The notes beneath the pieces were generated by a model that worked only from the letters and a program-made list of their open reading frames with translations, made no database searches and had not been told where the DNA came from. This document shows, piece after piece, positions 1 through 64,000 of a DNA stretch of 64,000 bases. This DNA is from Polyangiaceae bacterium (GTDB taxonomy: Bacteria; Myxococcota_A; Polyangia; Polyangiales; Polyangiaceae), in NCBI GenBank assembly GCA_965222375.1, contig CBDCTZ010000013.1, positions 736,001 to 800,000 on the forward strand, read 5' to 3'. Within the stretch, counting starts at the first letter, position 1. Each line of letters starts with the position of its first letter. Made by a program: the position numbers and the translations under genes.

Positions 1-316
1 TATCGCAATCCACCACGCCCAGGTCGCCGATTGAATCCCCGACGTTGAAGCCCACATTCCCAGCGGGTGCGGAGCAGTGCTCGGGGCCCCAGTTGTTCGT
101 CGACGTGCCACCGGCGCCTGCTGAGGAGCCCGCGGCGCCTGCTGAGCCCCCAATCGCGCCAAAGCCGCCCGTGCCGGTGGCGGCGAATCCGCCGCTGCCG
201 GTTGCGGCCGTTCCCCCACTGCCCGCGCCGGCGCTGCCCGAAGGGCCACCGGACGAATTGCTGCTGCAGGCTGCCAGGAAAAACAGGCTGACCAAGGAGA
301 CGATGGAACTTCGCAT
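1..316 (-). CDS. Lipoprotein with Gly-rich linker, partial (runs off the window start); possibly a redoxin-like domain follows
   Basis: Manual translation from ATG 316: MRSSIVSLVSLFFLAAC (lipobox), Gly/Ser/Ala linker, then GNVGFNVGDSIGDLGVVDCD. Not in the ORF track because there is no stop in the window. Confidence 0.7.
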   Translation of the reverse strand, partial: MRSSIVSLVSLFFLAACSSNSSGGPSGSAGAGSGGTAATGSGGFAATGTGGFGAIGGSAGAAGSSAGAGGTSTNNWGPEHCSAPAGNVGFNVGDSIGDLGVVDCD

Positions 317-491
317 GCCGTGCGTACGCGCCCCACGGGCTGAGGTTTCAGCGAAAACGCTTTTTCTTCGGCTCCGCGGCCCGGCCGAGGGCAAATCCGG
401 CGGTTCGCAGGCGTCCCGCACCCCGGGTTTCCGCATCGTGGCCTCAGCAAGCCCGTCGAGGCCTGGAGTCGTCGGCGTCGAGAGACCGCAG

Positions 492-927
492 TCACAGGAG
501 TTCGGGGTGGTTTGCTTTGACCCAAGCCAGCGCGCGGTCGCGCAGACTCGTAGCAAAAGCGATCATTTCTTTTGCCTCCTGATCGGATACGGCGCCAACT
601 TGATCGTAGACGTTTGTGTGGCGCTTGCGGCGGCAACGGTCCAGGAAGGCTACTTGCTTGGGGTCGAGGCCCAGGGTGAACTCCAAGCATTCGATGGTTC
701 TCATATGCTTGTTCTGTCGTTCGGCCTGAAACCCCGCGACAGCTAGGGCCATAGTCGCCAGCTGCAGCGCTGCGTTGTACGCGATCGCGAACCGCCACTC
801 CGAGCTGAGACCGGCGGTTTGGCTCTGCGCGATGTCGCGATCGACGATCGCGCGCACCTTCGACTTCCTCGCGCGACGTCGAGTGCGGGCGAATCCAGCT
901 ATTGTCGAGATAACGCTGCAAACTCAC
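492..927 (-). pseudogene. HEPN-like partner of the MNT protein, apparently frameshifted near 858
   Basis: 492..857 encodes ...WRFAIAYNAALQLA...RRKRHTNVY (HEPN-like R-x4-Y region). A plausible N-terminus MSLQRYLDNSWIRPHSTSREEVEG starts at GTG 927 in another frame. Confidence 0.65.
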
Positions 928-1510
928 GTTCGCCCCCGATCAAGAACAGTTTTTCACGCGCGGAAACCTTGGTCAAAAAATGGTTTCGCGGAGCGAGCTT
1001 GGCGGCTAACTCCGCGGGCGTGTACACCACTGCGTTCACCTCGCGGCGAGTTTCTTCCTCCGCGCCGCGTATTGCGTCGACGACTTCCGCAAACGTTACG
1101 TCTCCAACAACGAGCAGGTCGATGTCACTGTGTTCGTTCTCGGTGCCTCGAGCCAACGATCCAAAAATGAAGGCGACCTCGATGCGATCGGTCAGCGGCA
1201 CGAGTGCTTGCGCCAAGACCGCCGCAGCTCCCAGTGTCTTGCGCACGATCGTCCGCAACTCTTCGAAGATGGGGCATGCAGCGTCAGCTTGAAAGTAGAC
1301 GTGCTGGCCATCGCGGGTTCGTCGGATGATGTTCGCGCGAGAAAGCCGCTCGAGTTCTCGCTGGATGCTGCCGACGCCGAGTCCCGTCAGCGACACGATT
1401 TCCCGCAAGTAGAAGCGCCGATGCGGTTGACCGAAGAGCAGCCCCAGCACGCCCTGCCGCGCCTTGGGGAAAAGGGCGGCCGGTATCGCACTGGCGACGA
1501 ATGAACCCAT
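899..1510 (-). CDS. wHTH + minimal nucleotidyltransferase (MNT) protein, putative antitoxin/autorepressor
   Basis: N-terminal HTH (FYLREIVSLTGLGVGSIQRELERL) and Pol-beta NTase motif FGSLARG...SDIDLLVVG; overlaps the HEPN-like gene start. Confidence 0.85.
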   Translation of the reverse strand: MGSFVASAIPAALFPKARQGVLGLLFGQPHRRFYLREIVSLTGLGVGSIQRELERLSRANIIRRTRDGQHVYFQADAACPIFEELRTIVRKTLGAAAVLAQALVPLTDRIEVAFIFGSLARGTENEHSDIDLLVVGDVTFAEVVDAIRGAEEETRREVNAVVYTPAELAAKLAPRNHFLTKVSAREKLFLIGGEREFAALSRQ

Positions 1511-1541
1511 TATGGGTACATTTGTACTCGAATTGAGTACA
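1502..1541. promoter_or_regulatory. Two tandem 19-bp palindromic operators at the MNT start
   Basis: TGAACCCATTATGGGTACA (1502-1520) and TGTACTCGAATTGAGTACA (1523-1541), 21 bp apart. Confidence 0.7.
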
Positions 1542-1657
1542 CCTAGCAACCTTCGCCAGTGCCGGGGCCTGGCCCCGCACTAGACTAGGGGCCCAACGCC
1601 GCCCCGGCGCCACGACCCCAACCAACCAACACCATCAAACGCCGGGCTGATTCGACT

Positions 1658-2686
1658 TCAGGGCTTCCAGTCCGGAGGCGGGCTGGGGACGGGGATGCAT
1701 TTCTGCTCGGTGGCCAAAGCGCTGTAGGCGCTTTCAGCGGGATAGGAATAGCCGAAGAGCATGCACATTTCGTTGTCGCCAATGCCTTCGACGATGGTCT
1801 TGTTGTGGGTGTTCTTCCAGGTGCAGCCAAAGCGCCAGCCGTTGCCTTGGGAAAGGTCGATGGCGGGCTCGTAGGAGTAGATGTCACTGGCTTCGTCGAA
1901 ACCGGTGTCTTCGAGGAAGATTTCGCCGTCCTTGTCGCCGCCCACGTAGCTGATGAAGAAGCGCTCGCCCAGGGCATGCATGTGCGGCATCGCGTCGACG
2001 ATCTTCATGGGCTCGCCGATCCAACACTCTGTTTCGACGGAATGCTCACTCTTCGGGGGAATTTCGAAGTCCTGAATCGCCCAGAAGAATGGCGCGATCT
2101 CCTGAGTCACGTCCTCCTCAGGCACGGTGAACCACTCGTACTTGGGGGCGACGGTGATGGGTTTTGCGGACGTGTTCAGGTAGTGCAGCCGGGCAACGAT
2201 CTCGTAGCCATCCTTGATGCGATAGGCCTGACCTGGACTGAAACGACGCCACTCGGTGCCGACCAGCTGCGTGGAAGAGCCGAAAAGGACGCTGCCCCCA
2301 CCAAGCACGTCCCCGGCTTCGCCGCCGAAGACTCCACCCTTGCCCTTTTCGCAGGGGCGGATCCCTTCACCGGTCTTCTTGCGAGTGGTCAGATTGCCGT
2401 GATGGAGGCCAGCGGTGGTGGTCAGGCTGGCTCCGCCCACGAAGCGACTCGGCCCGTTCAGCTCGAGGGGGAAAACCCAACACGGAGTCTTTTCGTCCCC
2501 GGGCTGCAGCGTGATTTCCGGGACCTGAATCGAAAAACCACCGATCGCGTTCGGCGGCGGTCCCTGCCCAGGCAGGGTGCCCGGCATGCCAGCGCCGCCG
2601 CCAGGCGTCGTCGGCTCGGACTCGGACCCACAACCCGACAGCAACGCCAGGCAGACAGCCGGTAGAAAAGGAATCAAGTAGCGCAT
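1658..2686 (-). CDS. Lipoprotein with copper type II ascorbate-dependent monooxygenase-like (PHM/DBH) fold
   Basis: Lipobox LLSGC; GLHHG, LHY, MPHMH and NEMC copper-ligand motifs. Confidence 0.75.
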   Translation of the reverse strand: MRYLIPFLPAVCLALLSGCGSESEPTTPGGGAGMPGTLPGQGPPPNAIGGFSIQVPEITLQPGDEKTPCWVFPLELNGPSRFVGGASLTTTAGLHHGNLTTRKKTGEGIRPCEKGKGGVFGGEAGDVLGGGSVLFGSSTQLVGTEWRRFSPGQAYRIKDGYEIVARLHYLNTSAKPITVAPKYEWFTVPEEDVTQEIAPFFWAIQDFEIPPKSEHSVETECWIGEPMKIVDAMPHMHALGERFFISYVGGDKDGEIFLEDTGFDEASDIYSYEPAIDLSQGNGWRFGCTWKNTHNKTIVEGIGDNEMCMLFGYSYPAESAYSALATEQKCIPVPSPPPDWKP

Positions 2687-2780
2687 GACTCAGCAGGCGA
2701 CGCCGCCTGCATCCAGTGTGACGCATTTCGGCGCTGCCGCGCAGTTCTATACGTTCTGCATTTACAGAATGCAAGTCGCG

Positions 2781-2838
2781 AAAAAAACCCGACCACAAAA
2801 AGGGTCCAGGGCGACCCGGTCACCCGGATCGCCCTGGA
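2781..2838 (-). terminator. Intrinsic terminator closing the minus-strand non-coding transcript
   Basis: Minus strand: UCCAGGGCGAUCCGG-GUGA-CCGGGUCGCCCUGGA (15-bp stem) followed by CCCUUUUU and a second U7 tract. Confidence 0.75.
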
Positions 2839-2849
2839 GGAAGTTTACG

Positions 2850-3480
2850 TTTTGCCGATGGTGGACGTCTGTCCCGACATTTCTGCCTCGCATGCATCAG
2901 CCTCCCTCGACACGCTTGCTGCGTTCCGAAGGCATCATCATCTCAATGTGGGCTCTCTATCCCCAGGACCCGCCAATTCGCGCTGGCTTGATCCGGGCAG
3001 GGAGCAGAGTCGTTAGCTCGTGCTCGCTTCGGCGAAGAGCGCCGACGATGCACCTCTGTTTCTACATCCGCCACATTTCTGCGACGGCGCGTGTGCTGAC
3101 CTCCCGCGTCGAATCGACTGGAAAAGCCTTTACCGCCATAACCGCTCAGCCTCTGACGTTTTATGTCGCCTCACAGACACCGCAGGCAGCGCTTCAGTCG
3201 CTGCTCACAGCTGGCTAATTCGTCGTAAACGCTTGCGCGCTCCGTCTCGAACTTCGCATTCACCTGCTTGGCCAGAGCTGCGCTGACACCGAACGGATTA
3301 AGATCAGTGCTGCTCACAACTCAAAACGCCTCGAACCGTACTAGACAGGAACCCCGCAGGTTACCCCGCGGATCGACACTTATCGTTCGTTGTTCACGAA
3401 TTAACAAGCATCGCGCACCCGTTCGCCTGACTCGCACCGCGACAGTTCTTTCAAAACTGCCTCGGCCACCATCGTGCTAG
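2850..3480 (-). ncRNA. Candidate large structured ncRNA B (~630 nt), family not recognised
   Basis: Ends pair (2856-2864 with 3466-3474); GUAA, GCAA, UUCG and GAAA-containing hairpins with G-U pairs favouring the minus strand; no credible ORF. Confidence 0.6.
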
Positions 3481-3554
3481 ACCGCATGTTACGTGCGCCT
3501 TACGGCACTCGCTCACACGGCCAAAGATGCGTCCGGCCGGTTCGTGCAACCCAC

Positions 3555-3570
3555 ATGTCAAAGAAGAGCA
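3555..3570 (-). promoter_or_regulatory. boxA-like antitermination sequence upstream of ncRNA B
   Basis: Minus strand UGCUCUUCUUUGACAU resembles the rrn boxA (UGCUCUUUAACA). Confidence 0.4.
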
Positions 3571-3669
3571 CCCGAATTCATATGTGAAAATCTTCCCGCG
3601 CAAGGCGAGAGATGAGCGCTTTCACTTCACGGCAAGAAGCGCCCGCTTCGGTCGGCAATGAATAGATTT

Positions 3670-4400
3670 GTTTTTACCTCTCCGAGTTCAACCAACCGCT
3701 TTTTAGGCGTGTTGAATCCGGCGACGTAGAGGGCCGACCTCTGACGCCTTCGTCACCGCCACTTCCGAACCCCGATCTCTCGAAAGCCCTTCCGTGACGA
3801 CCAAGACCGCCTCCACGACCCATCCGTGAAGATGAACCGCTTGCAGCAACCCAAGGCGCCTTCCACCGACGAGGAGACTTTCTAGGTCCCTTTGCGAGCT
3901 TAAGGTGAGAACTCACGTCCCCTGCCCGCTCACGACGCCATTTCGCTCGCCCCGATGTTTCCACCCGGGTTCGCTAGATTCTGCCACTCGCCCTAGCCGC
4001 AACCAGGGTTTGCGTCCGAATCCGACGCCGCTCGTCAACTTCTGCTTTCAAAACACATGATCGAGCACACCAACTCAGCTCGACTCCTCACACGGAACCA
4101 CGCTTTAACGCATCCCGCTGCCCCAAGCCCGAGGGCTTGTTGCCGTGAGCGACACGACACCGGAGTTACCCCCGGCTGGCCCGCGAAGGACCTGCCGCAT
4201 CGGCCGAGAACAGTGGAGCCAGCTGTGCGTACTGCGACGCAGAGGCCGACTCGTGCCGTTCTCGAACACCTCTTTGTCGCGAGTCATCTGCCGGTCCGGG
4301 GCTGAAGTTAATTCATCCGGCGGCCAGGATGCTCGCCAAGGCCCCTCCGCTTCACCGTCCGCGCGAACGGAACAGGCTGGCCGAGAGACCGAGGTGTCTG
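3670..4400 (-). ncRNA. Candidate large structured ncRNA A (~730 nt), family not recognised
   Basis: Hairpins CCGGGG-GUAA-CUCCGG (4160-4175), GGUG-GAAA-CAUC (3951-3969), CAAGCC-CUCG-GGCUUG (4124-4139); long-range ACACCUC/GAGGUGU pairing; no credible ORF. Confidence 0.5.
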
Positions 4401-4553
4401 ACTACTCTAGGGGGCCAAGCCGAGGGCAAGCTCGGCAGGACCGGGACCGCCTATGAACCCCCACCCGCGCTCACGCGCTCAGTCGTTCGGTTTAGGTGGG
4501 GAGGTCAGTCCGCACGCCATTTTTCGCTCGGATGCTGGAGGGCGTTGAAGCGC

Positions 4554-4576
4554 CCAACTGCCCACTGGGCAGTTGG
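4554..4576. promoter_or_regulatory. Perfect 11-bp inverted repeat, probable protein-binding site
   Basis: CCAACTGCCCA-C-TGGGCAGTTGG. Confidence 0.5.
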
Positions 4577-4779
4577 TCCCAACTGAAATCCGGCGGTGGT
4601 TCTACCGTGTCGGTGGAAAAGGCTTGCGACCTTTCCGAACCCGACCGGTGCTCCACGGCGCCCCTGGGTTGTCAACGAACCGTTCGCTTGTTGGCAGATG
4701 TGCCGCGAACTTCCGAAAACAGTTATGCCTCGAAGGGCCCATGCTGCGCAACACAAAACAACTTTCGTTTCGGAATTTG

Positions 4780-4799
4780 TTATCCACAGGCTATCCCCA
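4780..4799 (+). promoter_or_regulatory. DnaA box pair
   Basis: Perfect TTATCCACA at 4780-4788 and degenerate CTATCCCCA at 4791-4799. Confidence 0.5.
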
Positions 4800-5049
4800 G
4801 GTTGATGATGAGCGCCTCGACGTGGGCGCGGAGCTATTGATTCAAGTGCTTGAAGTCATTGCTAATTGTAGCGAGTCGCAGAGTTCCGCCGAGCGCCATT
4901 AGCTGCACTGTTGCATTTGTTTATATCATTTGTTTATCGTGTCTTAAGTCAATAAGAAAGCGTGTTTGATGCTTCGTCTGAGCAGAAGCTTGGCGCCGGC
5001 TGACGGCATCGCGCTCAAGGATCTCCAAACAGCACCGTTCAGCTGATTC

Positions 5050-6324
5050 ATGGTGGCCCACGCTCCGAGCTATGCCCTCACACCCCAAACAGCAGTGACC
5101 GAACGACCCCGGAGTGAACGGACTACATCCGCCCACCCTGCGCCTCACAGCATCAGCTCCGTTTCCCGCACGGCCAAGCGTGGCTCGGTGCTTGTCGTGG
5201 ATGACGATGCCATGCTGCGCCGCAGTCTCGATCGCGCTCTGTCCGCGGAAGGCTACGAAGTCGTGACATGCCCAGACGGTCACTCCGCCATCGCGCGCCT
5301 GATTGAGCGGCCCGTGGATGTGATCGTGAGCGATATCGCGATGCCGGGAATGGACGGGATCCAGCTGCTCCGCGAAGTACGCACCCACGACCTTCACGTA
5401 CCGGTCGTCCTGATCACTGGCGAGCCTGCGGTGTCGACCGCAGTTCAAGCGCTCGAGTACGGAGCGTTCCACTACTTGACGAAACCGGTGGACCCCCACG
5501 AGCTGGACAAGGTCATCGAGCGTGGCGCACGCCTTCACCGAATGGCCCAAGTCAAAGAGCAAGCGGCCGAGTTGCTCGGAAACCGTGGGGGCAGAGCGGC
5601 GGATCGTGCGGGCCTGGAAGCCAGCTTCGAGGGCGCACTGGCCACGCTCTGGATCGCCTACCAGCCCATCGTTTGCGCGCGAAACCAGACCATCTTCGGC
5701 CACGAGGCGCTGCTCCGCAGCGATGAGCCCAGCCTACCTCACCCGGGTGCCGTCATCGACGCGGCCGAACGCCTGGGGGAACTGCAAAAACTCGGCCGCG
5801 CGATCCGAGATCGTGCAGCTGTGCCTGCGCAGGAGCGGCCCCATGCTGCGAGAACCCTATTCGTCAATTTGCACGTCCACGACCTGCTTGACCCGACACT
5901 GGTCAACCCAGACGCGCCCCTGTCGAAGATCGCTGACCGAGTCGTGCTGGAGATCACCGAGCGCTCGAGCCTCGACGAGGTCAAGGACGTGCGCAATCGC
6001 GTACTGGCACTCCGGGAGATGGGTTTCCGAATCGCCGTCGACGACCTGGGTGCAGGCTACGCAGGACTAACCAGCTTCGCTCAGTTGGAGCCGGAGGTCG
6101 TGAAACTCGACATGAGTCTAGTGCGCGACGTGCACCGCTCCTCCACGAAGCAGAAGGTCATTCGGTCGATGGCCAGGCTGTGCCAGGACATGGGAATGCT
6201 CGTGGTCGGTGAGGGCGTCGAGAACGCCGAGGAGCGCGATACGCTGATTGAGCTGGGCTGCGACCTGTTGCAAGGCTTCTACTTCGCGAAACCCGCACGA
6301 CCGTTTCCGAGCGTGAGGTTCTGA
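5050..6324 (+). CDS. Response regulator with EAL c-di-GMP phosphodiesterase domain
   Basis: REC (VVDDD, SDIAMPGMDG, KP) plus HEALLR, DDLGAG, KLD, EGVE, QGF. Confidence 0.93.
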   Translation: MVAHAPSYALTPQTAVTERPRSERTTSAHPAPHSISSVSRTAKRGSVLVVDDDAMLRRSLDRALSAEGYEVVTCPDGHSAIARLIERPVDVIVSDIAMPGMDGIQLLREVRTHDLHVPVVLITGEPAVSTAVQALEYGAFHYLTKPVDPHELDKVIERGARLHRMAQVKEQAAELLGNRGGRAADRAGLEASFEGALATLWIAYQPIVCARNQTIFGHEALLRSDEPSLPHPGAVIDAAERLGELQKLGRAIRDRAAVPAQERPHAARTLFVNLHVHDLLDPTLVNPDAPLSKIADRVVLEITERSSLDEVKDVRNRVLALREMGFRIAVDDLGAGYAGLTSFAQLEPEVVKLDMSLVRDVHRSSTKQKVIRSMARLCQDMGMLVVGEGVENAEERDTLIELGCDLLQGFYFAKPARPFPSVRF

Positions 6325-6325
6325 G

Positions 6326-7405
6326 ATGGCTTTGCGCTCCTATGCGCCACCGTCCTTTCAGCCTGAGTCCGGGGCGCGCTCCGCCCTCTTGCCGGAGCCG
6401 CCGCCCTCGGCTGCCTACCCAGCCTCGAGTACGGGAACGACCACGCCAGAAATGGCCGCTGTGCGCGTGCCCGCTTCGGACATTCCTGGCGACAACCTCG
6501 ACTCGTGGGAGGAAATCACGGACGTCGCGCGCCTCACGGAGGTTGGAGAGCCCCCGGCGGCAGTGGATGGCCGGGATCGGGCAGTGCTTCTGCGCGCTGA
6601 CGGCGTGGGTGCGGGACAGGTCCTCTCCCTAGGTGCAGGAGGCGCCGTGGTGGGGCGAGCACCGGACGCAAGTATCCACCTCGATGACGCAGGAGTGAGC
6701 CGCCGCCACGCCCGCTTGACGCCCACACTGTCGGGACGCCACTTCATCGAAGACCTCGATTCGAGCAACGGTACCTTCGTGAGGGGTCAACGTGTCGAAC
6801 GCGCCTGGCTTCAGGATGGCGACATGATCCAGCTGGGGCCGCGCGTCAGTTTTCGCTACGTCGTAGTCGATCAATCCGGCGAGGCGCTGTTTCGCCAGCT
6901 CTACCAGTCCAGCGTCCGGGATTCTCTGACGGGAGCGTACAACCGCCGACACTTCGACGAGCGCCTGACCGCGGAGCTCGCCTACGCGGATCGGCACAGC
7001 ACTGATCTATCCCTGGTCTTGTTCGATATCGACCACTTCAAGAAGGTCAACGACAACTTCGGTCATCCTGCCGGCGACGCCGTTCTGTGCCACGTCGTCA
7101 AGCTGGCTCAACGCGAACTTCGAGCGGAGGACGTCTTTGCCCGCTACGGTGGCGAGGAGTTCGCGATGTTGCTGCGAGGGGTTGGGCCGTCAGGCGCCGT
7201 CCGCGCAGCAAGTCGCATTCGAACGACGATCGAGGCAAACGCGAGCCAACACGAGGGCCGCATGATTTCTGTGACCGTGAGTGGCGGTGTCGCGTCGTTG
7301 AGCGAGACCGCAGAGCGCTCGGCTCAAACCCTGGTCGGGCGGGCAGATGCACGGCTGTATCGGGCCAAGCACGAGGGCCGCAACCGCATGATTTCGCGGG
7401 GCTAG
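6326..7405 (+). CDS. FHA-domain diguanylate cyclase
   Basis: FHA (GR...VSRRHA...SSNGT) plus DIDHFK, RAED I-site and RYGGEEF. Confidence 0.93.
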   Translation: MALRSYAPPSFQPESGARSALLPEPPPSAAYPASSTGTTTPEMAAVRVPASDIPGDNLDSWEEITDVARLTEVGEPPAAVDGRDRAVLLRADGVGAGQVLSLGAGGAVVGRAPDASIHLDDAGVSRRHARLTPTLSGRHFIEDLDSSNGTFVRGQRVERAWLQDGDMIQLGPRVSFRYVVVDQSGEALFRQLYQSSVRDSLTGAYNRRHFDERLTAELAYADRHSTDLSLVLFDIDHFKKVNDNFGHPAGDAVLCHVVKLAQRELRAEDVFARYGGEEFAMLLRGVGPSGAVRAASRIRTTIEANASQHEGRMISVTVSGGVASLSETAERSAQTLVGRADARLYRAKHEGRNRMISRG

Positions 7406-7534
7406 GGCGCTCCCGCCAATCGGAGGCGCAGGGTCTGCGCCACATTGAAGGAGCGCTCTGAGGGAAATCCATTTCTCGGTGGTCTTTTCTACGGATTCTG
7501 GGTACACGCTCAGAAACCGGAAGGAAGCGACGAC

Positions 7535-7726
7535 GTGGCCCTCGAACTAGAAGCACTGAAGTCCGAGCGTGATCAGCTGAAGAGCAAGCTGCGAGAACTC
7601 GAGACCGAGCAGCGCAAGATAGAGGCGGAACTCAAAGGCCTGCGCCAGAAAGAGATCCAAGCCAAGCGCGAAATTGAAGCGCTGAACACGCTGATCGACA
7701 TCCACGACGTTCGCAGCGACGACTAA
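7535..7726 (+). CDS. Small coiled-coil protein
   Basis: GTG after a GGAAGGAAG RBS; heptad-rich E/K/L sequence. Confidence 0.65.
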   Translation: MALELEALKSERDQLKSKLRELETEQRKIEAELKGLRQKEIQAKREIEALNTLIDIHDVRSDD

Positions 7727-7807
7727 AGAGCGGCCGGACAGGTTCACGCCTTTCAGGGACGCGCACTCACGTTAGTACGGCACGCCCAAGAACCCGATGG
7801 CGCCAAC

Positions 7808-8221
7808 TCAGAGCTTGGTCTTGCCTAGAGCCAAGATGCGCCGGAAGTGCGCGGCGCTCAGAGGAACCACGCTGAGGCGGCTCTGCTTGACCAGAGCGAT
7901 GTCCGCCAAGCGCGCGTCGCCCTTGATCTGCGCTAACGTGACGGGCTGACCGAGCGCCTTTACCGGTGCAACGTCCACGACGGACCAATCGCCTTTTTTG
8001 GCGGTTGGGTCGGGATAGGCTGTCTTGGCGACTTTGGCGACCCCCACCACCTCCTTGCCAACCACGGAGTGGTAGAAGAGCAGCAGGTCGCCCTTTTTCA
8101 TCGCACGGAGGTTGTTGCGAGCGGTGTAGTTCCGCACGCCCTCCCACATCGTTTTCTTGTCGCGGACGAGATCCGCCCAGGAATAGGTGTTGGGCTCGCT
8201 CTTGACGAGGAAGTACGCCAT
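7808..8221 (-). CDS. EVE domain protein
   Basis: MAYFLVKSEP...WEGVRNYTARN...LFYHS...YPDPT...SRLSV; ATG overlaps the upstream TGA. Confidence 0.92.
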   Translation of the reverse strand: MAYFLVKSEPNTYSWADLVRDKKTMWEGVRNYTARNNLRAMKKGDLLLFYHSVVGKEVVGVAKVAKTAYPDPTAKKGDWSVVDVAPVKALGQPVTLAQIKGDARLADIALVKQSRLSVVPLSAAHFRRILALGKTKL

Positions 8222-9606
8222 CAGTCGCTGCCTGCGTCTGCGGGCGTGCCGCCGCTGCCACCGGATGCGCCCCCAGTACCGCCAGACGCGCCACCAGTGC
8301 CACCCGATCCGCCACCGCTGCCCCCGGATGCGCCGCCAGAGCCGCCGCCGGTGCCCCCGCTGCCTGAGCTGCCCCCGAGCCCGCCGTCTGCGCCGCCCTG
8401 CCCGCCGGTGCCACAACCCGGGAGGGGGGTCGCGGCCACTTTCGTTTTGGCGACCGTGGCCTGCCTGGCGTTGAACCCGATCCCCACGCTCACCGAGTCG
8501 CAGGTCGCCTCGGGACTGACAGCGCCCGTCGCGAGGGAGTCGGCGCCACCGTTCACGAAGAAGGTCACCGAGCTGTAGAGGGGGTGGCCGGAGCACACGC
8601 CCAGGAGTTCAAAGCCGTCGATCATGTCTGAGACCTTGGCCGCCCCAGCAATGGTGCCGTCCTCGATCACGTACTTTCCATCCTTGTTCAGGATTCGACC
8701 CGCGAATACGCCGCGCTGAATCGTGAGGGGGTACGCACGAGCCGCGGACTCCCCGGGGAACCAGAAGAGCGCATCCGACGGCAACTGGCCCACGATATAG
8801 CCCTCTCGCACGTAGGCGCTGGGGTCGTTCAGCACCGCACTACCGGAGATGGGGTCGGCACCCACGACGCCGGTGTCTTGCACGACCCACTCATCATCCT
8901 CGGTCCAGCAGGGGTTCTTCTTCCACGACCCTTCGGGTGAAGTCAGGTCACACTTCCACGTGGGCTTGTCCGAGAGGCCCGGGGAAGGGAAGAGGTCGAT
9001 GCGCACGTTCGAATCGTTGTCAGTGCCGTTCCACTCCGAGATCCGGATGACGAAGTTATAGTCACCGCGACATAACGCGCAGTTGAAGCCATCGTTGTTC
9101 AGGCCGAACTCTTTGCCGATGCCTTGGAGTTGAACCGCCTCGTTTTCCAGCTTGCCAAAGCTGTTGTCCCGACAAGAGCGTCCGTCCGGCGGGGACGCTC
9201 CGATGCTCTTGCAAGGAACTTCGAACTGAGGCGTTTCACAACCCTCGGACGCTGAACACAGGCCATCGAGATCGAACCCGAGGTCTTGCCACGCGTCTTC
9301 GCTGGCCGTCTGATTTCGGTCCAGAGACCCGAGGGCCATGCTGCTGACGGCCACGAAGATGGGGTCAATGTCGTCGCCGCCCGCATTCTTCGGCCGTTGC
9401 TCGGCGGTGGGGACGCCAGCGCTGAGGCAACCCTCGGGGGTCTTGCTGGACCACCAGCCGATGCCACTGCCCCATTGGTCTTTGGGCACCGACGACGGCG
9501 CTGGGCCTTCCAGCAGAGACTCGTCGTAGATCTGGCAGGCAAACGGCGTCATCGCCAAACCCACCGCTCCAGACACAGCTGCGATTGCAAGAGCCCGACG
9601 GCGCAT
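8221..9606 (-). CDS. Myxobacterial Cys-containing lipoprotein
   Basis: Signal peptide with FAC, GFDLDGLCS and RDNSFG motifs, Gly-rich C-terminal tail. Confidence 0.75.
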   Translation of the reverse strand: MRRRALAIAAVSGAVGLAMTPFACQIYDESLLEGPAPSSVPKDQWGSGIGWWSSKTPEGCLSAGVPTAEQRPKNAGGDDIDPIFVAVSSMALGSLDRNQTASEDAWQDLGFDLDGLCSASEGCETPQFEVPCKSIGASPPDGRSCRDNSFGKLENEAVQLQGIGKEFGLNNDGFNCALCRGDYNFVIRISEWNGTDNDSNVRIDLFPSPGLSDKPTWKCDLTSPEGSWKKNPCWTEDDEWVVQDTGVVGADPISGSAVLNDPSAYVREGYIVGQLPSDALFWFPGESAARAYPLTIQRGVFAGRILNKDGKYVIEDGTIAGAAKVSDMIDGFELLGVCSGHPLYSSVTFFVNGGADSLATGAVSPEATCDSVSVGIGFNARQATVAKTKVAATPLPGCGTGGQGGADGGLGGSSGSGGTGGGSGGASGGSGGGSGGTGGASGGTGGASGGSGGTPADAGSD

Positions 9607-9699
9607 CAGCTTCAGGATAGCCAAAGCGCCGACGACAATCCTGTTTTTTTCTTCCACAGGCAAGGCACGCCGGAAACGGGGCGATCGGTGGCGGCAGGC

Positions 9700-10863
9700 T
9701 CAGGGTTTCTTGGGGGTCGTCGGTGCCGGGTCCGCATCAATGTCGTTCAGGTCGAGCAGCACCGGGCAGTGGTCAGAAAGTCGCTGGCGGGCCGCGGGCC
9801 GGGGGCCATCGAAACGGCAGGAGCTCACCGCACAGAAGCCTGAAGCCCGCGCGGGTGTCGTGGTGGCCAATTCCGCCCGGTCGAGGCGCACGATCAAATG
9901 ATCGAGGCTTCCGGAGGAGCTGCGATAGGCGTGGGTGCATGCGGGTCGTGCCACCACGCGCCGTCCGAGGGGTGAAACGGCTTGATCCAGAGCTGCCAGT
10001 TCGTCCTGGGCTGTCACTGGCGGCGAGCAGCGCCCGCAGCCCATGGTGTTGAAGTCACCGGCGAGCACGACGTCGAGATCGCCGCTTTTTGCGGCGAGCT
10101 GTGACCACAGGCCGCGGATGCGCGCGGCGGCGCGCTGGCGCAAGGAGTAGTCCCGGCGCTTGGCGCCGCTTTTGGCGTGCAAACTCACCAGGGTGAAGTC
10201 GATGCTCCCGGGCCGAGTCAGATACACGGCGAGCCCGGGCCGAAGTTGGTCCCTGCATGCTCTCCCGTGGGGATTGAGCTCACGGACAACCTGGATCTTG
10301 CTGGCCTTGAGGCGATCCGTGCGCCACAGCACGCCAACGTGCTGTCCGGCGGAGTTGGGGCAATCGTCGAGGCGGAGCCGCCACGTTGCGCTTGTCTCTC
10401 GCTTCAGAATCGCTAGCAATTCGTCGATCCGAGCGCGAGCGCTGGCCGTGGCCTTGAACTCCTGGACCGCGAGGGCGTCCAGGGCCATCCAAGTCAAAGC
10501 GCACCCCAGCCAGGGAACGTCCGTGCCAGCCGCAGGGCGCTTCCCGGGCTTTCCGTCTGGGAACCACCGCACATTCCAGGTCCCAATTCGCACGACGTCG
10601 GCGGCGCGCGGTAGACGAGCACCTCGCCGCAACGCAGCTGCGCAACCTCTGCGAGATCCCCACACTTCCCGAGCGTCGAGCTCAGGCTGCTCGGCTCCGC
10701 GCGCCGCGCTGGATGGATGCGGGGCAGCCGAAATGGCACCAGGTGGGCGCGCGGCTTGGGCGACCGTCCCAGTGACGGTCGGCGCTACACCACCGGGCTC
10801 CCCGCTCCGCTCGGCACAGCCAGCGAGCGCGAGTATCGCTCCGTACTTCAGCAGGCGCCTCAC
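9700..10863 (-). CDS. Endonuclease/exonuclease/phosphatase (EEP) family lipoprotein
   Basis: LAGC lipobox; TWNV, VQE, GDFN, LDH, SDHCP motifs. Confidence 0.88.
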   Translation of the reverse strand: MRRLLKYGAILALAGCAERSGEPGGVAPTVTGTVAQAARPPGAISAAPHPSSAARGAEQPELDAREVWGSRRGCAAALRRGARLPRAADVVRIGTWNVRWFPDGKPGKRPAAGTDVPWLGCALTWMALDALAVQEFKATASARARIDELLAILKRETSATWRLRLDDCPNSAGQHVGVLWRTDRLKASKIQVVRELNPHGRACRDQLRPGLAVYLTRPGSIDFTLVSLHAKSGAKRRDYSLRQRAAARIRGLWSQLAAKSGDLDVVLAGDFNTMGCGRCSPPVTAQDELAALDQAVSPLGRRVVARPACTHAYRSSSGSLDHLIVRLDRAELATTTPARASGFCAVSSCRFDGPRPAARQRLSDHCPVLLDLNDIDADPAPTTPKKP

Positions 10864-11047
10864 GCACTGACCCTACCCTCCTGGCTGCTCCGCCGTGTGG
10901 CACGGCGGCAACACGAGCTGACGCCGACGGGTGTGCCTCCGGGCCACGGCTGCACCTTCACAGACCTCGGTGAGCCAATTGGTTCAACCACTTAAGACAT
11001 TGAATTCAAAGAGGTTTGTTGGACAGCCCCCGCCTCGAATCCATCGC

Positions 11048-11064
11048 TTGGCACGGGGAATGCT
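11048..11064 (+). promoter_or_regulatory. Putative sigma-54 promoter
   Basis: TTGGCACG-GGGA-ATGCT with exact GG-N10-GC spacing, just upstream of ATG 11078. Confidence 0.5.
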
Positions 11065-11077
11065 CCCAAAGCACGGC

Positions 11078-11944
11078 ATGAAAAAGACTGCGCTCAAACT
11101 TGGTCTCTTGATGACTTTCGCGACTGCCATCACCGCATGCGGCACGGCGAAGGACGAGCCCCAACCCGACAAGCCGTTGGGTCCAGTAGCGTCCAACGCT
11201 CAAGAAGCCTGGCCCGAAAAGCCTGCAAGCGTGCCGGCCATTACGGCGGAACAGATCGCACAAGCCTGCGTGATGCAGGCTGCATGCATTCCGGCGAGCG
11301 AAGGACACGACCGCAAGACCCTGCAAGGCCTCGTAGACCTATGCGCCCACGACGCAGCGTTCTCCGCGGAGCGAGCGATCCCGCTGAGCGGTTTCGGAAA
11401 ACGCAACGAGCGGGCGGAATTCTTCGTGGACTGCACCCTCAAAGCGGCGAGCTGCGATGCCGCGCGCGCTTGCACGACAACTCGCTCTGAAGACGTTCAT
11501 TGCGAAGAAGACGGCTGTCGCCTCACCAGCAACGCCAGTCCGTCTGTGAGCTGCAATGGGAGCGTTGCGTCAATCACGACGGGCAGCTCCAGTATTCAAC
11601 GCGATTGCGCACGCGCCTTCGCGCAATGCTCCGAGCAAAGCCCGACGGGGTGCACGGATCGGGCGTTTTCAGCCTGCGACCAGGGCGGAATCGAGCAGGG
11701 CGACCGCTGCGATGGCGACATCCGCCTAGGTTGCGACGGAGGCAATCAGGTCAGCTACCGCGACTGCACACGCCTAGGAGGCAGCTGTCAGCAAAACGGT
11801 AAGGGTGCTTGCGTATATCCGGATGCGGACGCGCTGTGTGGCGGGGATTCGCCATCGCCGAGTGAGTGCACGGGCAGCCAGCTCTCGCTCTGCGTGGGAC
11901 ATGCTCGGATCAGCGTCGATGCGCCCGAGATCTGCCCCCTCTGA
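11078..11944 (+). CDS. Cys-rich lipoprotein
   Basis: MKKTALKLGLL...ITAC lipobox; many cysteines. Confidence 0.75.
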   Translation: MKKTALKLGLLMTFATAITACGTAKDEPQPDKPLGPVASNAQEAWPEKPASVPAITAEQIAQACVMQAACIPASEGHDRKTLQGLVDLCAHDAAFSAERAIPLSGFGKRNERAEFFVDCTLKAASCDAARACTTTRSEDVHCEEDGCRLTSNASPSVSCNGSVASITTGSSSIQRDCARAFAQCSEQSPTGCTDRAFSACDQGGIEQGDRCDGDIRLGCDGGNQVSYRDCTRLGGSCQQNGKGACVYPDADALCGGDSPSPSECTGSQLSLCVGHARISVDAPEICPL

Positions 11945-11979
11945 TCCCAGCAGCAACAAAGGAATGCTACGCCTGAGCG

Positions 11980-14103
11980 ATGAGTTCGGGCGTAGCTAGC
12001 TATGTGGGTCGACAGGATCGCGATGGAGTCCGCATCCTCACCATCGACAACCCCCCCGTGAACGCCCTCGCGGCACCAGTGGTTGCCGAGCTGTGCTCCG
12101 AGCTGGACGCGGCGTTCGACGATCCAGCCGTGCTCGCTTTGGTGATCACTGGCGCGTCAGGCTGCTTCGTTGCCGGCGCGGATATCACTCGACTCGAAAG
12201 TATCGCGCGAGGCCAGCACCCGGCCGTTGGCGACGGCCCAACCTTGCTCGATGCCATCGCCCGGCTGGAGCACAGCCCCAAGCCTTGCGTAGCAGGCATC
12301 GACGGTTTCGCCCTGGGTGGTGGCCTGGAGTTGGCGCTGGCATGCCACGCATGCGTTGGCACCAAGCGGGCACGTCTGGGCTTGCCCGAACTCAAGCTAG
12401 GTTTGATTCCAGGAGCGGGAGGCACTCAGCGACTTCCCCGGATCGTGGGCGTGAGGACGGCGCTGGAGATGACGCTCAGTGGCAAAGAGCTGCGGGGCTC
12501 AGCGGGCAAGGACGCTGGCTTGCTAGAGGCCATCGTCGACGACGACGCACTACTGGATGACGCATGCAACCGAGCGCGGTCACTTCAAGCCAACACGGAA
12601 CCCTGGGTCAGCAATCTGACTCGCGAAGATCGAATCGAGAGTCTCGACGGCGCCGAACGCTGCGCACAGGAAATGCGGAAGCGCGTCGCCAAACGCTACC
12701 GCAACCAGGGACAAATGAACGCCTGCGTCGAGGCGGTACTTCACGGCCTGAGACATGGACCGGCAGCGGGGCTAGAACGCGAGCGGCAGTTGTTCGTCCA
12801 GCTTCTGGACTCGGACGCAGCACGGGGGCTGATTCACGTATTTTTCGCCGAGCGCGCCCTGGGCAAGGCCGACCTCCCGAAGCCACGAGAGCTGAAGCAT
12901 GTCGGCGTGGTCGGCGGCGGAACCATGGGTCGCGGCATCGCGACGGCACTTCTGACCGCCGGCCTCGAAGTCACGCTGGTGGAAAGCGATGGCGCGAGAG
13001 CCCGAGGCGCAAAAACGCAAGTTCACGAGCAACTCGATCGTGACGCCACGCGGGGGCGCGCCACGGCCGAGCAATCTGACGCGCGAAAGCAGCGGCTGAG
13101 CGCAAGCTCGGAATTGTCGTCCCTGAGCCGCGCAGAGTTCGTCATCGAGGCGGTCACCGAGGACGTGGAGCTCAAGCGTACTCTGATCGGGGGACTCAGC
13201 GGCATCCTGGGCGCGGACGTGCCCATCGCCACGAATACGTCGACTCTGTCTCTGACTCGCCTGCATGACGCCGGTGTCGAGGCAGAGCGAATCCTCGGAA
13301 TGCACTTCTTCAGCCCGGCGCACATCATGAAGCTCGTGGAGGTGATCCGCGACGACCGGAGCTCTCCGGCCGCCCTCGCAGATGCGGTTCGACTGACCAA
13401 GCGCATGCGCAAGACGCCAGTGCTCGTGCGCAGCTGCCCGGGATTCCTGCTCAACAGGATCTTCATGCCCTATTCCCAAGCCTGTGGGTTGTTGATCGAT
13501 CGCGGCGTCGACCCCTACGCAATCGACTCGGCCCTGGAGGAGTTCGGTATGCCCATGGGCCCTTGTCGAGTCAGTGATCTCGCGGGCATTGATGTGGGAG
13601 TCAAAGCGGGGGCCGTGCTGGATGCGGCCTATTCGGGTCGCGCGTATCGCTCGGCACTGCGACGGCTGCTCGCCGAAGCCGGCAGGCTGGGCGAAAAGAG
13701 CGGCGCGGGGCACTACCGCTACGACACTGGCCGCGCAGAGCGGGACGACGCTCTGCAGGGCTTCGTCGAGCAGGCTCGGCAAATCGCCGGCAGACCTGAG
13801 CCGATCGAGCTCTCTGCAGAGGACATCGTCGACCACCTGTTGTTTCCGGTGGTCAATGAAGCGCTGCGCGCACTATCCGAGGGCATCGTGAGTCGTCCCG
13901 GCGACGTGGATGTAGCCGCCATTTTGGCATACGGATTCCCCGCCTATCGCGGCGGTCCGCTAAGGTGGGCGGAAAGCCGCGGTTTGCCGGTGGTGCTGCG
14001 GCGGCTCAGCAAATGGCACGCTAGCTACCAGGCCGGCCTATTTGCTCCAAGTGACGCTCTGCAGCGTGCGGCGGAGGCTGGCTCGATGGATTGCCTACTT
14101 TAG
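11980..14103 (+). CDS. Enoyl-CoA hydratase / 3-hydroxyacyl-CoA dehydrogenase multifunctional enzyme (FadB/FadJ-like)
   Basis: NPPVNAL, AGADI, GGGLELA, PGAGGTQRLPR; GGGTMG; NTSTL; GMHFFSPA. Confidence 0.93.
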   Translation: MSSGVASYVGRQDRDGVRILTIDNPPVNALAAPVVAELCSELDAAFDDPAVLALVITGASGCFVAGADITRLESIARGQHPAVGDGPTLLDAIARLEHSPKPCVAGIDGFALGGGLELALACHACVGTKRARLGLPELKLGLIPGAGGTQRLPRIVGVRTALEMTLSGKELRGSAGKDAGLLEAIVDDDALLDDACNRARSLQANTEPWVSNLTREDRIESLDGAERCAQEMRKRVAKRYRNQGQMNACVEAVLHGLRHGPAAGLERERQLFVQLLDSDAARGLIHVFFAERALGKADLPKPRELKHVGVVGGGTMGRGIATALLTAGLEVTLVESDGARARGAKTQVHEQLDRDATRGRATAEQSDARKQRLSASSELSSLSRAEFVIEAVTEDVELKRTLIGGLSGILGADVPIATNTSTLSLTRLHDAGVEAERILGMHFFSPAHIMKLVEVIRDDRSSPAALADAVRLTKRMRKTPVLVRSCPGFLLNRIFMPYSQACGLLIDRGVDPYAIDSALEEFGMPMGPCRVSDLAGIDVGVKAGAVLDAAYSGRAYRSALRRLLAEAGRLGEKSGAGHYRYDTGRAERDDALQGFVEQARQIAGRPEPIELSAEDIVDHLLFPVVNEALRALSEGIVSRPGDVDVAAILAYGFPAYRGGPLRWAESRGLPVVLRRLSKWHASYQAGLFAPSDALQRAAEAGSMDCLL

Positions 14104-15048
14104 CGCGACTTTCGCTTCGAAGTAGCGACCCGACGCGAGCAAGAAGTAGGCACGCCCGGAGTGAGTTGCCGTGGGGGGATCGAAGCCGAGAGTCACGGCC
14201 GCGTGGGGATTGTCCTCATCCTCTGCGCGGGGGTCGTCTCGAAGCAGGACGTCGATCGATAGTTCGATCTTGCCGGCACCGTGCCCGGACGGGACCGCAA
14301 AGCGACCCCGCAACAGCATGGCGCGAGTCCGTTCCAGCAGACGGGTCATCGCCTCGACTGGCGTCTCGGGCTCCGTGATGATCTCACCGAGCTTGCCCTC
14401 CTCGTCCACGGACAGGCGCACCTGCACCGATCCTACGGGCCCCGCCGGCAGCTGACGCCAGTATGGATCGCGGTGGGTTGCAGCTGTGATTGCTCGCACG
14501 AAGGCTTTGTCCAAGCGGCGCACGCCAGGTGGCAAATCCGTCACGCTCCCGCTCTTGGGCGCAGCCCCCGCATCACCATCCGCGGCGGGTTCGGGTTGGT
14601 CAGTCGAGGCGCTTGCGGCGGCCGGCCCACTCCTGGGGCGAGGCATATCCACCGGTGGCTGCGGGGACTTGGGACGCTGCGGAGGTGGGTCCGCTTGTGG
14701 TTTGGACGGCGCTTCCGCCAGCTTGGACTCTGACTGGGCGGGCCCAGGCGGGCGCTTCGGCTTGGGTTCCTTTTCCACGGCGGGCGTCGGCTCGGGTGAG
14801 GGCGGCGCCGCCGGTTTGGCAACAGCGTGAGCGGGGAGTGACGGGCGGGTACCGGGGGCCTGGCTCTTCAGATCGGACTGTTGGGCCAGCAGGGTCTCTA
14901 CGTCGACCGTGTCGCCCCGCCAGTTGTCGCGGCTCTCGGCAGAGCGTGCCGCAGATTGGGCGACTGCGGGAGCTCCGGAAAGCACGCTCAGGACGGCCAG
15001 GTGCAGCCCAATCGAGCTGAAAACGGCGAGCATCGAGCGAAGGCCCAT
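14095..15048 (-). CDS. Pro-rich TonB-like/exported protein
   Basis: N-terminal TM with SxxLH motif (SIGLH), long Pro-rich linker, small C-terminal domain. Confidence 0.55.
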   Translation of the reverse strand: MGLRSMLAVFSSIGLHLAVLSVLSGAPAVAQSAARSAESRDNWRGDTVDVETLLAQQSDLKSQAPGTRPSLPAHAVAKPAAPPSPEPTPAVEKEPKPKRPPGPAQSESKLAEAPSKPQADPPPQRPKSPQPPVDMPRPRSGPAAASASTDQPEPAADGDAGAAPKSGSVTDLPPGVRRLDKAFVRAITAATHRDPYWRQLPAGPVGSVQVRLSVDEEGKLGEIITEPETPVEAMTRLLERTRAMLLRGRFAVPSGHGAGKIELSIDVLLRDDPRAEDEDNPHAAVTLGFDPPTATHSGRAYFLLASGRYFEAKVALK

Positions 15049-15130
15049 GGCAGAAAGACAGCATAGCGCCCGGGGAGTTCCGCCGCCCCTCGGGAATCTG
15101 CCCGCGGGCCAAAGGCGTTTTCATTTCGAA

Positions 15131-16333
15131 ATGACCCATTCTTTCCGATGCTTCGCAGTTTTTTGCTGCGCACTGCCACTGCTCTGCTGCGACGACGCGC
15201 CCGCGGGCCGGAGCAGCGCGACCACAGGCTCGGCGCCCACACGGGTGCTGAGCACCGCCTCATCCGCCCCGAGCGCAGCTGCGGCTGAGCCGAAGGCGTC
15301 CAAGCACGCGCTGTCCAACGCGCAGTTCGCGAAGCTATTCGAAGAAGCCTCCGAGACCGGTCAATACTTCTTCAGTGACAATCACGTTTCGAACGAGACC
15401 AGCTATCTGCAGGTCGCACCCGCCCTCGACAAGCGTAGCAAGCACGGCGGCGCGTATCTGGGAGTAGGACCGGAGCAGAACTTCAGCTACCTGGCGCTGC
15501 TTAAACCAGAGCTGGCCTTCATCATTGACATCCGTCGCGCGAACGCGCTACAGCACCTTTGGTACAAAGCGCTATTCGAGGGTGCGAAGGATCGCTTCCA
15601 GTTCTTGGCCGCACTCACGGGTCGAGCCTCGAGGGATACGGCGGCCGAGGGTGAGAATCTCAAGGGGATCCTCGAGAAGGTCGCTGGGCTGCCCAAGTCA
15701 GAAAAGGGATTCGTCCAAAGCGTCTCCACAGTTCGAAAGCGCATTTCTTCCTGGGGCGTGAAGCTCTCCGCCGCTGACCACAAATCCCTCCAGATCGCAC
15801 AGCGCGCTTTCTTCGATCAAGGGCTCTCGCTGGCTTTCGAGCTGCACGAAGAGAATGGACGGACGTACCCGACTCTGCAGGCGCTACTGCTTCAGAAGGA
15901 CCCGAAGGGCAGGCTTGGTGGCTTTCTTGCGAACCATGAAAGCTTCGTCTTCGTGAGGCAGATGCAGAAAGAAAACCGCATCGTGCCAGTGGTCGGAGAC
16001 TTCGCCGGCGACCACGCCCTGCCCCGCATCGCCGAAGAGCTAAAGCGACGAAAGCTGCCAGTAAACGCGTTCTACGTTTCCAACGTCGAGCAGTACTTGC
16101 TCAAGCCGGAGGTTTGGCCGAAGTGGGTTCGCAACATCGGCTCACTTCCGTCCAACGAGACGAGCGTTTTCATTCGTTGTTACCTCGACCAGGGCAAGCG
16201 CCACCCCGCTCAACTCGAGGGGCACCGCACTGCAACGGTGCTCAGCAGCTTCGACCACTTCAAGTGGCGCTCGAAGAAGAAGGCCTACCGAAGCTTTTAC
16301 GAAATCTCGACCGAAGGCACGCTCGAGAACTGA
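15131..16333 (+). CDS. Conserved hypothetical lipoprotein
   Basis: Signal peptide with Cys; YFFSDNHVSNE, YLGVGPEQNF, FYVSNVEQYL motifs. Confidence 0.75.
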   Translation: MTHSFRCFAVFCCALPLLCCDDAPAGRSSATTGSAPTRVLSTASSAPSAAAAEPKASKHALSNAQFAKLFEEASETGQYFFSDNHVSNETSYLQVAPALDKRSKHGGAYLGVGPEQNFSYLALLKPELAFIIDIRRANALQHLWYKALFEGAKDRFQFLAALTGRASRDTAAEGENLKGILEKVAGLPKSEKGFVQSVSTVRKRISSWGVKLSAADHKSLQIAQRAFFDQGLSLAFELHEENGRTYPTLQALLLQKDPKGRLGGFLANHESFVFVRQMQKENRIVPVVGDFAGDHALPRIAEELKRRKLPVNAFYVSNVEQYLLKPEVWPKWVRNIGSLPSNETSVFIRCYLDQGKRHPAQLEGHRTATVLSSFDHFKWRSKKKAYRSFYEISTEGTLEN

Positions 16334-16354
16334 AGCTTCGGCTCACCGAGTCGC

Positions 16355-16831
16355 TTAGCTCTTGTCGTCTGGTTTCGCACGCACGACAAGCACGGCGCAG
16401 CCGGCGTGCCGCAGGAGCCACTCCGCCACTGAACCCAACACGGCGCGTGACAATTTGCTTCGATTGCGACTCCCGACCACGACTGTGTCCGCATCGTGGC
16501 GTCCCGCCGCGCTGGCCAGAGCCTTTCCGGGAGGACCTGCCAGGACCTCCGTGATCAACTTGGGTGCGCCAGCGGCGCGCTCCTCTTGCCAGGCTTGAAC
16601 CAACTGCTGCACGCGCTCCTCGAACCGCCTTGCTGCTTCCGTCGTATCGACGAGCTGCTCGTGGACGCCGTATTCGATCGTCTTGAACGGGTCGTAGCCT
16701 CCGCCGACAACGTGCACCGCGACGACCTGAGCCCCGCGGCTCGCCGCAAGTTCCAAGGCTTGCAACAGTGCTGCCTCGCTGGCAGCACTCTCGTCCAACC
16801 CCACCAATACGTTCTTCACCGCCTCAGCCAC
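16355..16831 (-). CDS. Universal stress protein
   Basis: VLVGLD, VVVGSR, LGSVAEWLLRHAGCAVLVV. Confidence 0.9.
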   Translation of the reverse strand: MAEAVKNVLVGLDESAASEAALLQALELAASRGAQVVAVHVVGGGYDPFKTIEYGVHEQLVDTTEAARRFEERVQQLVQAWQEERAAGAPKLITEVLAGPPGKALASAAGRHDADTVVVGSRNRSKLSRAVLGSVAEWLLRHAGCAVLVVRAKPDDKS

Positions 16832-18749
16832 TGGCCACGCCCCCCTGGACAAGGGTGGGCTTCTCGGGTGGGTCCTGCAAGCACTCTCCCAGGATCTCGG
16901 TCAGCTGCTCGCGCTCCAGAGTCTCCTCCCGAACTAGAGCCTCGATCAGCCGGTCGATGGCATCTCGCTGTTCCCGCACGATACTCTTGGCACCCTCCAC
17001 CGCACGCGCCAGAAACTCCCGGGTCTCTTGCTCGATGACATGCACGGTTGCGTCGCTCGTACCACCTTCGGTTGCGAGCACCTGACCCAAGAAGGGGTGT
17101 TCGGTCTTGTGCTCATGGTAGACGGGACCCACGCGGTCGCTCATTCCGAAGTGCGCGACCATCTTGAAGGCTAGTTCCGTGGCCTTTTGCAGGTCGTTGG
17201 CGGCGCCGCTGGAAATGCCGTCCAATACGACACTCTCCGCCGCATACCCGCCCATCAGAACTCGAAGTCGGCTCTCCAGTTCTTCCTGAGTCATGATGTG
17301 GCGCTCGCCAGCTGGGGTTTGCTGAGTCACACCCAAGGCCATGCCTCGTGGAATGATGCTGACGCGCCGAAGGGGCTCGGCGCCGGGTGAAAAATGGGCG
17401 ACGACTGCGTGCCCAGCTTCGTGCACGGCAACGCGGTGTTTTTCGTCGGGATCTAGCTTCGTCTCCCGAGGATCTCCCAGCACGACCTTGTCAAAAGCCG
17501 CCCTGAAATCCGCCTTCTCGATGGTCTGCGCGCCGCGCCGAGTCGCGCCGAGGGCAGCTTCGTTGACCAGGTTCGCCAGGTCTGCGCCGGAGAAACCTGG
17601 CGTCGAGCGAGCCATTTCCGCCAGGTCCACTTCGTCCCCCAGAGGTTTGTCACGAGTATGGACACGCAGGATAGCCTCCCTGGCCGCTAGCTCCGGGCGA
17701 TCAACGATAACGCGACGATCGAAACGACCTGGCCTGAGTAGCGCCGAATCCAAGACATCCGGACGGTTGGTGGCAGCCAAAACGATGGTTAGGTCGTTGC
17801 GAGAAAAACCGTCCATCTCGGATAGAAGCTGGTTCAGGGTTTGCTCGCGCTCGTCGTGCCCGCCGCCGAGGCCCGCTCCGCGGGAACGCCCCACCGCATC
17901 TATCTCGTCGATGAACACGATTGCTGGCGCGACCTTCTTGGCTTCTTCGAACAGCTCCCGAACACGGGAGGCTCCAACCCCGACGAATAGCTCGATGAAT
18001 TCAGAGCCATTGATGGAAAAGAACGGCACTCCGGCTTCACCAGCGACAGCACGGGCGAGAAGGGTCTTACCGGTCCCGGGCGGCCCGACCAGGAGCACGC
18101 CGCGGGGCACTTTCCCTCCCAGCCGCCGGAAGCGGTCGGGTTCCTTCAGGAATTCGACGATCTCCCTCAGATCCTGCTTGGCCGGACCGAGGCCTGCAAC
18201 GTTCTCGAAGGTGACCTGCACCTCCCCTTCTTGCTCGAATCTGCGCGACTTGCCCTTCAACATTCCGCCAAGGGGGTTGGCGCCTCCCATCATCTTCTGG
18301 GCGCGCCTGGAGAGCCACACCCACACACCGATGATCAGTACCCAGGGCAGAATGCTGAGAATCAACTGCAAGGCGAGAGGCTGCTCTTCGCTGCGGGCCT
18401 CCACCTTGACACCTTTGCCGCGCAGCAGGGGAAGTAGTTCGTCATCTTTGACAACGGGCAGAGTCGTTTGGAACTTCTTGACGCGGGCACCATCGACGGA
18501 CTGCTCACTCTTGAGCACACCGGTGACTCGATTGCCTTGGAGCACAACGCTTTCCAACTGCTCCTGCTCCGCGAGCCTGTAGAAGGCTGAGTAGCTAACC
18601 GTCGGTTGAGATACCTGGCGATTGGCGAAGTACTGCCACCCCCAAAACGACGCCAGCAGGACCGCAAGCGTCAGCCAGCCACGCCACGACGGCGAGCGGG
18701 GATCCGGCTCGGGAGTCGGGCCAGGCGGGCGAGGTGCGGCTTGCGGCAT
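16824..18749 (-). CDS. ftsH: ATP-dependent zinc metalloprotease FtsH
   Basis: Two TMs, [28 protein letters not shown]. Confidence 0.97.
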
Positions 18750-18860
18750 GCCCGCTCAACTTAGTGATGGCGAGCGGGGTTGTCGACGGCCTCGATGGCG
18801 GCCACCATGAGCGATTGTCTTCGCAATCTCCGCTCAATCTCGCCTAGATTGTAAGAATCT

Positions 18861-19475
18861 GTGAAAAAGCATGTCCTCGCCCAACCCACCGGAGCGCCCA
18901 CGCCGCCTCCAGCGGAGTGCCTGGAGCAGGAGCTCACGCGGCGAATTCTCGAAGCGATGCCGGGGGGCGTCGTACGCGTCGCCGCCGACGGGGCGATCTT
19001 GCACGCCAACCCCGCGGCCTGTCGGGTGCTCGGGCTTCGACTGGACGAGCTGACGCAGCGCTTCACGACGGACTTCGCCGTAGAGACGATCAACGAGGAT
19101 GGCAGCACTGGCACCGGGGTGGCGGCGGAAACGGCGGCGCGGGTATTCGACCCATTCTTCAGTACCAAAACGAATGGGCGGGGACTGGGGTTCGCTGCCA
19201 CTTTGGGAATTGTTCGCTCCCACCGGAGCGCAATCGAGCTTTCGTCAGAGTTGGGTGCAGGAACGAGGTACCGGGTGTACCTGCCGGTCTCCGGGCGATC
19301 GCGTTTTGTGTCTCAACCGCCGGCGCTAGTGGCTGCTGACCTACAGGGTGGTCGCTTGCTGGTGATCGATGACGAGCCCGCCGTCCTCGACATCGCATGC
19401 AGCCCTACAGAAGCCCTACAGCCCGGCTGCTCTGGTCGCGGCAGTAGAAGCCGCTCTGAAGCGCAGCTGAGCTAG
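18861..19475 (+). pseudogene. Internally deleted PAS-histidine kinase-REC remnant
   Basis: PAS start (ILHANPAACRVLG) joined directly to HATPase end (FDPFFSTK, GRGLG) and a truncated REC (VIDDE); no H-box. Confidence 0.7.
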
Positions 19476-20017
19476 TCGGACCCCGCGTCTTGGGGCGCGC
19501 CGCCGGTTCCGCTTCCGCCACTGGTGCCGGAGCTTCCTCCTGTCGCACCACCGCCCGTGCCGCCGCTGCCACCACTGGTACCGCCGGTTCCGCCAGTGGC
19601 GCCTGCGCTGCCGCCTGTGGCGGCATCCGCCGCCGCGTCGTTGCCCGCGTCCATGCCTCCGGCTCCACCGGTGGTGCCACCGGTTCCACCCGTTCCACCA
19701 GTACTGCCGCCACCCGTGCCACCCGTGGTTGGGACGCCCGCATAGCCACCGCCGCCGCAACTGGCTGAATAGCCATCCGGGCAGACCTTGCCCCCGCTGC
19801 AGATGGCCTGCACGACTTCGCCCTGGTCATTGCAGCACACCACGCCCGGGCAACCATTGATGCCGGCCACATTGCCGAAGCCGCCGAAGTTCAGACTGCC
19901 GCCGCTTCCGTTACCGCCTCCGTTGCCGTCGCCGCTGATTTCACCCGCACCGCAGGCGAGCAACAACCCCGCGAACGCCCAGTAACCCCTCCGCAATCCA
20001 ACTCCAGTTCGACGCAT
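19472..20017 (-). CDS. Gly-rich lipoprotein with a small Cys domain
   Basis: LLAC lipobox; GGT/GGS repeats. Confidence 0.65.
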   Translation of the reverse strand: MRRTGVGLRRGYWAFAGLLLACGAGEISGDGNGGGNGSGGSLNFGGFGNVAGINGCPGVVCCNDQGEVVQAICSGGKVCPDGYSASCGGGGYAGVPTTGGTGGGSTGGTGGTGGTTGGAGGMDAGNDAAADAATGGSAGATGGTGGTSGGSGGTGGGATGGSSGTSGGSGTGGAPQDAGSD

Positions 20018-20157
20018 GGACGCCGAGCTTACCGCGAAACCCATCGTGGCGCGAAGTGTGGGCAACTGTCCTACCTTCTCCGCCTCGGTGTTGTGGTAGC
20101 GGAAGTAGATGCACCGGATGGGGTGGCAGCTTGGCGACTTCTCGATACTATCGAAGG

Positions 20158-23100
20158 ATGAGCAATACTGTCCGCATAGTCGTCGCTCTTGGTGGAGCCC
20201 TTGCCCTAGCCATCCCGGCTTGTGGCGGCGACCCTGAAGTCTCAAACGGAAGCGGTGGCGGCTCCGCCGCAGCGGGAGCCGCGGGCGCATCTGGCAGCGC
20301 AGGCAACACTGGTGGTACGGGCGCAATCATCGACACCGACGGCGGCGCCGGTGACTCCGGTGGCGGCTTCGACGCCGACCTATGCGCCACTCAAAACTGT
20401 CCAAAAGAACAGCACTGCGAAGTCGTGGATGGGTCCGCTGGTTGCGTGCCCAACGACTGCACCTCCCTGGGCTGCAAAGCGACTGAGAAGTGCGTCATGG
20501 TCGACGGTGGCGCCTTCTGCGAGGACATCAGCTGCAAAGACGACGTCGAATGCCCGGAGAGTCAATACTGCGACGGCACCATCTGTGTAGATGACGCCTG
20601 CACGCCGGAAACCCGCCAATGCTCGGGGCAAGACCTCTTGGAATGCGAGCAGAACGGCAGCGGCTTCACCAAGAAGTTCAGCTGCCAGAGCGGCTCACCC
20701 TACTACCAGAGTGTCTGCGCGGACGACGGAAAGGGCGCAGCCGACTGTCCCTGCGAAGACGACTGGGATTGCCCCGCGTTTACGGAATGCGAAGCCGGGG
20801 TGTGTCAGGGCACCGGCGTCGCGCCGACTTGCTCCCTCCCCCCGGAGCCCTTCGCCAACGTCCTACCGACCAACGAAATCACCTGGGGCGGCACTTTCGC
20901 CAATCCGAAAGCGGTGGGAAGCCCCTTCGAAAACTCCACTCAGGTTGTGATGGTGCCCCTGGTGGCGAACTTGGATGACGACAACGGCGACGGGCTAATC
21001 GACGAACGAGACTTCCCTGAGATCATTTTCACCACCTTCTGCAACCATGACTTCACTTCCAATGGCGTGCTGCGCGCTATCCATGGGGGTGGCCCCAAGA
21101 AAGGTGACGATTTCTTCGCGAACTGCGGCGGCACCCTGTGGAGCGAAGGCGACGCACTGCCCGCGAATTGCAGCTGCTCCAGCGCCGACCTGGACTCGAC
21201 GGCGAGCGTGGCCGTGGGTGATCTGGACAACGATGGCACGCCCGAGATCGTCACCATCACCGAGGGCAGCGGGCACAATGGGGCGGTCAGGATCTACTCG
21301 AACTTGGGCGTGCTAGTCGCAACGAGCGCCTCGCGAAACCTCGGCGGCTCCAACCCGGCGCCGACGCTAGCCAACATTGACAATGCGGGCCTGTCGGAGA
21401 TCGTGGTCGGACGTACCGTGTTCACTCTCGAGAAAGACGCGACCACCAAGCAACTCAAGTTCTTGGACGTCTTCGAAGGCACGGGCCAAAACGGCTCCAA
21501 CGGGCAAGGCCCGGTGTCATGTGTCGCAAACTTGATTGGCGACTCGAAACAAGAAATTGCCGCGGGCACCACGACCTATCGCATGCCAATTCCTTCGGCC
21601 GGAATCACCAAGCGCGCTGACTGCGTCGGCGGGGAGACGGGCGAAACCAAGACCTTCTGCGATGGGCAGCTGGTCACGGTTTGGGATGGACAGACCGTCA
21701 ACGGCGCAACGAAGATCCCGAATGCCAACCGACGTGGCTTCTGCGCGGTGGCGGACGTATTGGGGACGGACCAAACCAAGGAGCCGGGACCCACCAACCC
21801 CTTGGATGGCGTGGCAGAGGTCATCAGCATTTCCAACGGCCGGCTCTACGTCTTGAACGGCCAGACCGGCGCGTTGAGGGTGGACATCGCCATCGGGCAG
21901 GGCTCCAACGGAGGAGCACCCAACGTCGACGATTTCGACGGCGACGGGTTTCCGGAGATCGGCAGCGCCTTTTCCGCGGCCTACGTCGTGGTCGATTTGC
22001 AAGCGACGGCCACGGAATGCCCAGCCTGGACTGCCACTGGGGATGACAACTCCAACAAGCCCCGAACCCCACCCAGCGCAAGCTGTCTCAAGGACTCGGA
22101 TTGCGGCGACACGACGAAGTTCGCCTGCAACGAGAGCACCAGCGCATGCGTGTGTTTGCAAAACGGTTGGCGGCGCAAGACCGAAGATGACTCCAGCCGG
22201 GTCACAGGGTCGAGTGTCTTCGACTTCAACGGCGACGGTGCGGCAGAGGTCATCTACAACGACGAGTGCAACTTCCGTGTCTACGACGGCCTCAATGGTA
22301 CGGTGTACTTCGAGCAACCTTCCGAAAGCCGCACCCGCGTCGAGTATCCGGTGGTCGCGGATGTGGACAACGACGGCAACGCTGAAATCGTGTTCGCCAC
22401 CACGACCGAGAGCGGTTTCTGCTCCGAGAAGAAGACTAGTCAATACAACGCGGGCATCGAGGTCTGGGGCGACAAGAGCGATCTTTGGGTTTCCGCACGA
22501 CGCATGTGGAATCAGCACGCCTACCACGTGACCAATGTGACCGAGTCTGGCCAGATCCCCGTCTTCGAACCGGAAAGCTGGATGAGCTACAATGGTCGCC
22601 TCTACAACACGTATCGGAGCAACCCGCGCTCCTTCGGAGTCGCGCCAGATCTGACCGTACAGGCAATTCAGGTATCGAGCCCAGACGCTGTTTGCGGCCA
22701 GCTCTCCAACAAGCTCGACATCACTGTCCAGATCGCCAACATTGGAGACTTGCGAGTCGGGCCCGGTATCGTGGTCAGCTTCCACGGCACTTGGACCACG
22801 CCCGCGCTTTCGGAACCGTTGATGGACGGAACGCCTGCGCCGCTGACCCTCACTATTTCAAACAGCTTGGAGCCAGGGGACGTGATCTTGCTGACCGCGA
22901 GCTATGACGCCGTCAACAACTCACCGGGGGTGCTGCCAGACAAGGTTCGAGTAGTTGTCGACGACGGCGACCTGGCCCGAGAGTGCATCGAAACCAACAA
23001 CGAACTCGAGGCTCAAGTACAAGCCCAGGGCAAGCAGCCCGACCTGCGCGTGGAAATCGGCGTGCCCACCGGGTGCCCGCCAGGCGTGGTACCCAAAGTG

Positions 23101-23391
23101 CCCACCAAGGTCTTCAATGATGGGTCTGCGCCCGCGAGCAACGTACTGGTTCGTTATTACGCCGGTGATCCAAACGCCGGCGGACAGCCCATTCACGACG
23201 AAACCATTGCCGGTTCCATCGCGCCGGCAACCAGCGTCAACGTCAACCCGAGTATGAGCAGCTTCCCGCCAGGCCTATCCGTATTGATCTACGCGGTTGT
23301 CGACCCGGATAACCAGATCGCGGAGTGCAACGACGGCAACAACAAGGACGCTGCCGACGCCAAGATTACTTGCGGCGTCGTGCCGCAGTAG
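20158..23391 (+). CDS. Large lipoprotein with Cys-rich, FG-GAP/VCBS and CARDB domains
   Basis: IPAC lipobox; DLDNDG/DFDGDG/DFNGDG repeats; PDL...EC.E.NN CARDB motifs. Confidence 0.88.
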   Translation: MSNTVRIVVALGGALALAIPACGGDPEVSNGSGGGSAAAGAAGASGSAGNTGGTGAIIDTDGGAGDSGGGFDADLCATQNCPKEQHCEVVDGSAGCVPNDCTSLGCKATEKCVMVDGGAFCEDISCKDDVECPESQYCDGTICVDDACTPETRQCSGQDLLECEQNGSGFTKKFSCQSGSPYYQSVCADDGKGAADCPCEDDWDCPAFTECEAGVCQGTGVAPTCSLPPEPFANVLPTNEITWGGTFANPKAVGSPFENSTQVVMVPLVANLDDDNGDGLIDERDFPEIIFTTFCNHDFTSNGVLRAIHGGGPKKGDDFFANCGGTLWSEGDALPANCSCSSADLDSTASVAVGDLDNDGTPEIVTITEGSGHNGAVRIYSNLGVLVATSASRNLGGSNPAPTLANIDNAGLSEIVVGRTVFTLEKDATTKQLKFLDVFEGTGQNGSNGQGPVSCVANLIGDSKQEIAAGTTTYRMPIPSAGITKRADCVGGETGETKTFCDGQLVTVWDGQTVNGATKIPNANRRGFCAVADVLGTDQTKEPGPTNPLDGVAEVISISNGRLYVLNGQTGALRVDIAIGQGSNGGAPNVDDFDGDGFPEIGSAFSAAYVVVDLQATATECPAWTATGDDNSNKPRTPPSASCLKDSDCGDTTKFACNESTSACVCLQNGWRRKTEDDSSRVTGSSVFDFNGDGAAEVIYNDECNFRVYDGLNGTVYFEQPSESRTRVEYPVVADVDNDGNAEIVFATTTESGFCSEKKTSQYNAGIEVWGDKSDLWVSARRMWNQHAYHVTNVTESGQIPVFEPESWMSYNGRLYNTYRSNPRSFGVAPDLTVQAIQVSSPDAVCGQLSNKLDITVQIANIGDLRVGPGIVVSFHGTWTTPALSEPLMDGTPAPLTLTISNSLEPGDVILLTASYDAVNNSPGVLPDKVRVVVDDGDLARECIETNNELEAQVQAQGKQPDLRVEIGVPTGCPPGVVPKVPTKVFNDGSAPASNVLVRYYAGDPNAGGQPIHDETIAGSIAPATSVNVNPSMSSFPPGLSVLIYAVVDPDNQIAECNDGNNKDAADAKITCGVVPQ

Positions 23392-23414
23392 TCCCGCAAG
23401 AAAAGTGCCCGGCG

Positions 23415-23759
23415 TCAGCGCGGGCGGTCGCGCCGCTCGGGCTGCGCGGAGGAGCCAACCACCCATTCCAACTCGGGCACGGCCTCGTCGAACTCAATCG
23501 CCATGCGATGAGGCCAGAGGCCATGGGGGTCCTCCTTGTTGTCTTCCACGCGCACGACACGCCCCGTCACCCGCTTCGGGACGTCTTGACCCGGCAACTT
23601 AATGGCAACCTCGATAGGAGCACCTTCATCCAACGTGCTGGCGGTCAGCATCAAGGCGCCAGTGCTACTCGCATCATGCGTGATGGCAATACCTTCGCGC
23701 AGCGCGTCTACCTTCACGGGCAACCACACTTCGAAACGGTCGTTCGTTCTGCGAGTCAT
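23415..23759 (-). CDS. PilZ domain protein
   Basis: RTNDR (RxxxR) and DASSTG motifs. Confidence 0.8.
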   Translation of the reverse strand: MTRRTNDRFEVWLPVKVDALREGIAITHDASSTGALMLTASTLDEGAPIEVAIKLPGQDVPKRVTGRVVRVEDNKEDPHGLWPHRMAIEFDEAVPELEWVVGSSAQPERRDRPR

Positions 23760-23980
23760 GGCGTCAGAGGATAGTCCGGAGCTGCGAGAAATGAGTGTAA
23801 GCGAAGCACATACATCGGCGTTTTCATGACAATTGCATGCGGATAGCGAACAGGCGAGTGTGACGCATGGGTCTCGTTAACTGTGAAATCTTTGCACAGC
23901 AGCAGGGCAACTAGGAATGCATAGGTGTTGGAAATCGTTGGAATGAGCGGCTGGTACGCAAAGTGAATGAAAGGATCCAC

Positions 23981-24364
23981 ATGACTGACGGCGATTCGGA
24001 GTCCAGTGACAATGGCTCGGTCGATCGGCGCAGTCATCGGCGCGCACCCTTGGAGCAGCCGGTGATGGTGGAAGCCGCCGCCCTCTCCCAGCCCGCACCC
24101 GCCCACGACGTTTCTCGCGGGGGGCTGTCCATCCGAGCGGAACTCGCCCTCGAGGTCGGCAGCGAAGTGGAAGTCTATTTCGAATTGCCCATTGGATACG
24201 CCGTCGAGACCAAAGCGGAAGTCGTGCGCCGACAAGACGGCGTGACTGCTCTCAGGTTCTTGGCGTTGAAACGGGAAGACGAGGTTGCCCTACGCTCCTT
24301 TTGTCGCATCAGCGGTCTGCACCGACTAGAGACGGAAGAAGCAACGCCGACTCCTACCGGCTGA
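23981..24364 (+). CDS. PilZ domain protein
   Basis: RSHRR and DVSRGG motifs. Confidence 0.88.
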   Translation: MTDGDSESSDNGSVDRRSHRRAPLEQPVMVEAAALSQPAPAHDVSRGGLSIRAELALEVGSEVEVYFELPIGYAVETKAEVVRRQDGVTALRFLALKREDEVALRSFCRISGLHRLETEEATPTPTG

Positions 24365-24376
24365 GCGAGCCGGCCT

Positions 24377-25555
24377 TCACTTCGTTGCGGCTACGTAGGC
24401 GCTCAACTCGGCGGCAGATAGCGCGCGCTTGTACATCGCCAACTCATCGATCGCGCCAACCCAAAACGACGTCCCCGCCGTCGAGGCGTCCCCAGGTACG
24501 CCGCGGCAACCGATGCCGACGCCGGTACTGCGATTGACCAGCGCGCCACTCAGCGTCCGAGTGTAGCCCCCCACTCCGTCCAGGTAGTGACGGACGGTCG
24601 TTCCATCCCAGGTCACGGCCGCATGAACCCACTGCGCAACGGGCATCTTCCCAGTGCCTTCCCAACCCCACGGTGTCGTGGAGGTGTTGATCGCCTCCTG
24701 GAACTGGCTCGTGCCCGCGCAGGTCACGCCGACTTCGTAGGCGTATTCCTTGTTGAAAATGATTCCCCGATCTCCAGAGCAGCCGCCGTCGAAACGGACC
24801 CAGGCCATGATGGTCAAGGTCGTGGCTGCGGCGGCGTCGAGGCTGTTCGAATCGGGTATTGCGACGCAATTGCCGTTGCTGATCTCGACGGCCTGGCCCA
24901 CCTTTCCAGCCGCGAAGGTCGATCCGTAGACCGTGCCGTCGTTGTTTTGAGTCGAAGTGTCTTTGGCGCCACCCTCCAATCGCCAGTACCCAACCAAGTC
25001 GGCGTCGATGGGCGGTGCCGGCCAGCACACGTTTTCTATGCAGCTGAGCGAGCTGCTGCAATCCGACTTGAGCGCGCAAGCCTTCATCGCGCCGCAAGGC
25101 GCGCAGCTACCGCCACAATCCACGTCCGTTTCGTCACCGGTCTTGGCGCCATCGGCGCAGCCACACTTGCCACTATCGCAGATGCCGGCCACGCAGGCGT
25201 TGCCGCAGGTGCCGCAATGGGTCGTGCTTTGGGACAAGTCAGCACAAGCACCGTCACAGTTCGTGGTCCCCGGAGGGCAGGTCGACGAACAGACACCGTT
25301 GCCGCAAACCTCCGAAGGCGCACACGGCACGCCGCAACCACCGCAGTGTTTTGGGTCGTTGGAGAGATCCACGCACTCCCCGAAACAGGGTGACGTGCCA
25401 GCCCAACAGCTGCCGCTGTCGGCGGCCGCGGCGTCGATGGCCGAAGCGTCGGGTTTCGACGCGTCCGGCTTGGGTGACCCGGGCGGCCCGGCGTCGTCGT
25501 CGCTACTGCAGGCGACCACCACGACGGTCAGTAGCGACAAGCTTGTCCATCGCAT
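24377..25555 (-). CDS. Lipoprotein with myxobacterial Cys-rich repeats and LamG-like jellyroll
   Basis: VVAC lipobox; HCGGCG repeats; LVGYW...WVHAAVTWDG...GAIDEL. Confidence 0.85.
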   Translation of the reverse strand: MRWTSLSLLTVVVVACSSDDDAGPPGSPKPDASKPDASAIDAAAADSGSCWAGTSPCFGECVDLSNDPKHCGGCGVPCAPSEVCGNGVCSSTCPPGTTNCDGACADLSQSTTHCGTCGNACVAGICDSGKCGCADGAKTGDETDVDCGGSCAPCGAMKACALKSDCSSSLSCIENVCWPAPPIDADLVGYWRLEGGAKDTSTQNNDGTVYGSTFAAGKVGQAVEISNGNCVAIPDSNSLDAAAATTLTIMAWVRFDGGCSGDRGIIFNKEYAYEVGVTCAGTSQFQEAINTSTTPWGWEGTGKMPVAQWVHAAVTWDGTTVRHYLDGVGGYTRTLSGALVNRSTGVGIGCRGVPGDASTAGTSFWVGAIDELAMYKRALSAAELSAYVAATK

Positions 25556-25599
25556 GTTGTGGCTAAGCGTAGCACAGCGGTGTCGGCTAGAGTGCCCGG

Positions 25600-26166
25600 G
25601 TGCTCAGCGTCGAAGACCTGTTCGCCATCGAAGGCGCCCTCGTGCATGTCGTGGAGCGCAGCCGCTCGGGGCAACTCAGCCAACCCATGGCGCGTCTCGC
25701 TAGCATGGCGCCGTGGTTGAACTTCATGGCCGCGCGCTGCAAAGACTGCCCGTGTCCGCGAACGAGCGTTCAGGGCGACAGCTCGCACGGTGAAATCACC
25801 TTCATTGGCCCCATTGAAGGGCGCTTGTTGGAGCCTTTCGTCATCCTCTTGCGTGATCTGGCACGGGGTCATGCAGATCTCGACACGCCCGCCACAGCAT
25901 CGCTCCTGAAAAACCTTCGAACCAACCGCGGGCTTTCAGTCGCTGTCAGCGGCTCCTGCCCACGCTGCCCACGCACTCTGGGCACGGCGCTCTCCGTCGC
26001 ACTCTGCTCGGCGTACATCGACGTTGTCGTGGCTCGCGCCGATCTGGGGCTGGGCCCGAAAGCCACCAGCGTTCCCACGATCTACATTGATGGCAGAGCT
26101 GTCCCTCGCTCCAGGCACTCGGAGTACGCCTTGGCAGAAAGCCTACTGACGCCTCCAGAGCGCTGA
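25600..26166 (+). CDS. Thioredoxin-fold protein (AhpF N-terminal-like), degenerate
   Basis: SCPRCP and SVPT motifs; start codon uncertain. Confidence 0.5.
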   Translation: MLSVEDLFAIEGALVHVVERSRSGQLSQPMARLASMAPWLNFMAARCKDCPCPRTSVQGDSSHGEITFIGPIEGRLLEPFVILLRDLARGHADLDTPATASLLKNLRTNRGLSVAVSGSCPRCPRTLGTALSVALCSAYIDVVVARADLGLGPKATSVPTIYIDGRAVPRSRHSEYALAESLLTPPER

Positions 26167-26277
26167 ATCTTCCATGCCCGCCCATGAGGCGCTGCACCTC
26201 GCGCGACGCCAGACCCCAGCCCTGCTCACCCTTGACCACGACCAGGGTTCGGCACAAAGTCCCCCGCTGCCAACCCA

Positions 26278-26350
26278 GCCTCCGTAGCTCAGTGGATAGA
26301 GCAGTGGTTTCCTAAACCATTGGTCGCAAGTTCGACTCTTGCCGGAGGCG
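26278..26350 (+). tRNA. tRNA-Arg(CCT)
   Basis: GCCTCCG/CGGAGGC acceptor stem, anticodon loop TTCCTAA, GTTCGACTC T-loop; no encoded CCA; TTGACC-N17-CAAAGT promoter candidate at 26232-26260. Confidence 0.96.
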
Positions 26351-26476
26351 CTGAGATCCCACGGGATGTCGCTGGGTTGCGGCGTTGGAGGCCCAGCCGC
26401 TCCCGCTTGGGTCCGCTCTCCTCGTGAGTAGCTCTTGACTGCTGCCGGATCGTTGGCAATTGCAGTATAATGCCGG

Positions 26477-27493
26477 ATGCTTCGCTTTCTCCCGGTGTTG
26501 TCGATTGGGCTGTGGGTCTGCTCTTGCTCTGGCGACGACTTCACCGCTGCTAACGAAGCCGGGTCGGGCGCCAGTTCCGGCTCGGGCGGCCAGGACGCAG
26601 GCACGGGTGGCCAATCGGGTTCGGCCGGACAGCCTGCGGGCGGCGCCGCCGGCTCCAGTGGGCAAGCCGGTAGCGGCGCGGGCGGTGCAAGCGGGAGCGG
26701 CGGCAGCAGCGGAACAGGCGGGGTGGATGACGCGGGTAGTGATGCAGCTACGAGCGTCTGCGCCAATCCGCCCTGCAAGCTGGGAGAGCCTTGTGTCAAG
26801 TCCGCAGATTGCAAACAGGCCGCATGTGTGGCCAAGGTTTGCTCGGCAGTGCGCAACTGCAACTCGCTGCCCGAGGACGCCAAGTCCGGGCGCTACTTCG
26901 TGGACATCGATGGCCCCGGGCCGAGGAAAGTCATGTTGGCCCAATGTGATGAGTCGCAAGGCGGCGGCTGGATGCTGGTGCTGAACTACGTGCACAAAGC
27001 GGCCACAAATCCACAGTTGAACAACATGTTTAGCAGGCTGCCCTTGAAAAAGAGCTCCACCCTCGGCGTAGACGAGTCCTCGGACCCGGAGAGCTGGGGA
27101 CACGTCGTTCCATCACTGATGAAGGATATTCAGTTCAGTGAGACGCGCTGGTTCGCAAGAACTTCCGCGCACAGTCGGGTCATTCACTTCAAGAACAACG
27201 CCAAAGTCGTGAACGACTACATCAAAGACGGTTCGCTCGCAAAGGGTGCTGGTTGCGATCCAAAAGCCTCTACCAACAGCTCGACAAACTTGAGCACGAG
27301 CGGCGGGTCGGCCAAGCTCCCGCAGAACGCGACTGATGGCTTCTGCGCTCGAGGTGACAAGGCCATGACGGAGTACCCCTTCTTCAAAGACAGTACGTAC
27401 CATTGGGGAGTGCGAGGTACTGGAACTCGTTGGGAGGTTGACGACTACCTGCCCACCAGCCCGGACACGCTGCACCGAGTTTGGGTACGCTGA
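26477..27493 (+). CDS. Lipoprotein with Gly linker and fibrinogen C-terminal-like domain
   Basis: SC lipobox; SGRYFVDIDG...CDESQGGGWMLV motif. Confidence 0.75.
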   Translation: MLRFLPVLSIGLWVCSCSGDDFTAANEAGSGASSGSGGQDAGTGGQSGSAGQPAGGAAGSSGQAGSGAGGASGSGGSSGTGGVDDAGSDAATSVCANPPCKLGEPCVKSADCKQAACVAKVCSAVRNCNSLPEDAKSGRYFVDIDGPGPRKVMLAQCDESQGGGWMLVLNYVHKAATNPQLNNMFSRLPLKKSSTLGVDESSDPESWGHVVPSLMKDIQFSETRWFARTSAHSRVIHFKNNAKVVNDYIKDGSLAKGAGCDPKASTNSSTNLSTSGGSAKLPQNATDGFCARGDKAMTEYPFFKDSTYHWGVRGTGTRWEVDDYLPTSPDTLHRVWVR

Positions 27494-27766
27494 ACGACCT
27501 GGCGACGATTCGCACCGAGGCCGCCCGTGGCCCCAGGAGATGTGATGGGGTGGCTCGTGACCTGGTAGGTAGCCGCCGAGGCGTCTTTCGGATGCGGAGG
27601 GCTGCCATGGTGGCCGTTCTGCATACGGTGTTCGCTTGGGCGCCGGACGCGCGAGCGATGGCTTTGCGCGAGGCGACAGTGGCTGTCTCCTCATTAACGA
27701 GGTCACCGGAAACCGGGCCTCAATCAACAGACGCGCTCAAAGGCGCAGTGATTAGAGGAGACAGCC

Positions 27767-28795
27767 ATGGAGCATATTGGAGTCGATCTGGGTGGAAAAC
27801 AATCGCAGGTGTGTGTGCGGGCCGCGGACGAAGGAATTCTGCTGGAGAAGAGGATCGCGACCAGCAGTTTGATGTGCTTCTTTCAGCACCAGCCCAAGAG
27901 CCGAATTGTACTGGAAACGTGTTCGGAAGCATTCCGAGTCGCCGACTGGGCTCTGGAATGTGGACACGAGGTGCGTGTGGTCCCAGCAACGTTGGTGCGC
28001 AGTTTGGGGGTCGGGGCTCGAGGCATCAAGACCGACCGGCGCGATGCGCAGGTCCTCAGCGAAGTCTCGTGCCGTATCGACTTGCCATCGGTGCACATCC
28101 CGGCGGAGCAGGCTCGCGACAGACGCACGATGTGCGCAATGCGCGAGCAACTGCTTGGTGCACGCACGGCATTGGCAAATGCAGTGCAAGGCTGGAGGCG
28201 TACGCAACTGTTGAAAATGTGCTCCGGCGAGCCCACGACCTTGCCCACACGCCTCCGCGCTGCAGCCCTCGCTCATCCCGATGGATTGCCGCAGCACGTC
28301 GAGCGTCTTTTGCAGGCCATCGAAGCTCTCAACGTGCAGATCAAGGAAGCCAACGAGGAGCTCAGGGCCCTGGCGAAGAAGGACCCAGTCTGTCAGCGTC
28401 TCATGACGGTGCCCGGTATCGGTCCGGCAACCAGCATGCGCTTTGTGGCAGCACTCGACGACAGGACACGTTTTCCGAGCGCTCACTCTGTCGAAGCCTT
28501 TCTTGGGCTGACTCCGGGCGAGAAATCCAGCGGCGATCGTCAGCAACGGCTCGGGATCACCAAGGCCGGACCGGCGATGGTGCGCACCAACTTGGTGCAG
28601 GCGGCGTGGACCTTTCGGCGTACACGGCCCAACGACCCAATGTCCAAGTGGGCAGAGCAAATCGAGCAACGCCGTGGCAAATTCATCGCTACCGTGGCGT
28701 TGGCCCGCAAACTAGCTGGCGTGCTCTTCGCGTTGTGGCGCGACGGCTCTGTATACGAGCTCAACCATCGAAAGGCAGCGCAAACCGTGGCGTAG
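27767..28795 (+). CDS. IS110-family DEDD recombinase/transposase
   Basis: IGVDLG, VLET, KTDRRDA, VPGIG, GLTP...SSG...ITKAG, VALARKL; GAGGAG RBS. Confidence 0.96.
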   Translation: MEHIGVDLGGKQSQVCVRAADEGILLEKRIATSSLMCFFQHQPKSRIVLETCSEAFRVADWALECGHEVRVVPATLVRSLGVGARGIKTDRRDAQVLSEVSCRIDLPSVHIPAEQARDRRTMCAMREQLLGARTALANAVQGWRRTQLLKMCSGEPTTLPTRLRAAALAHPDGLPQHVERLLQAIEALNVQIKEANEELRALAKKDPVCQRLMTVPGIGPATSMRFVAALDDRTRFPSAHSVEAFLGLTPGEKSSGDRQQRLGITKAGPAMVRTNLVQAAWTFRRTRPNDPMSKWAEQIEQRRGKFIATVALARKLAGVLFALWRDGSVYELNHRKAAQTVA

Positions 28796-29140
28796 AAAAC
28801 CTCCAGACTCCGGCAGCCCACAAGGTTGACCTGAGAAAGCCAATCAACGGCTGTCCAGAGGCGGTGAGCGCGTTACTCTCGCTCCAGGCGTCCAGCGAAA
28901 GCTGGCCACGACCTTGTCACGGCGATTGCGCCCCGCCAACGGACCTCCACCTATGCGCCATTGCGAGCGCGAATAGTCGATTCAGACAGCCCGTTCTTGG
29001 TTTCCTCGTCTTCCGACAAGCCACGACCGCGAATAGTCGATTCAGACAGCCTGAGCTGGACTTTCTCCCCAACCAACGCGCTGCCGACGAAGAACTCCCC
29101 TCTACCTCAGGGCGACGGACCACTTTGTTCTGGACGGACA
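28796..29140 (+). ncRNA. Putative bridge/seek RNA region of the IS110 element
   Basis: Contains ATAGTCGA (identical to the element right end) twice and TACTCTC (reverse complement of target GAGAGTA). Confidence 0.6.
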
Positions 29141-29225
29141 GGCCACCCCATAGTCGAGAGTAGTGGCCTTGGGCCGAGCAGTGAACCGACCCCAAATTCA
29201 AGAGTCCATGGGTGGCTAGCTGCGA

Positions 29226-29649
29226 CTACGGGCCGCAGTACTCGGTAGCATCCTCGGTGCGTAGCGCGAGCTCGGCGTCGCGATGAACGTCGAACCACGC
29301 TGTACCCAAGTCGATGCTCGAGAGCTCGCCGGTAGTGGCATCTACCAAGAGGGGTGTTCCGGCTTGGATCCTGCCGATGACGTGGTGCTCGCCGTCGCGA
29401 ACGCCCAGCAGCTCCAGGGGCGCCGTGCACTTGCGCCAGGATTCGTGTCCAAAATGGGTGGCGCCGCCGGGTGGAAGCGGATTTGTCGACGTCGAAGACA
29501 TCACGGAATTCGTCGAGGCGCAGCGACAGCACGCGACCCCGGCACAGTACCAAGATCTCATCTTGCCCAAAGAGCGTGTGTACCTTGTCGCTGACCAGAG
29601 CGTCGCACGGCGCATCGGGCTAAGCGACCCACCGGCTACCACCGAGTAG
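29226..29649. pseudogene. Two back-to-back 3' gene remnants; the plus-strand piece resembles a DUF4291 C-terminus
   Basis: Plus: VDVEDITEFVEAQRQH...LILPKERVY to stop 29649. Minus: protein-like C-terminus to stop 29226. Neither has a convincing start. Confidence 0.4.
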
Positions 29650-29686
29650 AACAATTCGGCCACTCCGGCTGTGCTAAACTGGAAAC

Positions 29687-30709
29687 GTGCAAAAGCTCCT
29701 CTCGTTGTGTTTCGTCGCGGTCCTTGGTTGCAGTAGCTCGGGCTCCGGTGGCGGTGGACCTGTCGATGGGGGTGGAGGCGCACAGACCGGCGGCAGCGGC
29801 GGCTCGGGGCTGACGGGCACCGGGGGCGCTGCGACCGGCGGGGCGAATACCGGTGGCGGCGGTGGAGTTGCCACGGGCGGCGTGGGCGGCAGCTTTCCCC
29901 CGGGCTGCGTCACCGACGGAGCCGCGAATGTATGCGCTCGCTGGAAGGCGGACCGGGCAGATCTGAGTGAAGGCACATGGAGCGGCAGCGTTTCGTCCTG
30001 CAATCCCGGGGATATCTCCGCCGAGGGCCGCGCCAACGCCCTCAAGTTGGTGAACCTGTATCGCTACATGACGGGCTTGCCGACGGTCACGACGGATCCG
30101 ACCCGGGACGCCAAGGCGCAAGCCTGTGCCCTGATGATGAAGGCCGAAGGCAAGCTCTCTCATTCGCCCGGCCCGAGTTGGGCTTGCTATAGCGCGGATG
30201 GTGACGAAGCGGCCGGCAAGAGCAACATCTCGAGCGGCCGCGGCGTCGGCGCCGTGGACCGCTACATGCGAGACAACGGCAACCTGACCACCATGGGTCA
30301 CCGTCGTTGGATCATCTCGAATAGCTTGAACAACATCGGGCTGGGTTCGACGGATGGCGCGTCGTGCATGTGGGTCATTGGAGGTGGCGGCAAGGCGCAG
30401 CGCAAGTGGACCGCCTGGCCTCCTGCCGGCGACGTGCCCTTCGAGCACATCGACTACATCAAGGGCACGGGTTGGACCATTCAGAGCAGCGATGTCGATC
30501 TCGACAATGCCAGCGTGAAGATCACCGACGGCGATGGCAACTCAATGCCAGTGACCGTCACCAATCTGCAGCCGAACTTCGGCGCCAAAGACGCGCTGTT
30601 GATCCGCTTGGACGGCTGGCAGGCCCAGGCTGGCAAGGCCTACGCCGTCGAAGTCACCGGAGCGAGTGAGCCCATTTGCTACGTCGTCAACGTCGTCAGC
30701 TGCGGCTAG
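29687..30709 (+). CDS. CAP/SCP domain lipoprotein
   Basis: VLGC lipobox; VNLYRYMTGL, LSH, GHRRWI. Confidence 0.85.
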   Translation: MQKLLSLCFVAVLGCSSSGSGGGGPVDGGGGAQTGGSGGSGLTGTGGAATGGANTGGGGGVATGGVGGSFPPGCVTDGAANVCARWKADRADLSEGTWSGSVSSCNPGDISAEGRANALKLVNLYRYMTGLPTVTTDPTRDAKAQACALMMKAEGKLSHSPGPSWACYSADGDEAAGKSNISSGRGVGAVDRYMRDNGNLTTMGHRRWIISNSLNNIGLGSTDGASCMWVIGGGGKAQRKWTAWPPAGDVPFEHIDYIKGTGWTIQSSDVDLDNASVKITDGDGNSMPVTVTNLQPNFGAKDALLIRLDGWQAQAGKAYAVEVTGASEPICYVVNVVSCG

Positions 30710-30789
30710 TGGCGCCGCGACCAGCGTCAACGTCGTGAGCTGCGGCTAGTGGCGCCGCGACCAGCGTCAACGTCGTGAGCTGCGGCTAG
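30685..30789 (+). repeat. 40-bp tandem repeat (~2.6 copies) duplicating the CAP gene 3' end
   Basis: CGTCAACGTCGTSAGCTGCGGCTAG begins at 30685, 30725 and 30765. Confidence 0.92.
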
Positions 30790-30879
30790 GAGCGCGGAGG
30801 CTAGCGCCCACGGCCTCGGAGCGAAGCGGCGCGACGTCTTCTGGTTTCAACGCGCAAGGAGGCGTTGTAAGCCTGCCCA

Positions 30880-33339
30880 ATGGCTACTCCCCAGATCCCC
30901 GAGCGCGCTCGCGTGATCGTGATTGGCGGCGGCATCATCGGCACGTCGGTTGCGTACCACCTGGCTCATGCCGGCTGGAAAGACGTCGTGCTCCTAGAGC
31001 GGGATCGGCTAACCTCCGGCACGACCTGGCATGCTGCGGGGTTGGTCGTCACCTTCGGTTCCACCAGTGAGACCTCCACCGAGTTCCGCAAATACACCCG
31101 CGACCTGTACACGAGGCTGGAGGCCGAAACCGGGCAGTCCACGGGTTTCAAAGCGACGGGGTTCATCGAGATCGCCGCAGACGCCGACCGCCTGGAGGAG
31201 TACCGACGGGTAGCTGCCTTCAATCGCTACTGCGGCGTGGACGTGCACGAGATATCCGCCGAGGAGGTGGGCGAGCTTTTTCCCCTGGCGCGGACCGATG
31301 ACATCCTCGCCGGTTTCTACGTAGAGGAAGATGGTCGGGCCAACCCCGTGGACGCGACCATGGCCCTGGCCAAGGGCGCCCGCATGCAAGGGGCGAAGCT
31401 GATTGAAGAAGTCGCTGTGACGAAACTGCTGACCAAAGGCGGTGCCGTGACCGGGGTTTCGACAGACCTTGGGGACATCGAAGCCGAGTATGTCGTCAAC
31501 TGCACGGGAATGTGGGCGCGTCAGTTGGGCGGCAAGGCCGGCGTGAAAATTCCGCTGCAAGCCGCCGAGCACTACTATTTGATCACCGAAAAGATCGCCG
31601 ACATGAGCGCCGACTTTCCCGTTCTGGAAGATCCGGCGTCTCACGCTTACTACCGAGAAGAGGTAGGCGGGCTGATGATTGGTCTTTTCGAGCCCATCTG
31701 CGCGCCCTGGAGGGTGGAAGGGATCCCCGACGACTTTTCTTTCGGTGAAATCTCGCCGGACTGGGATCGCATGACGCCGTACCTGCAAACGGCGATGAGT
31801 CGAGTGCCCGTCTCGTTGGAAACCGGCGTCAAGAAGTTCTTCTGCGGCCCGGAAAGCTTCACCCCTGATCTGCAACCCCTCGTGGGTGAAGCGCCGGAGC
31901 TAAGGAACTACTTCGTCGCTGCGGGCCTGAACTCCATCGGCATCATCACAGCTGGCGGAATAGGTCGCATGCTCGCCCATTGGATCATGACGGGCCGCCC
32001 GGACGTCGACGTGAGCTGCATCAATATCGACCGCATGCAAAACTACCAGGTCAATCCCGAATACCTGCGCTCGCGGACCGTCGAGTCCCTCGGCATGGTC
32101 TACCAATGCCACTACCCGACTCGCTCACTTCAGACCGGCCGTGGCGCCAAGAAGTCTCCCTTTCACGACCGCTTGGCTGCGCGAGGCGCGTACTTCAAAG
32201 AGGTCAGTGGTTGGGAGGGTCCCGATTGGTACGCGCCAGCGGGGGTCGAGCCGAAAGTGGAAAAGCTGAGCTGGGGGCGGCACAACTGGTTTCCTTACTG
32301 GGAAGCCGAGCACCGAGCTGCGCGGGCGGGCGTGATCCTGATGGACATGTCCTTCATGAGCAAGTACTTGGTGCAAGGCCGCGACGCAGGTCGGCTCTTG
32401 AACTACATCTCTGCCAACAACGTAGACAACAAGCTGGGGCGCATCACCTACACCCAATGGCTGAACGAGGGCGGTACTCTAGAAGCCGACTTGACGGTGA
32501 CGAAACTCGACCCCGAACGCTACTGGGTGGTGGCCTCGGACACGGTGCGCGGCCACGTGCTGGCCTGGATGAAACGGTACTTCCCCTCGGATGCTCATGT
32601 ATTCGTCACCGACGTCACTTCGGGCTACGGGCAGCTCAACGTGCAGGGGCCGCGATCCCGAGAACTGATGCAAGCCGTCACCAGCGAGGACATGAGTAAC
32701 GAAGCCTATCCCTTTCGCACCGCCCGAGAGATCGACATTGGCTTCGCCCGAGCCCTGTGCGTGCGCATCACCTACCTCGGCGAACTGGGCTATGAGCTGT
32801 ACGTCCCGGCCGATCAGGCCACCCACGTGTACGACCGGATCGTCGCCGCCGGCGAGCCGTTTGGCGTCAAGCACGCTGGGCTCAAGGCGCTCTCGAGCTT
32901 GCGCATGGAAAAGGCCTATCGGGACTACGGTCACGACATCGACAATACCGACACCGTGCTGGAGGCCGGCCTGGGCTTCGCAGTGAGCCTGAAAAAGCCA
33001 GATGGCTTCTTGGGGCGCGAATCCGTGGTCGCACAGAAAGCTGCCGGCCCCCTGCCCCGCCAGCTCCTGCAGGTCAGAGTTCTGGACCCCGAGCCGTTGA
33101 TGTACCACGCGGAAGTCGTCCACCGCAGTGGCAAAGCTGTAGGTTACATTCGTGCGGCGTCCTATGGGCACACCTTGGGCGGTGCCGTGGGTCTGTGCAT
33201 GGTCGAAGCCGGCGAGCCGATTACGAAGGAGTACATCGAAGGCGGACAGTGGCAGGTCGACATCGCTGGCACGCTGTATCCAGCAGCCGTATCAAAGGCT
33301 CCGATGTACGATCCGAAGATGCTGCGCGTGAAAAGCTAG
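30880..33339 (+). CDS. GcvT-family FAD-dependent oxidoreductase (sarcosine/dimethylglycine dehydrogenase-like)
   Basis: GGGIIG, SGTTWHAAG, GPESFTPD, aminomethyltransferase domain (GELGYEL, SLRMEK). Confidence 0.93.
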   Translation: MATPQIPERARVIVIGGGIIGTSVAYHLAHAGWKDVVLLERDRLTSGTTWHAAGLVVTFGSTSETSTEFRKYTRDLYTRLEAETGQSTGFKATGFIEIAADADRLEEYRRVAAFNRYCGVDVHEISAEEVGELFPLARTDDILAGFYVEEDGRANPVDATMALAKGARMQGAKLIEEVAVTKLLTKGGAVTGVSTDLGDIEAEYVVNCTGMWARQLGGKAGVKIPLQAAEHYYLITEKIADMSADFPVLEDPASHAYYREEVGGLMIGLFEPICAPWRVEGIPDDFSFGEISPDWDRMTPYLQTAMSRVPVSLETGVKKFFCGPESFTPDLQPLVGEAPELRNYFVAAGLNSIGIITAGGIGRMLAHWIMTGRPDVDVSCINIDRMQNYQVNPEYLRSRTVESLGMVYQCHYPTRSLQTGRGAKKSPFHDRLAARGAYFKEVSGWEGPDWYAPAGVEPKVEKLSWGRHNWFPYWEAEHRAARAGVILMDMSFMSKYLVQGRDAGRLLNYISANNVDNKLGRITYTQWLNEGGTLEADLTVTKLDPERYWVVASDTVRGHVLAWMKRYFPSDAHVFVTDVTSGYGQLNVQGPRSRELMQAVTSEDMSNEAYPFRTAREIDIGFARALCVRITYLGELGYELYVPADQATHVYDRIVAAGEPFGVKHAGLKALSSLRMEKAYRDYGHDIDNTDTVLEAGLGFAVSLKKPDGFLGRESVVAQKAAGPLPRQLLQVRVLDPEPLMYHAEVVHRSGKAVGYIRAASYGHTLGGAVGLCMVEAGEPITKEYIEGGQWQVDIAGTLYPAAVSKAPMYDPKMLRVKS

Positions 33340-33416
33340 CCCGGCTTTGGCCGGTTGGACACACCGATAAAGTCCGTCTAAGAACTTTGGTGGCGCCCAA
33401 TTGGCGCTTCTTCACC

Positions 33417-36400
33417 ATGCTAGCTCTCGGCATAGATTTGGGCACCGCCTACGCGCGAGCGGCGGTGTTCGGGGATCGCGGCGGGCAGCTACTGCAGTTT
33501 CCAGACGGTGCGCACTGCGTTCCAGCGGTCGTTGCCCTCGGCAAGGGCAGCGAGCGTGTGGGGCGCACCGCCCTGGCACGGGCCACGACACATCCGGAGC
33601 AAGCCGTTCGTGGCATCAAGCGGCTGCTCGGCCGCAGCGCGGATGACAAGGTACTGCAACGGGTCATGCAGGGCGCCGCCTACTCCGTCGCTGACGCGGC
33701 GCACGGTTCGACACTGCTGCGCCTCGGCAGCGAGAGCTTCGAATGCGAGAAAGTAGCGTCCGTTCTCTTGGACCATTTGGCCGAGGTTGCGACCCAGGTA
33801 GCCGGAAAGCGGCCGAGCAAGGTCGTCTTGACCACTCCCTATTGGTATGGCGCGCGTCAACGCGACGCCCTCAAGCGGGCGGCAACTCAGGCGAACCTCT
33901 CGGTCCTGCAGGTCATCAGCGAAGGTACAGCGACCGCCCTGTCACTGCTCGATGCCGAGCCAGAAACGCGACAGGTCGCAATTGTCGACGTCGGCGCGGG
34001 TGGTTGTAGTGCTTCCATTCTCGAGATGGGCCAGTCTCGCATTCGTTTGATCGCCAGTGGCGGGGACCCCCTGGGCGGTGGCGAAGACGTGGACCAGGGG
34101 CTTGTACGCGCGGTGCTGAAGGGGGTTCGGGCCAAGGTGGGTGAGTTCCCAGACAGTCCGGCTGTCTCAGAAATGGTGCGGCAAGTGTGCGAAGTGGCCA
34201 AGCGAGACATCAGCGACGCCGCACAGGTTGCCGCAGTCATCCCGTTCTTGCCCATTGGCAGCGGCGTGTTCAATCAGCAGGTGCGAATCGACCGCAGCAG
34301 CGTGGAGCAGCTGATGCAGGATACGACGCTGCGCATCGGCGCGGCGTGTCAAACGGCGCTTTCCGACAGTGGCCTGGACAAGAGCGAGCTGGACGCCGTT
34401 TACGCCACAGGGGGCATGGCACGCCTGCCGGCCGTCCGCGCGTGCATCACCGAAGTGCTGGGCGAGATTGCGTCGCGTCGGCTCGACCCTGACGGCTCGG
34501 TCGCTCTAGGCGCAGCTTATCAGGCCGGCATGTTGCTCGGGGCTGTCGACAGCATCCCCGTCATCGACGTGCAGACAACGCTTTCGGTACCGCCAGCCGC
34601 ACCCGGTGAGGCGGCTTCAGTACCGCCGGCTCCGGTGGTGACCGCGCCGCCACCAGCCAAGGCGAAGCCTCGAGCGTCCAAAGTGGACGCCGGTGCGTTT
34701 CGGGTTGAGCTCGCTGGACTGCTAGCGTCCCTTCGCGCAGGCGCCTTGACGGGAGGTGGCCAGAAAGCAACGGGGCCCCGCACGCTGTCGCGCGCCAATG
34801 ACGTCGAAGAAGGCGACGCCGATGACTCGCCCGAAGCGCAAAGTGCCGCAGTCGAGCACCTGCACGGTGTCTGGAAGCACCTGGCCTTGACGATGCAGAC
34901 CGCGCGCCAGTACCAATGGGAGCACCCGCAAACCAAAGGTGCACTCGAGCAAGCCCGAACGGCCATCGAAGCTGCGGCGGAAGCTTCGGAGTATGCCGTG
35001 CGCTGGGACATTCGATCGACCCGCTTCTCTTTCAAGGGACAAGAGGTCTGGAAGCCAGACAGGCCGCCCTACGACCGAATCCCCCACGAGCTCTTTGCCG
35101 ACGGCGTGCGCAAGCTCCAATTGCGCGCGGGAATCACTCGGGCGGAGTTGCGCCAGCTGTTGGGCGTATTGATGCGCGATCCGGCGGTCGGATTTGGCCC
35201 TGACGACGACGCCGCGACGGCCTTGTGGGACAGCAAGTTCGATCACGTGGGCTACCTGGCTGTGGACGCTTTCTCGGAGGCCGACGACCTCGAATTCGAA
35301 GAGCAGCGCGACGAGCTAGCCAAGCAACTCGCAAAGATGGCGCAGCTGGATGACGACTCGGATTCCGCCCTGGGCGGTTACGCTGCGGCCCAGCGCGAGA
35401 TCGCGCCGCAGGTGGACTCTGCCATGCTGCAGCCCGAGACCCGAGAGGCAATCGAAGCGCGCATCGACCCCGGAAAGTCGGGGTGGTTCGCAACCTTTTC
35501 CAGGAGCTTCGCGCACAGTTACGCCGCAGCGGCGAAGCTGGACGGCGGAGGGCGGCTTGTGGCTTCCGTCAAGCAGTACGCGGCGGAACAGTTCGACGCC
35601 AAGAACCCTGCCAGTGTCTTCGATGCGTTGACAGCGTTGAGCGACGGCTTTGAACACGACTTTGGCGGTGCGGCGGCAGCCGCGTTTCGAAGCAAGCTGG
35701 TCGGTCAGATCTTCAGCGCGGAGCGACTGCAGGCCCTGTTCGAGATGTTGCAGGAGGCCCGTGCTCTGGACGAGCAACTGCTCGCGTCGTTTCGGACGCA
35801 TTTGACGGACGTTTCCGACGCGCGCTTCGTCAAACCCGCAGTGGACCTCTATGCGAGCCTGCGCCCAGAGCTGCAAGAGGTGCTTGATGACTACCTAGCG
35901 AACCACGTTGCTGGCAACGAGGACGCCATCGGGCAGCTGCTGGCCGTAGCTTCTGCGAGCACCGCCCATCGCTTTCTCAAACTGCTCCATGCGGTGCCTA
36001 CGAACGCGGCGAAAGTCGCACTCCAGCGCGCTCTGGTATCGCCGCACCCTGAAGTTCGCATTCAGGCCCTGGTTTGCCTACCCAACGAATCGTCGGAGCG
36101 CCTGTACGAGGACGTGCGACGGGTCCTGGAAGATCCCGAACCCACGGTACGGGACCGTGCTTTGCAGGTGATCGTCGAGCATGCAATCGTGTCCGCCGGC
36201 CCTGCGCTGATGCAGCGAGCTCGCAGCGAGGATTTCCACAAGCTATCGCTGCGGGAGCGGCGCTTGATCCTCGAAGCCATCGCCGCCTTGAATCAGGAGC
36301 GAGCAGAGAGCTTGGGCCTCGAGCTTCTGGAACGCCAAAGCCTGATCGGGTCTGAGGACTTGGAGCTGTCTCGGGCCTTGGCTGCGGAGTTCTTGAGCAA

Positions 36401-36563
36401 ATTCGATTCCGAACGTGTGCTGACGGCTCTGCGCAAAGTCGCCAAGAAGCGCTGGTTCGGCTCGTCTCCGGTGCAAGAGGCGGCGGAGCAAGCCGTTTCC
36501 GGCATCGAAACCCGTCGTTCCAAGCCCGCGCCGCGCAAGCCGCGAAAAGGCAACCTGCGATGA
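33417..36563 (+). CDS. Hsp70-like nucleotide-binding domain fused to a helical/HEAT-repeat region
   Basis: GIDLGT, IKRLLGR, LGGGEDVD, TGGMARLP; C-terminal HEAT-like repeats (HPEVRIQAL, DPEPTVRDRAL). Confidence 0.82.
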   Translation: MLALGIDLGTAYARAAVFGDRGGQLLQFPDGAHCVPAVVALGKGSERVGRTALARATTHPEQAVRGIKRLLGRSADDKVLQRVMQGAAYSVADAAHGSTLLRLGSESFECEKVASVLLDHLAEVATQVAGKRPSKVVLTTPYWYGARQRDALKRAATQANLSVLQVISEGTATALSLLDAEPETRQVAIVDVGAGGCSASILEMGQSRIRLIASGGDPLGGGEDVDQGLVRAVLKGVRAKVGEFPDSPAVSEMVRQVCEVAKRDISDAAQVAAVIPFLPIGSGVFNQQVRIDRSSVEQLMQDTTLRIGAACQTALSDSGLDKSELDAVYATGGMARLPAVRACITEVLGEIASRRLDPDGSVALGAAYQAGMLLGAVDSIPVIDVQTTLSVPPAAPGEAASVPPAPVVTAPPPAKAKPRASKVDAGAFRVELAGLLASLRAGALTGGGQKATGPRTLSRANDVEEGDADDSPEAQSAAVEHLHGVWKHLALTMQTARQYQWEHPQTKGALEQARTAIEAAAEASEYAVRWDIRSTRFSFKGQEVWKPDRPPYDRIPHELFADGVRKLQLRAGITRAELRQLLGVLMRDPAVGFGPDDDAATALWDSKFDHVGYLAVDAFSEADDLEFEEQRDELAKQLAKMAQLDDDSDSALGGYAAAQREIAPQVDSAMLQPETREAIEARIDPGKSGWFATFSRSFAHSYAAAAKLDGGGRLVASVKQYAAEQFDAKNPASVFDALTALSDGFEHDFGGAAAAAFRSKLVGQIFSAERLQALFEMLQEARALDEQLLASFRTHLTDVSDARFVKPAVDLYASLRPELQEVLDDYLANHVAGNEDAIGQLLAVASASTAHRFLKLLHAVPTNAAKVALQRALVSPHPEVRIQALVCLPNESSERLYEDVRRVLEDPEPTVRDRALQVIVEHAIVSAGPALMQRARSEDFHKLSLRERRLILEAIAALNQERAESLGLELLERQSLIGSEDLELSRALAAEFLSKFDSERVLTALRKVAKKRWFGSSPVQEAAEQAVSGIETRRSKPAPRKPRKGNLR

Positions 36564-37906
36564 CGGTCCGGCAAGACAGCGAAGAGCTCCGCGCCCGGCG
36601 TCGCAACGCGCCGGTGGAGGTCGTACTGGCGTGCTTTCGCCTGGCCAAAGCTTGCCAAATCCACGACGACTCCAACCAGACGGTCCAGCAACTCATTCCT
36701 GATGTCGTAAGCGCGGTGCGCGAGTGCTGCGAACTCGCCGCAGCGGAGAGCGTTCGAATCATGTTCTCCACCGAAGTCGTGTTCATCAACCGCAGGCTCA
36801 TGCGGGCCCCCCGAGAGACCTACGCAATCGCTCTGCAATTGGGGGAACTGCTCGCCCACGCCGACGCCAACGAGGTGGCATTTGAGCGGCGCCTCGAGCC
36901 TGCGGCCGCTCTTTCCTTCGCCCGGCTCATCGTGGACGCCCAACGCAGTCCCGACGCGGCGAGACAGCTGACGCAAACCGAGATTCGTGGCGTGAGCGTG
37001 CGCAAGGTTCCAGAAGCCGACGAGCTGGAGATGGAGCGCAAAGACAGCCCGACCGCAAAGATCGTGAAGGCCTACGCGGCATCCATCTTGATACTGCAAG
37101 CCTTCTACCGCGACCTCGCGTCGGGTAGCGGCGCCAATCCTCAAGCGCTGAAGCGGATTGCTCAGAAACTGGTCGGGCTCGCGGAGCGCTATCCCGAGCT
37201 GCTGGTGGCAACGGCGGCGGCGCCCCCGGCGGACGCGGCTCCCGCGCGCCGGGCGGTGAGCAGTGCCGTACTGGCCATCGCCATGGTTCGCAAGCTCTCG
37301 GCGGACCGAGCGCTATCAACCAGTGTGGCGCAGAGCGCGCTGCTGGTGGATCTGGGCGTCACGCTTGCCGGGAACGAAGAAAACGCTCGCGTTCGGGCTG
37401 GCGTCGCGCTGGCGTACTTGCTGGAAACTGGTGGGTTGCACCCACCGTCACTCCGGCGCAGTGCCGTGGCGCACCAAGCCCTCTCCGGGGACGCCTGCGA
37501 TCCTGAGCACGCACTCGTCCTGGCCCAGATCCTCCGCATCGCCACGCGATTCAACGAATTGCGCTCACCCGGAGGTCCTGCGAGCGTCGGTAGCCTGGAT
37601 GGCGCCATCGAACAGCTGCAAGCCGAGTGCCCCACGATGGATCAACCCTTCGTGCGGCTCCTCGTGGGCGCCTTGGGACTGATTCCCGACGGCACCTTCG
37701 TGGAACTGTCGACAGGCGAAGTAGCCGTGGTCACCGGTGTGCCACGCCAGGCACTGGATTTCGCCAGACCGCGAGTCCGTCTGCTCACCGATCCAAAACA
37801 CACCCCACTGACGTCACCGGTGGAGGTCGATCTGGCGCGGCCCGGCGCGGAACAGCCGGAGCGCGCGGTCAAACGCGCGCTCGTGGGCGCGGGGCTCACC
37901 CCCTGA
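36560..37906 (+). CDS. Degenerate HD-GYP-like protein
   Basis: C-terminal LGLIPDGTFVELSTGEVAVV...RP tail typical of HD-GYP proteins; HD and GYP motifs absent; ATGA overlap with the upstream gene. Confidence 0.6.
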   Translation: MTVRQDSEELRARRRNAPVEVVLACFRLAKACQIHDDSNQTVQQLIPDVVSAVRECCELAAAESVRIMFSTEVVFINRRLMRAPRETYAIALQLGELLAHADANEVAFERRLEPAAALSFARLIVDAQRSPDAARQLTQTEIRGVSVRKVPEADELEMERKDSPTAKIVKAYAASILILQAFYRDLASGSGANPQALKRIAQKLVGLAERYPELLVATAAAPPADAAPARRAVSSAVLAIAMVRKLSADRALSTSVAQSALLVDLGVTLAGNEENARVRAGVALAYLLETGGLHPPSLRRSAVAHQALSGDACDPEHALVLAQILRIATRFNELRSPGGPASVGSLDGAIEQLQAECPTMDQPFVRLLVGALGLIPDGTFVELSTGEVAVVTGVPRQALDFARPRVRLLTDPKHTPLTSPVEVDLARPGAEQPERAVKRALVGAGLTP

Positions 37907-37985
37907 GCCAACCGAGATCTGAACGTTTGGTGGCATCTCGCGCCCCCATGATCGTGCGAATCATCGGCGCAGAGGCTCGGAAGTC

Positions 37986-38117
37986 ATGAAGCTGCCAGCG
38001 GCGGGCGGAACGCTAGTTAGCTTGACCACCGGCAAGTCCTTCGTGGAACAGCTGGAAGTGGACGCTACGCACGTCTACTTCCGCACGATGTTCTCGCTGC
38101 AACGCACGGCGAAGTAG
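37986..38117 (+). pseudogene. C-terminal fragment of a beta-propeller protein
   Basis: MKLPAAGG...LEVDATHVYF...LQRTAK* parallels the end of 41920..43077 (LAIDVTHVYY...VYRTLK). Confidence 0.5.
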
Positions 38118-38249
38118 AGCGCGTAAGCTTCGCATTGCGAGGCGAAGCCGCCTTCGCGCTCGGCGCCTTGAGACAGGACATTTCTTCCGAACAAGTGAGG
38201 AATGTGACGGGCTTGGTTGCCGGGCACGCGCATTGCTCCGCTAGCGACA

Positions 38250-38861
38250 ATGCAGAAACTCAAGAGCGCCACGGGGCTGGCGTTGTGCCTGGGGTTTGTC
38301 TCGCACTGGGCGCAAGCGGGTCAACCGCGAGACGAAACGGGAGGCGCCCAGGGCGCCTGCGGTGACACCGAGGACACACGCGAAGTCTGCGAGCAGCACG
38401 ATATCTTCTTCATGCCCGGGGTGACGGCCGTCGGCTTCATGCCAGCGGCCAATTCGTCGGATCCTTTCATCGGCGGCGCCGTGCAGCTGACGCCATTCCG
38501 CTGGTCCCACAACAACGACAACTTCGGTCCCAGTCAGGGCGCGGTGTTCGTGCAAGCGTCCATCCTGAGATCCCCTGAAAGCGATGCGACGCTCTCCCTC
38601 TTCGATCTCGGCTACACGCTGTCCCTAGAACGCAACTCCAGCCGGCGCTTCCTGATCCCCTTTTTCGGGGGAACGGTTGGCGGCCTGGCCCACGAAGAGC
38701 TCGGCAACTCCGGCTACACCTACCAGTTCGCGGGAGCGCACCTGTATTGGCACCACAACTTCGTGGTCAGTGTCGAGGGCGGCTACCAGTTTCCCTTCGA
38801 AAACGTCGACGTCGTCCGCGGGCCCCGCGCTCAATTCTCCGCCGGGTTCTCGATGTGGTGA
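38250..38861 (+). CDS. Exported protein, probable small outer-membrane beta-barrel
   Basis: Signal peptide (AQA), alternating beta pattern, C-terminal FSMW. Confidence 0.6.
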   Translation: MQKLKSATGLALCLGFVSHWAQAGQPRDETGGAQGACGDTEDTREVCEQHDIFFMPGVTAVGFMPAANSSDPFIGGAVQLTPFRWSHNNDNFGPSQGAVFVQASILRSPESDATLSLFDLGYTLSLERNSSRRFLIPFFGGTVGGLAHEELGNSGYTYQFAGAHLYWHHNFVVSVEGGYQFPFENVDVVRGPRAQFSAGFSMW

Positions 38862-39202
38862 CGGGCCGCCCATTGACCAGAGCTACGCAACGACCGCCGC
38901 CCGGCATTCTGTACGTCTACTCCTGAAACTGAGTTGCCCAAGCAGAAGTCACGTAACTGTGCGACGCTGGGGTCGAACTGACTCACCACACTGCCCGCCC
39001 CAGCGAGGGGCGGGCGATCTTGGGGACTTTCTGTTTTGGGGTCGCGGCGATGGGGCGGCGCTTTTGCACGACTCTCTCGCTTGCTCCCGAGGCGCGGCTT
39101 GGTGTGGAGGAGCGAGATTAGGGCACCAAGTCGGCGCAGCGCTCGACCCCAAAACCCAAGGCCAGACGTGCGCGCAAGGCAGAGGTGCACGAAAAAGTTG
39201 GC

Positions 39203-40192
39203 TCAGGTGGTGATCTCGAGTGGGCGCAGGCTCTTCCAGTCGGCGCTGCCGAGGCCACGCTGCTCGCCCAGGTCGAGCCAGCCGAGCTTGCTACGCCTCA
39301 CGCGGATCAGTTGGGAACCCCAGGCATCTGCTGCCACGGCATCTGGGGTCACGCAAATCGTATCGAAGGTCTTCACGTCGTCCAGATTGCCACCCTGCGG
39401 ACCATTGCGCATGAGCGCCCGAGTGGCATCCACGATGGTGAGGGTGGGGCGCATCATTTCGGCCAGGCCCGCGACCGCTTCATCGATTCGCTTGTGCAAC
39501 TTGAAGCGGAGGCCACCGATGGCGCCGAACCAGCCCTTCATGCCAATCGTCGTGCCCGCCAGGCCGTGATGCTTGACGATGGGCAGGCTGATCACTTTGG
39601 CGGCTCGCATATAGGGCTCGAGGACCTGCCAAGGGCCGAAGCCGGGCAAGAACGTGTTGACGTAGTTCGCTTCAGCGGGTGTGACCACCTTGGCTCCAGC
39701 TTTTTCCGCGGCGGCTCGTATTCCAGATTTGGCGAAGGCGGCATCGATGTTCTTGACCGGACCGTCGGTGACGATGACCTCGGCAGCCCCGGCGCCACGG
39801 ACCGCCTGGACCACGGCCGCCACCACGGCAGGACTGGTCGTTACGGCGTAGTGCTGCGACAGATCGAAGCCAATGTTCGGTTTGACGACGACGACATCGC
39901 CCTTCTTGATGAACTGGCCCATGCCGCCGATGGCTTTGAGGGCGGCGTGCACGTTCTTCGCGGCGTCCTTGCCGCGGGCGATCACCATCTTTGGCGAGTC
40001 ACCCGACAATTGCACGCGGTGGTCCGCCATTGGCTTCGGCGGCCCCTCAGGCGTGCGCAAGATGTAGCCGCGCTCCCGAAGTTGATGCACCACGTAGCCG
40101 CCACCTCCAAGCGCGGCCACGCCAGCGCTGGCGCCGCCCCAGAGCAAGATCTTGCGGCGCCGAAGGCGGCGCCCGGTCTTCGGCTCGTCCAT
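39203..40192 (-). CDS. DUF362 domain protein
   Basis: RRR signal-like N-terminus; GDVVVVKPN, TTSP, KHH, GMK, DAVAAD. Confidence 0.85.
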   Translation of the reverse strand: MDEPKTGRRLRRRKILLWGGASAGVAALGGGGYVVHQLRERGYILRTPEGPPKPMADHRVQLSGDSPKMVIARGKDAAKNVHAALKAIGGMGQFIKKGDVVVVKPNIGFDLSQHYAVTTSPAVVAAVVQAVRGAGAAEVIVTDGPVKNIDAAFAKSGIRAAAEKAGAKVVTPAEANYVNTFLPGFGPWQVLEPYMRAAKVISLPIVKHHGLAGTTIGMKGWFGAIGGLRFKLHKRIDEAVAGLAEMMRPTLTIVDATRALMRNGPQGGNLDDVKTFDTICVTPDAVAADAWGSQLIRVRRSKLGWLDLGEQRGLGSADWKSLRPLEITT

Positions 40193-40334
40193 TCGTGGAA
40201 GTCTAGGGTCGGACAACCAGCACGACCAGGTGGCTCATGGCGTTTTGCGGAGTCGCTGGCTGACATTTCCGGCCGCGGGAGCGGCACCGGGCTCGATTGA
40301 CATGGCACTGGAATCGCGCCACATCGGTTTTTCG

Positions 40335-41039
40335 ATGCTCTTCAGCCAGCTCTCGCGTGGCGGGTGCCGTTGGTCCCTGGTCTCAGCCGCTTTGCTGACT
40401 CTGAGCATGGCTTGTGGCTCCCGAAGCGGGCTGAACGAGCTGTTGCCGAGTGGGCAGGCCGGCGCGGGGGCGCAAGCAGGCTCAGCGGGCAATGGGGGCT
40501 CGGCGGGCAATGGGGGTGCCGGCGGCATTGCGGCCAGTCTCAGTGGACTGCGCTGGGAGTTGCCGTGCTACGCGCACGTTTCGAGCGAGGTCTGCGACAC
40601 GGACAACGAGCTGAGCCTGCAGACGACCCTGAAGGGTGACCCTGCCACGTTGTACGCGGTGCGTCTTCGCATCCGTGGAGTGCTCGAAGAGAAGTCTTAC
40701 TCCGGAGGCACGCCCCTCGGGAAATTCACCCTGGGTGGAAAGCCGAAGCTGGACGATTGGAACACGTACGCGCTGAGCGTCAGCGACCCGCCGCAGACGC
40801 TGTACCTGAACCCCGGCGTCTCAGGCCTGTACTACTGCTTCTTGCTGGACGAGACGGTGACCCTGACCATGAGTGGAGGCGCCGTGGTTCGGCTGTGGGC
40901 AGAGGTCTACGACGCTCAGCAGATCACCAATCAGGGCAAAAATGGCAGTGCCATTCTGGTTCCGGGCGTCAAACCGTTCCCCGCTGCTTTCGACGGACAG
41001 TTCGCCCAGGTCGACGTTCTAGACGTCAAACCCATCTGA
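40335..41039 (+). CDS. Hypothetical lipoprotein
   Basis: SMACGSRS lipobox, Gly linker, LRWELPC domain. Confidence 0.7.
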   Translation: MLFSQLSRGGCRWSLVSAALLTLSMACGSRSGLNELLPSGQAGAGAQAGSAGNGGSAGNGGAGGIAASLSGLRWELPCYAHVSSEVCDTDNELSLQTTLKGDPATLYAVRLRIRGVLEEKSYSGGTPLGKFTLGGKPKLDDWNTYALSVSDPPQTLYLNPGVSGLYYCFLLDETVTLTMSGGAVVRLWAEVYDAQQITNQGKNGSAILVPGVKPFPAAFDGQFAQVDVLDVKPI

Positions 41040-41155
41040 CAGGGGTGCGGTCAGAAAACCGGACCCGTGAGCGGTTTCCGGTGCAAGCTCGGCGACGTGA
41101 GGGTGTCTAGGTGTTAGGCGCAGAACAACCCGCACCCCTTTTCCTGAGCTGCAGT

Positions 41156-41902
41156 ATGAGCTGGACGTTATTCCCGAAGACTTGGCCGGCCGCCGCAGTG
41201 CTGTCCGCGGCTTTGACCAGCCTTGGCGGCTGCGCTGCCACCGCGCCGAGCCAGGTCGCTCAGCCACGGGCAATTCAGCTTGAGGAACTAGACGCGCCCG
41301 CGATTGACCGCGGCGCTGTCTACTACGAGTCGGAGATCGGCGGATTGAGCCAAGAAGACGTGAGCGAGCACTTCTTGGCGCTTCGGCCTCGCCTGGAAGA
41401 CTGCGTGCACAAGGCGGCAGGGCGGATGAGCGTACTGGGCGGTCACGTCAATCTCCGGATGCGGCTCGATGGACAGGGCCAGGTGCGCTGGGCCTACCTG
41501 GTGGACAGCACGCTCGGGGATCGGGAGGCAGAACTTTGTGTGCTGCGGCTGGTCAAGAACCGCAGTTGGCCAAAGCCACTCAGTGGCGAAGGGTTGGCTG
41601 AGGCTTCCTTCGAAGTACAACCCGCCGAGCCACCGGGTGACCTGCCGGGGTTCAAGCGACGCCTGCTGGCGGAACGCGCTAACGCCGCAACCCAACGCTG
41701 CCGCCGCGGGATCTCCGGCGAGTTCCGAGCCACGGCCTATGTAGGACAGAACGGCAACGTGCTCTCCGCAGGTGTGGCGCCACCGAGTGAACAAGGGGAG
41801 ACGGTGTCTGACTGTGTCGTGGACGCGTTGCGCGGCATCCGCGTCGGCCGCCTTCGCGCGGGGCAAAGTGGCGCTGCGAAGATCAGCTTCGAACTACGTT
41901 AG
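41156..41902 (+). CDS. Lipoprotein with AgmX/PglI (TonB C-terminal-like) domains
   Basis: LGGC lipobox; STLGDREAELCV...WPKP. Confidence 0.75.
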   Translation: MSWTLFPKTWPAAAVLSAALTSLGGCAATAPSQVAQPRAIQLEELDAPAIDRGAVYYESEIGGLSQEDVSEHFLALRPRLEDCVHKAAGRMSVLGGHVNLRMRLDGQGQVRWAYLVDSTLGDREAELCVLRLVKNRSWPKPLSGEGLAEASFEVQPAEPPGDLPGFKRRLLAERANAATQRCRRGISGEFRATAYVGQNGNVLSAGVAPPSEQGETVSDCVVDALRGIRVGRLRAGQSGAAKISFELR

Positions 41903-41919
41903 ACACCAGAGGGTGCAAT

Positions 41920-43077
41920 TCAGAGTTCGCAGCAGGACTTGAGTGTCCGATACACACCGCCATCGTCAGTGTAGTAGACGTGGGTCACGTCAATCGCTAG
42001 GCCGCCCGTAGACTTCAGCTTCTTGGCGATGGCGGTGATGTTGCCGCCACTCAGGGGCGCCCGTGCCACGCGCCGAGCCGTGTTGCTGTTCCAATACACG
42101 TGGGTGGCATCCAGGGCGATGCGATCCGGTAAGATGGACGTGACGACAGGCATCACGGCTCCGGTGTTGTCCTGATTGCGTGACAGAACTTGCGTTAGAT
42201 CCGTGAAGTAGACCTTGCTGCCTTGCAGAGTCACGTCTGCAGGCGCGGCGAGCCCCGTGGCGACCGGATCGCTGGCCTTGGAAGACAAGTTGTAGCGAAT
42301 CACGTTCTTTCCAAAGGTGCGGTTGGACCACCACACATAGGTGCCATCCGACGCGACGCCCAGGGGATCACTGCCGGACGGTGAAAGCTTCTCGCTACTG
42401 CCACCCGCAGTCGCTACGCGGTACACTCCACCCGGGTAGGTCGTCCAGTACAAGTAGCCGCCCGCCAGAGCCATGCGCTGAGGCGTGGAACCGTCACTGC
42501 TCACCAGCGCGGTCACTTGACCGGTGACCTTGTTGACCTTGGACAGCGCGAGGCTTCCAGTTGCGACGTAGACGTGTGTGCCGTCCACGGCAATGGGCGA
42601 TCGGAAGTCGCCGCTTGCAAGCGTCGCGGCCTTTCCGCCACCCTTGGGCACCTTTCCAACCCCGGGTACGGATACGTAGAAAACGTCTTGGCCGTCGACG
42701 ACGAGGTCGAGGGCACTGAAGGCGTTGGGCAGAAGTTCCACGCCGCAGCTGGTGACGCAGCCACCCGCACCCGCCGAGCCGGCACTGCCACCGGAACCCG
42801 CGAGCCCACCGGAACCTGCCGCGCCCCCGGAGCCGGCCTGGGCGCCAGTTCCAGCAGCGCCTCCCGTGGCCCCGCCGACACCACCGGAACCACTCGAGCC
42901 GGAGGCGGCACCTTGCCCACCCGCGCCCGCGCCGCCACCTCCGCCAGAACCCGACGCGCCCGTGTCCAGCTGTCCAACGGGATCCCCTTCACACCCGAGA
43001 CTCAACGCAGAACTGAAGGTGCTGATGAGCACCCACTGGCAAAGCGCCGTTCGTCTGCTTCGGCGACGCGACGTCAT
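41920..43077 (-). CDS. Lipoprotein with Gly linker and beta-propeller (DUF5050-like)
   Basis: SLGC lipobox; repeated AVDGTHVY/DATHVYW blades. Confidence 0.78.
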   Translation of the reverse strand: MTSRRRSRRTALCQWVLISTFSSALSLGCEGDPVGQLDTGASGSGGGGGAGAGGQGAASGSSGSGGVGGATGGAAGTGAQAGSGGAAGSGGLAGSGGSAGSAGAGGCVTSCGVELLPNAFSALDLVVDGQDVFYVSVPGVGKVPKGGGKAATLASGDFRSPIAVDGTHVYVATGSLALSKVNKVTGQVTALVSSDGSTPQRMALAGGYLYWTTYPGGVYRVATAGGSSEKLSPSGSDPLGVASDGTYVWWSNRTFGKNVIRYNLSSKASDPVATGLAAPADVTLQGSKVYFTDLTQVLSRNQDNTGAVMPVVTSILPDRIALDATHVYWNSNTARRVARAPLSGGNITAIAKKLKSTGGLAIDVTHVYYTDDGGVYRTLKSCCEL

Positions 43078-43454
43078 CTGCGCTTCTTCTTACTACCTGG
43101 CTTGGTCCGCAAGGCACTCTGTACCCGCGCGTGCAGGTCATCGGCTCGCGACTGACGCTGAGCGATGCGCTCTTCGATGGCGAAGTTCGCCTCGACGTCG
43201 TCAGCCAGTTCGTCGCCAGCAAGTCGCCCGACGGCGTGGAGCTGAGGCCCCAGGCGCTCACGCAGTCGTTCTCGGATCCCCTCGCGCACGAGATCCAGAG
43301 CAGCTTGCTTCGCCATCTTCTCCGCCTCGGAATAGAGCACTTGGCTCAGCTCCAGGTCCAAGAACTCGGTGTTGGCCGGACCCTTGTTACCGTCCTGGGG
43401 ACCACTCGACCCACGTGCTCCGCCGCGCCCGTCCCCTTCCCTGCTTCCGCTCAT
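43074..43454 (-). CDS. Hypothetical protein
   Basis: AGGAGG RBS before ATG 43454; stop overlaps the next start; helical composition. Confidence 0.65.
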   Translation of the reverse strand: MSGSREGDGRGGARGSSGPQDGNKGPANTEFLDLELSQVLYSEAEKMAKQAALDLVREGIRERLRERLGPQLHAVGRLAGDELADDVEANFAIEERIAQRQSRADDLHARVQSALRTKPGSKKKRR

Positions 43455-43594
43455 GCTTCCTCCTGAGGGCGGCAGTGTACGCGTGGATTGCCCGAGATGC
43501 CGACGGGGAGTCCGGAGGAAGAGCACCCGCCCTCGGCACCAGAGTTGCACGAGCGACAAAGAAGCGGGAAAATGACGCTCGGGAGGCTTGTGCC

Positions 43595-44650
43595 ATGCGC
43601 TACGCAATTCTTTTTTTAGTCGTGTTCCTTTCCGCCTGCAGCGGGGAGTCCGAATCCGGGCTCAACGGCAGCGGGGGGTCGGATGCCGGCACCACTGGCG
43701 GCAGCGCGGGCAAAGCGGGCTCGGCCGGGGCGAGCGGCAATGCGGGTACCGGAGGTCATAGCGGTGGCGCGGGCACGGCAGGCACCGGAGGTCAGAGTGG
43801 CAGCGCGGGCCAGGGAGGCATTGCGGGGACCGCCGGAGCTGCTGGCGCAGCCGGCAAAGCGGGCGCGGGCGGCGCGGGTGGCGCGGCAACTTGCACCAAC
43901 TGCGATCACTCTTGCTGCGGCAACCGCTGCATCAATCTGGACAACGACATCAACAATTGCGGCAAATGCGGCAACAAGTGCCAGGGCAACAAGCCCTTTT
44001 GCGACAACGGCCACTGCAAAGACAAGGCGCCTTGTGAGGGCGGCACCAAGTGCGGTGCGGTCGAAACTTGCTGCGGCAAGAAGTGTTGCACCTCGGAGCA
44101 AATCTGTTGCCGCGTGCCCGGGCCGGTGATCGGGCCGGACGGCAATCTGGGCTGTGTCAAACCCGTGGATGGCACTTGCCCCCGCGGCTGCAAGACCTGC
44201 GTGTGCAACGCGCCGGATACTCAGATCGCCACGCCCAGTGGCAATCGCGACATCTCGGATTTGCGCCAGGGCGACTGGGTCTACAGCGTGCACCAAGGCA
44301 AGGTCACACCGGTGCGCATATCGCGCACTCATAGCGTGCCGTCCCCGAATCACTTCGTGATGCGGGTTCGACTAGCGACCGGCCAGGTTCTGCGTATCAG
44401 TCCGAGGCATCCCACGACCGATGGCCGGACCTTTGGCGATTTGCGCGCAGGTCAGCGCCTGGACGGCGTGGCCATCGAGTCGGTCGAGCTGATCGCCTAC
44501 GAGGAGTCACACACCTACGACATCCTGCCCGAGTCGGACACGGGAGCGTACTTCGCCGGCGGCGTATTGATCGCGTCAACCCTGACCGGCACGCCGGAGC
44601 ATGCTTTGCCGCTGACCGCCCCCTATAGCAGCGCTCCGGCGGCTCACTGA
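43595..44650 (+). CDS. Lipoprotein with Cys-rich region and C-terminal Hint domain
   Basis: LSAC lipobox; C-NAPDTQIATPSG, SPRHP, TYDI, YFAGGVLIAS. Confidence 0.85.
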   Translation: MRYAILFLVVFLSACSGESESGLNGSGGSDAGTTGGSAGKAGSAGASGNAGTGGHSGGAGTAGTGGQSGSAGQGGIAGTAGAAGAAGKAGAGGAGGAATCTNCDHSCCGNRCINLDNDINNCGKCGNKCQGNKPFCDNGHCKDKAPCEGGTKCGAVETCCGKKCCTSEQICCRVPGPVIGPDGNLGCVKPVDGTCPRGCKTCVCNAPDTQIATPSGNRDISDLRQGDWVYSVHQGKVTPVRISRTHSVPSPNHFVMRVRLATGQVLRISPRHPTTDGRTFGDLRAGQRLDGVAIESVELIAYEESHTYDILPESDTGAYFAGGVLIASTLTGTPEHALPLTAPYSSAPAAH

Positions 44651-45975
44651 CAGCAGATGGTCACCGGGTTCGTCGGTGTGACGGACCCGGTCGTCTGGCC
44701 ACCGGAAGCGGAACAGCTTCCGCCCACAGGCCCGGTCGTGGAGAAGCGGACGGAGCGTGATTCCGAATAGGGCGGCGACGGCGGCGTCGAGTCTGCGGGC
44801 AAGGGTGCGCAATCCCCCGGAGCATTCAAGGTCACCGTTTGGCTCTGACATGAAAAATCTGTGCCCAGCACGACGCTGCCCGAACACGAGGCGCCGGCGG
44901 GGCTACTACAGCTGCAACCACTACAAGTGCGAGTGTCTGCGGCGCTCTGGTAGTACACGCGTCGTTTGTTGTAGGGCCCTGGCGGGCAGGCAAAGTCGCC
45001 ATCTCGCGCGATGCACAAATTGGACAGGTACGGGGCTTTGGGCCGGGGCACACAGGCGCCGACGAAACAACCCGCACCCGTCTCCGGCGAGCCGCACGCC
45101 CGTGCCGTCTCTTTCCACGTCAGCGGAGGCACCACTGGCGGGCTATTGAAGCTAGGCACGCAAGCACCGCCTTGGGGGTCGGACTCAGCCCATGACACGC
45201 TGCGCGCCTGCAGTGAGGTGAGCAGGAACGCCTGACAAATGTTGGCGGGCACCGTGAGGGGCCCACTCAGTGTCCCGCAGCCAGAGTCCGGAGCAAACCT
45301 CAGTGCGGCAGTGGGGCAGACGACCCCTTGGGGCGAACTGCATTTGCAGCCCGAGCACATGGCGGGCAGCGCGTTCGGGCCAGCGTTGCCTTGCTCCGCC
45401 TGCTTCGGGTAACCGCCCGAGGCACCACACGCTGGCGGAGTGCCGCTGCCGACGGAAAGCGCCAGGGGCCCCTGCCAACCAAGCGGAGTTGGGGGGGCGC
45501 AGCGGTAGCCAGCAGTACAGTCGTTGTCGAGGCAGTCGACGAATCCGTCGTTGTCATCGTCGACGCCGTTGAGGCAGTCCTCGACCACGCCGCCGCCGGT
45601 TCCACCCTGGCCCGCAAAGCCAGCGAAGCCCGCTGCAGCGCCTTGCCCTGCGAAACCGGCGAAGCCTGCTGCGGCGCCTTGCCCTGCGAAACCGGCGAAG
45701 CCGGCGTTTCCAGCGAAGCCCGCAAAGCCCGCAAAGCCCGCGAAGCCGGCAAAACCGCCAGTGCCGGCAAAGCCAGACAGCCCGCCCGTGCCCGACAGCC
45801 CGCCAGTTCCGCCAGTGCCGCTGCTCGCGGAAAACCCGCCGCTACCCGCTGTGGCTCCGATCCCTCCGCTGCCGGCGTTGGTTTCGGAAATCTCGCCGAT
45901 GTCTCGGGCACCACAGGACAGCGGACCGAACACCGCCAAAGCAGTCAGTGCCATAAGCAACGCCGTGCGCTTCAT
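44644..45975 (-). CDS. Cys-rich lipoprotein with GFA-repeat linker
   Basis: LSC lipobox; (GFA)n; CLNGVDDDNDGFVDC motif. Confidence 0.78.
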   Translation of the reverse strand: MKRTALLMALTALAVFGPLSCGARDIGEISETNAGSGGIGATAGSGGFSASSGTGGTGGLSGTGGLSGFAGTGGFAGFAGFAGFAGFAGNAGFAGFAGQGAAAGFAGFAGQGAAAGFAGFAGQGGTGGGVVEDCLNGVDDDNDGFVDCLDNDCTAGYRCAPPTPLGWQGPLALSVGSGTPPACGASGGYPKQAEQGNAGPNALPAMCSGCKCSSPQGVVCPTAALRFAPDSGCGTLSGPLTVPANICQAFLLTSLQARSVSWAESDPQGGACVPSFNSPPVVPPLTWKETARACGSPETGAGCFVGACVPRPKAPYLSNLCIARDGDFACPPGPYNKRRVYYQSAADTRTCSGCSCSSPAGASCSGSVVLGTDFSCQSQTVTLNAPGDCAPLPADSTPPSPPYSESRSVRFSTTGPVGGSCSASGGQTTGSVTPTNPVTICCQ

Positions 45976-45993
45976 GCCTCTGCGCACTCTAGC

Positions 45994-46587
45994 TCACACC
46001 GCCGCCGCTTGCACCCGGGCAGCGCGCGCGGCCCGCCGTCGCCGCCAAGCGCGCACGAACCAGACGCAGATCAAGGCGAGCATGAACAGGGCCAAGGGAG
46101 CGAATACTAGGGTCAGCACAGCAACGAAGATGGCCGCCAGCGCCTCTAGGGTCGCCACGAGAAAGTTCGCCAGACCGCCTGTGGCCGCACTGCTCAAGGC
46201 GCGGGTGAAAACCGTTGCGGTTTGAGTCACTCCGGCCGCACCGCCACCTGCGATGATGGCCAACGTCCACTGCGCGACCGGGGGAAGCTCGGTGGTCACG
46301 CCCGCGGTGAGCAAGATCCCGGCAACGACGGCCAGAGGACTAGCCACGGCGTCAAGAGCATTGTCGACCCAGGGTACGTAGTAGGCGAGAAGCTCGATCA
46401 GACTCGCTGCGCCCAAAACGCCAATCGCGACCCAGCTCCCGATCCAATCCGGAGCAGCGTCCGTGACGGGCAGCTCCAGACGCACGGCCACGGCAAGTAT
46501 GAGCGGCGGGACGAACACACGAAAGCCGCACGCGGCAGCAAGCCCGATACCGAGACAAACGCTGAGCACGATACTGAGCGCATCCAT
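45994..46587 (-). CDS. DUF4126 membrane protein
   Basis: GIGLAAACGFRVFVP, YYVPWVDNALD, TGGLAN. Confidence 0.88.
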   Translation of the reverse strand: MDALSIVLSVCLGIGLAAACGFRVFVPPLILAVAVRLELPVTDAAPDWIGSWVAIGVLGAASLIELLAYYVPWVDNALDAVASPLAVVAGILLTAGVTTELPPVAQWTLAIIAGGGAAGVTQTATVFTRALSSAATGGLANFLVATLEALAAIFVAVLTLVFAPLALFMLALICVWFVRAWRRRRAARAARVQAAAV

Positions 46588-46720
46588 GGGACCACTTTGG
46601 CGGACTAGCGACGCGGGGTCAAAAAGCCGGCGCCGGTTGCTCGTGCCGAGAGCAGTTGACGTTCGACCCCCAAGCCGCCAAATGAAGTCATTGCCCGGTG
46701 CGTCCAAGGTTGAAATCGAC

Positions 46721-48214
46721 ATGTTCCACGTCCCACCCGCCCTTCACCGTCCCAACCGCCGAACTCTGCCAGCGCTCGGAGCGGCTGCGCTGGCGGCCGC
46801 CCTCGCTGGCTGTGGTGGGGCCCAACCGAAACAAGAGGTCGGCGCGCCGGCGGCAGCCGCCACTCCGGCGCCACCGAGGGCGGCCGCCCCCGAGAGCCCG
46901 GGCGGACCGACACCAGCGACCGACGAACCCGTCGCCCCGCGCAAAGTGACCTTCGTAGAAAACGACTTTGCGGCGGCCGTCGCAAAGGCAAAGAAGGAAG
47001 ACAAAGTCGTTCTGGTCGATGCCTGGGCGCCGTGGTGTCATACCTGCCTTTCGATGGACAACTTCGTCCTCAACCAGCCTGCCCTTGCCCGCTTCGAATC
47101 TCGGGTTGTGTTTGCGAAAGTCGACACGGACCGGGAACAGAACGCTGCATTCGTGAGCAAGTACGCCATGGACGTATGGCCCACGCTATTCGTGGTGGAC
47201 CCGGAAAAAGGGGAACTGCTCGGCGTGTGGACCGGCGCTGCTTCTCTCCGGGAGCTGGAACAACTCCTGGACGAGTCTCTCCGCTTGCGCGACATGGCAC
47301 GGCAAAAAAAGCTCGATCCCAACGCGCCCGTTGGGCTGCTGCTGAAGGCTCAGCGCGCCATGCTCGAAAGCAAGTACACGGTGGCCGCAGCGGCCTACGC
47401 CAAAGCCGTGAAAGGCTCGCCCAAGACCTGGCCACGCCGCAGCGAGGCGTTGTTCGGCTGGATCAAGAGTCTTCACCACGCTCGCCGGGCAAGGGAATGC
47501 ACGCAAGTCGGCGCCAAGCATGCGAAGGAAGTCCGCGGCGCGGCGCTCCCAGGGGACTTCGGTCGGTATTGGTTTTCCTGCGCCAACGGGCTGCCGAATG
47601 CGCGCCAAAAGAAGCAGGTGCGGCAGGCTGCCATCGCGCACCTACGTCAGCTCGTCGAGCAGCCCTCCGCAGAATCGTCCACAGACGATATTGCAGACGC
47701 TTGGGACATTCTAGCCGATGCCCTCAAAGATACCGGCGACAAGGCGGGCTTCAAGAAAGCGCACGAGCGCCGGCTGCTACTCCTCGAAGCAGCTGCAAAG
47801 GCCGCGCCTTCGCCCGCTGCTGCGGCCACCTTTGACTACGCACGCGCGGGCTCCTACGTCGTGCTCGGGCGCGCGCAAGAGGCCGTGGCCATGCTGGAGG
47901 CGCGAGTAAGGGAGCTTCCGAACAGCTACGAGCCACCCGCACGCCTGGCGTCCTTGCTACACAGAATGGGCAGGGACAAGCAGGCGCGGCCGGCGATCGA
48001 CAAGGTACTGAAGTTGGCCTACGGGCCGCGACGGATGCGCTACCTCGCGCTGAAGGCGGAGATCGAACACAAGCTGGGGAACAAGGCTGCGCGCATCGCG
48101 GCGTTGGAAGAAGAAGTTCGAGCCTGGAAGAAACTTCAGAAGCGGACTCGGATCGCACCCGCCGGCTTGGCAGCCGCGCAGGCGCGCCTCGCGAAGGCCA
48201 AAGTGGGCAGGTAA
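46721..48214 (+). CDS. Thioredoxin-fold + TPR-like lipoprotein
   Basis: LAGC lipobox; WAPWCHTC; helical repeats. Confidence 0.85.
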   Translation: MFHVPPALHRPNRRTLPALGAAALAAALAGCGGAQPKQEVGAPAAAATPAPPRAAAPESPGGPTPATDEPVAPRKVTFVENDFAAAVAKAKKEDKVVLVDAWAPWCHTCLSMDNFVLNQPALARFESRVVFAKVDTDREQNAAFVSKYAMDVWPTLFVVDPEKGELLGVWTGAASLRELEQLLDESLRLRDMARQKKLDPNAPVGLLLKAQRAMLESKYTVAAAAYAKAVKGSPKTWPRRSEALFGWIKSLHHARRARECTQVGAKHAKEVRGAALPGDFGRYWFSCANGLPNARQKKQVRQAAIAHLRQLVEQPSAESSTDDIADAWDILADALKDTGDKAGFKKAHERRLLLLEAAAKAAPSPAAAATFDYARAGSYVVLGRAQEAVAMLEARVRELPNSYEPPARLASLLHRMGRDKQARPAIDKVLKLAYGPRRMRYLALKAEIEHKLGNKAARIAALEEEVRAWKKLQKRTRIAPAGLAAAQARLAKAKVGR

Positions 48215-48224
48215 GGACGCAGCG

Positions 48225-49118
48225 TCAAAACGCGCCGCGAACGGTGGCGAATGCCCCACGGCTTTGCACGCTCACGTCCACCCACGCCGCGTCTTGCGCG
48301 GGCTTCTTCTTGCTGCCAGATGACGAAAGCCAGAGATAGGTGGCGACGCCAATGGAAGCGACGCCCACGCCCAGCGCGATGTCTCCGAGCAGCCGCTTCT
48401 GTTTGATAGAATCCACGTCGTCTTGGGCACAACTCGGTGAACAACCGCTGCTCTCCAAATCGCTCTTGTCGCTCTCAGACGAAACCCAGAAGAACGCGGT
48501 CCCCGCGAGGGCAACGCCGCCAAGGCCGTACAGGATATAGGACGCAACCGGCACGGGCTTCTTTGCTGCATCCTTGGAGTCGAAGTCGAAACCGCCGTCC
48601 CCTTCCGCTTCGTCCCCGCTTCCGACGCCAGCTCCGTCGCTACCGAACTGGATTTCAATGACTTTGTTCTTCTGTCCGGCGCGAAGAATCACCTCTTGTT
48701 CGATCGGGTCTTCGCCTTCGAGCTCGAAGCGAAGTTGGTGGGTGCCGGGGTCGATCTCGATCCCTTTGGTGTCGAGCTTCTCGGCGGCAACCCCCCCATC
48801 GACGCTGACCTTGACATCGAGAGTTTCCTTGCCGGCTGCGTCCTTCGCCACGATCACGATCGACGGCAAGGCGGCGTTTACCTCATCCAGCCAGCTCAAA
48901 CAGTCCTTCTTGACTGCGGACATGCACTCGTCACGGGCGCACACGATGAGCTTCTCGCGCGCTTCTTTCAGATCGCCGTCCCGCTTCATTTTCTGGGCGT
49001 CGACGTAGGCTGCCGCGCATTCCTTCTTAGCGTTGGCCTGCGCTGCCTTGGGGGTCAGTGCCACCCCGGCGAGGCAAAGCGCCACTACGGGCAAAGACTG
49101 CCCTCGAACTGCTTGCAT
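48225..49118 (-). CDS. Exported PEGA-like protein, kinase partner
   Basis: Signal peptide, DPGTHQLRF, C-terminal TMs; TAATG coupling to the kinase. Confidence 0.7.
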   Translation of the reverse strand: MQAVRGQSLPVVALCLAGVALTPKAAQANAKKECAAAYVDAQKMKRDGDLKEAREKLIVCARDECMSAVKKDCLSWLDEVNAALPSIVIVAKDAAGKETLDVKVSVDGGVAAEKLDTKGIEIDPGTHQLRFELEGEDPIEQEVILRAGQKNKVIEIQFGSDGAGVGSGDEAEGDGGFDFDSKDAAKKPVPVASYILYGLGGVALAGTAFFWVSSESDKSDLESSGCSPSCAQDDVDSIKQKRLLGDIALGVGVASIGVATYLWLSSSGSKKKPAQDAAWVDVSVQSRGAFATVRGAF

Positions 49119-50932
49119 TACATACACTCCGGTCGAACGTGCTTGATGCCGTTCTTGTCGATGAAGAAAGGACTGTCGCAATTCCCAGCGGGTTTGGTCT
49201 TCGGGCCGGGTTTGGTCTCTTTGGGTTTCCCTCTTGGCTTGGTCTTGGTCGTTTTGGCCGTGGCGGTCGACTTTGAACTCGGCTTGGTGGTGGGCTTGGC
49301 CGGGGGCGGCTCGACCTTAGCCACGGGTTCGGCCGTCGCCTCTGTGGGCGGGTCGGCGGGCTCCTCTGCCACGGGCACGGCCGTGGCCACGGGAGGGTCG
49401 GCGGGCACAGCCGCCTGGATGGACGTTGCAGGGGGCGCGGCCTCCCCGGCAGCTCCTGCGCGTGGCTCTTCGCCCGGGCGATCACGTAGGGACAGCAACG
49501 CGGCCAGACCGATGAGCGTGATGAGCGCAGTGACTGCCACGACGATGGCGACCAACTTGGCCGGGGACTTGTTCGCGCCCCCCGCGGGAGGCGTGGTGGA
49601 AATGTGACTCGGGGCAGGGGGTGCCGTGGCCGCCCAGGGTGCCGCGCCCGGCTCGGGCGCAAAGGCCGGGACTCCGCTCGCCGGCGCCGGGACGCCAGCC
49701 GCGGACACCGCGCTTGGCGAAGACACACCGCTCGGCGCAGACACTCCACTCGGCACCGAGACTACGCTCGGCGACGAGACTGCGCTGGGGCTCGAGGCTG
49801 CACTGGGTTGGCTCACTTGCGACGGACTCGTGATGAGCGATGGGCTCGTCACGTAGCTGATGCCGGAGCCGGTTTGCTCGTGCAGACCGTGAGTGGGCGG
49901 GGGCGGCGCACTCGCTGTCGCGACATTGGAGGCTGGAACCATGTGCACCGCACTAGTGCTCTCCATCTCGCGCACGCGCGCGGCTCGGGATGCCAAGGCT
50001 TGTTTGGCGATGGCCTGAACCCATTCGCCAACGAGCAGCGGCGACGCGACGCCCAGGGCGCGCTCCAGGTCGACTCCCATCTGTCGCGCCGTGTTGAAGC
50101 GATCATTGGGATTCGACGCCAGGCCTTTCATCACGATGCCGTCGATTTTCTTCGGTAGGTGCGGCGCGATGGAGCTTGGCGGGGGAAAGCCGCCGCCGAG
50201 CACGTCCGCGAGCACCTGGGCTTCATTCGAGGTCTGGATCAGCCGACGGCCCGTCAGCCCCTCCCACAAAACCACGGCCGCAGAGTATATGTCCGTGCGT
50301 CGATCGACGGGCTCCCCACGGACCTGCTCCGGCGCCATGTATGCCAGCTTGCCCTTCAGCTGGCCATCCCGCGTGGATTGCAGACGGCCGCTCGCTTTCG
50401 CCACGCCGAAGTCCAAAACCCGCGCGACACCGTCTATTCCAACCAGGAGGTTCTGGGGTGAGACATCGCGGTGCACGATACCCAGGGGATGCGCATGCTC
50501 GTTCGTGGCTTCATGGGCCGCGTGCAGACCGTGAAGCGCATTGACCAGAACACTTGAGATGATTCGAGGATCCGCGCGTTGATTGTCGGCACGCAACGCC
50601 TTGAGCAATCGAGACAAAGACTCACCCTGCACGTAGTCTAAGACGAGGAAGACCTCGCCCTCGAGGGCGACGACATCGAGGGTCGCCACCACGTTGGGGT
50701 GCTGGATGCGCGCTGCCAGGCGGGCTTCGTCCAAGAACATGGACACGAACTCTGGGTCCCGAGCCAGGTGGGGGTGCAGCCGCTTGATGGCCACGGTTTT
50801 CGAAAACCCGACCGGCCCGATCAGCCGACCCAGGTGCACCGTGGCCATACCGCCAGCGGCGATCTCGTCGAAAAGCGCGTAGCGCCCGAAAACCCTTTCC
50901 GGCTGCACTTGCTGCATCATGGCCCCCGACAT
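49118..50932 (-). CDS. Membrane Ser/Thr protein kinase
   Basis: GGMATV, AIK, HRDVSPQN, DFG, YMAPE; TM; Pro-rich tail. Confidence 0.96.
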   Translation of the reverse strand: MSGAMMQQVQPERVFGRYALFDEIAAGGMATVHLGRLIGPVGFSKTVAIKRLHPHLARDPEFVSMFLDEARLAARIQHPNVVATLDVVALEGEVFLVLDYVQGESLSRLLKALRADNQRADPRIISSVLVNALHGLHAAHEATNEHAHPLGIVHRDVSPQNLLVGIDGVARVLDFGVAKASGRLQSTRDGQLKGKLAYMAPEQVRGEPVDRRTDIYSAAVVLWEGLTGRRLIQTSNEAQVLADVLGGGFPPPSSIAPHLPKKIDGIVMKGLASNPNDRFNTARQMGVDLERALGVASPLLVGEWVQAIAKQALASRAARVREMESTSAVHMVPASNVATASAPPPPTHGLHEQTGSGISYVTSPSLITSPSQVSQPSAASSPSAVSSPSVVSVPSGVSAPSGVSSPSAVSAAGVPAPASGVPAFAPEPGAAPWAATAPPAPSHISTTPPAGGANKSPAKLVAIVVAVTALITLIGLAALLSLRDRPGEEPRAGAAGEAAPPATSIQAAVPADPPVATAVPVAEEPADPPTEATAEPVAKVEPPPAKPTTKPSSKSTATAKTTKTKPRGKPKETKPGPKTKPAGNCDSPFFIDKNGIKHVRPECM

Positions 50933-50942
50933 CAGCCTGTAA

Positions 50943-53327
50943 TCACCTCAGTTCGTTGGTCCAAGTGCAGCGGAAGGGCTTGCTGTTGGTCACGTTCGTC
51001 CAAGTCGTGTACGTGCTGTACAGACCATTGAACGCCGTGTCTACGCCGTCCCACTTCACGACCTGCGCGCGCAACTGGGTGTTGCCGCTACTTCCAATCG
51101 ACAGGTCGGAAGTCCACAGTGAGCCGAGCGTTCCGTTGCCATTGGGCAGGCTCTTGCGAATCGCCTCGGTGTAGTCGCGTTCAGTGGGCAGGTGGCCGCC
51201 CAACTTGCGGCATGTATCGATCGCCGCTTCCAGCGTCGCCGAGGGTCGGTCGAAGTTGTCGAACCACATCTTGGCGCCGGAGCTGCCCGGCAATGCAACC
51301 TCGAAGCAACCGCCGCTGCAGTCAGCCGTCTTCGGCCCCGAGTAGGCCTTGTCGACGGGGTAGTACACGCAGCGGTGGAAATTGGTTTGCGTCTTGTAGC
51401 CCCAGCCGAGATCCGCGCTGTGGTTGAACTGGTACTGATCCAAGGTGCCGGTCCAGCGGAACAAGTGCGCCAAGAATTGAGTTCCGTTGTAGCCAACGTT
51501 GTCTGAGCTCCACAGCCACTCGTTGGTTGTTCCACCGGGCATGCCTTGGCCAATGAGCTCCGCCATTTCGAAACTGCCTGCCAAGTGACCACCCTTCGCG
51601 AAGCAATCGTCGTTCGCGTCCACCCAAGCGACCTTGGCAGTGCTGTCCGCGCCGTCGGCCTTGAGGTTGCTCCAGGGCGGGGCGAACTCGCCAGTGATCG
51701 CGACGGGGTGCTTGCCCGATGCGTAGTTGGTGCCGGCACAGCGGAATGGTCTCGAGGTCGTCGTGCCCGACCAGCTGCCATTGCCGCTGACCGTTGGCGC
51801 CGTCGCCACCGTCGCCCATTTCATGATCACATTGATATCGTAGCGCGCAGCATCCGCCACATGCAGCCAAGTATCGCTGCCGTTGTCCAAGCCTTGCTGC
51901 ATGGCCTCCAGCAGGGTGCGAGACCCGGCTAGACGACCGCGATTGAATCCACATTCCCAAATCGCAGAGCCCGTTGGCAAAGGCGCTCGGTCCTTGACGT
52001 CAACGTTAGTGCGCTTGCCCTCGGTGTCCACGGTCAGGCAGGCCTGCCCCGACGGCCCCTGGCAGTTGTTACCGGAGAAGCTATTGGGCAGCGGAGCGGG
52101 ACAAATGCAGCGATAGGCGTGCACGGTCGTCTTGTTCACCGCGCCCACGGCGCCATCGCTGAGGCGACCGCGGATTTGCTGAGTCGCGTTGCGCGGTACC
52201 AGAGTCCACAGGTAGTCCGTATGGCTGGGCTGCCCCACGCTGGCAGATTGAGTGAAGCTGGCATTGAAGAGCTCCGTCGCCGTCGGAAGTCGCCCACCGA
52301 TGGCCTCACATGCCGTTTTGGCCGTGTCGAGATCGCTCGGGCTCCGGAGCAGGCCGTCCCAATCGTTGCCCCAGTCGTCCGGCAGAGGCTGCTTGAGCAA
52401 CGTCTTGCACGCGATCACGCAGTTCCCTCCCGTGCATTCTTCGGTCGCTCCGCAGGTCTTCCCGCAGATCCCGCAGTGGTTGGGATTGGTCATGGTGTCG
52501 ACGCAGCTGTTGCTGCACTTGGTTTGGCCGGCCGAGCAGTTGAGATCGCAATTGCCACTAGAACACACTTCGCCGCTTGCGCACTTCTTGCCGCAGGCGC
52601 CGCAATTGTTCACGTCCGTCTGTAGGTCGAAGCACAACCCGCCACACTCGACTTGGCCACCTGGGCAGAAGATCTTGCAACTACTGTCTCCGCAGACCTG
52701 ACCAGTCGGGCATGGGTTGTCGCACTTGCCGCAATGGTTGGAATTGGTCTTGGTGTCCACGCAAATGGCGCCGCATTGGGTCTCGAGCGCGCTGCAGCTG
52801 GCGACGCAACTCCCGGCCTTGCATTCCTGACCACTGCCACACGGCTGATTGCAGGCGCCGCAGTGCTGAGCGTCGGTTTGGGTATCGACGCAACTGCCGT
52901 CGCAGCTCTCCTGCCCCGGAAAACAGGTGGCAGAACACTGACCCGCGGAGCAGTTCTCTCCACCCCCGCATGGCGTGCCGCAGGTCCCGCAGTTCTGGGG
53001 GTCCGTGGACAGATTCACGCAGGCGCCGCTACAGTCCTCGAGCCCGGAGGGGCAGGAATCCAAGCAGCTGCCGGTCGCGCAGACCTTGCCCGTGTCGCAG
53101 GCTTGATCGCAGCCGCCGCAGTGTTGCGGACTGCTTTGGAGATCAACGCAGTCGCTACCGCAGCGACTCAGCCCCTGGTCGCAGGCGGTCGCACCACCAC
53201 CTCCACCCTCGGTGAACGACCCCAGATCCGACCCGAAGGCGGAGCAGGCGACGATGGAGCCAAAGCCAAGAACCGCAGCCAGCCTGGACAGCCGCGCACG
53301 TAAGGAAAACTTCGATTTCTCGTGCAT
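50943..53327 (-). CDS. Lipoprotein with myxobacterial Cys-rich repeats and tandem C-type-lectin-like domains
   Basis: IVAC lipobox; repeated CVD....HCG.C; four C...GG.L....E...W...C units. Confidence 0.78.
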   Translation of the reverse strand: MHEKSKFSLRARLSRLAAVLGFGSIVACSAFGSDLGSFTEGGGGGATACDQGLSRCGSDCVDLQSSPQHCGGCDQACDTGKVCATGSCLDSCPSGLEDCSGACVNLSTDPQNCGTCGTPCGGGENCSAGQCSATCFPGQESCDGSCVDTQTDAQHCGACNQPCGSGQECKAGSCVASCSALETQCGAICVDTKTNSNHCGKCDNPCPTGQVCGDSSCKIFCPGGQVECGGLCFDLQTDVNNCGACGKKCASGEVCSSGNCDLNCSAGQTKCSNSCVDTMTNPNHCGICGKTCGATEECTGGNCVIACKTLLKQPLPDDWGNDWDGLLRSPSDLDTAKTACEAIGGRLPTATELFNASFTQSASVGQPSHTDYLWTLVPRNATQQIRGRLSDGAVGAVNKTTVHAYRCICPAPLPNSFSGNNCQGPSGQACLTVDTEGKRTNVDVKDRAPLPTGSAIWECGFNRGRLAGSRTLLEAMQQGLDNGSDTWLHVADAARYDINVIMKWATVATAPTVSGNGSWSGTTTSRPFRCAGTNYASGKHPVAITGEFAPPWSNLKADGADSTAKVAWVDANDDCFAKGGHLAGSFEMAELIGQGMPGGTTNEWLWSSDNVGYNGTQFLAHLFRWTGTLDQYQFNHSADLGWGYKTQTNFHRCVYYPVDKAYSGPKTADCSGGCFEVALPGSSGAKMWFDNFDRPSATLEAAIDTCRKLGGHLPTERDYTEAIRKSLPNGNGTLGSLWTSDLSIGSSGNTQLRAQVVKWDGVDTAFNGLYSTYTTWTNVTNSKPFRCTWTNELR

Positions 53328-53397
53328 TTGCTTGGGGTCTCAGCTTACCCCGAGGCGAGCCCGCAGGCGACTAGTTGCCGCCGTTTCGACGGCGCGC

Positions 53398-53899
53398 TCA
53401 CGGCGGCACATTTGTCCACCTTTTGCGACATTGGCGCACGCCGTGGCAGCCGCACCCCGCGGCGCGAGGACCACAAAACCCGGTTGATTTCAGGAATGGT
53501 TCAGCTACCGGCTTGAGGCCGTGCTCTGCCATGTACTGCATCATCATCTTAGCCAGCCCTTCCGGGGGAGCGACCTCGGGCTCTTCGATCGAGTCCTTTT
53601 CGTTCTCGAAACGCAGAACACCCAGTTCGTCGCAAGCATCGCGCACCCGCAGCGCAAGCGGATCATGGCGTTTGAGGTTGGGCACGATACTTGGAAAACA
53701 CCATCAACCCCCATGGACCAGTCCAGGTCCGACGCGTTCCAAGTGGCAGCCTTGCCCTTTCGTACAGAACGAGCAGCTTCTGCTGCTTCAAGAAGTACTC
53801 CCGGTCGAAGACTGTGTCGTTCGTTGCGCGCACCGACTGTTCGGACGCCAATAGCTGGCAACGGAACTGGGTCTTCCGCTCGTAGTCCGTCGAGCGCAC
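53398..53899 (-). pseudogene. Ferritin-like (AurF-type diiron) gene remnant, internally deleted and frameshifted
   Basis: Three frames give LLVLYE / KGKAATWNASDLDWS / VFSK / IVPNLKR...LGVLRFE: N- and C-terminal family motifs without the ExxH core. Confidence 0.55.
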
Positions 53900-53960
53900 A
53901 ATAGCGCGGACCTAAGGCCGGGGACACTGACGGCCACCGCGTCACCCTAGACGCGAGCGA

Positions 53961-55451
53961 CTAATTCTTCAGACGATTGCCGCGCGCGTCGAAGCGCAGC
54001 ACTGGGAGCTTCAATCCCTCCAACGTCGGTTGAACGCTCTTGGCGTCTCCAGAGACGACCAAGACGAACTCCTTCTTGTCGCAGTACTTCTTCGCCAGTG
54101 CGTTCGCCGCAGCGGCGGTAACGGCTTCGACTTTACGCGGGTACTGGGAAAGCCAATCTAGAGATCTGCCGTAGACAGGCAGGTCAGCGAGCTCGCTGGC
54201 GACCCCGTTGTTGGACTCGAAACGACCCGGGTAGCCCAACAACAGGCCACCGACGGATTCCCCACGCTCTGTGCTGGTTATCGGGCGACTGCTGCAAACC
54301 TCGTCCAGCTCGCGCAGGATCTCGTCCAAACTGGCCCGCGTCGTCTCCCGTTTGACACTGGCGGCGATGGCGAAATAGCCGACCCCAGGGAAGCGGCGAA
54401 ACGTGCTGCGGGCGCCGTAGGTGTAGCCCTTGTCCTCCCGCAGGTTCATGTTGACTCTGCTAGTGAAAGCGCCTCCGAATGTTCGGTTGAAAACGAGAGC
54501 TGGAAAGTACTCATCAGACTTCATGCCGGTGGCGCGCCGGGCCACTGCGATGGCGCTTTGGGACGCCTTCGGGTGATCCACAAGATAGATCCCCTTCTCG
54601 ACGGGCGCCGTCGCTAGCTTCGCCGTCTTGACCTTGGACTCGCCCTTCCAGTCCGCAAAGTGTTTCTCCAAAGCTTTGACGGCGCTGTTCTGGTCGATAC
54701 CACCGACAACCACGAAGGCGGCCCCATCGGGCTGGAAAAGTGCCCGGTACTGTCGCTTCACATCGCGCAGGTACAGGCGCTTCAGGGTCTGATGCGTGCC
54801 TTGAGGAAGAGCACCGCCGTATCCATCCCCGAACAGCGCCTTGCGAAGAGCGACGGCCCTGGTATGGGGCGGCTTTGATTCGTCGGTCAACGCGTTGGCG
54901 AGACGTTGGTCTTTTCTGCGTGCAAACTCATTGGCATCCAACGCGGGCCGCCGAACGATGTCGGCGAGCAGCGCCACGGAAGGCTCGAAGTTCTCAGCAA
55001 TCAGATTCATGCGCAGCGAGACGTGGTCCACCCCAGCGCTTCCGCCGTAATCCGTACCCAACCGCTGCAGCGCCTCGCTCAGCGCGAGGGCGTTTTTCCC
55101 ACCCGCGCCTTCATCCAGCATGTCCGTGGTGAGCAGCGTGAGGCCCGCCTTGCCCTTGGGATCCGTCGCTGCCCCCCGGGGCAGCACCAAGAGCAGAGTG
55201 ACGAGCGGCGTAGCACCTTGCCGAAGAAAGTACAGAGGCGTTCCGCTGGACAACTTGATCTTCTGCGGCGAGGGCAGAACCCAAGCTGGCCTGGGGCCGG
55301 GGTCTGGCAGCTTGGCGCGATCAGCGACAGGCGGCGCCTCGACCGGAGCCGTGGGCGCTGGCGCCGGCTGGATCGGGGGGGAGGTTTCCGGCGGTGGCGC
55401 GCCGGCGCAAGACGCCAGGAGCAAGGCGCTGAGAGCGTGCGTTGCCTTCAC
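53961..55451 (-). CDS. M16 peptidase family, non-catalytic subunit (lipoprotein)
   Basis: LASC lipobox; SRVNMNLREDKGYTYG; lacks HxxEH; GTG overlaps the upstream TGA. Confidence 0.88.
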   Translation of the reverse strand: MKATHALSALLLASCAGAPPPETSPPIQPAPAPTAPVEAPPVADRAKLPDPGPRPAWVLPSPQKIKLSSGTPLYFLRQGATPLVTLLLVLPRGAATDPKGKAGLTLLTTDMLDEGAGGKNALALSEALQRLGTDYGGSAGVDHVSLRMNLIAENFEPSVALLADIVRRPALDANEFARRKDQRLANALTDESKPPHTRAVALRKALFGDGYGGALPQGTHQTLKRLYLRDVKRQYRALFQPDGAAFVVVGGIDQNSAVKALEKHFADWKGESKVKTAKLATAPVEKGIYLVDHPKASQSAIAVARRATGMKSDEYFPALVFNRTFGGAFTSRVNMNLREDKGYTYGARSTFRRFPGVGYFAIAASVKRETTRASLDEILRELDEVCSSRPITSTERGESVGGLLLGYPGRFESNNGVASELADLPVYGRSLDWLSQYPRKVEAVTAAAANALAKKYCDKKEFVLVVSGDAKSVQPTLEGLKLPVLRFDARGNRLKN

Positions 55452-56797
55452 TTGGAACCTCCCGCCTTTGGCCCGGGCACGATGTCGAGCCGTACATGCC
55501 CGTCCAGCTTGAGCCACTGTTTTGCCGCCGAGTGCACTTGGCTGGACGTGGGCTGCGTGTAGCGAGCTAGGTCCTTGGCCAGGAAGTCTGCGTTGCCCGT
55601 GTACTGGTAGTAGGTCGCCAGGGTGGACGCGCGGGAGACCACGCTTTCCAAACGTTGAAAGAAGTCCTTCTTGTAGCCGTTCTTGGCTCTGGCCAGCTCG
55701 TCAGCTGTCGGCGGTGTTGCCAAGGCGTCGGTGAGCGCTTTCCTCAACGCCTTCTCCAACTTCTCGACGCTGACTTTGGGTGCGGCAGTGGCCCGCACGA
55801 CGTAGAAGCTGCCCAAGCGCATCGACGCTTGAAAGGCAGCAACGTCCTTGGCCACCTTTTGTTCGTAGACCAGTGGCTTGTAAAGGCGGCTAGTCTTCCC
55901 CCGGGACAGCACGCTCGAGAGCAAATCCAGTTCTGCATCCCCCTTGGCGAAAAGGGCTGGCGTCGGCCAGGCGAACATAACGCGGGGCAGCGGTACGTCA
56001 TCAGTGGTCGTGACGTGCTTGACCTTGGTCAGACGGGGCAACGCGGACTTGGGAACAACCGCACGTTTACCAGGTGCCGCTGCACCGAAGTACTTCTTGA
56101 CCATCGCCTTAACCTGTTCGGTCTTGAAGTCGCCGACCACGGTTACGACGGCGTTGGCGGGAGCGTAGTACTCCCGAAAGAAGCCCTTCACGTCAGCGAG
56201 GGACGCGGCGGTCAGGTCCTTGTGGGAGCCGATCACTGGCTCGTGATAGGGATGCCCCTGAGGAAAAACGTTCTTCGTCAGGTGTATCCAACTCATACCG
56301 TAGGGCACGTTTTCGTAGCGTTGGCGTCGCTCGTTCTTCACCACATCACGTTGGTTGTCGAGCCCGCCCTGGGTCAGCGCAGGAAGCATGTGCAGCATGC
56401 GGTCCGACTCCATCCAAAGCGCCAACTCTAAGTAGTTTGATGGCACGCGTTCGTAGTAGTTGGTGCGATCCTGATTCGTCGTGCCGTTGACCTTCGCTCC
56501 AATGGGCTCGAAGGGCTTGAAGTACTCGTCGTTGTAGTTCTGCGAGCCTTGGAACATCAGGTGTTCGAAGAGATGTGCGAAACCACTACGCCCCGGGCGC
56601 TCGTGGCTGGAACCGACGAGGTAGCGAACTTCGACCGCCACGACGGGGAGTCGGCGGTCCTGGCTCAACAGGACCGTCAGGCCATTGCCGAGCTGATACT
56701 GCTCTACCGAAAGCTTGGGGGCAGATGCAGATGGCGCCGCCATGGCGGACGCCGACAGCGTCGCAAGCGCCAGGGCGAGCGGGACATGAAACTTCAT
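55448..56797 (-). CDS. M16 (pitrilysin) zinc peptidase, catalytic subunit
   Basis: GFAHLFEHLMFQGS, NGTTNQDRTNY, VKNERR. Confidence 0.93.
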   Translation of the reverse strand: MKFHVPLALALATLSASAMAAPSASAPKLSVEQYQLGNGLTVLLSQDRRLPVVAVEVRYLVGSSHERPGRSGFAHLFEHLMFQGSQNYNDEYFKPFEPIGAKVNGTTNQDRTNYYERVPSNYLELALWMESDRMLHMLPALTQGGLDNQRDVVKNERRQRYENVPYGMSWIHLTKNVFPQGHPYHEPVIGSHKDLTAASLADVKGFFREYYAPANAVVTVVGDFKTEQVKAMVKKYFGAAAPGKRAVVPKSALPRLTKVKHVTTTDDVPLPRVMFAWPTPALFAKGDAELDLLSSVLSRGKTSRLYKPLVYEQKVAKDVAAFQASMRLGSFYVVRATAAPKVSVEKLEKALRKALTDALATPPTADELARAKNGYKKDFFQRLESVVSRASTLATYYQYTGNADFLAKDLARYTQPTSSQVHSAAKQWLKLDGHVRLDIVPGPKAGGSK

Positions 56798-56979
56798 CTC
56801 CGAGACTCCTTTCGGCCCGAGGCCGGGCCGGCAGCGCACGAAAGCCGCCCAAACGCATCGCCGTCAAGCCCGATGGTCCATTCTTATTCTTGAAGGTAGA
56901 TCTTGGAGCGACAACCGTACAAGCGGCGTGCGCCGGGGCCGGAGGCTGCGGAGCCTGACCTCTGAAGGGTCGTATAGCC

Positions 56980-57480
56980 ATGAAAATTCAAATACTTAGA
57001 GCCGCGACGGTGGGCGCTGGCCTGCTCCTCGCGATGGGCTGCACCACCAAGGGCGCCGGGGGCGGACTTCCCGACGGCGGAACTGCCACGGGTGGCGGAG
57101 GTGGCACGAAGGAGGGCGGCTCGGGCGCGTTTGGCGCGTTCGGAGGCGGCTCCGGGAAGGGCGGAGGCGCAGGCAGCGGTGGGGCCGCTGGCGGCGGAGC
57201 TGGATTTGCCGGCGCGTCCGGCGGAGGGGGCTCAGCCGGCTTTGCGGGCGGCGGCGCCGGATTCGCGGGTTCGGGAGGCGGCAGCGCAGGCTTCGCAGGC
57301 GGAAGTGCCGGATTCGCGGGCTCGGCTGGCGGCAGCGCCGGCTTTGCAGGTGCCGGCGGAGGCGGCGCCAACAGCTGCAAGGGCAACTGCGGCAAGCAAG
57401 CTCCCGGTGGCTGCTACTGCGACGCCGGGTGCGAGGGCGCGGGCGACTGCTGCGCGGACAAGGCTCAGTACTGCTCCTAG
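56980..57480 (+). CDS. Gly-rich lipoprotein with somatomedin-B-like C-terminal domain
   Basis: AMGC lipobox; AGFAG repeats; SCKGNCG...CYCD..C...GDCC.D. Confidence 0.75.
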   Translation: MKIQILRAATVGAGLLLAMGCTTKGAGGGLPDGGTATGGGGGTKEGGSGAFGAFGGGSGKGGGAGSGGAAGGGAGFAGASGGGGSAGFAGGGAGFAGSGGGSAGFAGGSAGFAGSAGGSAGFAGAGGGGANSCKGNCGKQAPGGCYCDAGCEGAGDCCADKAQYCS

Positions 57481-57516
57481 CGAGCCCGTGAGCTGATGGA
57501 GACGGCGAGCTGGAAC

Positions 57517-58647
57517 TCAGCGCGCCGTTTCCGGTTGGACGTCCGTGGTTGCACCTCGAGCAGCAATGACGCTCGCGCGCCAAACCACCAGCAACGGTGC
57601 CGCCACCGCGACGACGACCGCCAGCAACGGTTGTCGCAGCACTCCCAAGGCGAGCAGTGCCGCGACCAGCAACAAACAAAAGACACGCACCGCGACGTAG
57701 CGAGCTCTTCGCGCATCACTGCGCCCGAAAAGCATCACATCCGTTGGCCAAAACACGACAAGTGCCTCATTGAAGCGTAGTTCCGGCACCTGGCTCAGCG
57801 CCGCCACAGACCAGATAGCCAGCGCCAATAGCCCCAGCACTGAACCGACGACGGCGCATGCCGCGCGCCGAAGAGCTGGGCACCGCAGCATCAACCAGGA
57901 GGCTAGCGCCAGGCCACCGCCGGCGCTCAGGTGCCAGGGCGGAGTCTGTGACTGCTCCGCAGAAAACGCTGGACCGCGTCGAGTGTAGATGACCTCGGGT
58001 TCCGAGCCGTACTGCGTGCGCACCTGCTCGCGCAGTACGTCAGGCAAGAACATACCGTCCCACTTTTGCAGCGGTGCATCTGCACCGCGCCCAACCACCA
58101 GGTCAGCGATGGCAACTAGCCCAGTTTCGCCCGAGAGCCGCGCTTTGCCCAAGCTACGAAAGGACTCTGGGATCGCACCCTGGCTGGCTTTGCGAAACGC
58201 TCCGGCGGAAGCCTCATCCAAAACGTCTCGAACCCGAGTAGCACAGTTGTCGCGGAAGTGGTGATACACGTAGGTGCGGTTTTCTGGCAGCGCATCATGT
58301 TCGAGTCGCTTCGAGATGGCGCGCGCAACCTCTGGTGGCAGAGAGAGCCGCTGCCGCCACACGCTTCGGTCATGCTTGACGTATTGGCGCAGCATTCGAT
58401 CACGCTCCCAAACGCTGACCCAAAACTTCGCATCACCACGTAAGAACGCGTAGCCGAGTTCCTCGGGCGGCGATCCGAAGTCCGTCGTGCCATAGTTGAA
58501 ACAGCGGGAGCGCCCGTGCTCGGTCGCGCAAATTGCCGCGTGCCCGAATCGCTCGAACAGGTGCTGCCCCTGCCCCATCGTGTACACGTCGATCTGGAGA
58601 GCAGCAGATGTCGCCGCCAGGAGCGTGAGCGGAAGGGCTGTTGGCAT
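57517..58647 (-). CDS. DUF4105 (Lnb-like lipoprotein N-acyltransferase family) membrane protein
   Basis: FGHAAI, FNYG, YHHFRDNCAT, MFLP motifs; C-terminal TMs. Confidence 0.8.
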   Translation of the reverse strand: MPTALPLTLLAATSAALQIDVYTMGQGQHLFERFGHAAICATEHGRSRCFNYGTTDFGSPPEELGYAFLRGDAKFWVSVWERDRMLRQYVKHDRSVWRQRLSLPPEVARAISKRLEHDALPENRTYVYHHFRDNCATRVRDVLDEASAGAFRKASQGAIPESFRSLGKARLSGETGLVAIADLVVGRGADAPLQKWDGMFLPDVLREQVRTQYGSEPEVIYTRRGPAFSAEQSQTPPWHLSAGGGLALASWLMLRCPALRRAACAVVGSVLGLLALAIWSVAALSQVPELRFNEALVVFWPTDVMLFGRSDARRARYVAVRVFCLLLVAALLALGVLRQPLLAVVVAVAAPLLVVWRASVIAARGATTDVQPETAR

Positions 58648-58651
58648 CGAG

Positions 58652-60544
58652 TCACTCCGGCGTCGGAGCTGGGGCAACGCTCCACACGACGACGCGAGTG
58701 TCGCCACCCAGCGCCGGCGAGCAGAAGTCCGTCTTGCCCAAATCAGCCCGCTCCTCCCGAAGAAAGTCTTGGACCTCCGGCATATTCGCAACCTGCTCGG
58801 AAAAGGCGATCTGCCCGGCATCGGCGCAGGATTGAAGCTTGGCGGCGGCGTTTACCGTGCTGCCAAAGTAGTCGATGTTGGTATTCAGCTTCACCGCAAT
58901 GCAAGGTCCGGTATTCAGGCTCGCGCGCACGCGCAAGCTCAGGTCTTCGCGACCCGGGAATAGACGACGTTGGATGCCCTGAGCGGCGCGCAACGCCGAA
59001 ACTGGGTCGACGAACGCTGCCATGGCAGCGTCCCCGATGGTCTTCACGATCGCACCACGGTGAGCGCGCACTTCCTCGTAGATGTCCGTGAAGTGTCGTT
59101 TCACGTCGATGAAGGCCCCCGGGTCTCCTCGCTCGGCATAGAGTTCCGTCGAGCCCACGACATCGGTGAACAAGATGGTCTGCTCCCCAACCGAGAGCTG
59201 GATGTCCGAGCCAACGTACTCCTCGGTAAATAGATCCCGAAACCCCTGAAAGCTAAACAATTGCGCGGGCCGTAAGGCATCGTCGGACCAATGCGCGTTT
59301 TCGATCACGAATGTGCACTCTTGGTCCGTATCGTTGACGAGTTCCAGGCGCGGATGCGGCTGAACCTGGCCTGCCGTAGCGGGTGGCGTAGACGCCGACC
59401 AATTCAGCTGACTCGACTGCCCACTCGGGTCGACGTCCAACAGACCGAGGGGCTCGGCGCCCTTGAGGCGCAAGCGATATCGCCCGGGGTACAAGCGGCA
59501 GTCCACCGTGCGCGTCTCGCCGGGCTCGAAGCTGAGCTGCAACTTGATGTGGTCTTTCTTGGCCGGCTCGGCGCTGCAATAGAAGACTTCGGGGACGTTG
59601 CGAATCGATGGGTGCACGTGGAACACGACCTCAATCGCGTTTTCCGTATCGGTCTCGAAATCAATCGCGCAGGCATCGCACTCGCCCTTGCGCGGCACCT
59701 CGCCAAGAGTGGAGATCTCTGCACGAACCCCACGGCAGTGGGGGCACACCACATCCCACGAGAGTTGAAACAGGCCGAGACGCGTCGCGTGCAAGAACGC
59801 AAGCAGCAAGTCCTCGCTTTCGACACCCCATTCGCGCGCGCGAGGCAACAGCCGAATGCGGTGCAAACCCATGTCGTCCGTGCCCCGCACGTATTCCGAG
59901 ATTCGGTCAACAAGAGATTGGTCAACTCCGGCATCGGCTAGTGCGGCCGCGTAATGAGAAAGACGAGTTTCGATGCTCGGAGGAAGATGGTGCGGCGGCG
60001 GCTGATAAGGGTCGCTCCGTTCCTGCGCGAGGTGAGCATCGATTTCAGCAACCACCCGAGCAAAGCCCGAGCGAATGCTGCCAATCCCGATCCAGAGTAG
60101 GAGTCGGCCCAGCAATCCCCGCGGCACGAAGCCGAAGTACACGTCTAGGCGGCAGCGGCCGTCCCCGATTGCCGAGATCTCGTAGACGGAGCGCATCACG
60201 TGGGCGAAGCCGCGGGAGTAGCGACGAACGCAGGTGAGCGAACGCTCAGCCACCCAGGTCCAAGGGACCTCCACCCATTCGCTTACCATGCCAGCGTTGA
60301 CCGACCGGCCGTGCAGCAACCCGTCCTTCTCCGAGAACTCCATTCGCGGCATGCCCATGGCGCGGTTGAAGCGCGACGTATCCGAAACGAAGGGCCACAC
60401 GTCTTTGGGGGACGCCGCGAGTTCAAAGCTCCACAGACCTTCGATTCGAGAACCGTGGGCGGCATCGGCTGCGGGCCACGCGTGCTTCGCCAGGAATTCC
60501 GCCAAGGTCGGCTGGGACGAGCTGGTCACGACCTCCGTCGCCAT
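58652..60544 (-). CDS. SRPBCC-DUF5939-class III adenylate/guanylate cyclase
   Basis: CPHC/CDAC motifs; LFTDVVGST, VKTIGDA, DYFGSTVNAAAK. Confidence 0.9.
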   Translation of the reverse strand: MATEVVTSSSQPTLAEFLAKHAWPAADAAHGSRIEGLWSFELAASPKDVWPFVSDTSRFNRAMGMPRMEFSEKDGLLHGRSVNAGMVSEWVEVPWTWVAERSLTCVRRYSRGFAHVMRSVYEISAIGDGRCRLDVYFGFVPRGLLGRLLLWIGIGSIRSGFARVVAEIDAHLAQERSDPYQPPPHHLPPSIETRLSHYAAALADAGVDQSLVDRISEYVRGTDDMGLHRIRLLPRAREWGVESEDLLLAFLHATRLGLFQLSWDVVCPHCRGVRAEISTLGEVPRKGECDACAIDFETDTENAIEVVFHVHPSIRNVPEVFYCSAEPAKKDHIKLQLSFEPGETRTVDCRLYPGRYRLRLKGAEPLGLLDVDPSGQSSQLNWSASTPPATAGQVQPHPRLELVNDTDQECTFVIENAHWSDDALRPAQLFSFQGFRDLFTEEYVGSDIQLSVGEQTILFTDVVGSTELYAERGDPGAFIDVKRHFTDIYEEVRAHRGAIVKTIGDAAMAAFVDPVSALRAAQGIQRRLFPGREDLSLRVRASLNTGPCIAVKLNTNIDYFGSTVNAAAKLQSCADAGQIAFSEQVANMPEVQDFLREERADLGKTDFCSPALGGDTRVVVWSVAPAPTPE

Positions 60545-60699
60545 GTGCACGAGGTGTACCCCGAAATAGTTGCGAAAGCGATGCCGAGGGCGTTCGTGCA
60601 CGCGATGCCAAGGGCGCCGTCAAAGCCCGCCCAGAGCCTCATCGCGGCAGGTCTGCAGTTTTCCTCTGGAAACCCCCTGGGCATCGCTAAGCTGGAAAC

Positions 60700-61224
60700 G
60701 TGAAGCCTTGGCGTAACTCGATTCGCTTTCTGCGAGCGGCGCTTCCCGTCGTCCTCGTGGGGCTTGGCTGGTCAGCGCTATCGGCCGTGTTGTACGCAGC
60801 AGGGCACGCACCCAGCGGCCCGGTCTTCGCGGCGCCCCGCGCTCTCTACTATGCCGCTCAGGCGGGCTTCGCAGTCCCAGTGATCCTACTGCAGTTCTGG
60901 ATACTGCTCGCGGTCACAGACCGGGTTTTAGGCGGTCTGGACGATGCCAGCTTGGAGCGACACCAGCGCGCCATGGCCCTCGCCTTCGCACTACCGCTAG
61001 GCGTGACCTGGCTCCTCCCGGATATCTGCGCCTACACCATCGCAGGTTTCGAAGCCCTAGCAGTCGTCGTTCGGTTTGCGGCTCCGGTGACGGCACTTGT
61101 CACGTTCGCCCTGGTGGCACGGGTACTGAAGCGTAGCTTCGCTGCCAGCTGGGGGCGGGTCGCGATGGCGGCGCTCTTGGGGGGGCTCGCTCAGGGCATC
61201 GTCGGCGGGCTACTTTTGCGTTGA
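60700..61224 (+). CDS. Membrane protein
   Basis: About five hydrophobic segments. Confidence 0.65.
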   Translation: MKPWRNSIRFLRAALPVVLVGLGWSALSAVLYAAGHAPSGPVFAAPRALYYAAQAGFAVPVILLQFWILLAVTDRVLGGLDDASLERHQRAMALAFALPLGVTWLLPDICAYTIAGFEALAVVVRFAAPVTALVTFALVARVLKRSFAASWGRVAMAALLGGLAQGIVGGLLLR

Positions 61225-61258
61225 GTATGGGGTGCGAAGAGCTAGGCTCGGCGCCTAG

Positions 61259-61768
61259 ATGGGCATCGAAATTGAGCGAAAGTTCCTGGTCCGCGGTGAC
61301 GCCTGGCGAGCATCAACCGACCGTGTCGTGATGAAGCAAGCCTACCTGTCCACCGATCCCGAAAGAACGGTGCGAGTTCGCGTGGAGGGGGACATAGCTG
61401 TGCTCACCATCAAGGGCCGGCGCCATGGCGACGCGCGACCTGAATTCAACTTCAACATCCCGCATGAAGACGCGTTGGCTCTGATGTCGTTGGCCCGAGG
61501 CCATGCCATCGAAAAGGTGCGGTTCCGAATCGAGGCAGCCGGTTTCACCTGGGAGGTGGACGAGTTCTCGGGAGAGAACGAGGGGCTCGTCGTGGCGGAA
61601 GTTGAAGCCGACAGCGAGAGTGCTCTGGAACGAGCGATCGCTAGCCGGCCGGATTGGGTGGGCGCAGACGTCAGTGATGATGGCCGCCTCTACAACGCCT
61701 CCCTAGCAGAAAGGCCATTCTGCTCCTGGACGGACGCGGAACGCCGGGAAGTCTCCGGCGACAGCTAG
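61259..61768 (+). CDS. CYTH domain protein
   Basis: EIERKFL, RVRV, IEKVR, WEVDEF, AEVE. Confidence 0.92.
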   Translation: MGIEIERKFLVRGDAWRASTDRVVMKQAYLSTDPERTVRVRVEGDIAVLTIKGRRHGDARPEFNFNIPHEDALALMSLARGHAIEKVRFRIEAAGFTWEVDEFSGENEGLVVAEVEADSESALERAIASRPDWVGADVSDDGRLYNASLAERPFCSWTDAERREVSGDS

Positions 61769-61771
61769 GCG

Positions 61772-63313
61772 CTAGCGGTGGTGAGACACGTCGGAGATCT
61801 TCGCGAGCCGCCCCTGCACCTCGGCAAAGCTTCGCCGACGCCCACCGGTCAGAGCTACCAGACGGAATAGTTTGGGTAGGTGTTGCCAAAAAGCCCCGCG
61901 CCAGCCGACTGCGCGAAAGGCTTGCTTCATGAAATTCGCCGCACGAGCGCTCAAGACCGTTTCTGCGTTGGTCATCCAGTTCGGGTGCTTTGCCGCCGCG
62001 GTGACGAGCACGGAGTAGAGCTCTTGAAGGTCCAGCTCCGGTGACAGGTACCAACTGGGCTGGAACAGGGGGTCATCCTCGTCGAACCAGCCAGTGTCCT
62101 TGCAATGGCGTTCGAGGGGCGTTCCGGCATAGACGCGGATCCCGGTCGAGAAGAGCACCATGTGATTGGGGGGAATATGCGTCTCGCAGAACTCGAGGGT
62201 TTCCCGAACGGTGTCGAGAGTCTCGCCAGGCGCGCCAAGCATGAAAAACCAATAGGTCGGAAGTTCCGCTGTGGACAGGACCTTTGCCGCGCGCTCGACG
62301 GTGCGTTTTCCGAACCCTTTCTGGAGCGACTTCAACGTCACGTCGGATGCGCTTTCAGGCGTGCACATGACGCTCGTGAATCCCGCACGCTTCATGAGTT
62401 CCACCAGCTCTTGAGTCACGCCGGCGGGATTGAGACCCATTGTGGAGAGGCTCACACCCAGCGCTCGGGTGGCGAGCGCATCGCAAAGCCCTCGGGCATG
62501 GGAAAGAGGCAAATTGAAGGTGGAATCAACAAAGTCAAAACTGCCTGCTCCGTGAGACTTGGCTTCGGCGATCTCGTCGACGACGTCGACCGGCCGGCGC
62601 AAGCGGTAGGCATGGCCCTCGATGTTGTTGTAGACGCAGTACACACATTTGAGCGCGCAGCCGCGCTTGGTTTGAATGGGGTAAGGGCCGCCGCTCGTTT
62701 CGTAGCGGGCGACGTCGACCCAGCGCCAGGCCTCACTGCGAGCACCGCGCTCCAAGTCTTGGGCCAGTGCGCGCCCGGCGCGAGGCTCCTTGGGCAGCAG
62801 TCGACCCGTATCCAGAATGGGCAGCGGGCTGTCACTCATGGTCTCGCGCGTAAGCACTCCGGGCAGCTTCCGCACTCGCCGAGCATCGGCGCCAGCCGCG
62901 AGCAATTCCTGGAAGACCTCCTCACCTTCGCCGACGACTGCGTAGTCCGCGTCCAGGTAGTCGAATATCTCCGCTGGGGAGACGTTCACACCGCTGCCCC
63001 CAAGAACCAACTTCGCCCTGGGCACCAGGTCGCGAATAGGGGCAACGACATCATTCTTGATTTCGTCCAAGAAGAAGATGGGTCGTTCGAAGTTGCAATT
63101 GTCGATGTTGCGAATGGTCAGACCGACCACCTCCGGCGCGAAGCGAACCAGTGCATCACGAGTTGCCTGCGCTGGATCCTTGACGAAGGTGAGGTCTAGG
63201 ACCTCGACGTCGTATCCCGCGCGTTTCGCGTTGCTCGCCACGGCACAAAGCCCCATCGGCACGGCCGGCCAGGGCACATGTTCTCGGTTGGGGTTGATGA
63301 GCAGGATGGTCAC
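61772..63313 (-). CDS. B12-binding radical SAM protein
   Basis: ILLINP, IRNIDN, GEGE, RGCALKCVYC; start taken at GTG 63313 after GAGGGAG. Confidence 0.9.
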   Translation of the reverse strand: MTILLINPNREHVPWPAVPMGLCAVASNAKRAGYDVEVLDLTFVKDPAQATRDALVRFAPEVVGLTIRNIDNCNFERPIFFLDEIKNDVVAPIRDLVPRAKLVLGGSGVNVSPAEIFDYLDADYAVVGEGEEVFQELLAAGADARRVRKLPGVLTRETMSDSPLPILDTGRLLPKEPRAGRALAQDLERGARSEAWRWVDVARYETSGGPYPIQTKRGCALKCVYCVYNNIEGHAYRLRRPVDVVDEIAEAKSHGAGSFDFVDSTFNLPLSHARGLCDALATRALGVSLSTMGLNPAGVTQELVELMKRAGFTSVMCTPESASDVTLKSLQKGFGKRTVERAAKVLSTAELPTYWFFMLGAPGETLDTVRETLEFCETHIPPNHMVLFSTGIRVYAGTPLERHCKDTGWFDEDDPLFQPSWYLSPELDLQELYSVLVTAAAKHPNWMTNAETVLSARAANFMKQAFRAVGWRGAFWQHLPKLFRLVALTGGRRRSFAEVQGRLAKISDVSHHR

Positions 63314-63400
63314 GGCGCTCCCTCGATGTCGCCGACATTCGTGTTGGGTTGTGAGCAGAATGGTCACGGCGCTCCCTCGATGTCGCCGACATTCGTGTTG
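63298..63400. repeat. 54-bp-period tandem duplication covering the radical SAM RBS/start and a palindrome
   Basis: 63298-63346 and 63352-63400 differ at one base; each holds ATGTCG-C-CGACAT. Confidence 0.92.
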
Positions 63401-63449
63401 ACGAATCAGCTCCCCTTGCCAATCGTGCGCGTCCCCCAGGCTAAGCTCC

Positions 63450-63991
63450 GTGCGAGCTTGGGTTTTCGCGGTGATGTCGCTGCTATGCGCATGCTCTGGT
63501 GAGGATGGCCCGACCCCGGGGTCCGGGGCCGGAGCAGCTACCGGGACGCTGCCCTTGGGCCTACACCCCGCCAACTTCATCGAAGAGCAGCAACCCATGC
63601 GGCCGCTCGCAGATGGGGACTCGATCCAATTGGTTGCGGCGCTTCAAGGCGGCTACGTGCTCTATGTTGGTGCACAGGTCGAAGCCCTTCGCTCAACTCA
63701 GGCGGAGATCGTGGCGCGGCTGATTGACCCATGACATCCGCGCTGCGCCGAGAGGACATTCGCACGATCGTGATGAAACCAATCCCAGGCAAGCCGAACT
63801 GGAAGCAGCCCGACCTGCGCTCTCGAAGTCAGGTCGCGCACCTTGTCGTGTGTCCAAACGAAGAGACAAAGAACGTGTTCGGCGAACCGTTCCGCCTGGA
63901 GATCGAGGTCAAGGAGGTCGTCGGAAGGCAGCTTCAAGGGCGCACCGCGCACTGGCTCCGCGTCGCTCGCCGGTCACGCAGAGTGCTCTGA
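63450..63991 (+). pseudogene. Lipoprotein gene split by a frameshift near 63730
   Basis: LLCAC lipobox ORF ends ARLIDP*; protein-like sequence continues as TSALRREDIRT in the adjacent frame. Confidence 0.5.
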
Positions 63992-64000
63992 CTCCGATGC

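Follow-up and report, generated by a model that had tools for sequence, protein, structure and literature searches.

Genomic Context and Extent of the Locus

The window analysed in this work is a 64,000-nt stretch of DNA from a Polyangiaceae bacterium whose genome is gene-dense and has a G+C content of 64%. Within it, a gene-free tract of ~2 kb is best read as one RNA gene on the minus strand, running from ~4714 to ~2797 (~1.92 kb). In the ORF listing, the longest open reading frame between 2690 and 4900 reaches at most 114 aa, and no conserved ORF was found in the region; the minus strand is strongly skewed towards G over C, with 33.8% G and 26.2% C in the RNA. The unit is non-coding, since its substitutions are free of three-base periodicity: variability is flat across the codon phases (297/640, 315/642, and 324/641 variable columns) and no 300-nt window is significant, a test by which a coding or pseudogene reading is ruled out. 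A same-strand gene follows at 2686, and a lipoprotein gene lies downstream. The features of the locus are collected in Table 1.

Table 1. Features of the RNA gene and its upstream region, in the order of transcription
Feature	Position	Strand	Description
DnaA-box-like array	4780..4800	-	perfect TGTGGATAA at 4788-4780; degenerate TGGGGATAG at 4799-4791, 11 bp upstream, same orientation
Putative sigma-70-type promoter	4722..4751	-	-35 TTGCGC 4751-4746, 18-nt spacer, -10 CATAAC 4727-4722
RNA 5' end, 5' strand of P1	4705..4714	-	GGAAGUUCGC; AAGUUCGCGG invariant
Domain I, ~627 nt	4069..4695	-	closed by 4695-4685/4079-4069 and 4682-4677/4086-4081
Genus-specific palindromic hairpin CCAACTGCCCAGTGGGCAGTTGG	4576-4554	-	inside Domain I
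Domain II, ~500 nt	3568..4068	-	closed by 15-bp helix 4068-4053/3584-3568
boxA-like motif UGCUCUUCUUUGACAU = TGCTCTTCTTTGACAT	3555..3570	-	Domain II/III junction, internal loop
Domain III, ~610 nt	2946..3556	-	closed by helix 3556-3546/2956-2946
Hairpin GTGCC-GTAA-GGCGC	3508-3495	-	GUAA loop, within Domain III
Domain III hairpins	3027-3000, 2995-2963	-	conserved CUAAC-type and GCGCGAA loops
Two 3' hairpins	2932-2903, 2901-2854 (2854..2932)	-	74% and 82% canonical cells
3' strand of P1	2839..2848	-	GUAAACUUCC, directly before terminator; pairs with 4714-4705
Intrinsic terminator	2795..2838	-	15-bp G+C-rich stem 2838-2805, GUGA loop, U run 2801-2797

An earlier note on this DNA had described the tract as a tandem operon of two large RNAs, A and B, about 1.6 kb long and starting at 4600 with the palindrome as its leading element. 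The palindrome, the boxA-like motif, the GUAA hairpin, the terminator stem with its T run, and a 10-mer common to A and B (GTTTTGAAAG, at 4054-4045 and 3457-3448) all lie on the minus strand where that note had placed them, and its general picture of a long, untranslated, structured, terminator-ended unit with no adjoining reverse transcriptase, nuclease, or transposase is borne out. The extent has to be redrawn: conservation and the terminal helix put the 5' end near 4714, the promoter elements reach to 4800, the length becomes about 1.9 kb, and the palindrome turns out to be a variable hairpin ~140 nt inside the RNA that is kept only within the genus. Likewise, the common 10-mer is at chance level, as about two such repeats are expected in 2 kb (by hand arithmetic), and it is not kept in other genus members. 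With this 10-mer peculiar to one genome and no internal duplication or repeat of note in the unit, A and B as paralogous halves were ruled out. No tRNA-like element was found in the unit.

Search for Known RNA Families

The 4,227 models of Rfam 15, which include rRNA, RNase P, tmRNA, 6S, group I and II introns, OLE, GOLLD, ROOL, and HEARO, returned over the whole window at gathering thresholds only a tRNA at 26278; at E values up to 10, the interval 2300-5300 gave only a terminator-like match of 19 bits to sX12, whose gathering score is 106. A known RNA family was ruled out on these grounds, and the genome holds its own RNase P RNA, tmRNA, 16S, and 23S elsewhere. No report of such an RNA appears among the titles and abstract openings covered by a literature search.

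Secondary Structure and Its Support

The consensus fold comprises 454 pairs across 39 non-redundant sequences, which diverge down to ~47% identity. In the underlying MAFFT alignment, which is not structure-guided, support was measured against slid controls and not as R-scape-type significance: 84.9% of the cells are canonical, versus 40.5-42.8% with the 3' partner slid by 1-3 columns, and further pair types number 1,158 versus 737-800 in these controls. Counts of covarying pairs are inflated by kinship among the sequences, such that the slid controls, too, yield 281-300 'covarying' pairs of the 454. Among 81 helices, 34 are strongly supported. Moreover, a fold derived from the five genus sequences alone was cross-validated in the other 34, where 71.4% of its cells are canonical (39.7-42.7% when slid), rising to 78.5% for its 63 long-range pairs (39-41% when slid). 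The domain map rests on the full-length alignment and this cross-validation, because RNAalifold on short MAFFT blocks gave only 14, 10, and 6 pairs.

In the resulting model, the RNA is divided into three independently closed domains of ~630, 500, and 610 nt, which are followed by the 3' hairpins. Domain I is based on RNAalifold with all 39 sequences and counts for each helix, its long-range pairs having been cross-validated. The helix that closes Domain II has 85% canonical cells and two-sided changes in 12 of its 15 pairs, and was supported again in the cross-validation; its 3' strand, GGGUGCUC, is the end of what the earlier note had taken for a spacer between A and B. Domain III corresponds to that note's RNA B, whose paired ends are confirmed by two-sided changes at all 10 pairs of the closing helix; folded as a single sequence, this domain has z = -3.2, and none of 20 shuffles is as stable. 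Two-sided changes also occur in 11/11 and 6/7 pairs of the two 3' hairpins. The conserved unit ends with a G+C-rich stem-loop and a U run, as an intrinsic terminator does; 11 of the 15 pairs of this stem are G-C, 95% of its cells are canonical, and 11/15 pairs show two-sided changes. GNRA caps are present in 5 of the 36 hairpin loops.

The invariant 5' end and the segment immediately preceding the intrinsic terminator pair to form a terminal helix, P1, which makes the whole unit one closed molecule. The 5' block is invariant in 39/39 sequences, and at least five contiguous P1 pairs are present in 36/39 sequences (at least seven in 26/39), with compensatory changes in four lineages and a U-U mismatch at the outer pair in 6/39. 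Covariation in P1 is thin because its 5' strand is almost invariant. Contigs from two RNA sequencing runs (X1 and X2) end at 4704/4705 and then pass into adapter letters, and small contigs of a third run (X5) end at 4704. These cDNA ends lie ~10 nt inside the predicted start, so the mature RNA could lack the 5' strand of P1, or the helix could be confined to the precursor.

With more than 500 nt, no coding content, a multi-helix structure backed by compensatory changes, and a stand-alone gene, the unit belongs among the large 'ornate' bacterial ncRNAs, which are a class concept and not a homology family.

Distribution and Neighbourhood

The Polyangiaceae genomes sampled numbered 151, from 89 genera; full-length collinear homologues of ~1.7-2.9 kb were found in 60 of them, from 40 genera, and in seven genomes sampled from other families of Polyangiales. 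Within the genus, ~2.0 kb is matched by blastn in 5/5 genomes at 85-69% identity; in other genera, nhmmer gives full-length homology in the same order, which was also obtained for all 41 pattern-found loci with flanks and for all 20 fetched matches of a 3'-domain model. Two short covariance models, one of the 5' domain and one of the 3' domain, supplied the domain matches: 41 of 42 genomes positive for the 3' domain are also positive for the 5' domain, the match to which shares contig and strand with the other and lies 1,256-2,574 nt upstream of it. The co-conservation of A and B, on which the earlier note had staked its proposal, thus holds, in that the two halves are always collinear. Divergent or short versions occur in some large complete genomes; for example, the 5' motif and the terminator lie ~0.9 kb apart in genome G233, and no match to the 3' half turned up in genome G329.

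Each genome carries one copy, and synteny is partly kept. The neighbours include a response regulator with an EAL domain, an FHA-GGDEF protein, a lipoprotein, or a FadL-like outer-membrane protein. The divergent response-regulator-EAL gene adjoins the RNA in 8 of 17 loci but in only 1 of 20 further loci, the convergent downstream gene in other genera encodes a FadL/TodX-like outer-membrane protein, and no protein gene is consistently adjacent across the loci compared. The plasmids and phages searched gave no match, by which a mobile element was ruled out. A guide or structural RNA of mobile DNA (IS200/605 omega RNA, bridge RNA, group II intron, or retron) was rejected as well, given the single copy, the absence of any adjoining transposase, reverse transcriptase, or nuclease, and the lack of a match to mobile DNA.

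Upstream Region

The region upstream of the RNA contains clustered, phased 9-mers of the TTATCCACA type, the DnaA-box consensus that was used for matching. Perfect 9-mers of this type number only 10 in the 10.5-Mb genome; the upstream box is one of them, and another lies just upstream of the dnaA match, adjoining a one-mismatch box, TGTGGACAA. TGTGGA is invariant in 28/28 homologues. At least one box with at most one mismatch is present in 56 of 57 distinct homologues and at least two boxes in 26 of 57, most homologues having only one or two; the boxes always lie on the RNA strand, at -75/-77, -87/-89, -99, or -110, in steps of 11-12 bp. From this pattern, DnaA may be expected to bind at the putative boxes. 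Linkage to oriC was ruled out, since in three well-assembled genomes the RNA and dnaA lie 2.8 Mb, 16 kb, and 3.2 Mb apart.

Transcription would probably start at ~4715-4713, where the placement of the putative sigma-70-type promoter fits. Its TTG with an upstream TTTT is kept in a 28-sequence alignment, as is an ATAA-type hexamer ~18 nt downstream; the hexamers are weak matches and do not appear in the list of a consensus promoter scan. A promoter of the sigma-54 or ECF type was weighed by eye for the invariant 5' block and rejected for its misfitting spacing.

Expression in Metatranscriptomes

Thirteen runs recorded as RNA, which were chosen for containing this stretch, hold 31-52% of the unit's sampled words. 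Expression is seen in assembled metatranscriptome contigs of close relatives, which do not show strand, level, or exact ends: a 1,798-nt contig of run X1 covers 2903-4697 at a word depth of 893, and a contig of run X5, from another study, covers 3158-4558. RNA libraries of several studies contain contigs confined to the unit; contigs of up to 1,798 nt lie wholly inside it and span the proposed boundary of A and B, and none of the contigs that match the window almost perfectly over their whole length extends beyond the unit. Some X5 contigs pass into unlike sequence at 3574, 4652, and 2977, one of them being a divergent homologue. The flanking genes have no contig cover, and neither has 3524-3681 in the low-depth run X11; this lack of cover is not evidence, and the runs come from related organisms whose flanks may be different. 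The contigs show no processing sites. The RNA appears to be abundant in marine, sediment, and sludge RNA libraries.

The boxA-Like Motif

The flanks of the boxA-like motif belong to an extended long-range helix, 3570-3546/2956-2931, and covary (AUGUGGG/CCCACAU and CGUC/GGCG, with CGUAC/GUAUG in other lineages). Of 39 lineages, 27 have a UCUUUGA-type core, one has it altered to UCCUUGG, and the remaining 11 have it replaced by unrelated letters (CGUACGAAG-type or other), with the pairing of the flanks kept; this replacement argues for structural constraint. The earlier note had read the motif as an rrn-like boxA leader. By hand alignment, the motif bears a partial resemblance to the genome's own rrn boxA, agreeing with it at 11 of 16 positions for the copy in the 16S-23S spacer (GGUUCUCUGACAACUG) and at 9 of 13 for the leader copy (GGUCCUUGAAAACUG), and its core in most lineages is UCUUUGAA. 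The reading is weakened in that the motif sits ~1.15 kb inside the transcript and not in a promoter-proximal leader, forms an internal loop, and is not shared by all members of the family. The motif is thus taken to be primarily a structural internal loop and possibly a protein-binding site; transient binding of NusB/NusE to it during transcription is unlikely.

Comparison with Known Systems

Several properties of this RNA resemble those of OLE, ROOL, and GOLLD, including the stand-alone gene, the hundreds of conserved pairs, the invariant junction blocks, and the GNRA-capped hairpins, together with the apparent abundance, the restricted taxonomic range, and a function that is not obvious from sequence. 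GOLLD measures ~800 nt, and to our knowledge the largest conserved structured bacterial RNAs described apart from rRNA are of ~600-800 nt (OLE, ROOL, and GOLLD). The Polyangiales RNA differs from these three in having no sequence or model match to them and in its length of 1.7-2.9 kb, about three times that of OLE (~600 nt) and more than twice that of GOLLD. Three rRNA-like closed domains with a terminal helix set it further apart, as do its occurrence in Polyangiales (Myxococcota), an upstream DnaA-box-like array, and the absence of phage association and of conserved adjoining partner genes. The family is so far undescribed, and its RNA far exceeds in length the other large orphan RNAs known from bacteria. 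OLE is reported to work as an RNP, and GOLLD, ROOL, and OLE to form homo-oligomeric assemblies (PMC9723947, PMC12054373, PMC12286853).

The locus also resembles an rrn operon, in that a long, untranslated, highly structured, and apparently abundant transcript has long-range-closed domains and a U-rich, boxA-like motif that immediately precedes the 5' strand of a long-range helix. It is unlike an rrn operon in lacking 16S/23S similarity, tRNA, and visible processing sites, and in having its motif internal at +1,150, in 27/39 lineages, and embedded in a helix. Similarly, one to four TTATCCACA-type copies in one orientation, spaced by 11-12 bp upstream of the -35 element, recall DnaA-regulated promoters and arrays; at oriC, arrays of same-sense DnaA boxes stand at one-turn spacing. 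The locus differs from these systems in that the gene under control would encode an ncRNA of giant size, that it has no tie to oriC, and that its boxes are candidates recognised from sequence.

Interpretation and Rival Explanations

The stretch from ~4714 to ~2797 on the minus strand is very probably a single stand-alone gene for a highly structured non-coding RNA, the founding case of a new family that is passed on by vertical descent in Polyangiaceae and its sister families within Polyangiales. Its likeliest role, to which roughly an even chance is given, would be that of the architectural or catalytic core of an RNP or RNA-only assembly, much like OLE, ROOL, and GOLLD; a base-pairing regulator is less likely than such a core. 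In this scheme, DnaA, or another protein reading TGTGGAnAA, would bind as an oligomer to the one to four same-sense boxes, centred ~70-105 bp upstream, and binding by DnaA would couple expression of the RNA to the replication cycle. The RNA would build up as a stable species, and the working surfaces of the particle would be the invariant single-stranded blocks and junction loops. A bolder version, which is offered tentatively and is more doubtful than the role itself, holds that Polyangiales make a third rRNA-sized RNA machine of 1.7-2.9 kb, with three domains and joined ends, that would serve as the catalytic or architectural core of an undescribed RNP or RNA-only particle and whose synthesis would be coupled to the replication cycle via a DnaA filament on the promoter.

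The tandem operon of the earlier note would instead yield a precursor of A and B that is shielded from Rho by NusB/NusE on the internal motif and cut at the linker, with halves that may cooperate. In rRNA operons, boxA precedes the processing stems, and this arrangement is mirrored by the position of the motif, with its rrn-like core in most lineages, immediately before the 5' strand of the closing helix of the 610-nt domain; domains I and II on the one side and domain III on the other are, moreover, closed separately. However, A and B are joined by pairing between the 5' end of the former and the 3' end of the latter, the linker is spanned by contigs from two studies, and the 11 lineages with a replaced motif keep its flank pairing. 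At 1.15 kb from the 5' end, the motif would shield only the last third of a transcript that is G-rich and densely paired, and such RNA is a poor Rho substrate, while closing helices of 10-15 bp are short for RNase III; two tandem RNAs are accordingly held to be improbable, and the single RNA is preferred.

A low probability is also assigned to the possibility that the same RNA is mainly a protein-sequestering regulator, as are 6S RNA and CsrB, or that the locus titrates DnaA on the chromosome and the transcript is secondary. Such functions would be in keeping with the apparent abundance in RNA libraries, the conserved and phased array, and the rarity of perfect boxes in the genome. The ~450 conserved pairs, three domains, and invariant junctions nevertheless go far beyond the architecture of known sponges, the 36 hairpin loops show no reiterated motif, compensatory changes over 1.9 kb would not be maintained by a titration site that acts as DNA only, and most homologues have only one or two boxes. 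A decayed protein gene, a mobile-element relic, or a very long leader acting in cis on the lipoprotein gene downstream might come to mind for a tract that is long and free of ORFs in a gene-dense, G+C-rich genome, with a same-strand gene following at 2686. These readings are already contradicted by the results and retain a negligible probability: codon periodicity is absent, purifying selection acts on the base pairing in homologues down to 47% identity, the single copy has no plasmid or phage match, and a strong conserved terminator separates the unit from a next gene that differs among genera.

Significance

OLE, ROOL, and GOLLD each led to unexpected biology, and the Polyangiales family is two to three times larger and occurs across many genera of an order noted for its large genomes and complex behaviour. 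The RNA opens a new subject for structural studies of natural RNA folds and probably offers a new RNP or ribozyme for identification; should the DnaA boxes be functional, they would form a direct link from the replication initiator to a non-coding RNA. The family is also present in complete single-contig genomes, and genetics may be feasible if these carriers are cultured strains.

Locus and Identity of the RNA

The tract of about 2.3 kb between a lipoprotein gene (end 2686) and a divergent response-regulator-EAL gene (start 5050) probably holds a single gene, transcribed from the minus strand, for a giant structured RNA that belongs to a new family (Table). No open reading frame longer than 114 aa occurs within it; the GC skew of the plus strand falls to -0.29 over the tract, and the G-rich RNA strand is composed of 33.8% G and 26.2% C. 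In a six-sequence alignment of the genus, the substitutions show no preference for any of the three codon phases (297/640, 315/642, and 324/641), with no departure from evenness in any 300-nt window; by this test the RNA tract is non-coding. Every sequence element that the earlier note had listed here was found in its place.

Searches against Rfam 15 gave no match in the tract at gathering thresholds, and a sole terminator-like match of 19 bits at E values up to 10. Because the genome has its own RNase P RNA, tmRNA, and rRNA, a divergent form of any of these was ruled out, and no tRNA was found within the RNA unit. Likewise, a mobile element was ruled out by the one copy per genome, the partly kept synteny, and the lack of any plasmid or phage match; among the loci compared, no protein gene is consistently adjacent. 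The full-text literature, going by listings and the beginnings of abstracts, yielded no report of such an RNA. The nearest known RNAs, OLE, ROOL, and GOLLD, belong to the orphan "ornate" class; they are alike in kind but unlike in sequence, and the Polyangiales RNA is two- to three-fold longer and built of closed domains in the manner of rRNA. Functionally, the unit is most likely an RNP or RNA-assembly core, at about even odds.

Features of the RNA locus and its flanks (window coordinates)
Feature	Position	Strand	Remark
c-di-GMP gene pair	5050-7405	plus	divergent; response regulator with EAL domain, then FHA-GGDEF protein
DnaA-box-like 9-mer TGTGGATAA	4788-4780	minus	further upstream; alignment
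Putative -35-like TTGCGC	4751-4746	minus	TTG invariant; 18-nt spacer to -10
Putative -10-like hexamer CATAAC	4727-4722	minus	conserved in alignment
T run		minus	upstream of invariant 5' block; alignment
Covariance model R2	4716-4612		101 positions; 5' end of A
Terminal helix P1	4714-4705 with 2848-2839	minus	5' strand is invariant block GGAAGUUCGC
Domain I	4695-4069	minus	RNAalifold, 39 sequences
GGUUCGUUGACAACC	4681-4667	minus	near RNA 5' end
Domain II	4068-3568	minus	closed by 15-bp helix
Short junction		minus	between domains II and III
boxA-like motif	3570-3555	minus	
Domain III	3556-2946	minus	closed by 10-bp helix, all pairs covary
Covariance model R1	3034-2934		103 positions; 3' part of B
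Two 3' hairpins, then terminator		minus	3' of domain III
Intrinsic terminator	2838-2805	minus	15-bp stem, then T run
Second 7-T run	2787-2781		10 nt beyond the terminator's own T run
Inverted repeat TTCTG-N7-CAGAA	2773-2753	minus	just past terminator; overlaps TGCAT/ATGCA

Lying past the RNA terminator and ahead of the lipoprotein gene downstream, the inverted repeat is kept in 6/6 genus sequences and may serve that gene as an operator or promoter element. The second T run accompanies an 18-nt insertion that is exclusive to the window's genome among the six.

Conservation and Distribution

The window's own genome holds one copy by blastn, which further returned matches of about 2.0 kb in all five other genomes of the genus (85-69% identity) and, family-wide, partial matches in 27/383 genomes from 8/89 genera; with a profile HMM, these pieces proved to be full-length homologues of unchanged order. 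When 185,579 species genomes were searched for an exact 17-mer taken from the invariant 5' block, 96 loci emerged, 46 of which are nhmmer homologues; the remaining 50, in unrelated phyla, show no homology. The labels of all 46 homologues (Polyangiaceae, Labilithrix, Polyangiales, Polyangia, Myxococcales, "delta proteobacterium"/Proteobacteria/uncultured or unnamed MAGs) bear out the taxonomic guess of the earlier note.

That note had read the unit as a tandem operon of about 1.6 kb encoding two RNAs, A (5' half) and B (3' half), separated by a spacer, and had asked for their co-occurrence and order. In an even sample of the family, R1 matched 42/151 genomes (29/89 genera) and R2 60/151 (40/89 genera), with one match per genome in both cases; these surveys are samples under strict filters, and therefore "not found" is not equal to "absent". 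When the two tables were compared by hand, 41 of the 42 R1-positive genomes were also R2-positive, with both matches on the same contig and strand and R2 lying 1,256-2,574 nt upstream; in the sole R1-only genome, G164, the R1 match lies 540 nt from the contig start. Fourteen of the 19 R2-only genomes were retrieved and checked with nhmmer: clear 3'-half matches were present in nine, a weak one in G134, a match solely near the terminator in G327, and a divergent or short form in two, namely G233, with only about 0.9 kb between its 5' motif and a terminator-like match, and G329, in which no 3'-half match was found; G047 gave no nhmmer match whatsoever. A and B are co-conserved and collinear wherever both are detectable. 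Shortened or remodelled forms of the RNA may exist: divergent versions are found in three very large complete genomes, at loci L174 (G233, 16.0 Mb), L175 (G329, 13.6 Mb), and L173 (G327, 12.2 Mb).

Outside the family, R1 matched 7/128 genomes of an even order sample (families f2, f5, f11, f14, f18, f23, and f24), and gave no match in f3 (0/15), f7 (0/10), f9 (0/23), f17 (0/23), or f22 (0/22). All 20 R1 matches that were retrieved are full-length homologues of about 1.7-2.9 kb. The sole genome seen with more than one copy is G037 (f14), whose two copies, L168 and L169, lie on different contigs and each measure about 1.7 kb by nhmmer.

Secondary Structure

A non-redundant set of 39 full-length sequences was aligned, the most distant of them sharing about 47% identity with the window, and the RNAalifold consensus on window 4705-2797 comprises 454 pairs. 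In this consensus, 84.9% of cells are canonical, against 40.5-42.8% in slid controls, in which the 3' partner is shifted by 1-3 columns, and further pair types number 1,158 against 737-800. Two-sided changes were counted in 400 of the 454 pairs (281-300 in slid controls), a count inflated by divergence, because "covarying" pairs are also plentiful in the controls; of the 81 helices, 34 reach at least 85% pairing and include two or more covarying pairs. As an independent test, a structure predicted from five genus sequences only (674 pairs) was scored on the other 34, in which 71.4% of cells were canonical (39.7-42.7% when slid), rising to 78.5% for its 63 long-range pairs (39-41% when slid). 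Folded by itself, domain III gives z = -3.2, and 0/20 shuffles were as stable.

Expression in Metatranscriptomes

Of the 31-mers sampled from the unit, 31-52% were present in each of 13 runs recorded as RNA (from marine, sediment, and plastic samples); two further sludge runs were flagged as probably DNA. Contigs of four runs from three studies were aligned to window 1000-7000; they are assemblies from relatives, with strand, level, and exact ends beyond their reach. All aligned contigs fall within 2854-4705; the lack of contigs over the flanks carries no evidential weight. Run X1 gave a single 1,798-nt contig over 2903-4697 (98% identical, word depth 893), X2 gave contigs of 1,225 and 536 nt (depths of about 1,000-1,080), and X5 a contig over 3158-4558. 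Contigs of X1 and X2 end at 4704/4705, followed by sequencing-adapter letters, and small X5 contigs likewise end at 4704. Nothing beyond the unit is present in contigs of X1 and X2; several X5 contigs continue into unlike sequence, and therefore confinement to the unit holds only for near-identical contigs. cDNA libraries usually lose extreme 5' ends, and this loss, or else real processing, may account for the 10 nt that separate 4714 from 4704/4705. The sediment run X5 also contains a 1,827-nt contig (word depth 369) that the window matches only at 2977-3038 and 3545-3574, and which is apparently a divergent homologue of this RNA that stems from another organism.

One RNA or Two

The invariant 5' block is complementary to a segment 2-5 nt ahead of the terminator stem, and the resulting helix P1 is predicted to join the 5' end of A and the 3' end of B. 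At least five contiguous pairs form in 36/39 sequences and at least seven in 26/39, a pairing length that other 15-nt windows of the RNA reach in a median of 4.8% of cases. The 5' strand seldom varies, and its changes are compensated in four lineages (GAAAG/CUUUC, CGAAG/CUUCG, AUGAAG/CUUCAU, and one U-G); the outer pair is a U-U mismatch in six sequences. P1, together with the X1 and X5 contigs that span the proposed A/B boundary, speaks against two separate RNAs. Moreover, the supposed spacer is instead the 3' strand of the helix closing domain II, and no internal duplication relating the two halves was found.

The two-RNA model had also invoked antitermination through the boxA-like motif. 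The motif does resemble the genome's rrn boxA (leader GGTCCTTGAAAACTGAG, 16S-23S spacer GGTTCTCTGACAACTGAAAG), agreeing with the spacer copy at 11/16 positions by hand alignment, and its UCUUUGA-type core is present in 27/39 lineages; the core is UCCUUGG in 1/39 and is replaced in 11/39 by unrelated letters (a CGUACGAAG-type sequence or GUAGUCG) or a deletion. The flanks pair with 2956-2931, with clear compensation (AUGUGGG/CCCACAU, AUGCAGG/CCUGUAU, ACGUGA/UCACG, CGUC/GGCG, and CGUAC/GUAUG), which places the U-rich core in a predicted internal loop of the extended helix closing domain III, and the conservation of the motif is thereby explained without Nus factors. Lying 1.15 kb inside a transcript that is G-rich and densely paired, the motif is poorly placed to be a classical antitermination leader. 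NusB/NusE might conceivably bind it transiently, before the 3' strand has been made; a two-RNA, boxA-antiterminated operon as a whole is improbable, and a single RNA closed by P1 is preferred.

Near the 5' end of this single RNA, GGUUCGUUGACAACC equals the rrn spacer boxA GGUUCUCUGACAACU at 12/15 positions; it is kept within the genus only and is base-paired in the consensus fold. In three sequences of genus g75 (L043, L044, and L054), domain III carries an insertion of about 100 nt (columns 201-306 of alignment A2) that holds CCUUUGACG, then GGUGCUC-like letters, and recalls the junction motif (GGGUGCUC...UCUUUGA) with the order swapped.

Upstream Region

The 9-mer TGTGGATAA equals the DnaA-box consensus TTATCCACA in reverse complement. 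Perfect copies number only 10 in the 10.5-Mb genome, a further one of them lying just upstream of the dnaA match; with at most one mismatch, boxes number 410, and no larger cluster (an obvious oriC) was found at that setting. At least one box (at most one mismatch) precedes 56/57 distinct homologues with enough upstream sequence, and at least two precede 26/57; all lie on the RNA strand, at -75/-77, -87/-89, -99, or -110 from the invariant block, one helical turn apart. In the window, a second but degenerate box precedes TGTGGATAA by 11 bp. DnaA would presumably bind these boxes. The response-regulator-EAL gene adjoins the RNA in 8/17 loci (six genera) and therefore may share the box-bearing intergenic region. 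Linkage of the RNA locus to oriC was ruled out by the variable RNA-dnaA distances in three well-assembled genomes (2.8 Mb, 16 kb, and 3.2 Mb). At G000:C15:939266-939286, a DnaA-box-like pair, TGTGGACAA and TGTGGATAA on opposite strands 12 bp apart, precedes the dnaA domain match by about 450 bp.

Follow-up and report, generated by a model that had tools for sequence, protein, structure and literature searches.

To our knowledge, few large structured bacterial RNAs are known beyond rRNA, RNase P RNA, tmRNA, group I and group II introns and the OLE, ROOL and GOLLD RNAs, and each newly found large structured RNA has opened new biology or revealed a new RNA architecture. OLE sits within a protein-coding operon, and RNAs of the 6S and CsrB types are 180–400 nt long, with simple architectures. 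According to PMC12286853, OLE is a 577-nt RNA of extremophilic bacteria with partner proteins such as OapA, and it forms a dimer, while GOLLD holds the size record among ornate RNAs, with many members longer than 800 nucleotides.

Here, we describe a locus in a 64-kb window (the whole stretch of DNA analysed) in which positions 2850–3480 had been predicted to encode a self-contained structured RNA of ~630 nt on the minus strand, called 'RNA B'. We find that this segment is the last third of a non-coding RNA (ncRNA) gene of ~1,900 bases on the minus strand, free of ORFs and single-copy in its genome, that runs for ~1.9 kb from a predicted promoter at ~4751–4722 to a terminator at 2838–2805. We assign a probability of about 80% to the reading that 2850–3480 forms domain III of a structured ncRNA of ~1.9 kb that is single-copy, highly abundant, transcribed as a unit of its own and, as far as searched, restricted to one order.

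Like OLE, the myxobacterial RNA is large, intricately folded, lineage-restricted and abundant, and a trans-acting role at the core of a complex is proposed for both; where OLE forms a dimer, the myxobacterial RNA carries tandem paralogous domains. It differs from OLE in its length of ~1.9 kb, in being a stand-alone gene with its own predicted promoter and terminator, and in having no constant protein neighbour. With GOLLD and ROOL, it shares the features of a giant ornate RNA with numerous GNRA-type loops and many long-range contacts, but it is chromosomal, single-copy and more than twice GOLLD's quoted length, and it does not have the setting of those RNAs, which are found in phages and prophages, often near tRNA clusters. 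Its kilobase size, G-rich sense strand, domains closed by long-range helices, 5′ and 3′ flanks that may pair, very high abundance and strong predicted promoter preceded by T/A-rich sequence recall 16S and 23S rRNA; unlike these, it is single-copy, is restricted to part of one order and is lacking in many of the family's genomes. It resembles 6S and CsrB-type RNAs as an abundant, putatively trans-acting product of an independent gene with its own predicted promoter, a terminator and possibly paired ends. Group II introns likewise have a fold of several domains, GNRA tetraloops and a size of 0.6–2.5 kb, but the myxobacterial RNA lacks an intron-encoded ORF and flanking exons, is single-copy and has its own predicted promoter.

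Extent of the RNA gene

The conserved and transcribed unit spans ~4714 to ~2800 on the minus strand. The whole gene, taken as a predicted primary transcript of ~1.9 kb, occupies 2797–4714, as indicated by the conservation of the block among congeners, RNA-run contigs, the lack of a conserved ORF and covariation throughout. The block at ~2793–4810 is conserved in all five congeners, with 69–85% identity, and the length of the homologues ranges from 1.64 to ~2.3 kb. The 5′ end, GGAAGUUCGCGGCACAUC (4697–4714), is near-invariant, being the longest invariant run in the genus and showing few changes across families, and adapter letters adjoin 4704/4705 in two RNA runs (X1 and X2). At the 3′ end, the 15-bp terminator that had been claimed directly downstream is present, as an intrinsic terminator (2797–2838, minus strand) made of a 15-bp stem (2838–2805) with a GUGA loop, followed by a T run. 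The terminator sequence is unusually conserved, with its core GGCGAUCCGGGUGACCGGGUCGCC found with at most 7 changes in 44 homologues, and in the homologue alignment its pairs are 97% canonical, with double changes at 10 pairs. A sequence scan detected no promoter-like or terminator-like site inside 2838–4925.

The element CG..AACUUCC (2839–2849, minus strand) is proposed as the 3′ strand of a terminal stem, the 5′ strand of which (4714–4706) is formed by the first 9 nt of GGAAGUUCGCGGCACAUC; the two are paired in the alifold of six congeners, and a RAMYUUCC element precedes the terminator in most homologues. In such a stem, the 5′ GGAAGUUCG would pair with the 3′ ..AACUUCC and seal the ends of the RNA, although the stem lacks statistical support, given that the duplex did not differ significantly from random internal windows (mean −13.6 versus −11.8 kcal/mol, with 3 of 44 in the best 5%). 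The ends of the RNA-run contigs vary, being located at 2854, 2856, 2883 and 2903 on the 3′ side and at 4697–4705 on the 5′ side, and the RNA may be trimmed to ~4704–2854.

Fold and domain architecture

The prediction of a structured ncRNA on the minus strand was upheld. The minus-strand fold of 2850–3480 has an energy of −255.3 kcal/mol (z −3.49), with none of 20 shuffles as good, whereas the plus-strand fold is no better than chance (z −0.57, 7 of 20 shuffles as good). Helices were tested in 36 non-redundant homologues, counting pairs times sequences as cells and using slid partners as the control; the homologues were aligned with MAFFT L-INS-i, which is imperfect in variable arms, and anchors were searched by Hamming scans. 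In 35–36 diverse homologues, 86.1% of the cells are canonical for the 196 pairs of the 3′ part (38–44% for slid partners) and 85.6% for the 289 pairs of the 5′ part (40–44%). When 54 sequences were aligned over 3573–3414 in an alignment fitted to the model, 90.3% were paired compared with 70.8% in shuffles, none of 500 being as high, and the covariation score was 0.545 versus 0.217. Homologues with compensatory changes thus exist, and helices are kept by them. The orientation had originally been argued from stems that need G-U pairs on the minus strand, and the homologues agree with this: G-U pairs outnumber A-C more than fourfold in the predicted helices (995 versus 226 cells in the 3′ part and 1608 versus 348 in the 5′ part).

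In the model, about three large domains make up the fold of the RNA, and a long-range helix closes each of them. The domain boundaries were obtained by RNAalifold on two separately aligned halves, which disagree on the partners of 3573–3546. Domain I (~630 nt, 4069–4695, with approximate boundaries) is closed by helix 4695–4677/4086–4069, in which the 16 pairs are 85% canonical and 10 are double-changed. Domain II (~500 nt, 3568–4068) is closed by 4068–4055/3582–3568, with 13 pairs, 89% canonical and 9 double-changed. Domain III (~640 nt, 2936–3573), also on the minus strand, contains nearly all of 2850–3480 and is closed by ~3568–3546/2956–2936, where the helix AUGUGGG/CCCACAU is canonical in 220 of 252 cells (87%) and has double changes at 7 of 7 pairs. 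Domains II and III are tandem paralogues, as model R1, which corresponds to the start of domain III, also matches 4070–3934 and has a second match at the equivalent site of domain II in ~20 homologues; the paralogy was detected by nhmmer profile matches, with none on reversed controls. Domain I shows a weak similarity to domain II.

All the motifs that had been quoted for the segment are found on the minus strand at the positions given for them, namely CGAUGGUGG (3474–3466) and CCACCAUCG (2864–2856), which were thought to pair and close the RNA, and the hairpins at 3371–3354, 3460–3442, 3240–3229 and 3407–3390. Three of these four hairpins are maintained with compensatory changes. The hairpin GCAGUUU-UGAAA-GAACUGU (3442–3460), with a conserved UGAC/UGAA loop, is canonical in 215 of 249 cells (86%), and at four pairs 12–17 of 33 sequences are altered on both sides. 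The GNRA hairpin CCGCGGG-GUAA-CCUGCGG (3354–3371) is canonical in 199 of 250 cells (80%), with 5 of 7 pairs double-changed, and the GCAA hairpin GCGC-GCAA-GCGU (3229–3240) in 115 of 141 (82%), with 4 of 4 pairs double-changed; among 36 homologues, the loop of the latter is GCAA in 17, GCGA in 8 and GAAA in 3. In the fourth, the UUCG hairpin, the tip is not conserved (61 of 179 cells canonical, 34%), while the base of the arm (3413–3404/3383–3374) is. The proposed closing helix 3474–3466/2864–2856 is canonical in 160 of 324 cells (49%), close to the slid-partner background of ~40%, and was discarded; its 3′ strand is taken by a local 3′ helix, GCUGAUG/CAUCGGC (2901–2895 with 2860–2854, minus strand), canonical in 176 of 245 cells (72%) and with 6 of 7 pairs double-changed. 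Many GNRA-capped hairpins are kept by compensatory changes across the domains, and several unpaired motifs are deeply conserved, including GCGAACGGGUGCG, CGUCAGAGG, CCGAAGC and CGCGAA loops.

Coding potential and expression

No ORF is conserved in the block, all six of its ORFs being broken in congeners, and coding readings of the six were rejected on these interruptions. The block shows no 3-periodicity, with variable columns spread evenly over codon positions and indels mostly of 1–2 nt. ORF 2685..3218, for which codon-type conservation had been considered as the alternative to an RNA, lacks conservation.

Transcription of the RNA, which had been anticipated, is supported by metatranscriptomes. 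The gene's 31-mers are represented at 30–52% in 13 RNA runs from ~11 studies. Contigs from metatranscriptomes cover only ~2854–4705, with word depths of ~900–1,080 in small runs, these being depths given by the assembler rather than the true level, and the contigs carry neither strand nor exact ends. In X1, a 60-Mbase run, one contig of 1,798 nt extends over 2903–4697 at a word depth of 893; the word depth in X2 is ~1,079, and a contig of 1,422 nt in X5 spans 3158–4558. The flanks at 1200–2850 and 4750–6800 have zero contig cover in X1 and X2, which is read only beside the high internal cover and in a comparison that covers RNA runs alone. The RNA is far more abundant than the RNA of the neighbouring genes. 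Since the X1 contig spans most of the gene and long-range helices join its parts, the 'RNA B' label, which implied a separate upstream RNA, does not apply, and the boundaries claimed for a self-contained RNA of ~630 nt were wrong, the segment being domain III of a single RNA of ~1.9 kb.

Distribution and genomic context

Searches with the 5′ 22-mer, allowing up to 2 mismatches, detected the RNA in 59 of 383 genomes of the family and 20 of 89 genera, with ~11 matches for a reversed-pattern control; when 40 of these loci were inspected, the internal GGGUGCU anchor was present in 34, 5 proved false and another is truncated. Within the order, model R1 matches 24 of 151 genomes, with families f5, f11, f14 and f23 among them, and overall the RNA is present in many of the family's genera and in no fewer than four further families of the order. 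Weak partial R1 matches (E ~1e-4, ~114 nt) were obtained in family f9, and in a 151-genome sample of the phylum R1 matches family f1 only. The gene is present in a complete 12.3-Mb genome (G330), where a second R1 match (L132), without any of the RNA landmarks, was treated as false. Two complete 14.8-Mb genomes of one genus (g104) gave no match, as did many other genera, and this patchy distribution argues against a universal housekeeping role. As far as searched, the RNA appears to be confined to one myxobacterial order (Polyangiales-like); the homologue records are Polyangiaceae or Myxococcales, in agreement with the myxobacterial origin that had been proposed.

The neighbouring genes vary by clade, and the position of the locus is stable within clades. 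The neighbours are ordinary chromosomal genes, encoding a downstream lipoprotein and a divergent REC-EAL response regulator. Clades A, C, D and F have the REC-EAL gene as divergent neighbour, and it is absent beside clade B and distant-family copies; the idea of a conserved protein partner recognisable by synteny was dropped, as REC-EAL adjoins in some clades only. Searches by tblastn with five neighbour proteins against ten distant-family loci found nothing. No match was detected among 50,697 phage records or 72,556 plasmids, and viral contigs gave one 17-mer chance match only, inside coding DNA; an association with phages or plasmids was rejected on these collection searches. The nearest tRNA lies 22 kb from the RNA gene.

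Relation to known RNAs and alternative explanations

Across the window, cmscan with Rfam 15 assigned this RNA to no family at the gathering score, and at E ≤ 10 the region 2300–5000 gave two chance matches only, one of them being the terminator hairpin; a set of 12 divergent homologue loci yielded none at E ≤ 0.5. Neither the window nor these 12 loci matched the models of OLE (RF01071), ROOL (RF03087) and GOLLD (RF01998), those of rRNA, RNase P RNA, tmRNA, SRP RNA and 6S RNA, or those of group II intron domains V/VI and D1–D4, in line with the original prediction, which saw no signatures of RNase P, tmRNA, rRNA or group II introns and suggested a possible new class. A literature search of open-access papers and bioRxiv found no paper on this RNA. 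The RNA looks like a new class of structured RNA, and we know of no larger bacterial RNA without an ORF outside the ribosome.

The size, GNRA density and domain-wise closure are like those of group II introns, rRNA and ornate RNAs, and could point to a highly diverged known RNA, such as a remnant of a group II intron or mobile element, an rRNA fragment, RNase P RNA, OLE, ROOL or GOLLD. We regard this as very improbable given the lack of any Rfam 15 match in the window and the 12 loci, the single copy at a within-clade stable position, the absence of a reverse-transcriptase or other ORF, the gene's own predicted promoter and terminator and the negative phage and plasmid searches. It is also improbable, if less so, that the locus contains two or more adjacent separate RNAs ('RNA A' and the ~630-nt 'RNA B') or a precursor cut into domain-sized RNAs in the manner of an rRNA operon. 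The domains are individually closed, the contigs of X2 and X11 are fragmented, for example, near 4105–4170, and helix 3474–3466/2864–2856 exists in the window sequence and is used by the single-sequence fold, but the breaks in X2 fall at variant positions, single long contigs span 2903–4697 in X1 and 3158–4558 in X5, signals for internal initiation or termination are missing from 2838–4925, the 630-nt closing helix is not conserved in homologues and helices such as 4068–4055/3582–3568 link the parts. The least probable reading is that the locus serves a neighbour, either the downstream lipoprotein gene or the divergent REC-EAL gene, as a leader or regulatory region in cis, or that it is a decaying pseudogene. 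The intergenic location, the REC-EAL neighbour in four clades and the TGTGGATAA boxes within the shared intergenic region would fit a cis element; against it, a strong terminator separates the RNA from a downstream gene that changes by clade, REC-EAL is missing beside some copies and the RNA contigs end at the RNA's ends, leaving both neighbours uncovered, while compensatory changes and the lack of a reading frame argue against a pseudogene.

Our best guess, made by analogy, is that the RNA is not an mRNA, leader, antisense RNA or mobile element, and that it works in trans as a scaffold that is stable and compactly folded. This scaffold might be the core of a ribonucleoprotein or an RNA-only assembly, and in the latter version the repeated domains would replace the separate chains of homo-oligomeric ornate RNAs. 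Instead of a passive scaffold, the trans-acting RNA could be a large ribozyme or a sponge that titrates one protein in many copies, which is unlikely but far from negligible. The deep conservation of unpaired motifs, the repeated domains, which could provide repeated binding or active sites, and the abundance of the RNA are consistent with this as well as with a scaffold, whereas no many-times-repeated short motif of the CsrB type was noticed, by inspection rather than by a systematic count.

The RNA of this locus combines natural expression, deep covariation and a length more than twice that quoted for GOLLD with two unusual traits, an internal domain duplication and a conserved DnaA-box-like array in the promoter region. 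Kilobase-sized RNA genes are still hidden in the 'intergenic' DNA of well-sampled phyla. The organism of the complete 12.3-Mb genome, if in culture, may allow genetics, pull-downs and cryo-EM.

Promoter and DnaA-box-like array

A sigma-70-type promoter is predicted from the sequence at 4722–4760 on the minus strand, consisting of a T-rich tract, a −35 element TTGCGC (4751–4746) and a −10 element CATAAC (4727–4722). Over 57 homologues, the consensus is TTG-17-CATAA, located ~8 nt before GGAAG, from which transcription would start at ~4715, and further alignments display it as well; a simple promoter scan of the window did not list the TTGCGC/CATAAC promoter. Upstream, at 4780–4800 (minus strand), there are DnaA-box-like sites, a perfect TGTGGATAA at 4788–4780, the only copy in the window, and a degenerate CTGGGGATA one helical turn further upstream. 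The 9-mer consensus of the DnaA box is TTATCCACA or TTGTCCACA. In 64 of 67 homologues, the 120 nt preceding the 5′ motif hold at least one sense TGTGGA box, against an own-genome background of 0.019 per 120 nt, and in 32 of the 67 they hold two or more. The proximal box is located at −80 to −71, the boxes are spaced by 12 or 23 nt, and TGTGGATAA was counted 45 times and TGTGGACAA 20 times in the 67 homologues, with fixed orientation and position. Judged by motif, DnaA boxes are therefore clustered near the promoter, and DnaA plausibly binds the TGTGGATAA/TGTGGACAA array, in which case the level of the RNA would be linked to the replication or growth state. The possibility of an oriC at the locus was rejected, as dnaA is on another contig and the cumulative GC skew of the contig carrying the RNA gene (C13) is monotonic through it.

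A more far-reaching proposal, which we hold tentatively and at slightly less than even odds, is that this is a new class of giant bacterial RNAs (1.64 to ~2.3 kb), larger than any other structured RNA that lacks an ORF and is not ribosomal, in which a domain of ~500–600 nt would have been tandemly duplicated into a covalent pseudo-dimer or pseudo-trimer, with near-rRNA-like expression from a promoter controlled by DnaA boxes. Such an RNA might assemble into a large machine or a particle resembling a cage, with an abundance that follows the replication cycle of these Polyangiales myxobacteria. Arrays of 2–4 boxes occur in other families too.

Evidence for a non-coding RNA gene

Between about 2690 and 4920 the minus strand is G-rich throughout, and no long ORF appears in the ORF table for this interval. 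The six ORFs in the block (70–177 codons) are all interrupted or frame-shifted in congeners, and a Pfam scan of three of the block's ORFs gave no match. The original prediction, which proposed a structured RNA at 2850–3480, had named codon-type conservation of the ORF at 2685–3218 as evidence against it; none was seen, this ORF being broken in congeners. In the oriented alignment of the block with its congeners (A2), variable columns fall evenly on the codon positions, and indels are mostly of 1–2 nt. The block encodes RNA, not protein.

A BLAST search over 40 relatives detected the entire block, at about 2793–4810, in all five same-genus genomes with 69–85% identity, and found no real match outside these five congeners. 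The gene is present as one copy in the genome, and the longest run invariant in the genus is TCGGAAGTTCGCGGCACATC, at 4716–4697.

Secondary structure and covariation

Each sequence element quoted in the original prediction was found on the minus strand where it had been placed. On this strand, 2850–3480 folds with -255.3 kcal/mol (z -3.49), and none of 20 dinucleotide shuffles was as stable; the plus strand gave z -0.57, with 7 of 20 shuffles as stable. The orientation had been argued from G-U pairing, and the homologues agree: G-U cells far outnumber A-C cells (995 vs 226 in the 3' part and 1608 vs 348 in the 5' part), which fixes the minus strand.

Compensatory changes in homologues, proposed as a check, were found in both parts of the RNA. 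For 36 non-redundant segments of the 3' part, RNAalifold proposed 196 pairs with 86.1% of cells canonical, compared with 38–44% when the partner was slid by 1–3 columns, and double changes occurred in 154 pairs vs 87–114 on the slides. Similarly, the 289 pairs obtained from 35 segments of the 5' part were 85.6% canonical (40–44% on slides), with double changes in 220 pairs vs 133–153. An alignment of 54 sequences, which was fitted to the model and hence leans towards it, had 90.3% of cells paired vs 70.8% in shuffles (none of 500 reached the observed value) and 36–47% on slides, 215 double-change cells vs 66 in shuffles, and a covariation score of 0.545 vs 0.217. GNRA sequences are frequent among the conserved hairpin loops (GCAA/GAAA and GCAA/GCGA, with GUGA in the terminator).

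Three of the predicted hairpins are kept in homologues with compensatory changes: 3371–3354 (80% canonical), 3460–3442 (86%) and 3240–3229 (82%). For the UUCG hairpin, the base of the arm is kept and the tip is not (34% canonical). The helix proposed to close 2850–3480 did not hold, with 160 of 324 cells canonical (49%); the partner of its 3' strand is 2901–2895 (72% canonical, double changes in 6 of 7 pairs). For the domain containing this stretch, closure lies about 90 nt further out, between 3568–3546 and 2956–2936; in the AUGUGGG/CCCACAU core of this closing helix 87% of cells are canonical, and all 7 pairs show double changes.

Two further long-range minus-strand helices, 4695–4677/4086–4069 and 4068–4055/3582–3568, show covariation in homologues and, taken with the closure at 3568–3546/2956–2936, suggest a model with three domains of about 630, 500 and 640 nt (I, 4695–4069; II, 4068–3568; III, 3573–2936). 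These boundaries are approximate, as the 5' and 3' halves were folded separately and the partners of 3573–3546 differ between them.

Internal repetition of domains

A covariance model of the start of domain III (R1), built on window 3573–3414 from 33 sequences, additionally recognises the beginning of domain II in about 20 sequences, including the window itself (4070–3934, 22 bits) and locus L086 (37 bits, E 4e-10 in a small search). With nhmmer, a domain III profile matched domain II in 10 targets at E<=0.01, a domain II profile matched domain III in 8, and domains I and II matched mutually in 3–4, with reversed-sequence controls giving 0 in each case; domains I and III did not match each other. 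By eye, domains II and III carry the same motifs in the same order: GGNUGCNCG, UUGCAGAAGUCGG, CUAGC, GCGAA, GAAGGCG..UGGGU, GUGACG..CGUCAGAGG and CCGAAGC. Given these cross-matches and the shared order, domains II and III look like tandem paralogues, and domain I, weakly similar to II, may represent a third copy that has diverged further. The repeated modules lie at 4070–3934 vs 3573–3414 and at 3868–3797 vs about 3334–3264.

Predicted promoter and transcript ends, and upstream boxes

The sequence TTG-17-CATAA is common to 57 homologues about 8 nt before GGAAG, the beginning of the near-invariant 5' motif (4714 in the window), and therefore transcription is predicted to start near 4715. In the window, the promoter elements predicted from this consensus are at 4751–4746 and 4727–4722 on the minus strand.

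At least one sense TGTGGA box occurs within 120 nt upstream in 64 of 67 homologues, and two or more in 32; the background in their own genomes is 0.019 per 120 nt. The proximal box occupies -80 to -71, and boxes are spaced by 12 or 23 nt. The variants TGTGGATAA (45 times) and TGTGGACAA (20 times) are complements of the E. coli-type and high-G+C-type DnaA box, and arrays of 2–4 boxes are also found at loci from distant families. DnaA would set the RNA level through this array. A replication origin at this locus was ruled out: dnaA is carried by a different contig, and GC skew along the contig with the RNA gene shows no turn here.

At the other end, the predicted 15-bp terminator was confirmed at 2838–2805, and its 24-nt core is conserved with <=7 changes in 44 homologues. 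Pairing is possible between the 5' GGAAGUUCG and CG..AACUUCC (2849–2839), directly before the terminator; the genus alifold forms this pairing, and most homologues have a RAMYUUCC element there. The duplex energy of this terminal stem was not significant relative to random internal windows.

Expression in environmental samples

Thirteen runs recorded as RNA, from marine, sediment and plastic samples in about eleven studies, contain 30–52% of the 31-mers of the stretch; two sludge runs that also contain them are listed as probably DNA. When four RNA runs were mapped as contigs on window 1200–6800, cover was confined to about 2854/2856/2883/2903 through 4697/4704, although such contigs carry no information on strand, exact ends or true level. 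X1 (60 Mbases) yielded one 1,798-nt contig with a word depth of 893, X2 (204 Mbases) reached a depth of about 1,079, and a contig of 1,422 nt from X5 had a depth of 184. In X1 and X2 neither neighbouring gene had contig cover. By rough arithmetic, if word depth equals coverage, the RNA would account for on the order of 1–3% of the letters in these two runs. Illumina adapter letters adjoin 4704/4705 in both, possibly marking a 5' end that lies about 10 nt within the predicted transcript.

The metagenome contigs L032, L030 and L024 start 0, 5 and 20 nt upstream of GGAAG, an arrangement to be expected of contigs assembled from the RNA itself and consistent with the predicted start. A further X5 contig (1,827 nt, depth 369) matches only 2977–3038 and 3545–3574, and the 508 letters separating these two matches are different. 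Its probable source is a relative with a middle part too diverged to align, which points to expression of several related RNAs in that sediment.

Distribution and size variation

A pattern scan of the collections with GGAAGTTCGCGGCACATCNGCC found 12 genome loci, titled uncultured Polyangiaceae, Myxococcales or 'delta proteobacterium', and a pattern one letter shorter found 14 metagenome contigs. With <=2 mismatches, the 5' pattern occurs in 59 of 383 family genomes and 20 of 89 genera, compared with about 11 matches for the reversed pattern (our count from the table). Among 40 such loci that were fetched, 34 have the internal anchor GGGUGCU where the alignment puts it, 5 are chance matches and 1 is cut by a contig end. 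Several homologous loci are merely 50–60% identical to the window, yet align collinearly over the full length.

In a sample of 151 genomes spanning the order, R1 matched 24, among them genera without the 5' pattern and representatives of four other families (f5, 1/1; f11, 3/9; f14, 2/2; f23, 1/1), and in a 151-genome sample of the phylum it matched the home family only. The distant-family loci have a 5' motif variant, GGAAGGUCGCGGUACGU, about 1.0–1.4 kb upstream of the R1 match. A true copy is present in a complete 12.3-Mb genome (G330), and none was found in two complete 14.8-Mb genomes of another genus. Five genomes of genus g28 in family f9 (G420, G427, G440, G458 and G487) have weak partial R1 matches at one place each (81–115 nt, E about 2e-4 to 6e-4), which could be due to chance or to a relative that is strongly diverged or reduced.

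Homologues differ in length, with 1.64 to about 2.3 kb separating the 5' motif from the conserved terminator core; this variation sits in the 5' part, the 3' segment being constant in size (716–886 nt). Clade-specific expansions are found in two genera: an insertion of ~100 nt in the first hairpin of domain III in g75 (L075, L076, L104), and a 5' two-thirds longer by up to about 600 nt in g95 (L085–L090, L105, L106), with the anchor at 1600–1816 vs about 1250 elsewhere.

Comparison with known large RNAs and possible function

The RNA matches no Rfam 15 family, in line with the new class that the original prediction had considered possible: there was no match to it at gathering score in the window, only two chance matches within 2300–5000 at E<=10, one being the terminator, and none at E<=0.5 in 12 divergent homologue loci. 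Phage and plasmid collections did not match it either. An apparent occurrence on a viral contig was discarded, being a single 17-mer match in coding DNA.

In the excerpted text of PMC12286853, OLE is 577 nt long and forms a dimer, ROOL is a homo-octamer, GOLLD is larger than either, many of its members exceeding 800 nt, and ROOL and GOLLD are phage- or prophage-encoded, near tRNA islands. The Polyangiales RNA shares their character of an ornate large RNA, but it is chromosomal, more than twice as long and fits none of these families on the features tested. For these reasons, and with no description found in the open-access literature, we rate it as the new class that had been thought possible, with its function inferred.

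The RNA gene appears to be stand-alone, and its product stable, highly expressed and multi-domain. Our best guess is that it would act in trans as a scaffold (the core of a ribonucleoprotein, or an assembly made of RNA alone), in which the duplicated domains would provide pseudo-symmetry. The present data do not discriminate between this scaffold reading and a ribozyme or protein sponge.

Genomic neighbourhood

The genes beside the RNA are ordinary and differ between clades. A divergent REC-EAL regulator is common to four clades, clade B has an MscS-like gene there, and a convergent gene often lies downstream, which by eye looks like an outer-membrane beta-barrel. None of these three adjoins the distant-family copies. 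In the window, genes for a REC-EAL response regulator and for an FHA-GGDEF protein lie back to back at 5050–7405 (+), divergent from the RNA, and a tRNA at 26278–26350 (+) is the sole Rfam gathering-level match in the 64 kb. On the downstream side is a lipoprotein gene with a Cu2_monoox_C domain, at 1658–2686 (-). Between it and the terminator, at 2754–2769 on the minus strand, the inverted repeat TTCTG-N6-CAGAA looks like an operator or promoter of this gene; it lies within the block CATTCTGTAAATGCAGAATGTATAGAAC, conserved in all six genus genomes.

Follow-up and report, generated by a model that had tools for sequence, protein, structure and literature searches.

A very large structured non-coding RNA gene outside the described RNA families in Polyangiaceae genomes

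Introduction

Ribosomal RNA apart, the largest well-supported structured RNAs of bacteria are, to our knowledge, well under 1 kb long, and each has puzzled researchers for many years. GOLLD measures about 800 nt and ROOL about 580 nt, and both are often carried by phages or prophages, beside tRNAs; OLE RNA occurs in Firmicutes, where the oapA and oapB genes adjoin its own. OLE (RF01071) is reported to be an RNA of about 600 nt in a membrane-associated ribonucleoprotein (PMC9723947, PMC10898510), while GOLLD and ROOL form RNA-only homo-oligomers (PMC12286853). In this study we are concerned with a stretch of 64,000 nt from the genome of a Polyangiaceae bacterium (hereafter the window), in which a first-pass annotation had placed a distinct structured RNA of about 730 nt, called RNA A, at 3670-4400. 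We find that this interval is very probably the central 40% or so of one stand-alone gene on the minus strand, which encodes a very large structured non-coding RNA. Features of the RNA gene are given on the minus strand unless stated otherwise, and coordinates are those of the window.

The RNA is about 1.9 kb long, heavily folded, highly expressed and outside every described RNA family; ribosomal RNA excepted, it is among the largest structured RNAs of bacteria. Like OLE, which works within a ribonucleoprotein, it is a large and intricately folded non-coding RNA of bacteria that stands alone and contains stretches of high conservation; unlike OLE, it belongs to Myxococcota rather than to Gram-positive extremophiles, is about three times larger, matches no covariance model, has DnaA-box-like sites upstream and lacks conserved adjacent partner genes (no partner recurs among 75 flanking ORFs). 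GOLLD and ROOL are likewise large and ornate bacterial RNAs, and oligomeric assembly is one way in which the present RNA might work; the latter, however, measures 1.9-2.5 kb, is single-copy and chromosomal, and has no covariance-model, phage or plasmid match. The nearest tRNA in the window lies about 21 kb from the gene.

Kilobase size, domains closed by long-range helices, lineage-specific expansions (a 1.1 kb core versus 1.9-2.5 kb), frequent tetraloop-capped hairpins and very high library abundance recall the 16S and 23S rRNAs, but there is no SSU or LSU similarity at E<=10, a normal 23S rRNA is encoded elsewhere in the genome, and the gene is single, lies outside any rRNA operon and is confined to one order. 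RNase P RNA and group II introns likewise consist of several domains and have GNRA-type loops as well as long-range helices, an analogy under which catalysis might be possible; here, in contrast, neither model matches, the genome has its own RNase P RNA and no catalytic motif was recognised, nor is there an intron-encoded protein or an interrupted host gene.

Results

Coding potential of the block

The interval 3670-4400 is enclosed in an ORF-poor block at ~2790-4810 on the minus strand, which is single-copy in its own genome. The scarcity of ORFs had been pointed out in the first-pass annotation, and comparison with relatives bears it out: no open frame is common to the 14 homologues compared, in which the longest frames shift in place and frame, and no Pfam match was obtained for the four ORFs inside the block or for the one overlapping its 3' end. 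The 209 distinct gap runs in the homologue alignment have lengths that are mostly not multiples of three (length modulo 3 is 1 in 114 runs, 2 in 63 and 0 in 32). A protein-coding gene or pseudogene is ruled out by the unshared frames, the lack of a Pfam match and these gap lengths.

Covariation and consensus fold

A consensus fold was calculated with RNAalifold from a MAFFT alignment of 13 homologues, and covariation was counted on the same alignment. The fold consists of 643 pairs. Read in the minus sense, it has 90.7% canonical cells, with 1355 G-U against 186 A-C and a mean energy of −586.6 kcal/mol; read in the plus sense, the corresponding values are 86.4%, 319 G-U, 489 A-C and −344.3 kcal/mol. 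We infer the minus strand from this G-U asymmetry and from the terminator described in the next section. In a set of 403 pairs, whose percentage paired is inflated by having been pruned for good pairs, 182 pairs are compensatory, versus 87.5 ± 5.2 in shuffled alignments (none of 500 shuffles reaches the observed number) and 37-44 in slid ones. The 224 unpruned RNAalifold pairs that lie wholly within 3670-4400 give a similar picture: 91.3% of their cells are paired (80.6% shuffled, 40-45% slid), and 123 of them change on both sides, versus 67.9 ± 4.7 shuffled (again reached by 0 of 500) and 40-53 slid. In 14 homologues outside the fold set, which are 43-55% identical, 60-79% of the pairs are kept (37-49% when slid). 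By the measure of compensatory change beyond controls, the block is a structured non-coding RNA. Folding energy points the same way for 3670-4400: the minus strand scores −323.3 kcal/mol, versus −306.3 ± 7.3 kcal/mol for 20 shuffles, none of which is as good (z = −2.33), while the plus strand is matched by 3 of 20 (z = −0.76).

The covariation-supported layout comprises three domains, each closed by a long-range helix, and a 3' domain. Domain I (4069-4695) is closed by 4695-4677 with 4086-4069; most of its length is, approximately, without counterpart in the ~1.1 kb form of the RNA found in a second family (f9). Domain II (3568-4068) is closed by two helices, 4068-4062 with 3574-3568 (7 pairs, 2 compensatory) and 4049-4045 with 3590-3586 (5 pairs, 4 compensatory), which together make 12 pairs, 6 of them compensatory. 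Both helices bridge 3670, so that the sequence on either side of this position folds together; in all, 49 of the predicted pairs have one side in 3670-4400 and the other beyond it. The proposed RNA A thus corresponds to the 3' half of domain I and most of domain II, and is not self-contained. Domain III (2938-3567) has the closing pairing 3567-3548 with 2954-2938 (helices 52 and 53; 15 pairs, 2 compensatory) and holds the further helices 54-77. The 3' domain (2854-2932) ends in the helix 2901-2895 with 2860-2854 (7 pairs, 4 compensatory), near the points at which contigs from two RNA libraries begin (2854 in X11, 2856 in X5). A putative helix joining the two ends of the RNA (4700-4697 with 2936-2933) is invariant. 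Two regions from which search models were built, R1 (3027-3162) and R2 (3412-3575), are also placed by this layout: R1 lies in domain III, and R2 is assigned to it as well.

The hairpin letters quoted for 3670-4400 in the first-pass annotation are all found on the minus strand, to within about 1 nt of the positions it gave. The hairpin CCGGGGGUAACUCCGG at 4176-4161 is conserved, its CCGGGG/CUCCGG stem counting 7 pairs, of which 2 vary on both sides and the other 5 on a single side, and carries a lineage-specific insertion in its loop. Pairing of CAAGCC/GGCUUG in the hairpin CAAGCCCUCGGGCUUG at 4140-4125 reaches 84-86%, with 6 of 10 pairs compensatory; support for GGUG-GAAA-CAUC, within 3969-3951, is less clean (68% paired, 6 of 10 pairs compensatory). 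The suggestion that ACACCUC (4397-4391) pairs at long range with GAGGUGU (4272-4266) is upheld by a helix inside domain I, 4398-4391 with 4272-4265, of 8 pairs, of which 2 are compensatory and one is split CG:6/UA:6. For the other two pairings the letters are present and the structure does not follow: UCGAGC/GCUCGA (~4084-4062) is absent from the consensus fold and unpaired in distant homologues, and AGAGG/CCUCU (~3741-3725) lies outside the fold and shows no pairing in distant homologues either.

Ends of the gene

The most conserved stretch of the RNA is a motif near its 5' end, CGGAAGUUCGCGGCACAUC (4697-4715), which contains a small hairpin (4718-4713 with 4708-4703). The window and 12 distinct loci (L002-L023) have it in identical form, and a further 12 loci, more distant, differ from it at 1-4 positions; in a comparison of 27 sequences, no longer stretch reaches >=85% identity. 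Upstream, positionally conserved TTGc...cATAAn motifs in 24 aligned upstream regions suggest a sigma-70-type promoter (4723-4751), with a putative -35 element TTGCGC at 4751-4746, a spacer of 17 nt and a putative -10 element GCATAA at 4728-4723, from which transcription is predicted to start at ~4714-4716. These hexamers are weak, and a consensus promoter scan does not call them, returning only an unrelated weak site at 4952-4925. The -24/-12 pattern of a sigma-54 promoter (GG-N10-GC), sought by eye, is not conserved in distant homologues, and was rejected. As for the TAGAGT hexamer at 4409-4404, which had been put forward as a -10 element for RNA A, its letters are there, but the position falls within the transcript, and the remaining genomes of the genus have TGGAGT or another sequence in its place; we therefore reject it as a promoter element.

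Counted from the invariant 5' motif, two phased DnaA-box-like 9-mers stand at -74 (TGTGGATAA, 4788-4780) and -85 (TGGGGATAG, 4799-4791). The box at 4780-4788 fits the strict form TTATCCACA, which reads on the plus strand, and is one of only 10 such sites in 10.5 Mb. The pattern TGTGGAnAA is present at -73 to -107 in 23 of 24 loci, and in 22 of the 24 there are at least two box-like sites with a period of 11-12 nt and a single orientation. Directly upstream of dnaA, this genome carries the same box as an inverted pair. Against the general DnaA box consensus and the box spacing of oriC, the locus has, by its letters, what a DnaA-regulated promoter would be expected to have, namely at least one 9-mer fitting TTATNCACA near the putative promoter. 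The resemblance to DnaA-controlled promoters (dnaA autoregulation, the phased low-affinity boxes of oriC) extends to 9-mers that fit TTATCCACA, share one orientation and recur every 11-12 nt immediately before the -35 region; the putative target, in contrast, would be a giant non-coding RNA gene and not a replication gene. Direct repeats of 11 nt would equally suit a regulator of the OmpR/PhoB type. An origin of replication was also considered and rejected: dnaA is on contig C15 and the window on contig C13, and no cluster of at least 3 relaxed boxes within 300 nt was found genome-wide.

At the other end, an intrinsic terminator (2795-2838) has a stem at 2838-2805 of 15 pairs, 11 of them G-C, closed by a GUGA loop of 4 and followed by the U-run CCCTTTTTGT. 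In the alignment it corresponds to helix 83, with 14 pairs, 7 compensatory, and 99.5% of cells paired, and conservation ceases right after it. No other terminator-like hairpin is present on the minus strand of 2600-5000. The conserved block, with its promoter-like motifs, ends near 4810, and the terminator end is near 2795.

Expression in RNA libraries

Thirteen RNA runs, picked because this stretch is present in them, contain 30-52% of the words sampled from it; four of them (X1, X2, X5 and X11, metatranscriptomes from three studies) were mapped in detail. Their contigs are confined to ~2854-4705, and we take this extent of about 1.85 kb as the body of the RNA, with the strand assigned from the fold (1355 G-U versus 186 A-C). 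Word depth over the body is 893x, 1079x, 184x and ~5x respectively, while that of the flanks (1000-2800 and 4820-7000) is 0-0.9x; in X1, X2 and X11 the uncovered flanks serve as a silent stretch for contrast with the RNA body, rather than as proof that the flanking genes are unexpressed. On the upstream side, contigs end at 4697-4705 in all four runs. Contigs spanning 2903-4697 (X1) and 3158-4558 (X5) both run through 3670 and 4400. The block is transcribed as a discrete unit, of which contigs cannot show the strand, the true ends or that it is a single transcript. Adapter letters abut 4704/4705 in X1 and X2; this junction gives only a weak hint of a real end, because an adapter junction also occurs at an internal position, 3158, in X5. 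The X2 contigs break at ~4105-4170, where variant paths suggest a mixture of strains.

Search for known RNA families

The covariance models of Rfam 15 (4227, including those of OLE, GOLLD, ROOL, HEARO, raiA, the rRNAs, RNase P, group I and II introns, 6S and tmRNA) yield only a tRNA (26278-26350) at gathering threshold in the whole window. At E<=10, the regions 3100-5200 and 2700-3300 give only chance-level matches, with 9.8-19 bits versus cut-offs of 40-315, and three distant homologue loci give none. The large RNA belongs to no Rfam family. That it stands in for a universal RNA was rejected, as the genome encodes RNase P RNA, 6S RNA, tmRNA and 23S rRNA, each at another place. In the results of a full-text literature search, which leaves out subscription journals and supplements, no such RNA is reported.

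Conservation and distribution

The first-pass annotation had named three observations that would overturn it, namely folding no better than shuffled GC-rich controls, a lack of conservation in relatives and a lack of expression; none of them is what we see. In all five other genomes of the genus the block is collinear (85, 84, 83, 73 and 69% identity), and its borders are sharp, at ~2795 and ~4805. Its conservation exceeds that of the neighbouring genes: in one relative (L003), 61 of 64 positions are identical at 3985-4048 versus 77 of 97 in the gene at 1957-2053. Identity declines with taxonomic distance, from 69-85% within the genus to 43-60% beyond it. What that annotation had said of RNA A, that it is no sequence copy of its neighbour RNA B, is also correct; overall, its reading of the minus strand as the source of an expressed non-coding RNA with structure stands, and what fails, given the pairs that cross the borders of RNA A and the contigs that run through them, is a distinct RNA of ~730 nt with a promoter of its own.

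Homologues measure 1.9-2.5 kb across Polyangiaceae, and the second family has the ~1.1 kb form; the RNA family spans several families of the order Polyangiales. Model R1 finds one match each in 40 of 151 genomes of the family, representing 26 of 89 genera. It also matches 25 of 151 genomes in a sample of the order (9/23 in family f1, 13/23 in f9 and 2/9 in f11) and 8 of 151 in a sample of the phylum, every one in f1 or f9. With model R2, matches in families f5, f18 and f23 are gained; in 5 genomes R1 and R2 match at the spacing expected between them. The 111 of 151 family genomes without an R1 match reflect either a patchy distribution of the gene or sequences that have diverged beyond the reach of the model. 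Calls of absence are unreliable, because R2 misses genomes of f9 that R1 finds (0/23 versus 13/23); a 13-sequence nhmmer profile likewise missed 3 of 20 loci (L076, L083 and L084) that R1 matches. Flanking genes vary among genera, and no partner protein recurs among 75 flanking ORFs.

Discussion

These results can be set against several other explanations of the locus. If 3670-4400 were an RNA of its own, transcribed from a promoter at ~4404 and followed by RNA B, so that the block held two or more separate mid-sized RNAs, each folding by itself, the many local hairpins of the interval and the TAGAGT hexamer at 4409-4404 would be accounted for, and the contigs, which cannot prove one transcript and in X2 break at ~4105-4170, would not contradict it. 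We nevertheless consider this very improbable: covarying helices bridge 3670 (6/12 pairs compensatory), 49 pairs leave the interval, the hexamer is not conserved, contigs of X1 and X5 pass both borders, no internal terminator is seen on the minus strand, and conservation is unbroken from ~4810 to ~2795. Nor does carriage by a mobile element or prophage, as is frequent for GOLLD and ROOL, seem any more probable, and perhaps it is slightly less so, even though detection is patchy (R1 in 40/151 family genomes) and the neighbours differ among genera. All 40 carriers have one copy per genome, synteny is kept within the genus, and identity drops with taxonomic distance; moreover, searches of 50,697 phage and 72,556 plasmid records give no match, a lone 17-mer match in viral contigs is without flanking similarity and is attributed to chance, and neither an integrase nor any phage family is found among the 75 flanking ORFs scanned.

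It is harder still to credit that the block serves a neighbouring gene as a cis-acting leader or 3' untranslated region of great length, or is a messenger for unrecognised small proteins. The same neighbour genes do occur in near relatives, and the high G+C content leaves many chance open frames; but the block has its own terminator, at which conservation ends, the upstream neighbour is divergent, the neighbours change among genera, the flanking genes have about zero depth versus 184-1079x for the RNA, and indels are mostly not multiples of three. The large RNA would be neither a cis-regulator nor a messenger. Equally hard to credit is a DNA-level element, such as a locus that titrates or regulates DnaA, with incidental transcription: the phased DnaA-box-like sites, at fixed positions in 23/24 loci, and the rarity of strict boxes (10 in the genome) would fit it, but the boxes take up no more than ~25-35 bp of the 5' flank, dnaA is on another contig, and the strand-specific, RNA-type covariation and G-U excess of a 1.9 kb body are unexplained by a function in DNA.

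We thus return to one large RNA gene, for which the following scheme can be proposed. A weak promoter of the sigma-70 type would direct transcription from ~4715. The 2-4 helically phased DnaA-box-like sites, at -74, -85 and -97, lie just upstream of this promoter and would tie synthesis of the RNA to DnaA or to another factor reading TGTGGAnAA; a stable mature RNA would result from the 5' hairpin together with trimming of the 3' end. Our best guess is that the product is a stable scaffold or machine RNA. By analogy with OLE, GOLLD, ROOL and rRNA, it may act in trans, as the abundant core (architectural or catalytic) around which a ribonucleoprotein or RNA-only assembly is built, a proposal that we make tentatively. 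A more ambitious version, in which the RNA would be the core of an unrecorded, rRNA-scale machine of Polyangiales, with a ~1.1 kb core and expansion domains up to 2.5 kb, licensed by DnaA via the phased boxes and so linking an RNA-based process to replication initiation or to growth state, is speculative, and we regard it as rather unlikely.

If the reading as one large RNA is true, an RNA of 1.9-2.5 kb with an rRNA-like domain layout is an unusually large addition to the short list of big bacterial RNAs. Its base pairs covary by the hundred, its levels in environmental RNA are very high, its 5' motif is deeply conserved, and so are the DnaA-box-like sites upstream; it also illustrates that 'intergenic' kilobases of large, G+C-rich genomes can conceal major RNA genes missed by annotation and by Rfam. 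The host group includes members that can be cultured and that are noted for complex behaviour and for natural products, which makes the function directly testable.

Two observations concern the neighbourhood of the gene. One homologue (L080) adjoins a protein with a major-vault-protein shoulder domain, as no other of the 17 loci does; a vault-like particle was considered and the adjacency treated as coincidence, a search of the window's own genome giving 0 matches and its control also 0. In near relatives, the block lies between a FadL-like or monooxygenase-like gene and REC-EAL/FHA-GGDEF genes.

A conserved, non-coding block

Between ~2790 and ~4810, the minus strand encodes a discrete, conserved and heavily base-paired transcript with its own terminator, which is very abundant in the four RNA runs that were mapped. 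The ORF-poor interval that holds 3670-4400 runs from a monooxygenase-like gene on the minus strand (1658-2686) to a REC-EAL gene on the plus strand (5050-6324); from 2700 to 4200 the plus strand is strongly C-rich, and the minus strand is hence G-rich. In a DNA search of 41 related genomes, each of the 5 others from the genus matched collinearly over a long stretch, with identities of 85, 84, 83, 73 and 69% and sharp borders at ~2795 and ~4801-4810, and elsewhere there were just three short matches of 24-47 nt. The block is conserved above its flanking genes: in the homologous locus L003, 61 of 64 positions are identical to the window at 3985-4048 and 73 of 77 at 4234-4310, compared with 77 of 97 (1957-2053) and 69 of 93 (5124-5216) in the flanking genes. 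The 10.5 Mb genome to which it belongs contains just one copy. An invariant 20-mer search retrieved 7 further genome loci (Polyangiaceae, Myxococcales or 'delta proteobacterium' MAGs) and 12 metagenome loci, all with further collinear similarity of up to 2 kb except L019 (no similarity) and the truncated L026. Once duplicates had been removed, 13 distinct sequences remained for the homologue alignment (2256 columns), sharing 52-85% identity with the window. Invariant single stretches of the RNA include a 5' 17-mer, UCAGAGG at 3744-3738 and GCGGGGGGUC at 3107-3098.

The block is not coding. Open frames vary in position and frame among the 14 homologues compared, and the 13-sequence alignment has 209 different gap runs, whose lengths leave a remainder of 1, 2 or 0 on division by 3 in 114, 63 and 32 cases, respectively. 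Four ORFs within the block and one across its 3' end gave no match in Pfam.

Fold and domain organization

Single-sequence folding of 3670-4400 gives -323.3 kcal/mol for the minus strand versus -306.3 ± 7.3 for 20 shuffles (z = -2.33, none as good), and z = -0.76 for the plus strand, with 3 of 20 shuffles as good. The RNAalifold consensus of the 13 homologues contains 643 pairs. Read in the minus sense, 90.7% of the cells are canonical, with 1355 G-U and 186 A-C cells and a mean fold energy of -586.6 kcal/mol; the corresponding plus-sense values are 86.4%, 319, 489 and -344.3 kcal/mol. A pruned set of 403 pairs was selected by allowing at most one non-standard cell and requiring a stacking neighbor, a selection that inflates the percentage paired; 182 of these changed on both sides, versus 87.5 ± 5.2 in shuffled alignments (0 of 500 as many) and 37-44 with slid partners. 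Of the unpruned pairs, 224 have both partners within 3670-4400; 91.3% of their cells are paired (80.6% in shuffles, 40-45% with slid partners), and 123 of these pairs show compensatory change, compared with 67.9 ± 4.7 in shuffles (0 of 500 as many) and 40-53 with slid partners. The fold was also checked on fourteen homologues that had not contributed to it and share 43-55% identity with the window: 60-79% of the 643 pairs remain canonical in them, compared with 37-49% for slid partners. This is a structured RNA of the minus strand, as the first-pass annotation had proposed for 3670-4400, and all the hairpins quoted there were found on that strand within about 1 nt of their assigned places.

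From its 5' end the RNA comprises a small invariant hairpin (4718-4703), domain I (4695-4069), domain II (4068-3568), domain III (3567-2938), a 3' domain (2932-2854) and an intrinsic terminator (stem 2838-2805, then a U-run). Domain I contains the long-range pairing noted earlier, a helix of 4398-4391 with 4272-4265 (8 pairs, 2 compensatory). Two helices, 4068-4062/3574-3568 and 4049-4045/3590-3586, close domain II (6 of their 12 pairs are compensatory); domain III is closed by 3567-3548 with 2954-2938. The terminator has 15 pairs in the terminator scan and 7 of 14 compensatory in the alignment, and conservation ends directly after its U-run in 13 of 13 sequences. What did not hold was the reading of 3670-4400 as a distinct unit of ~730 nt ('RNA A'): the interval cuts across domains I and II, 49 pairs have one partner outside it, and 'RNA A' and its neighboring candidate are therefore parts of one, far larger, folding unit.

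Expression

In 13 metatranscriptome runs recorded as RNA, 30-52% of the sampled 31-mers are present. Contigs of four of these (X1, X2, X5 and X11, from three studies), which were chosen for containing this stretch, were mapped against 1000-7000; cover is restricted to ~2854-4705, and the contigs neither carry a strand nor establish a single transcript. Word depth over ~2854-4705 is 893x in X1, 1079x in X2, 184x in X5 and ~5x in X11. The flanking genes have a depth of 0 in X1, X2 and X11 and no more than 0.9 in X5, so the signal comes from RNA rather than contaminating DNA. One contig spans 2903-4697 in X1, with 35 differences in 1798 letters, and one spans 3158-4558 in X5. Contigs end at 4697-4705 in all four runs, followed in X1 and X2 by sequencing-adapter letters. 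X5 has an adapter junction at an internal position too, 3158, which makes this stop no more than a weak hint of a true end.

Upstream region

Upstream regions were compared in 24 distinct loci with a findable 5' motif, leaving out loci with no motif within 4 mismatches (L069, L074, L076, L082, L083, L084), duplicates (L003, L013-L015, L024, L027, L066, L067), the upstream-truncated L020, the dissimilar L019 and the partial metagenome loci L017, L021, L025, L026 and L028. TGTGGAnAA, the 9-mer of the classical DnaA box, occurs at -73 to -107 from the 5' motif in 23 of 24 loci. Two or more sites with no more than 2 mismatches are present in 22 of 24; they sit near -74, -85 and -97 and share a single orientation. 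Strict copies number only 10 in the own genome versus ~25 expected by composition. The probable dnaA start, on another contig than the RNA's, is directly preceded by an inverted pair of the same box (TTGTCCACA..TGTGGATAA; C15, 939266-939286). Two near-consensus boxes come within 40 nt of each other at only three places in the genome, of which this is one.

The stretch that separates the boxes from the invariant motif CGGAAGUUCGCGGCACAUC has position-conserved TTGc and cATAAn elements, 17 nt apart. We infer from them a weak -35 and -10 that would place the start at ~4714-4716, though a consensus promoter scan did not call this promoter. Standard libraries lose about 10 nt at the 5' end, which would reconcile such a start with the 4704/4705 stop. 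The TAGAGT previously read as a -10 is TGGAGT or other letters in relatives, and that assignment was abandoned. Judged from these sequence elements, the RNA would have its own promoter, controlled by a factor reading the phased sites, most simply DnaA.

Contigs C9, C11, C12, C14, C15 and C16 of the same genome carry eight 409-aa open frames, each with an identical weak match to the DnaA ATPase family; they appear to be copies of a single helper ATPase of an insertion sequence.

Distribution and size variants

Distribution was searched with two models built on parts of domain III, R1 (3027-3162) and R2 (3412-3575). R1 matched 40 of 151 family genomes (from 26 of 89 genera), with a single match in each, 25 of 151 genomes in the order sample (9 of 23 in family f1, 13 of 23 in f9, 2 of 9 in f11, none in the other 21 families) and 8 of 151 in the phylum sample, every one in f1 or f9. 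R2 matched 13 of 151 in the order sample, adding f5, f18 and f23 and missing f9, so that detection depends on the model and a missing match does not imply a missing gene. In 5 genomes both models matched one contig at the expected ~260-nt spacing. Among 20 fetched loci, nhmmer found a collinear homologue in 17, of which 14 are complete (1,913-2,528 nt). L083, from an f9 genome, has the same layout in only ~1.1 kb (boxes, GGAAG-type 5' motif, conserved core blocks and terminator), aligning mainly to approximately 3880-2800; this suggests a shared core with Polyangiaceae-specific expansions, the latter probably including much of 3900-4400.

Identity and possible mode of action

No Rfam 15 family matches the RNA, the sole match in the window being a tRNA gene (26278-26350, plus), and the phage and plasmid records contain no match to it; the abstracts surveyed in literature searches do not describe such an RNA. 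Replacement of a universal RNA was rejected, the genome having ordinary RNase P RNA, 6S RNA, tmRNA and 23S rRNA elsewhere, as was a viral origin, the single 17-mer found in a viral contig being a chance match. As far as these searches show, this is an undescribed RNA class, much larger than 'RNA A'. We are confident in its structural and genetic description. Because of its size, its domain organization with expansion segments, its invariant single stretches and its independence from neighboring genes, the RNA may function in trans, as a stable molecule with a structural or catalytic role, like OLE, GOLLD/ROOL and the ribosomal RNAs; this scaffold or machine role is a tentative reading that may well prove wrong.

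Neighboring genes

Divergent from the RNA gene are a REC-EAL response regulator and then an FHA-GGDEF diguanylate cyclase (5050-7405, plus). FadL-like porin, REC-EAL and FHA-GGDEF genes are neighbors common to near relatives only, and those of other relatives differ; no candidate partner protein was found among 75 flanking ORFs. One of the two signaling genes recurs beside the RNA in 3 other loci, L075 (REC-EAL), L068 and L073 (both FHA-GGDEF). In 1 of 17 loci (L080, genome G118) a gene at 949-3018 (plus) converges on the 3' end of the homologue and encodes 690 aa with a major-vault-protein shoulder domain (PF11978, E = 2.3e-32); a search of the own genome gave no match, though its control likewise matched nowhere. 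A 177-aa ORF without a Pfam match (2685-3218, plus) runs antisense to the terminator and overlaps the RNA's 3' domain as well; it is probably a spurious frame that annotators could mistakenly call. A TTCTG-N5/6-CAGAA inverted repeat (for example TTCTGCATTTACAGAA) at 2745-2775 follows the terminator closely and precedes the monooxygenase-like gene, for which it looks like an operator. It is conserved in the window and in each of the 5 other genus genomes, but not outside the genus.
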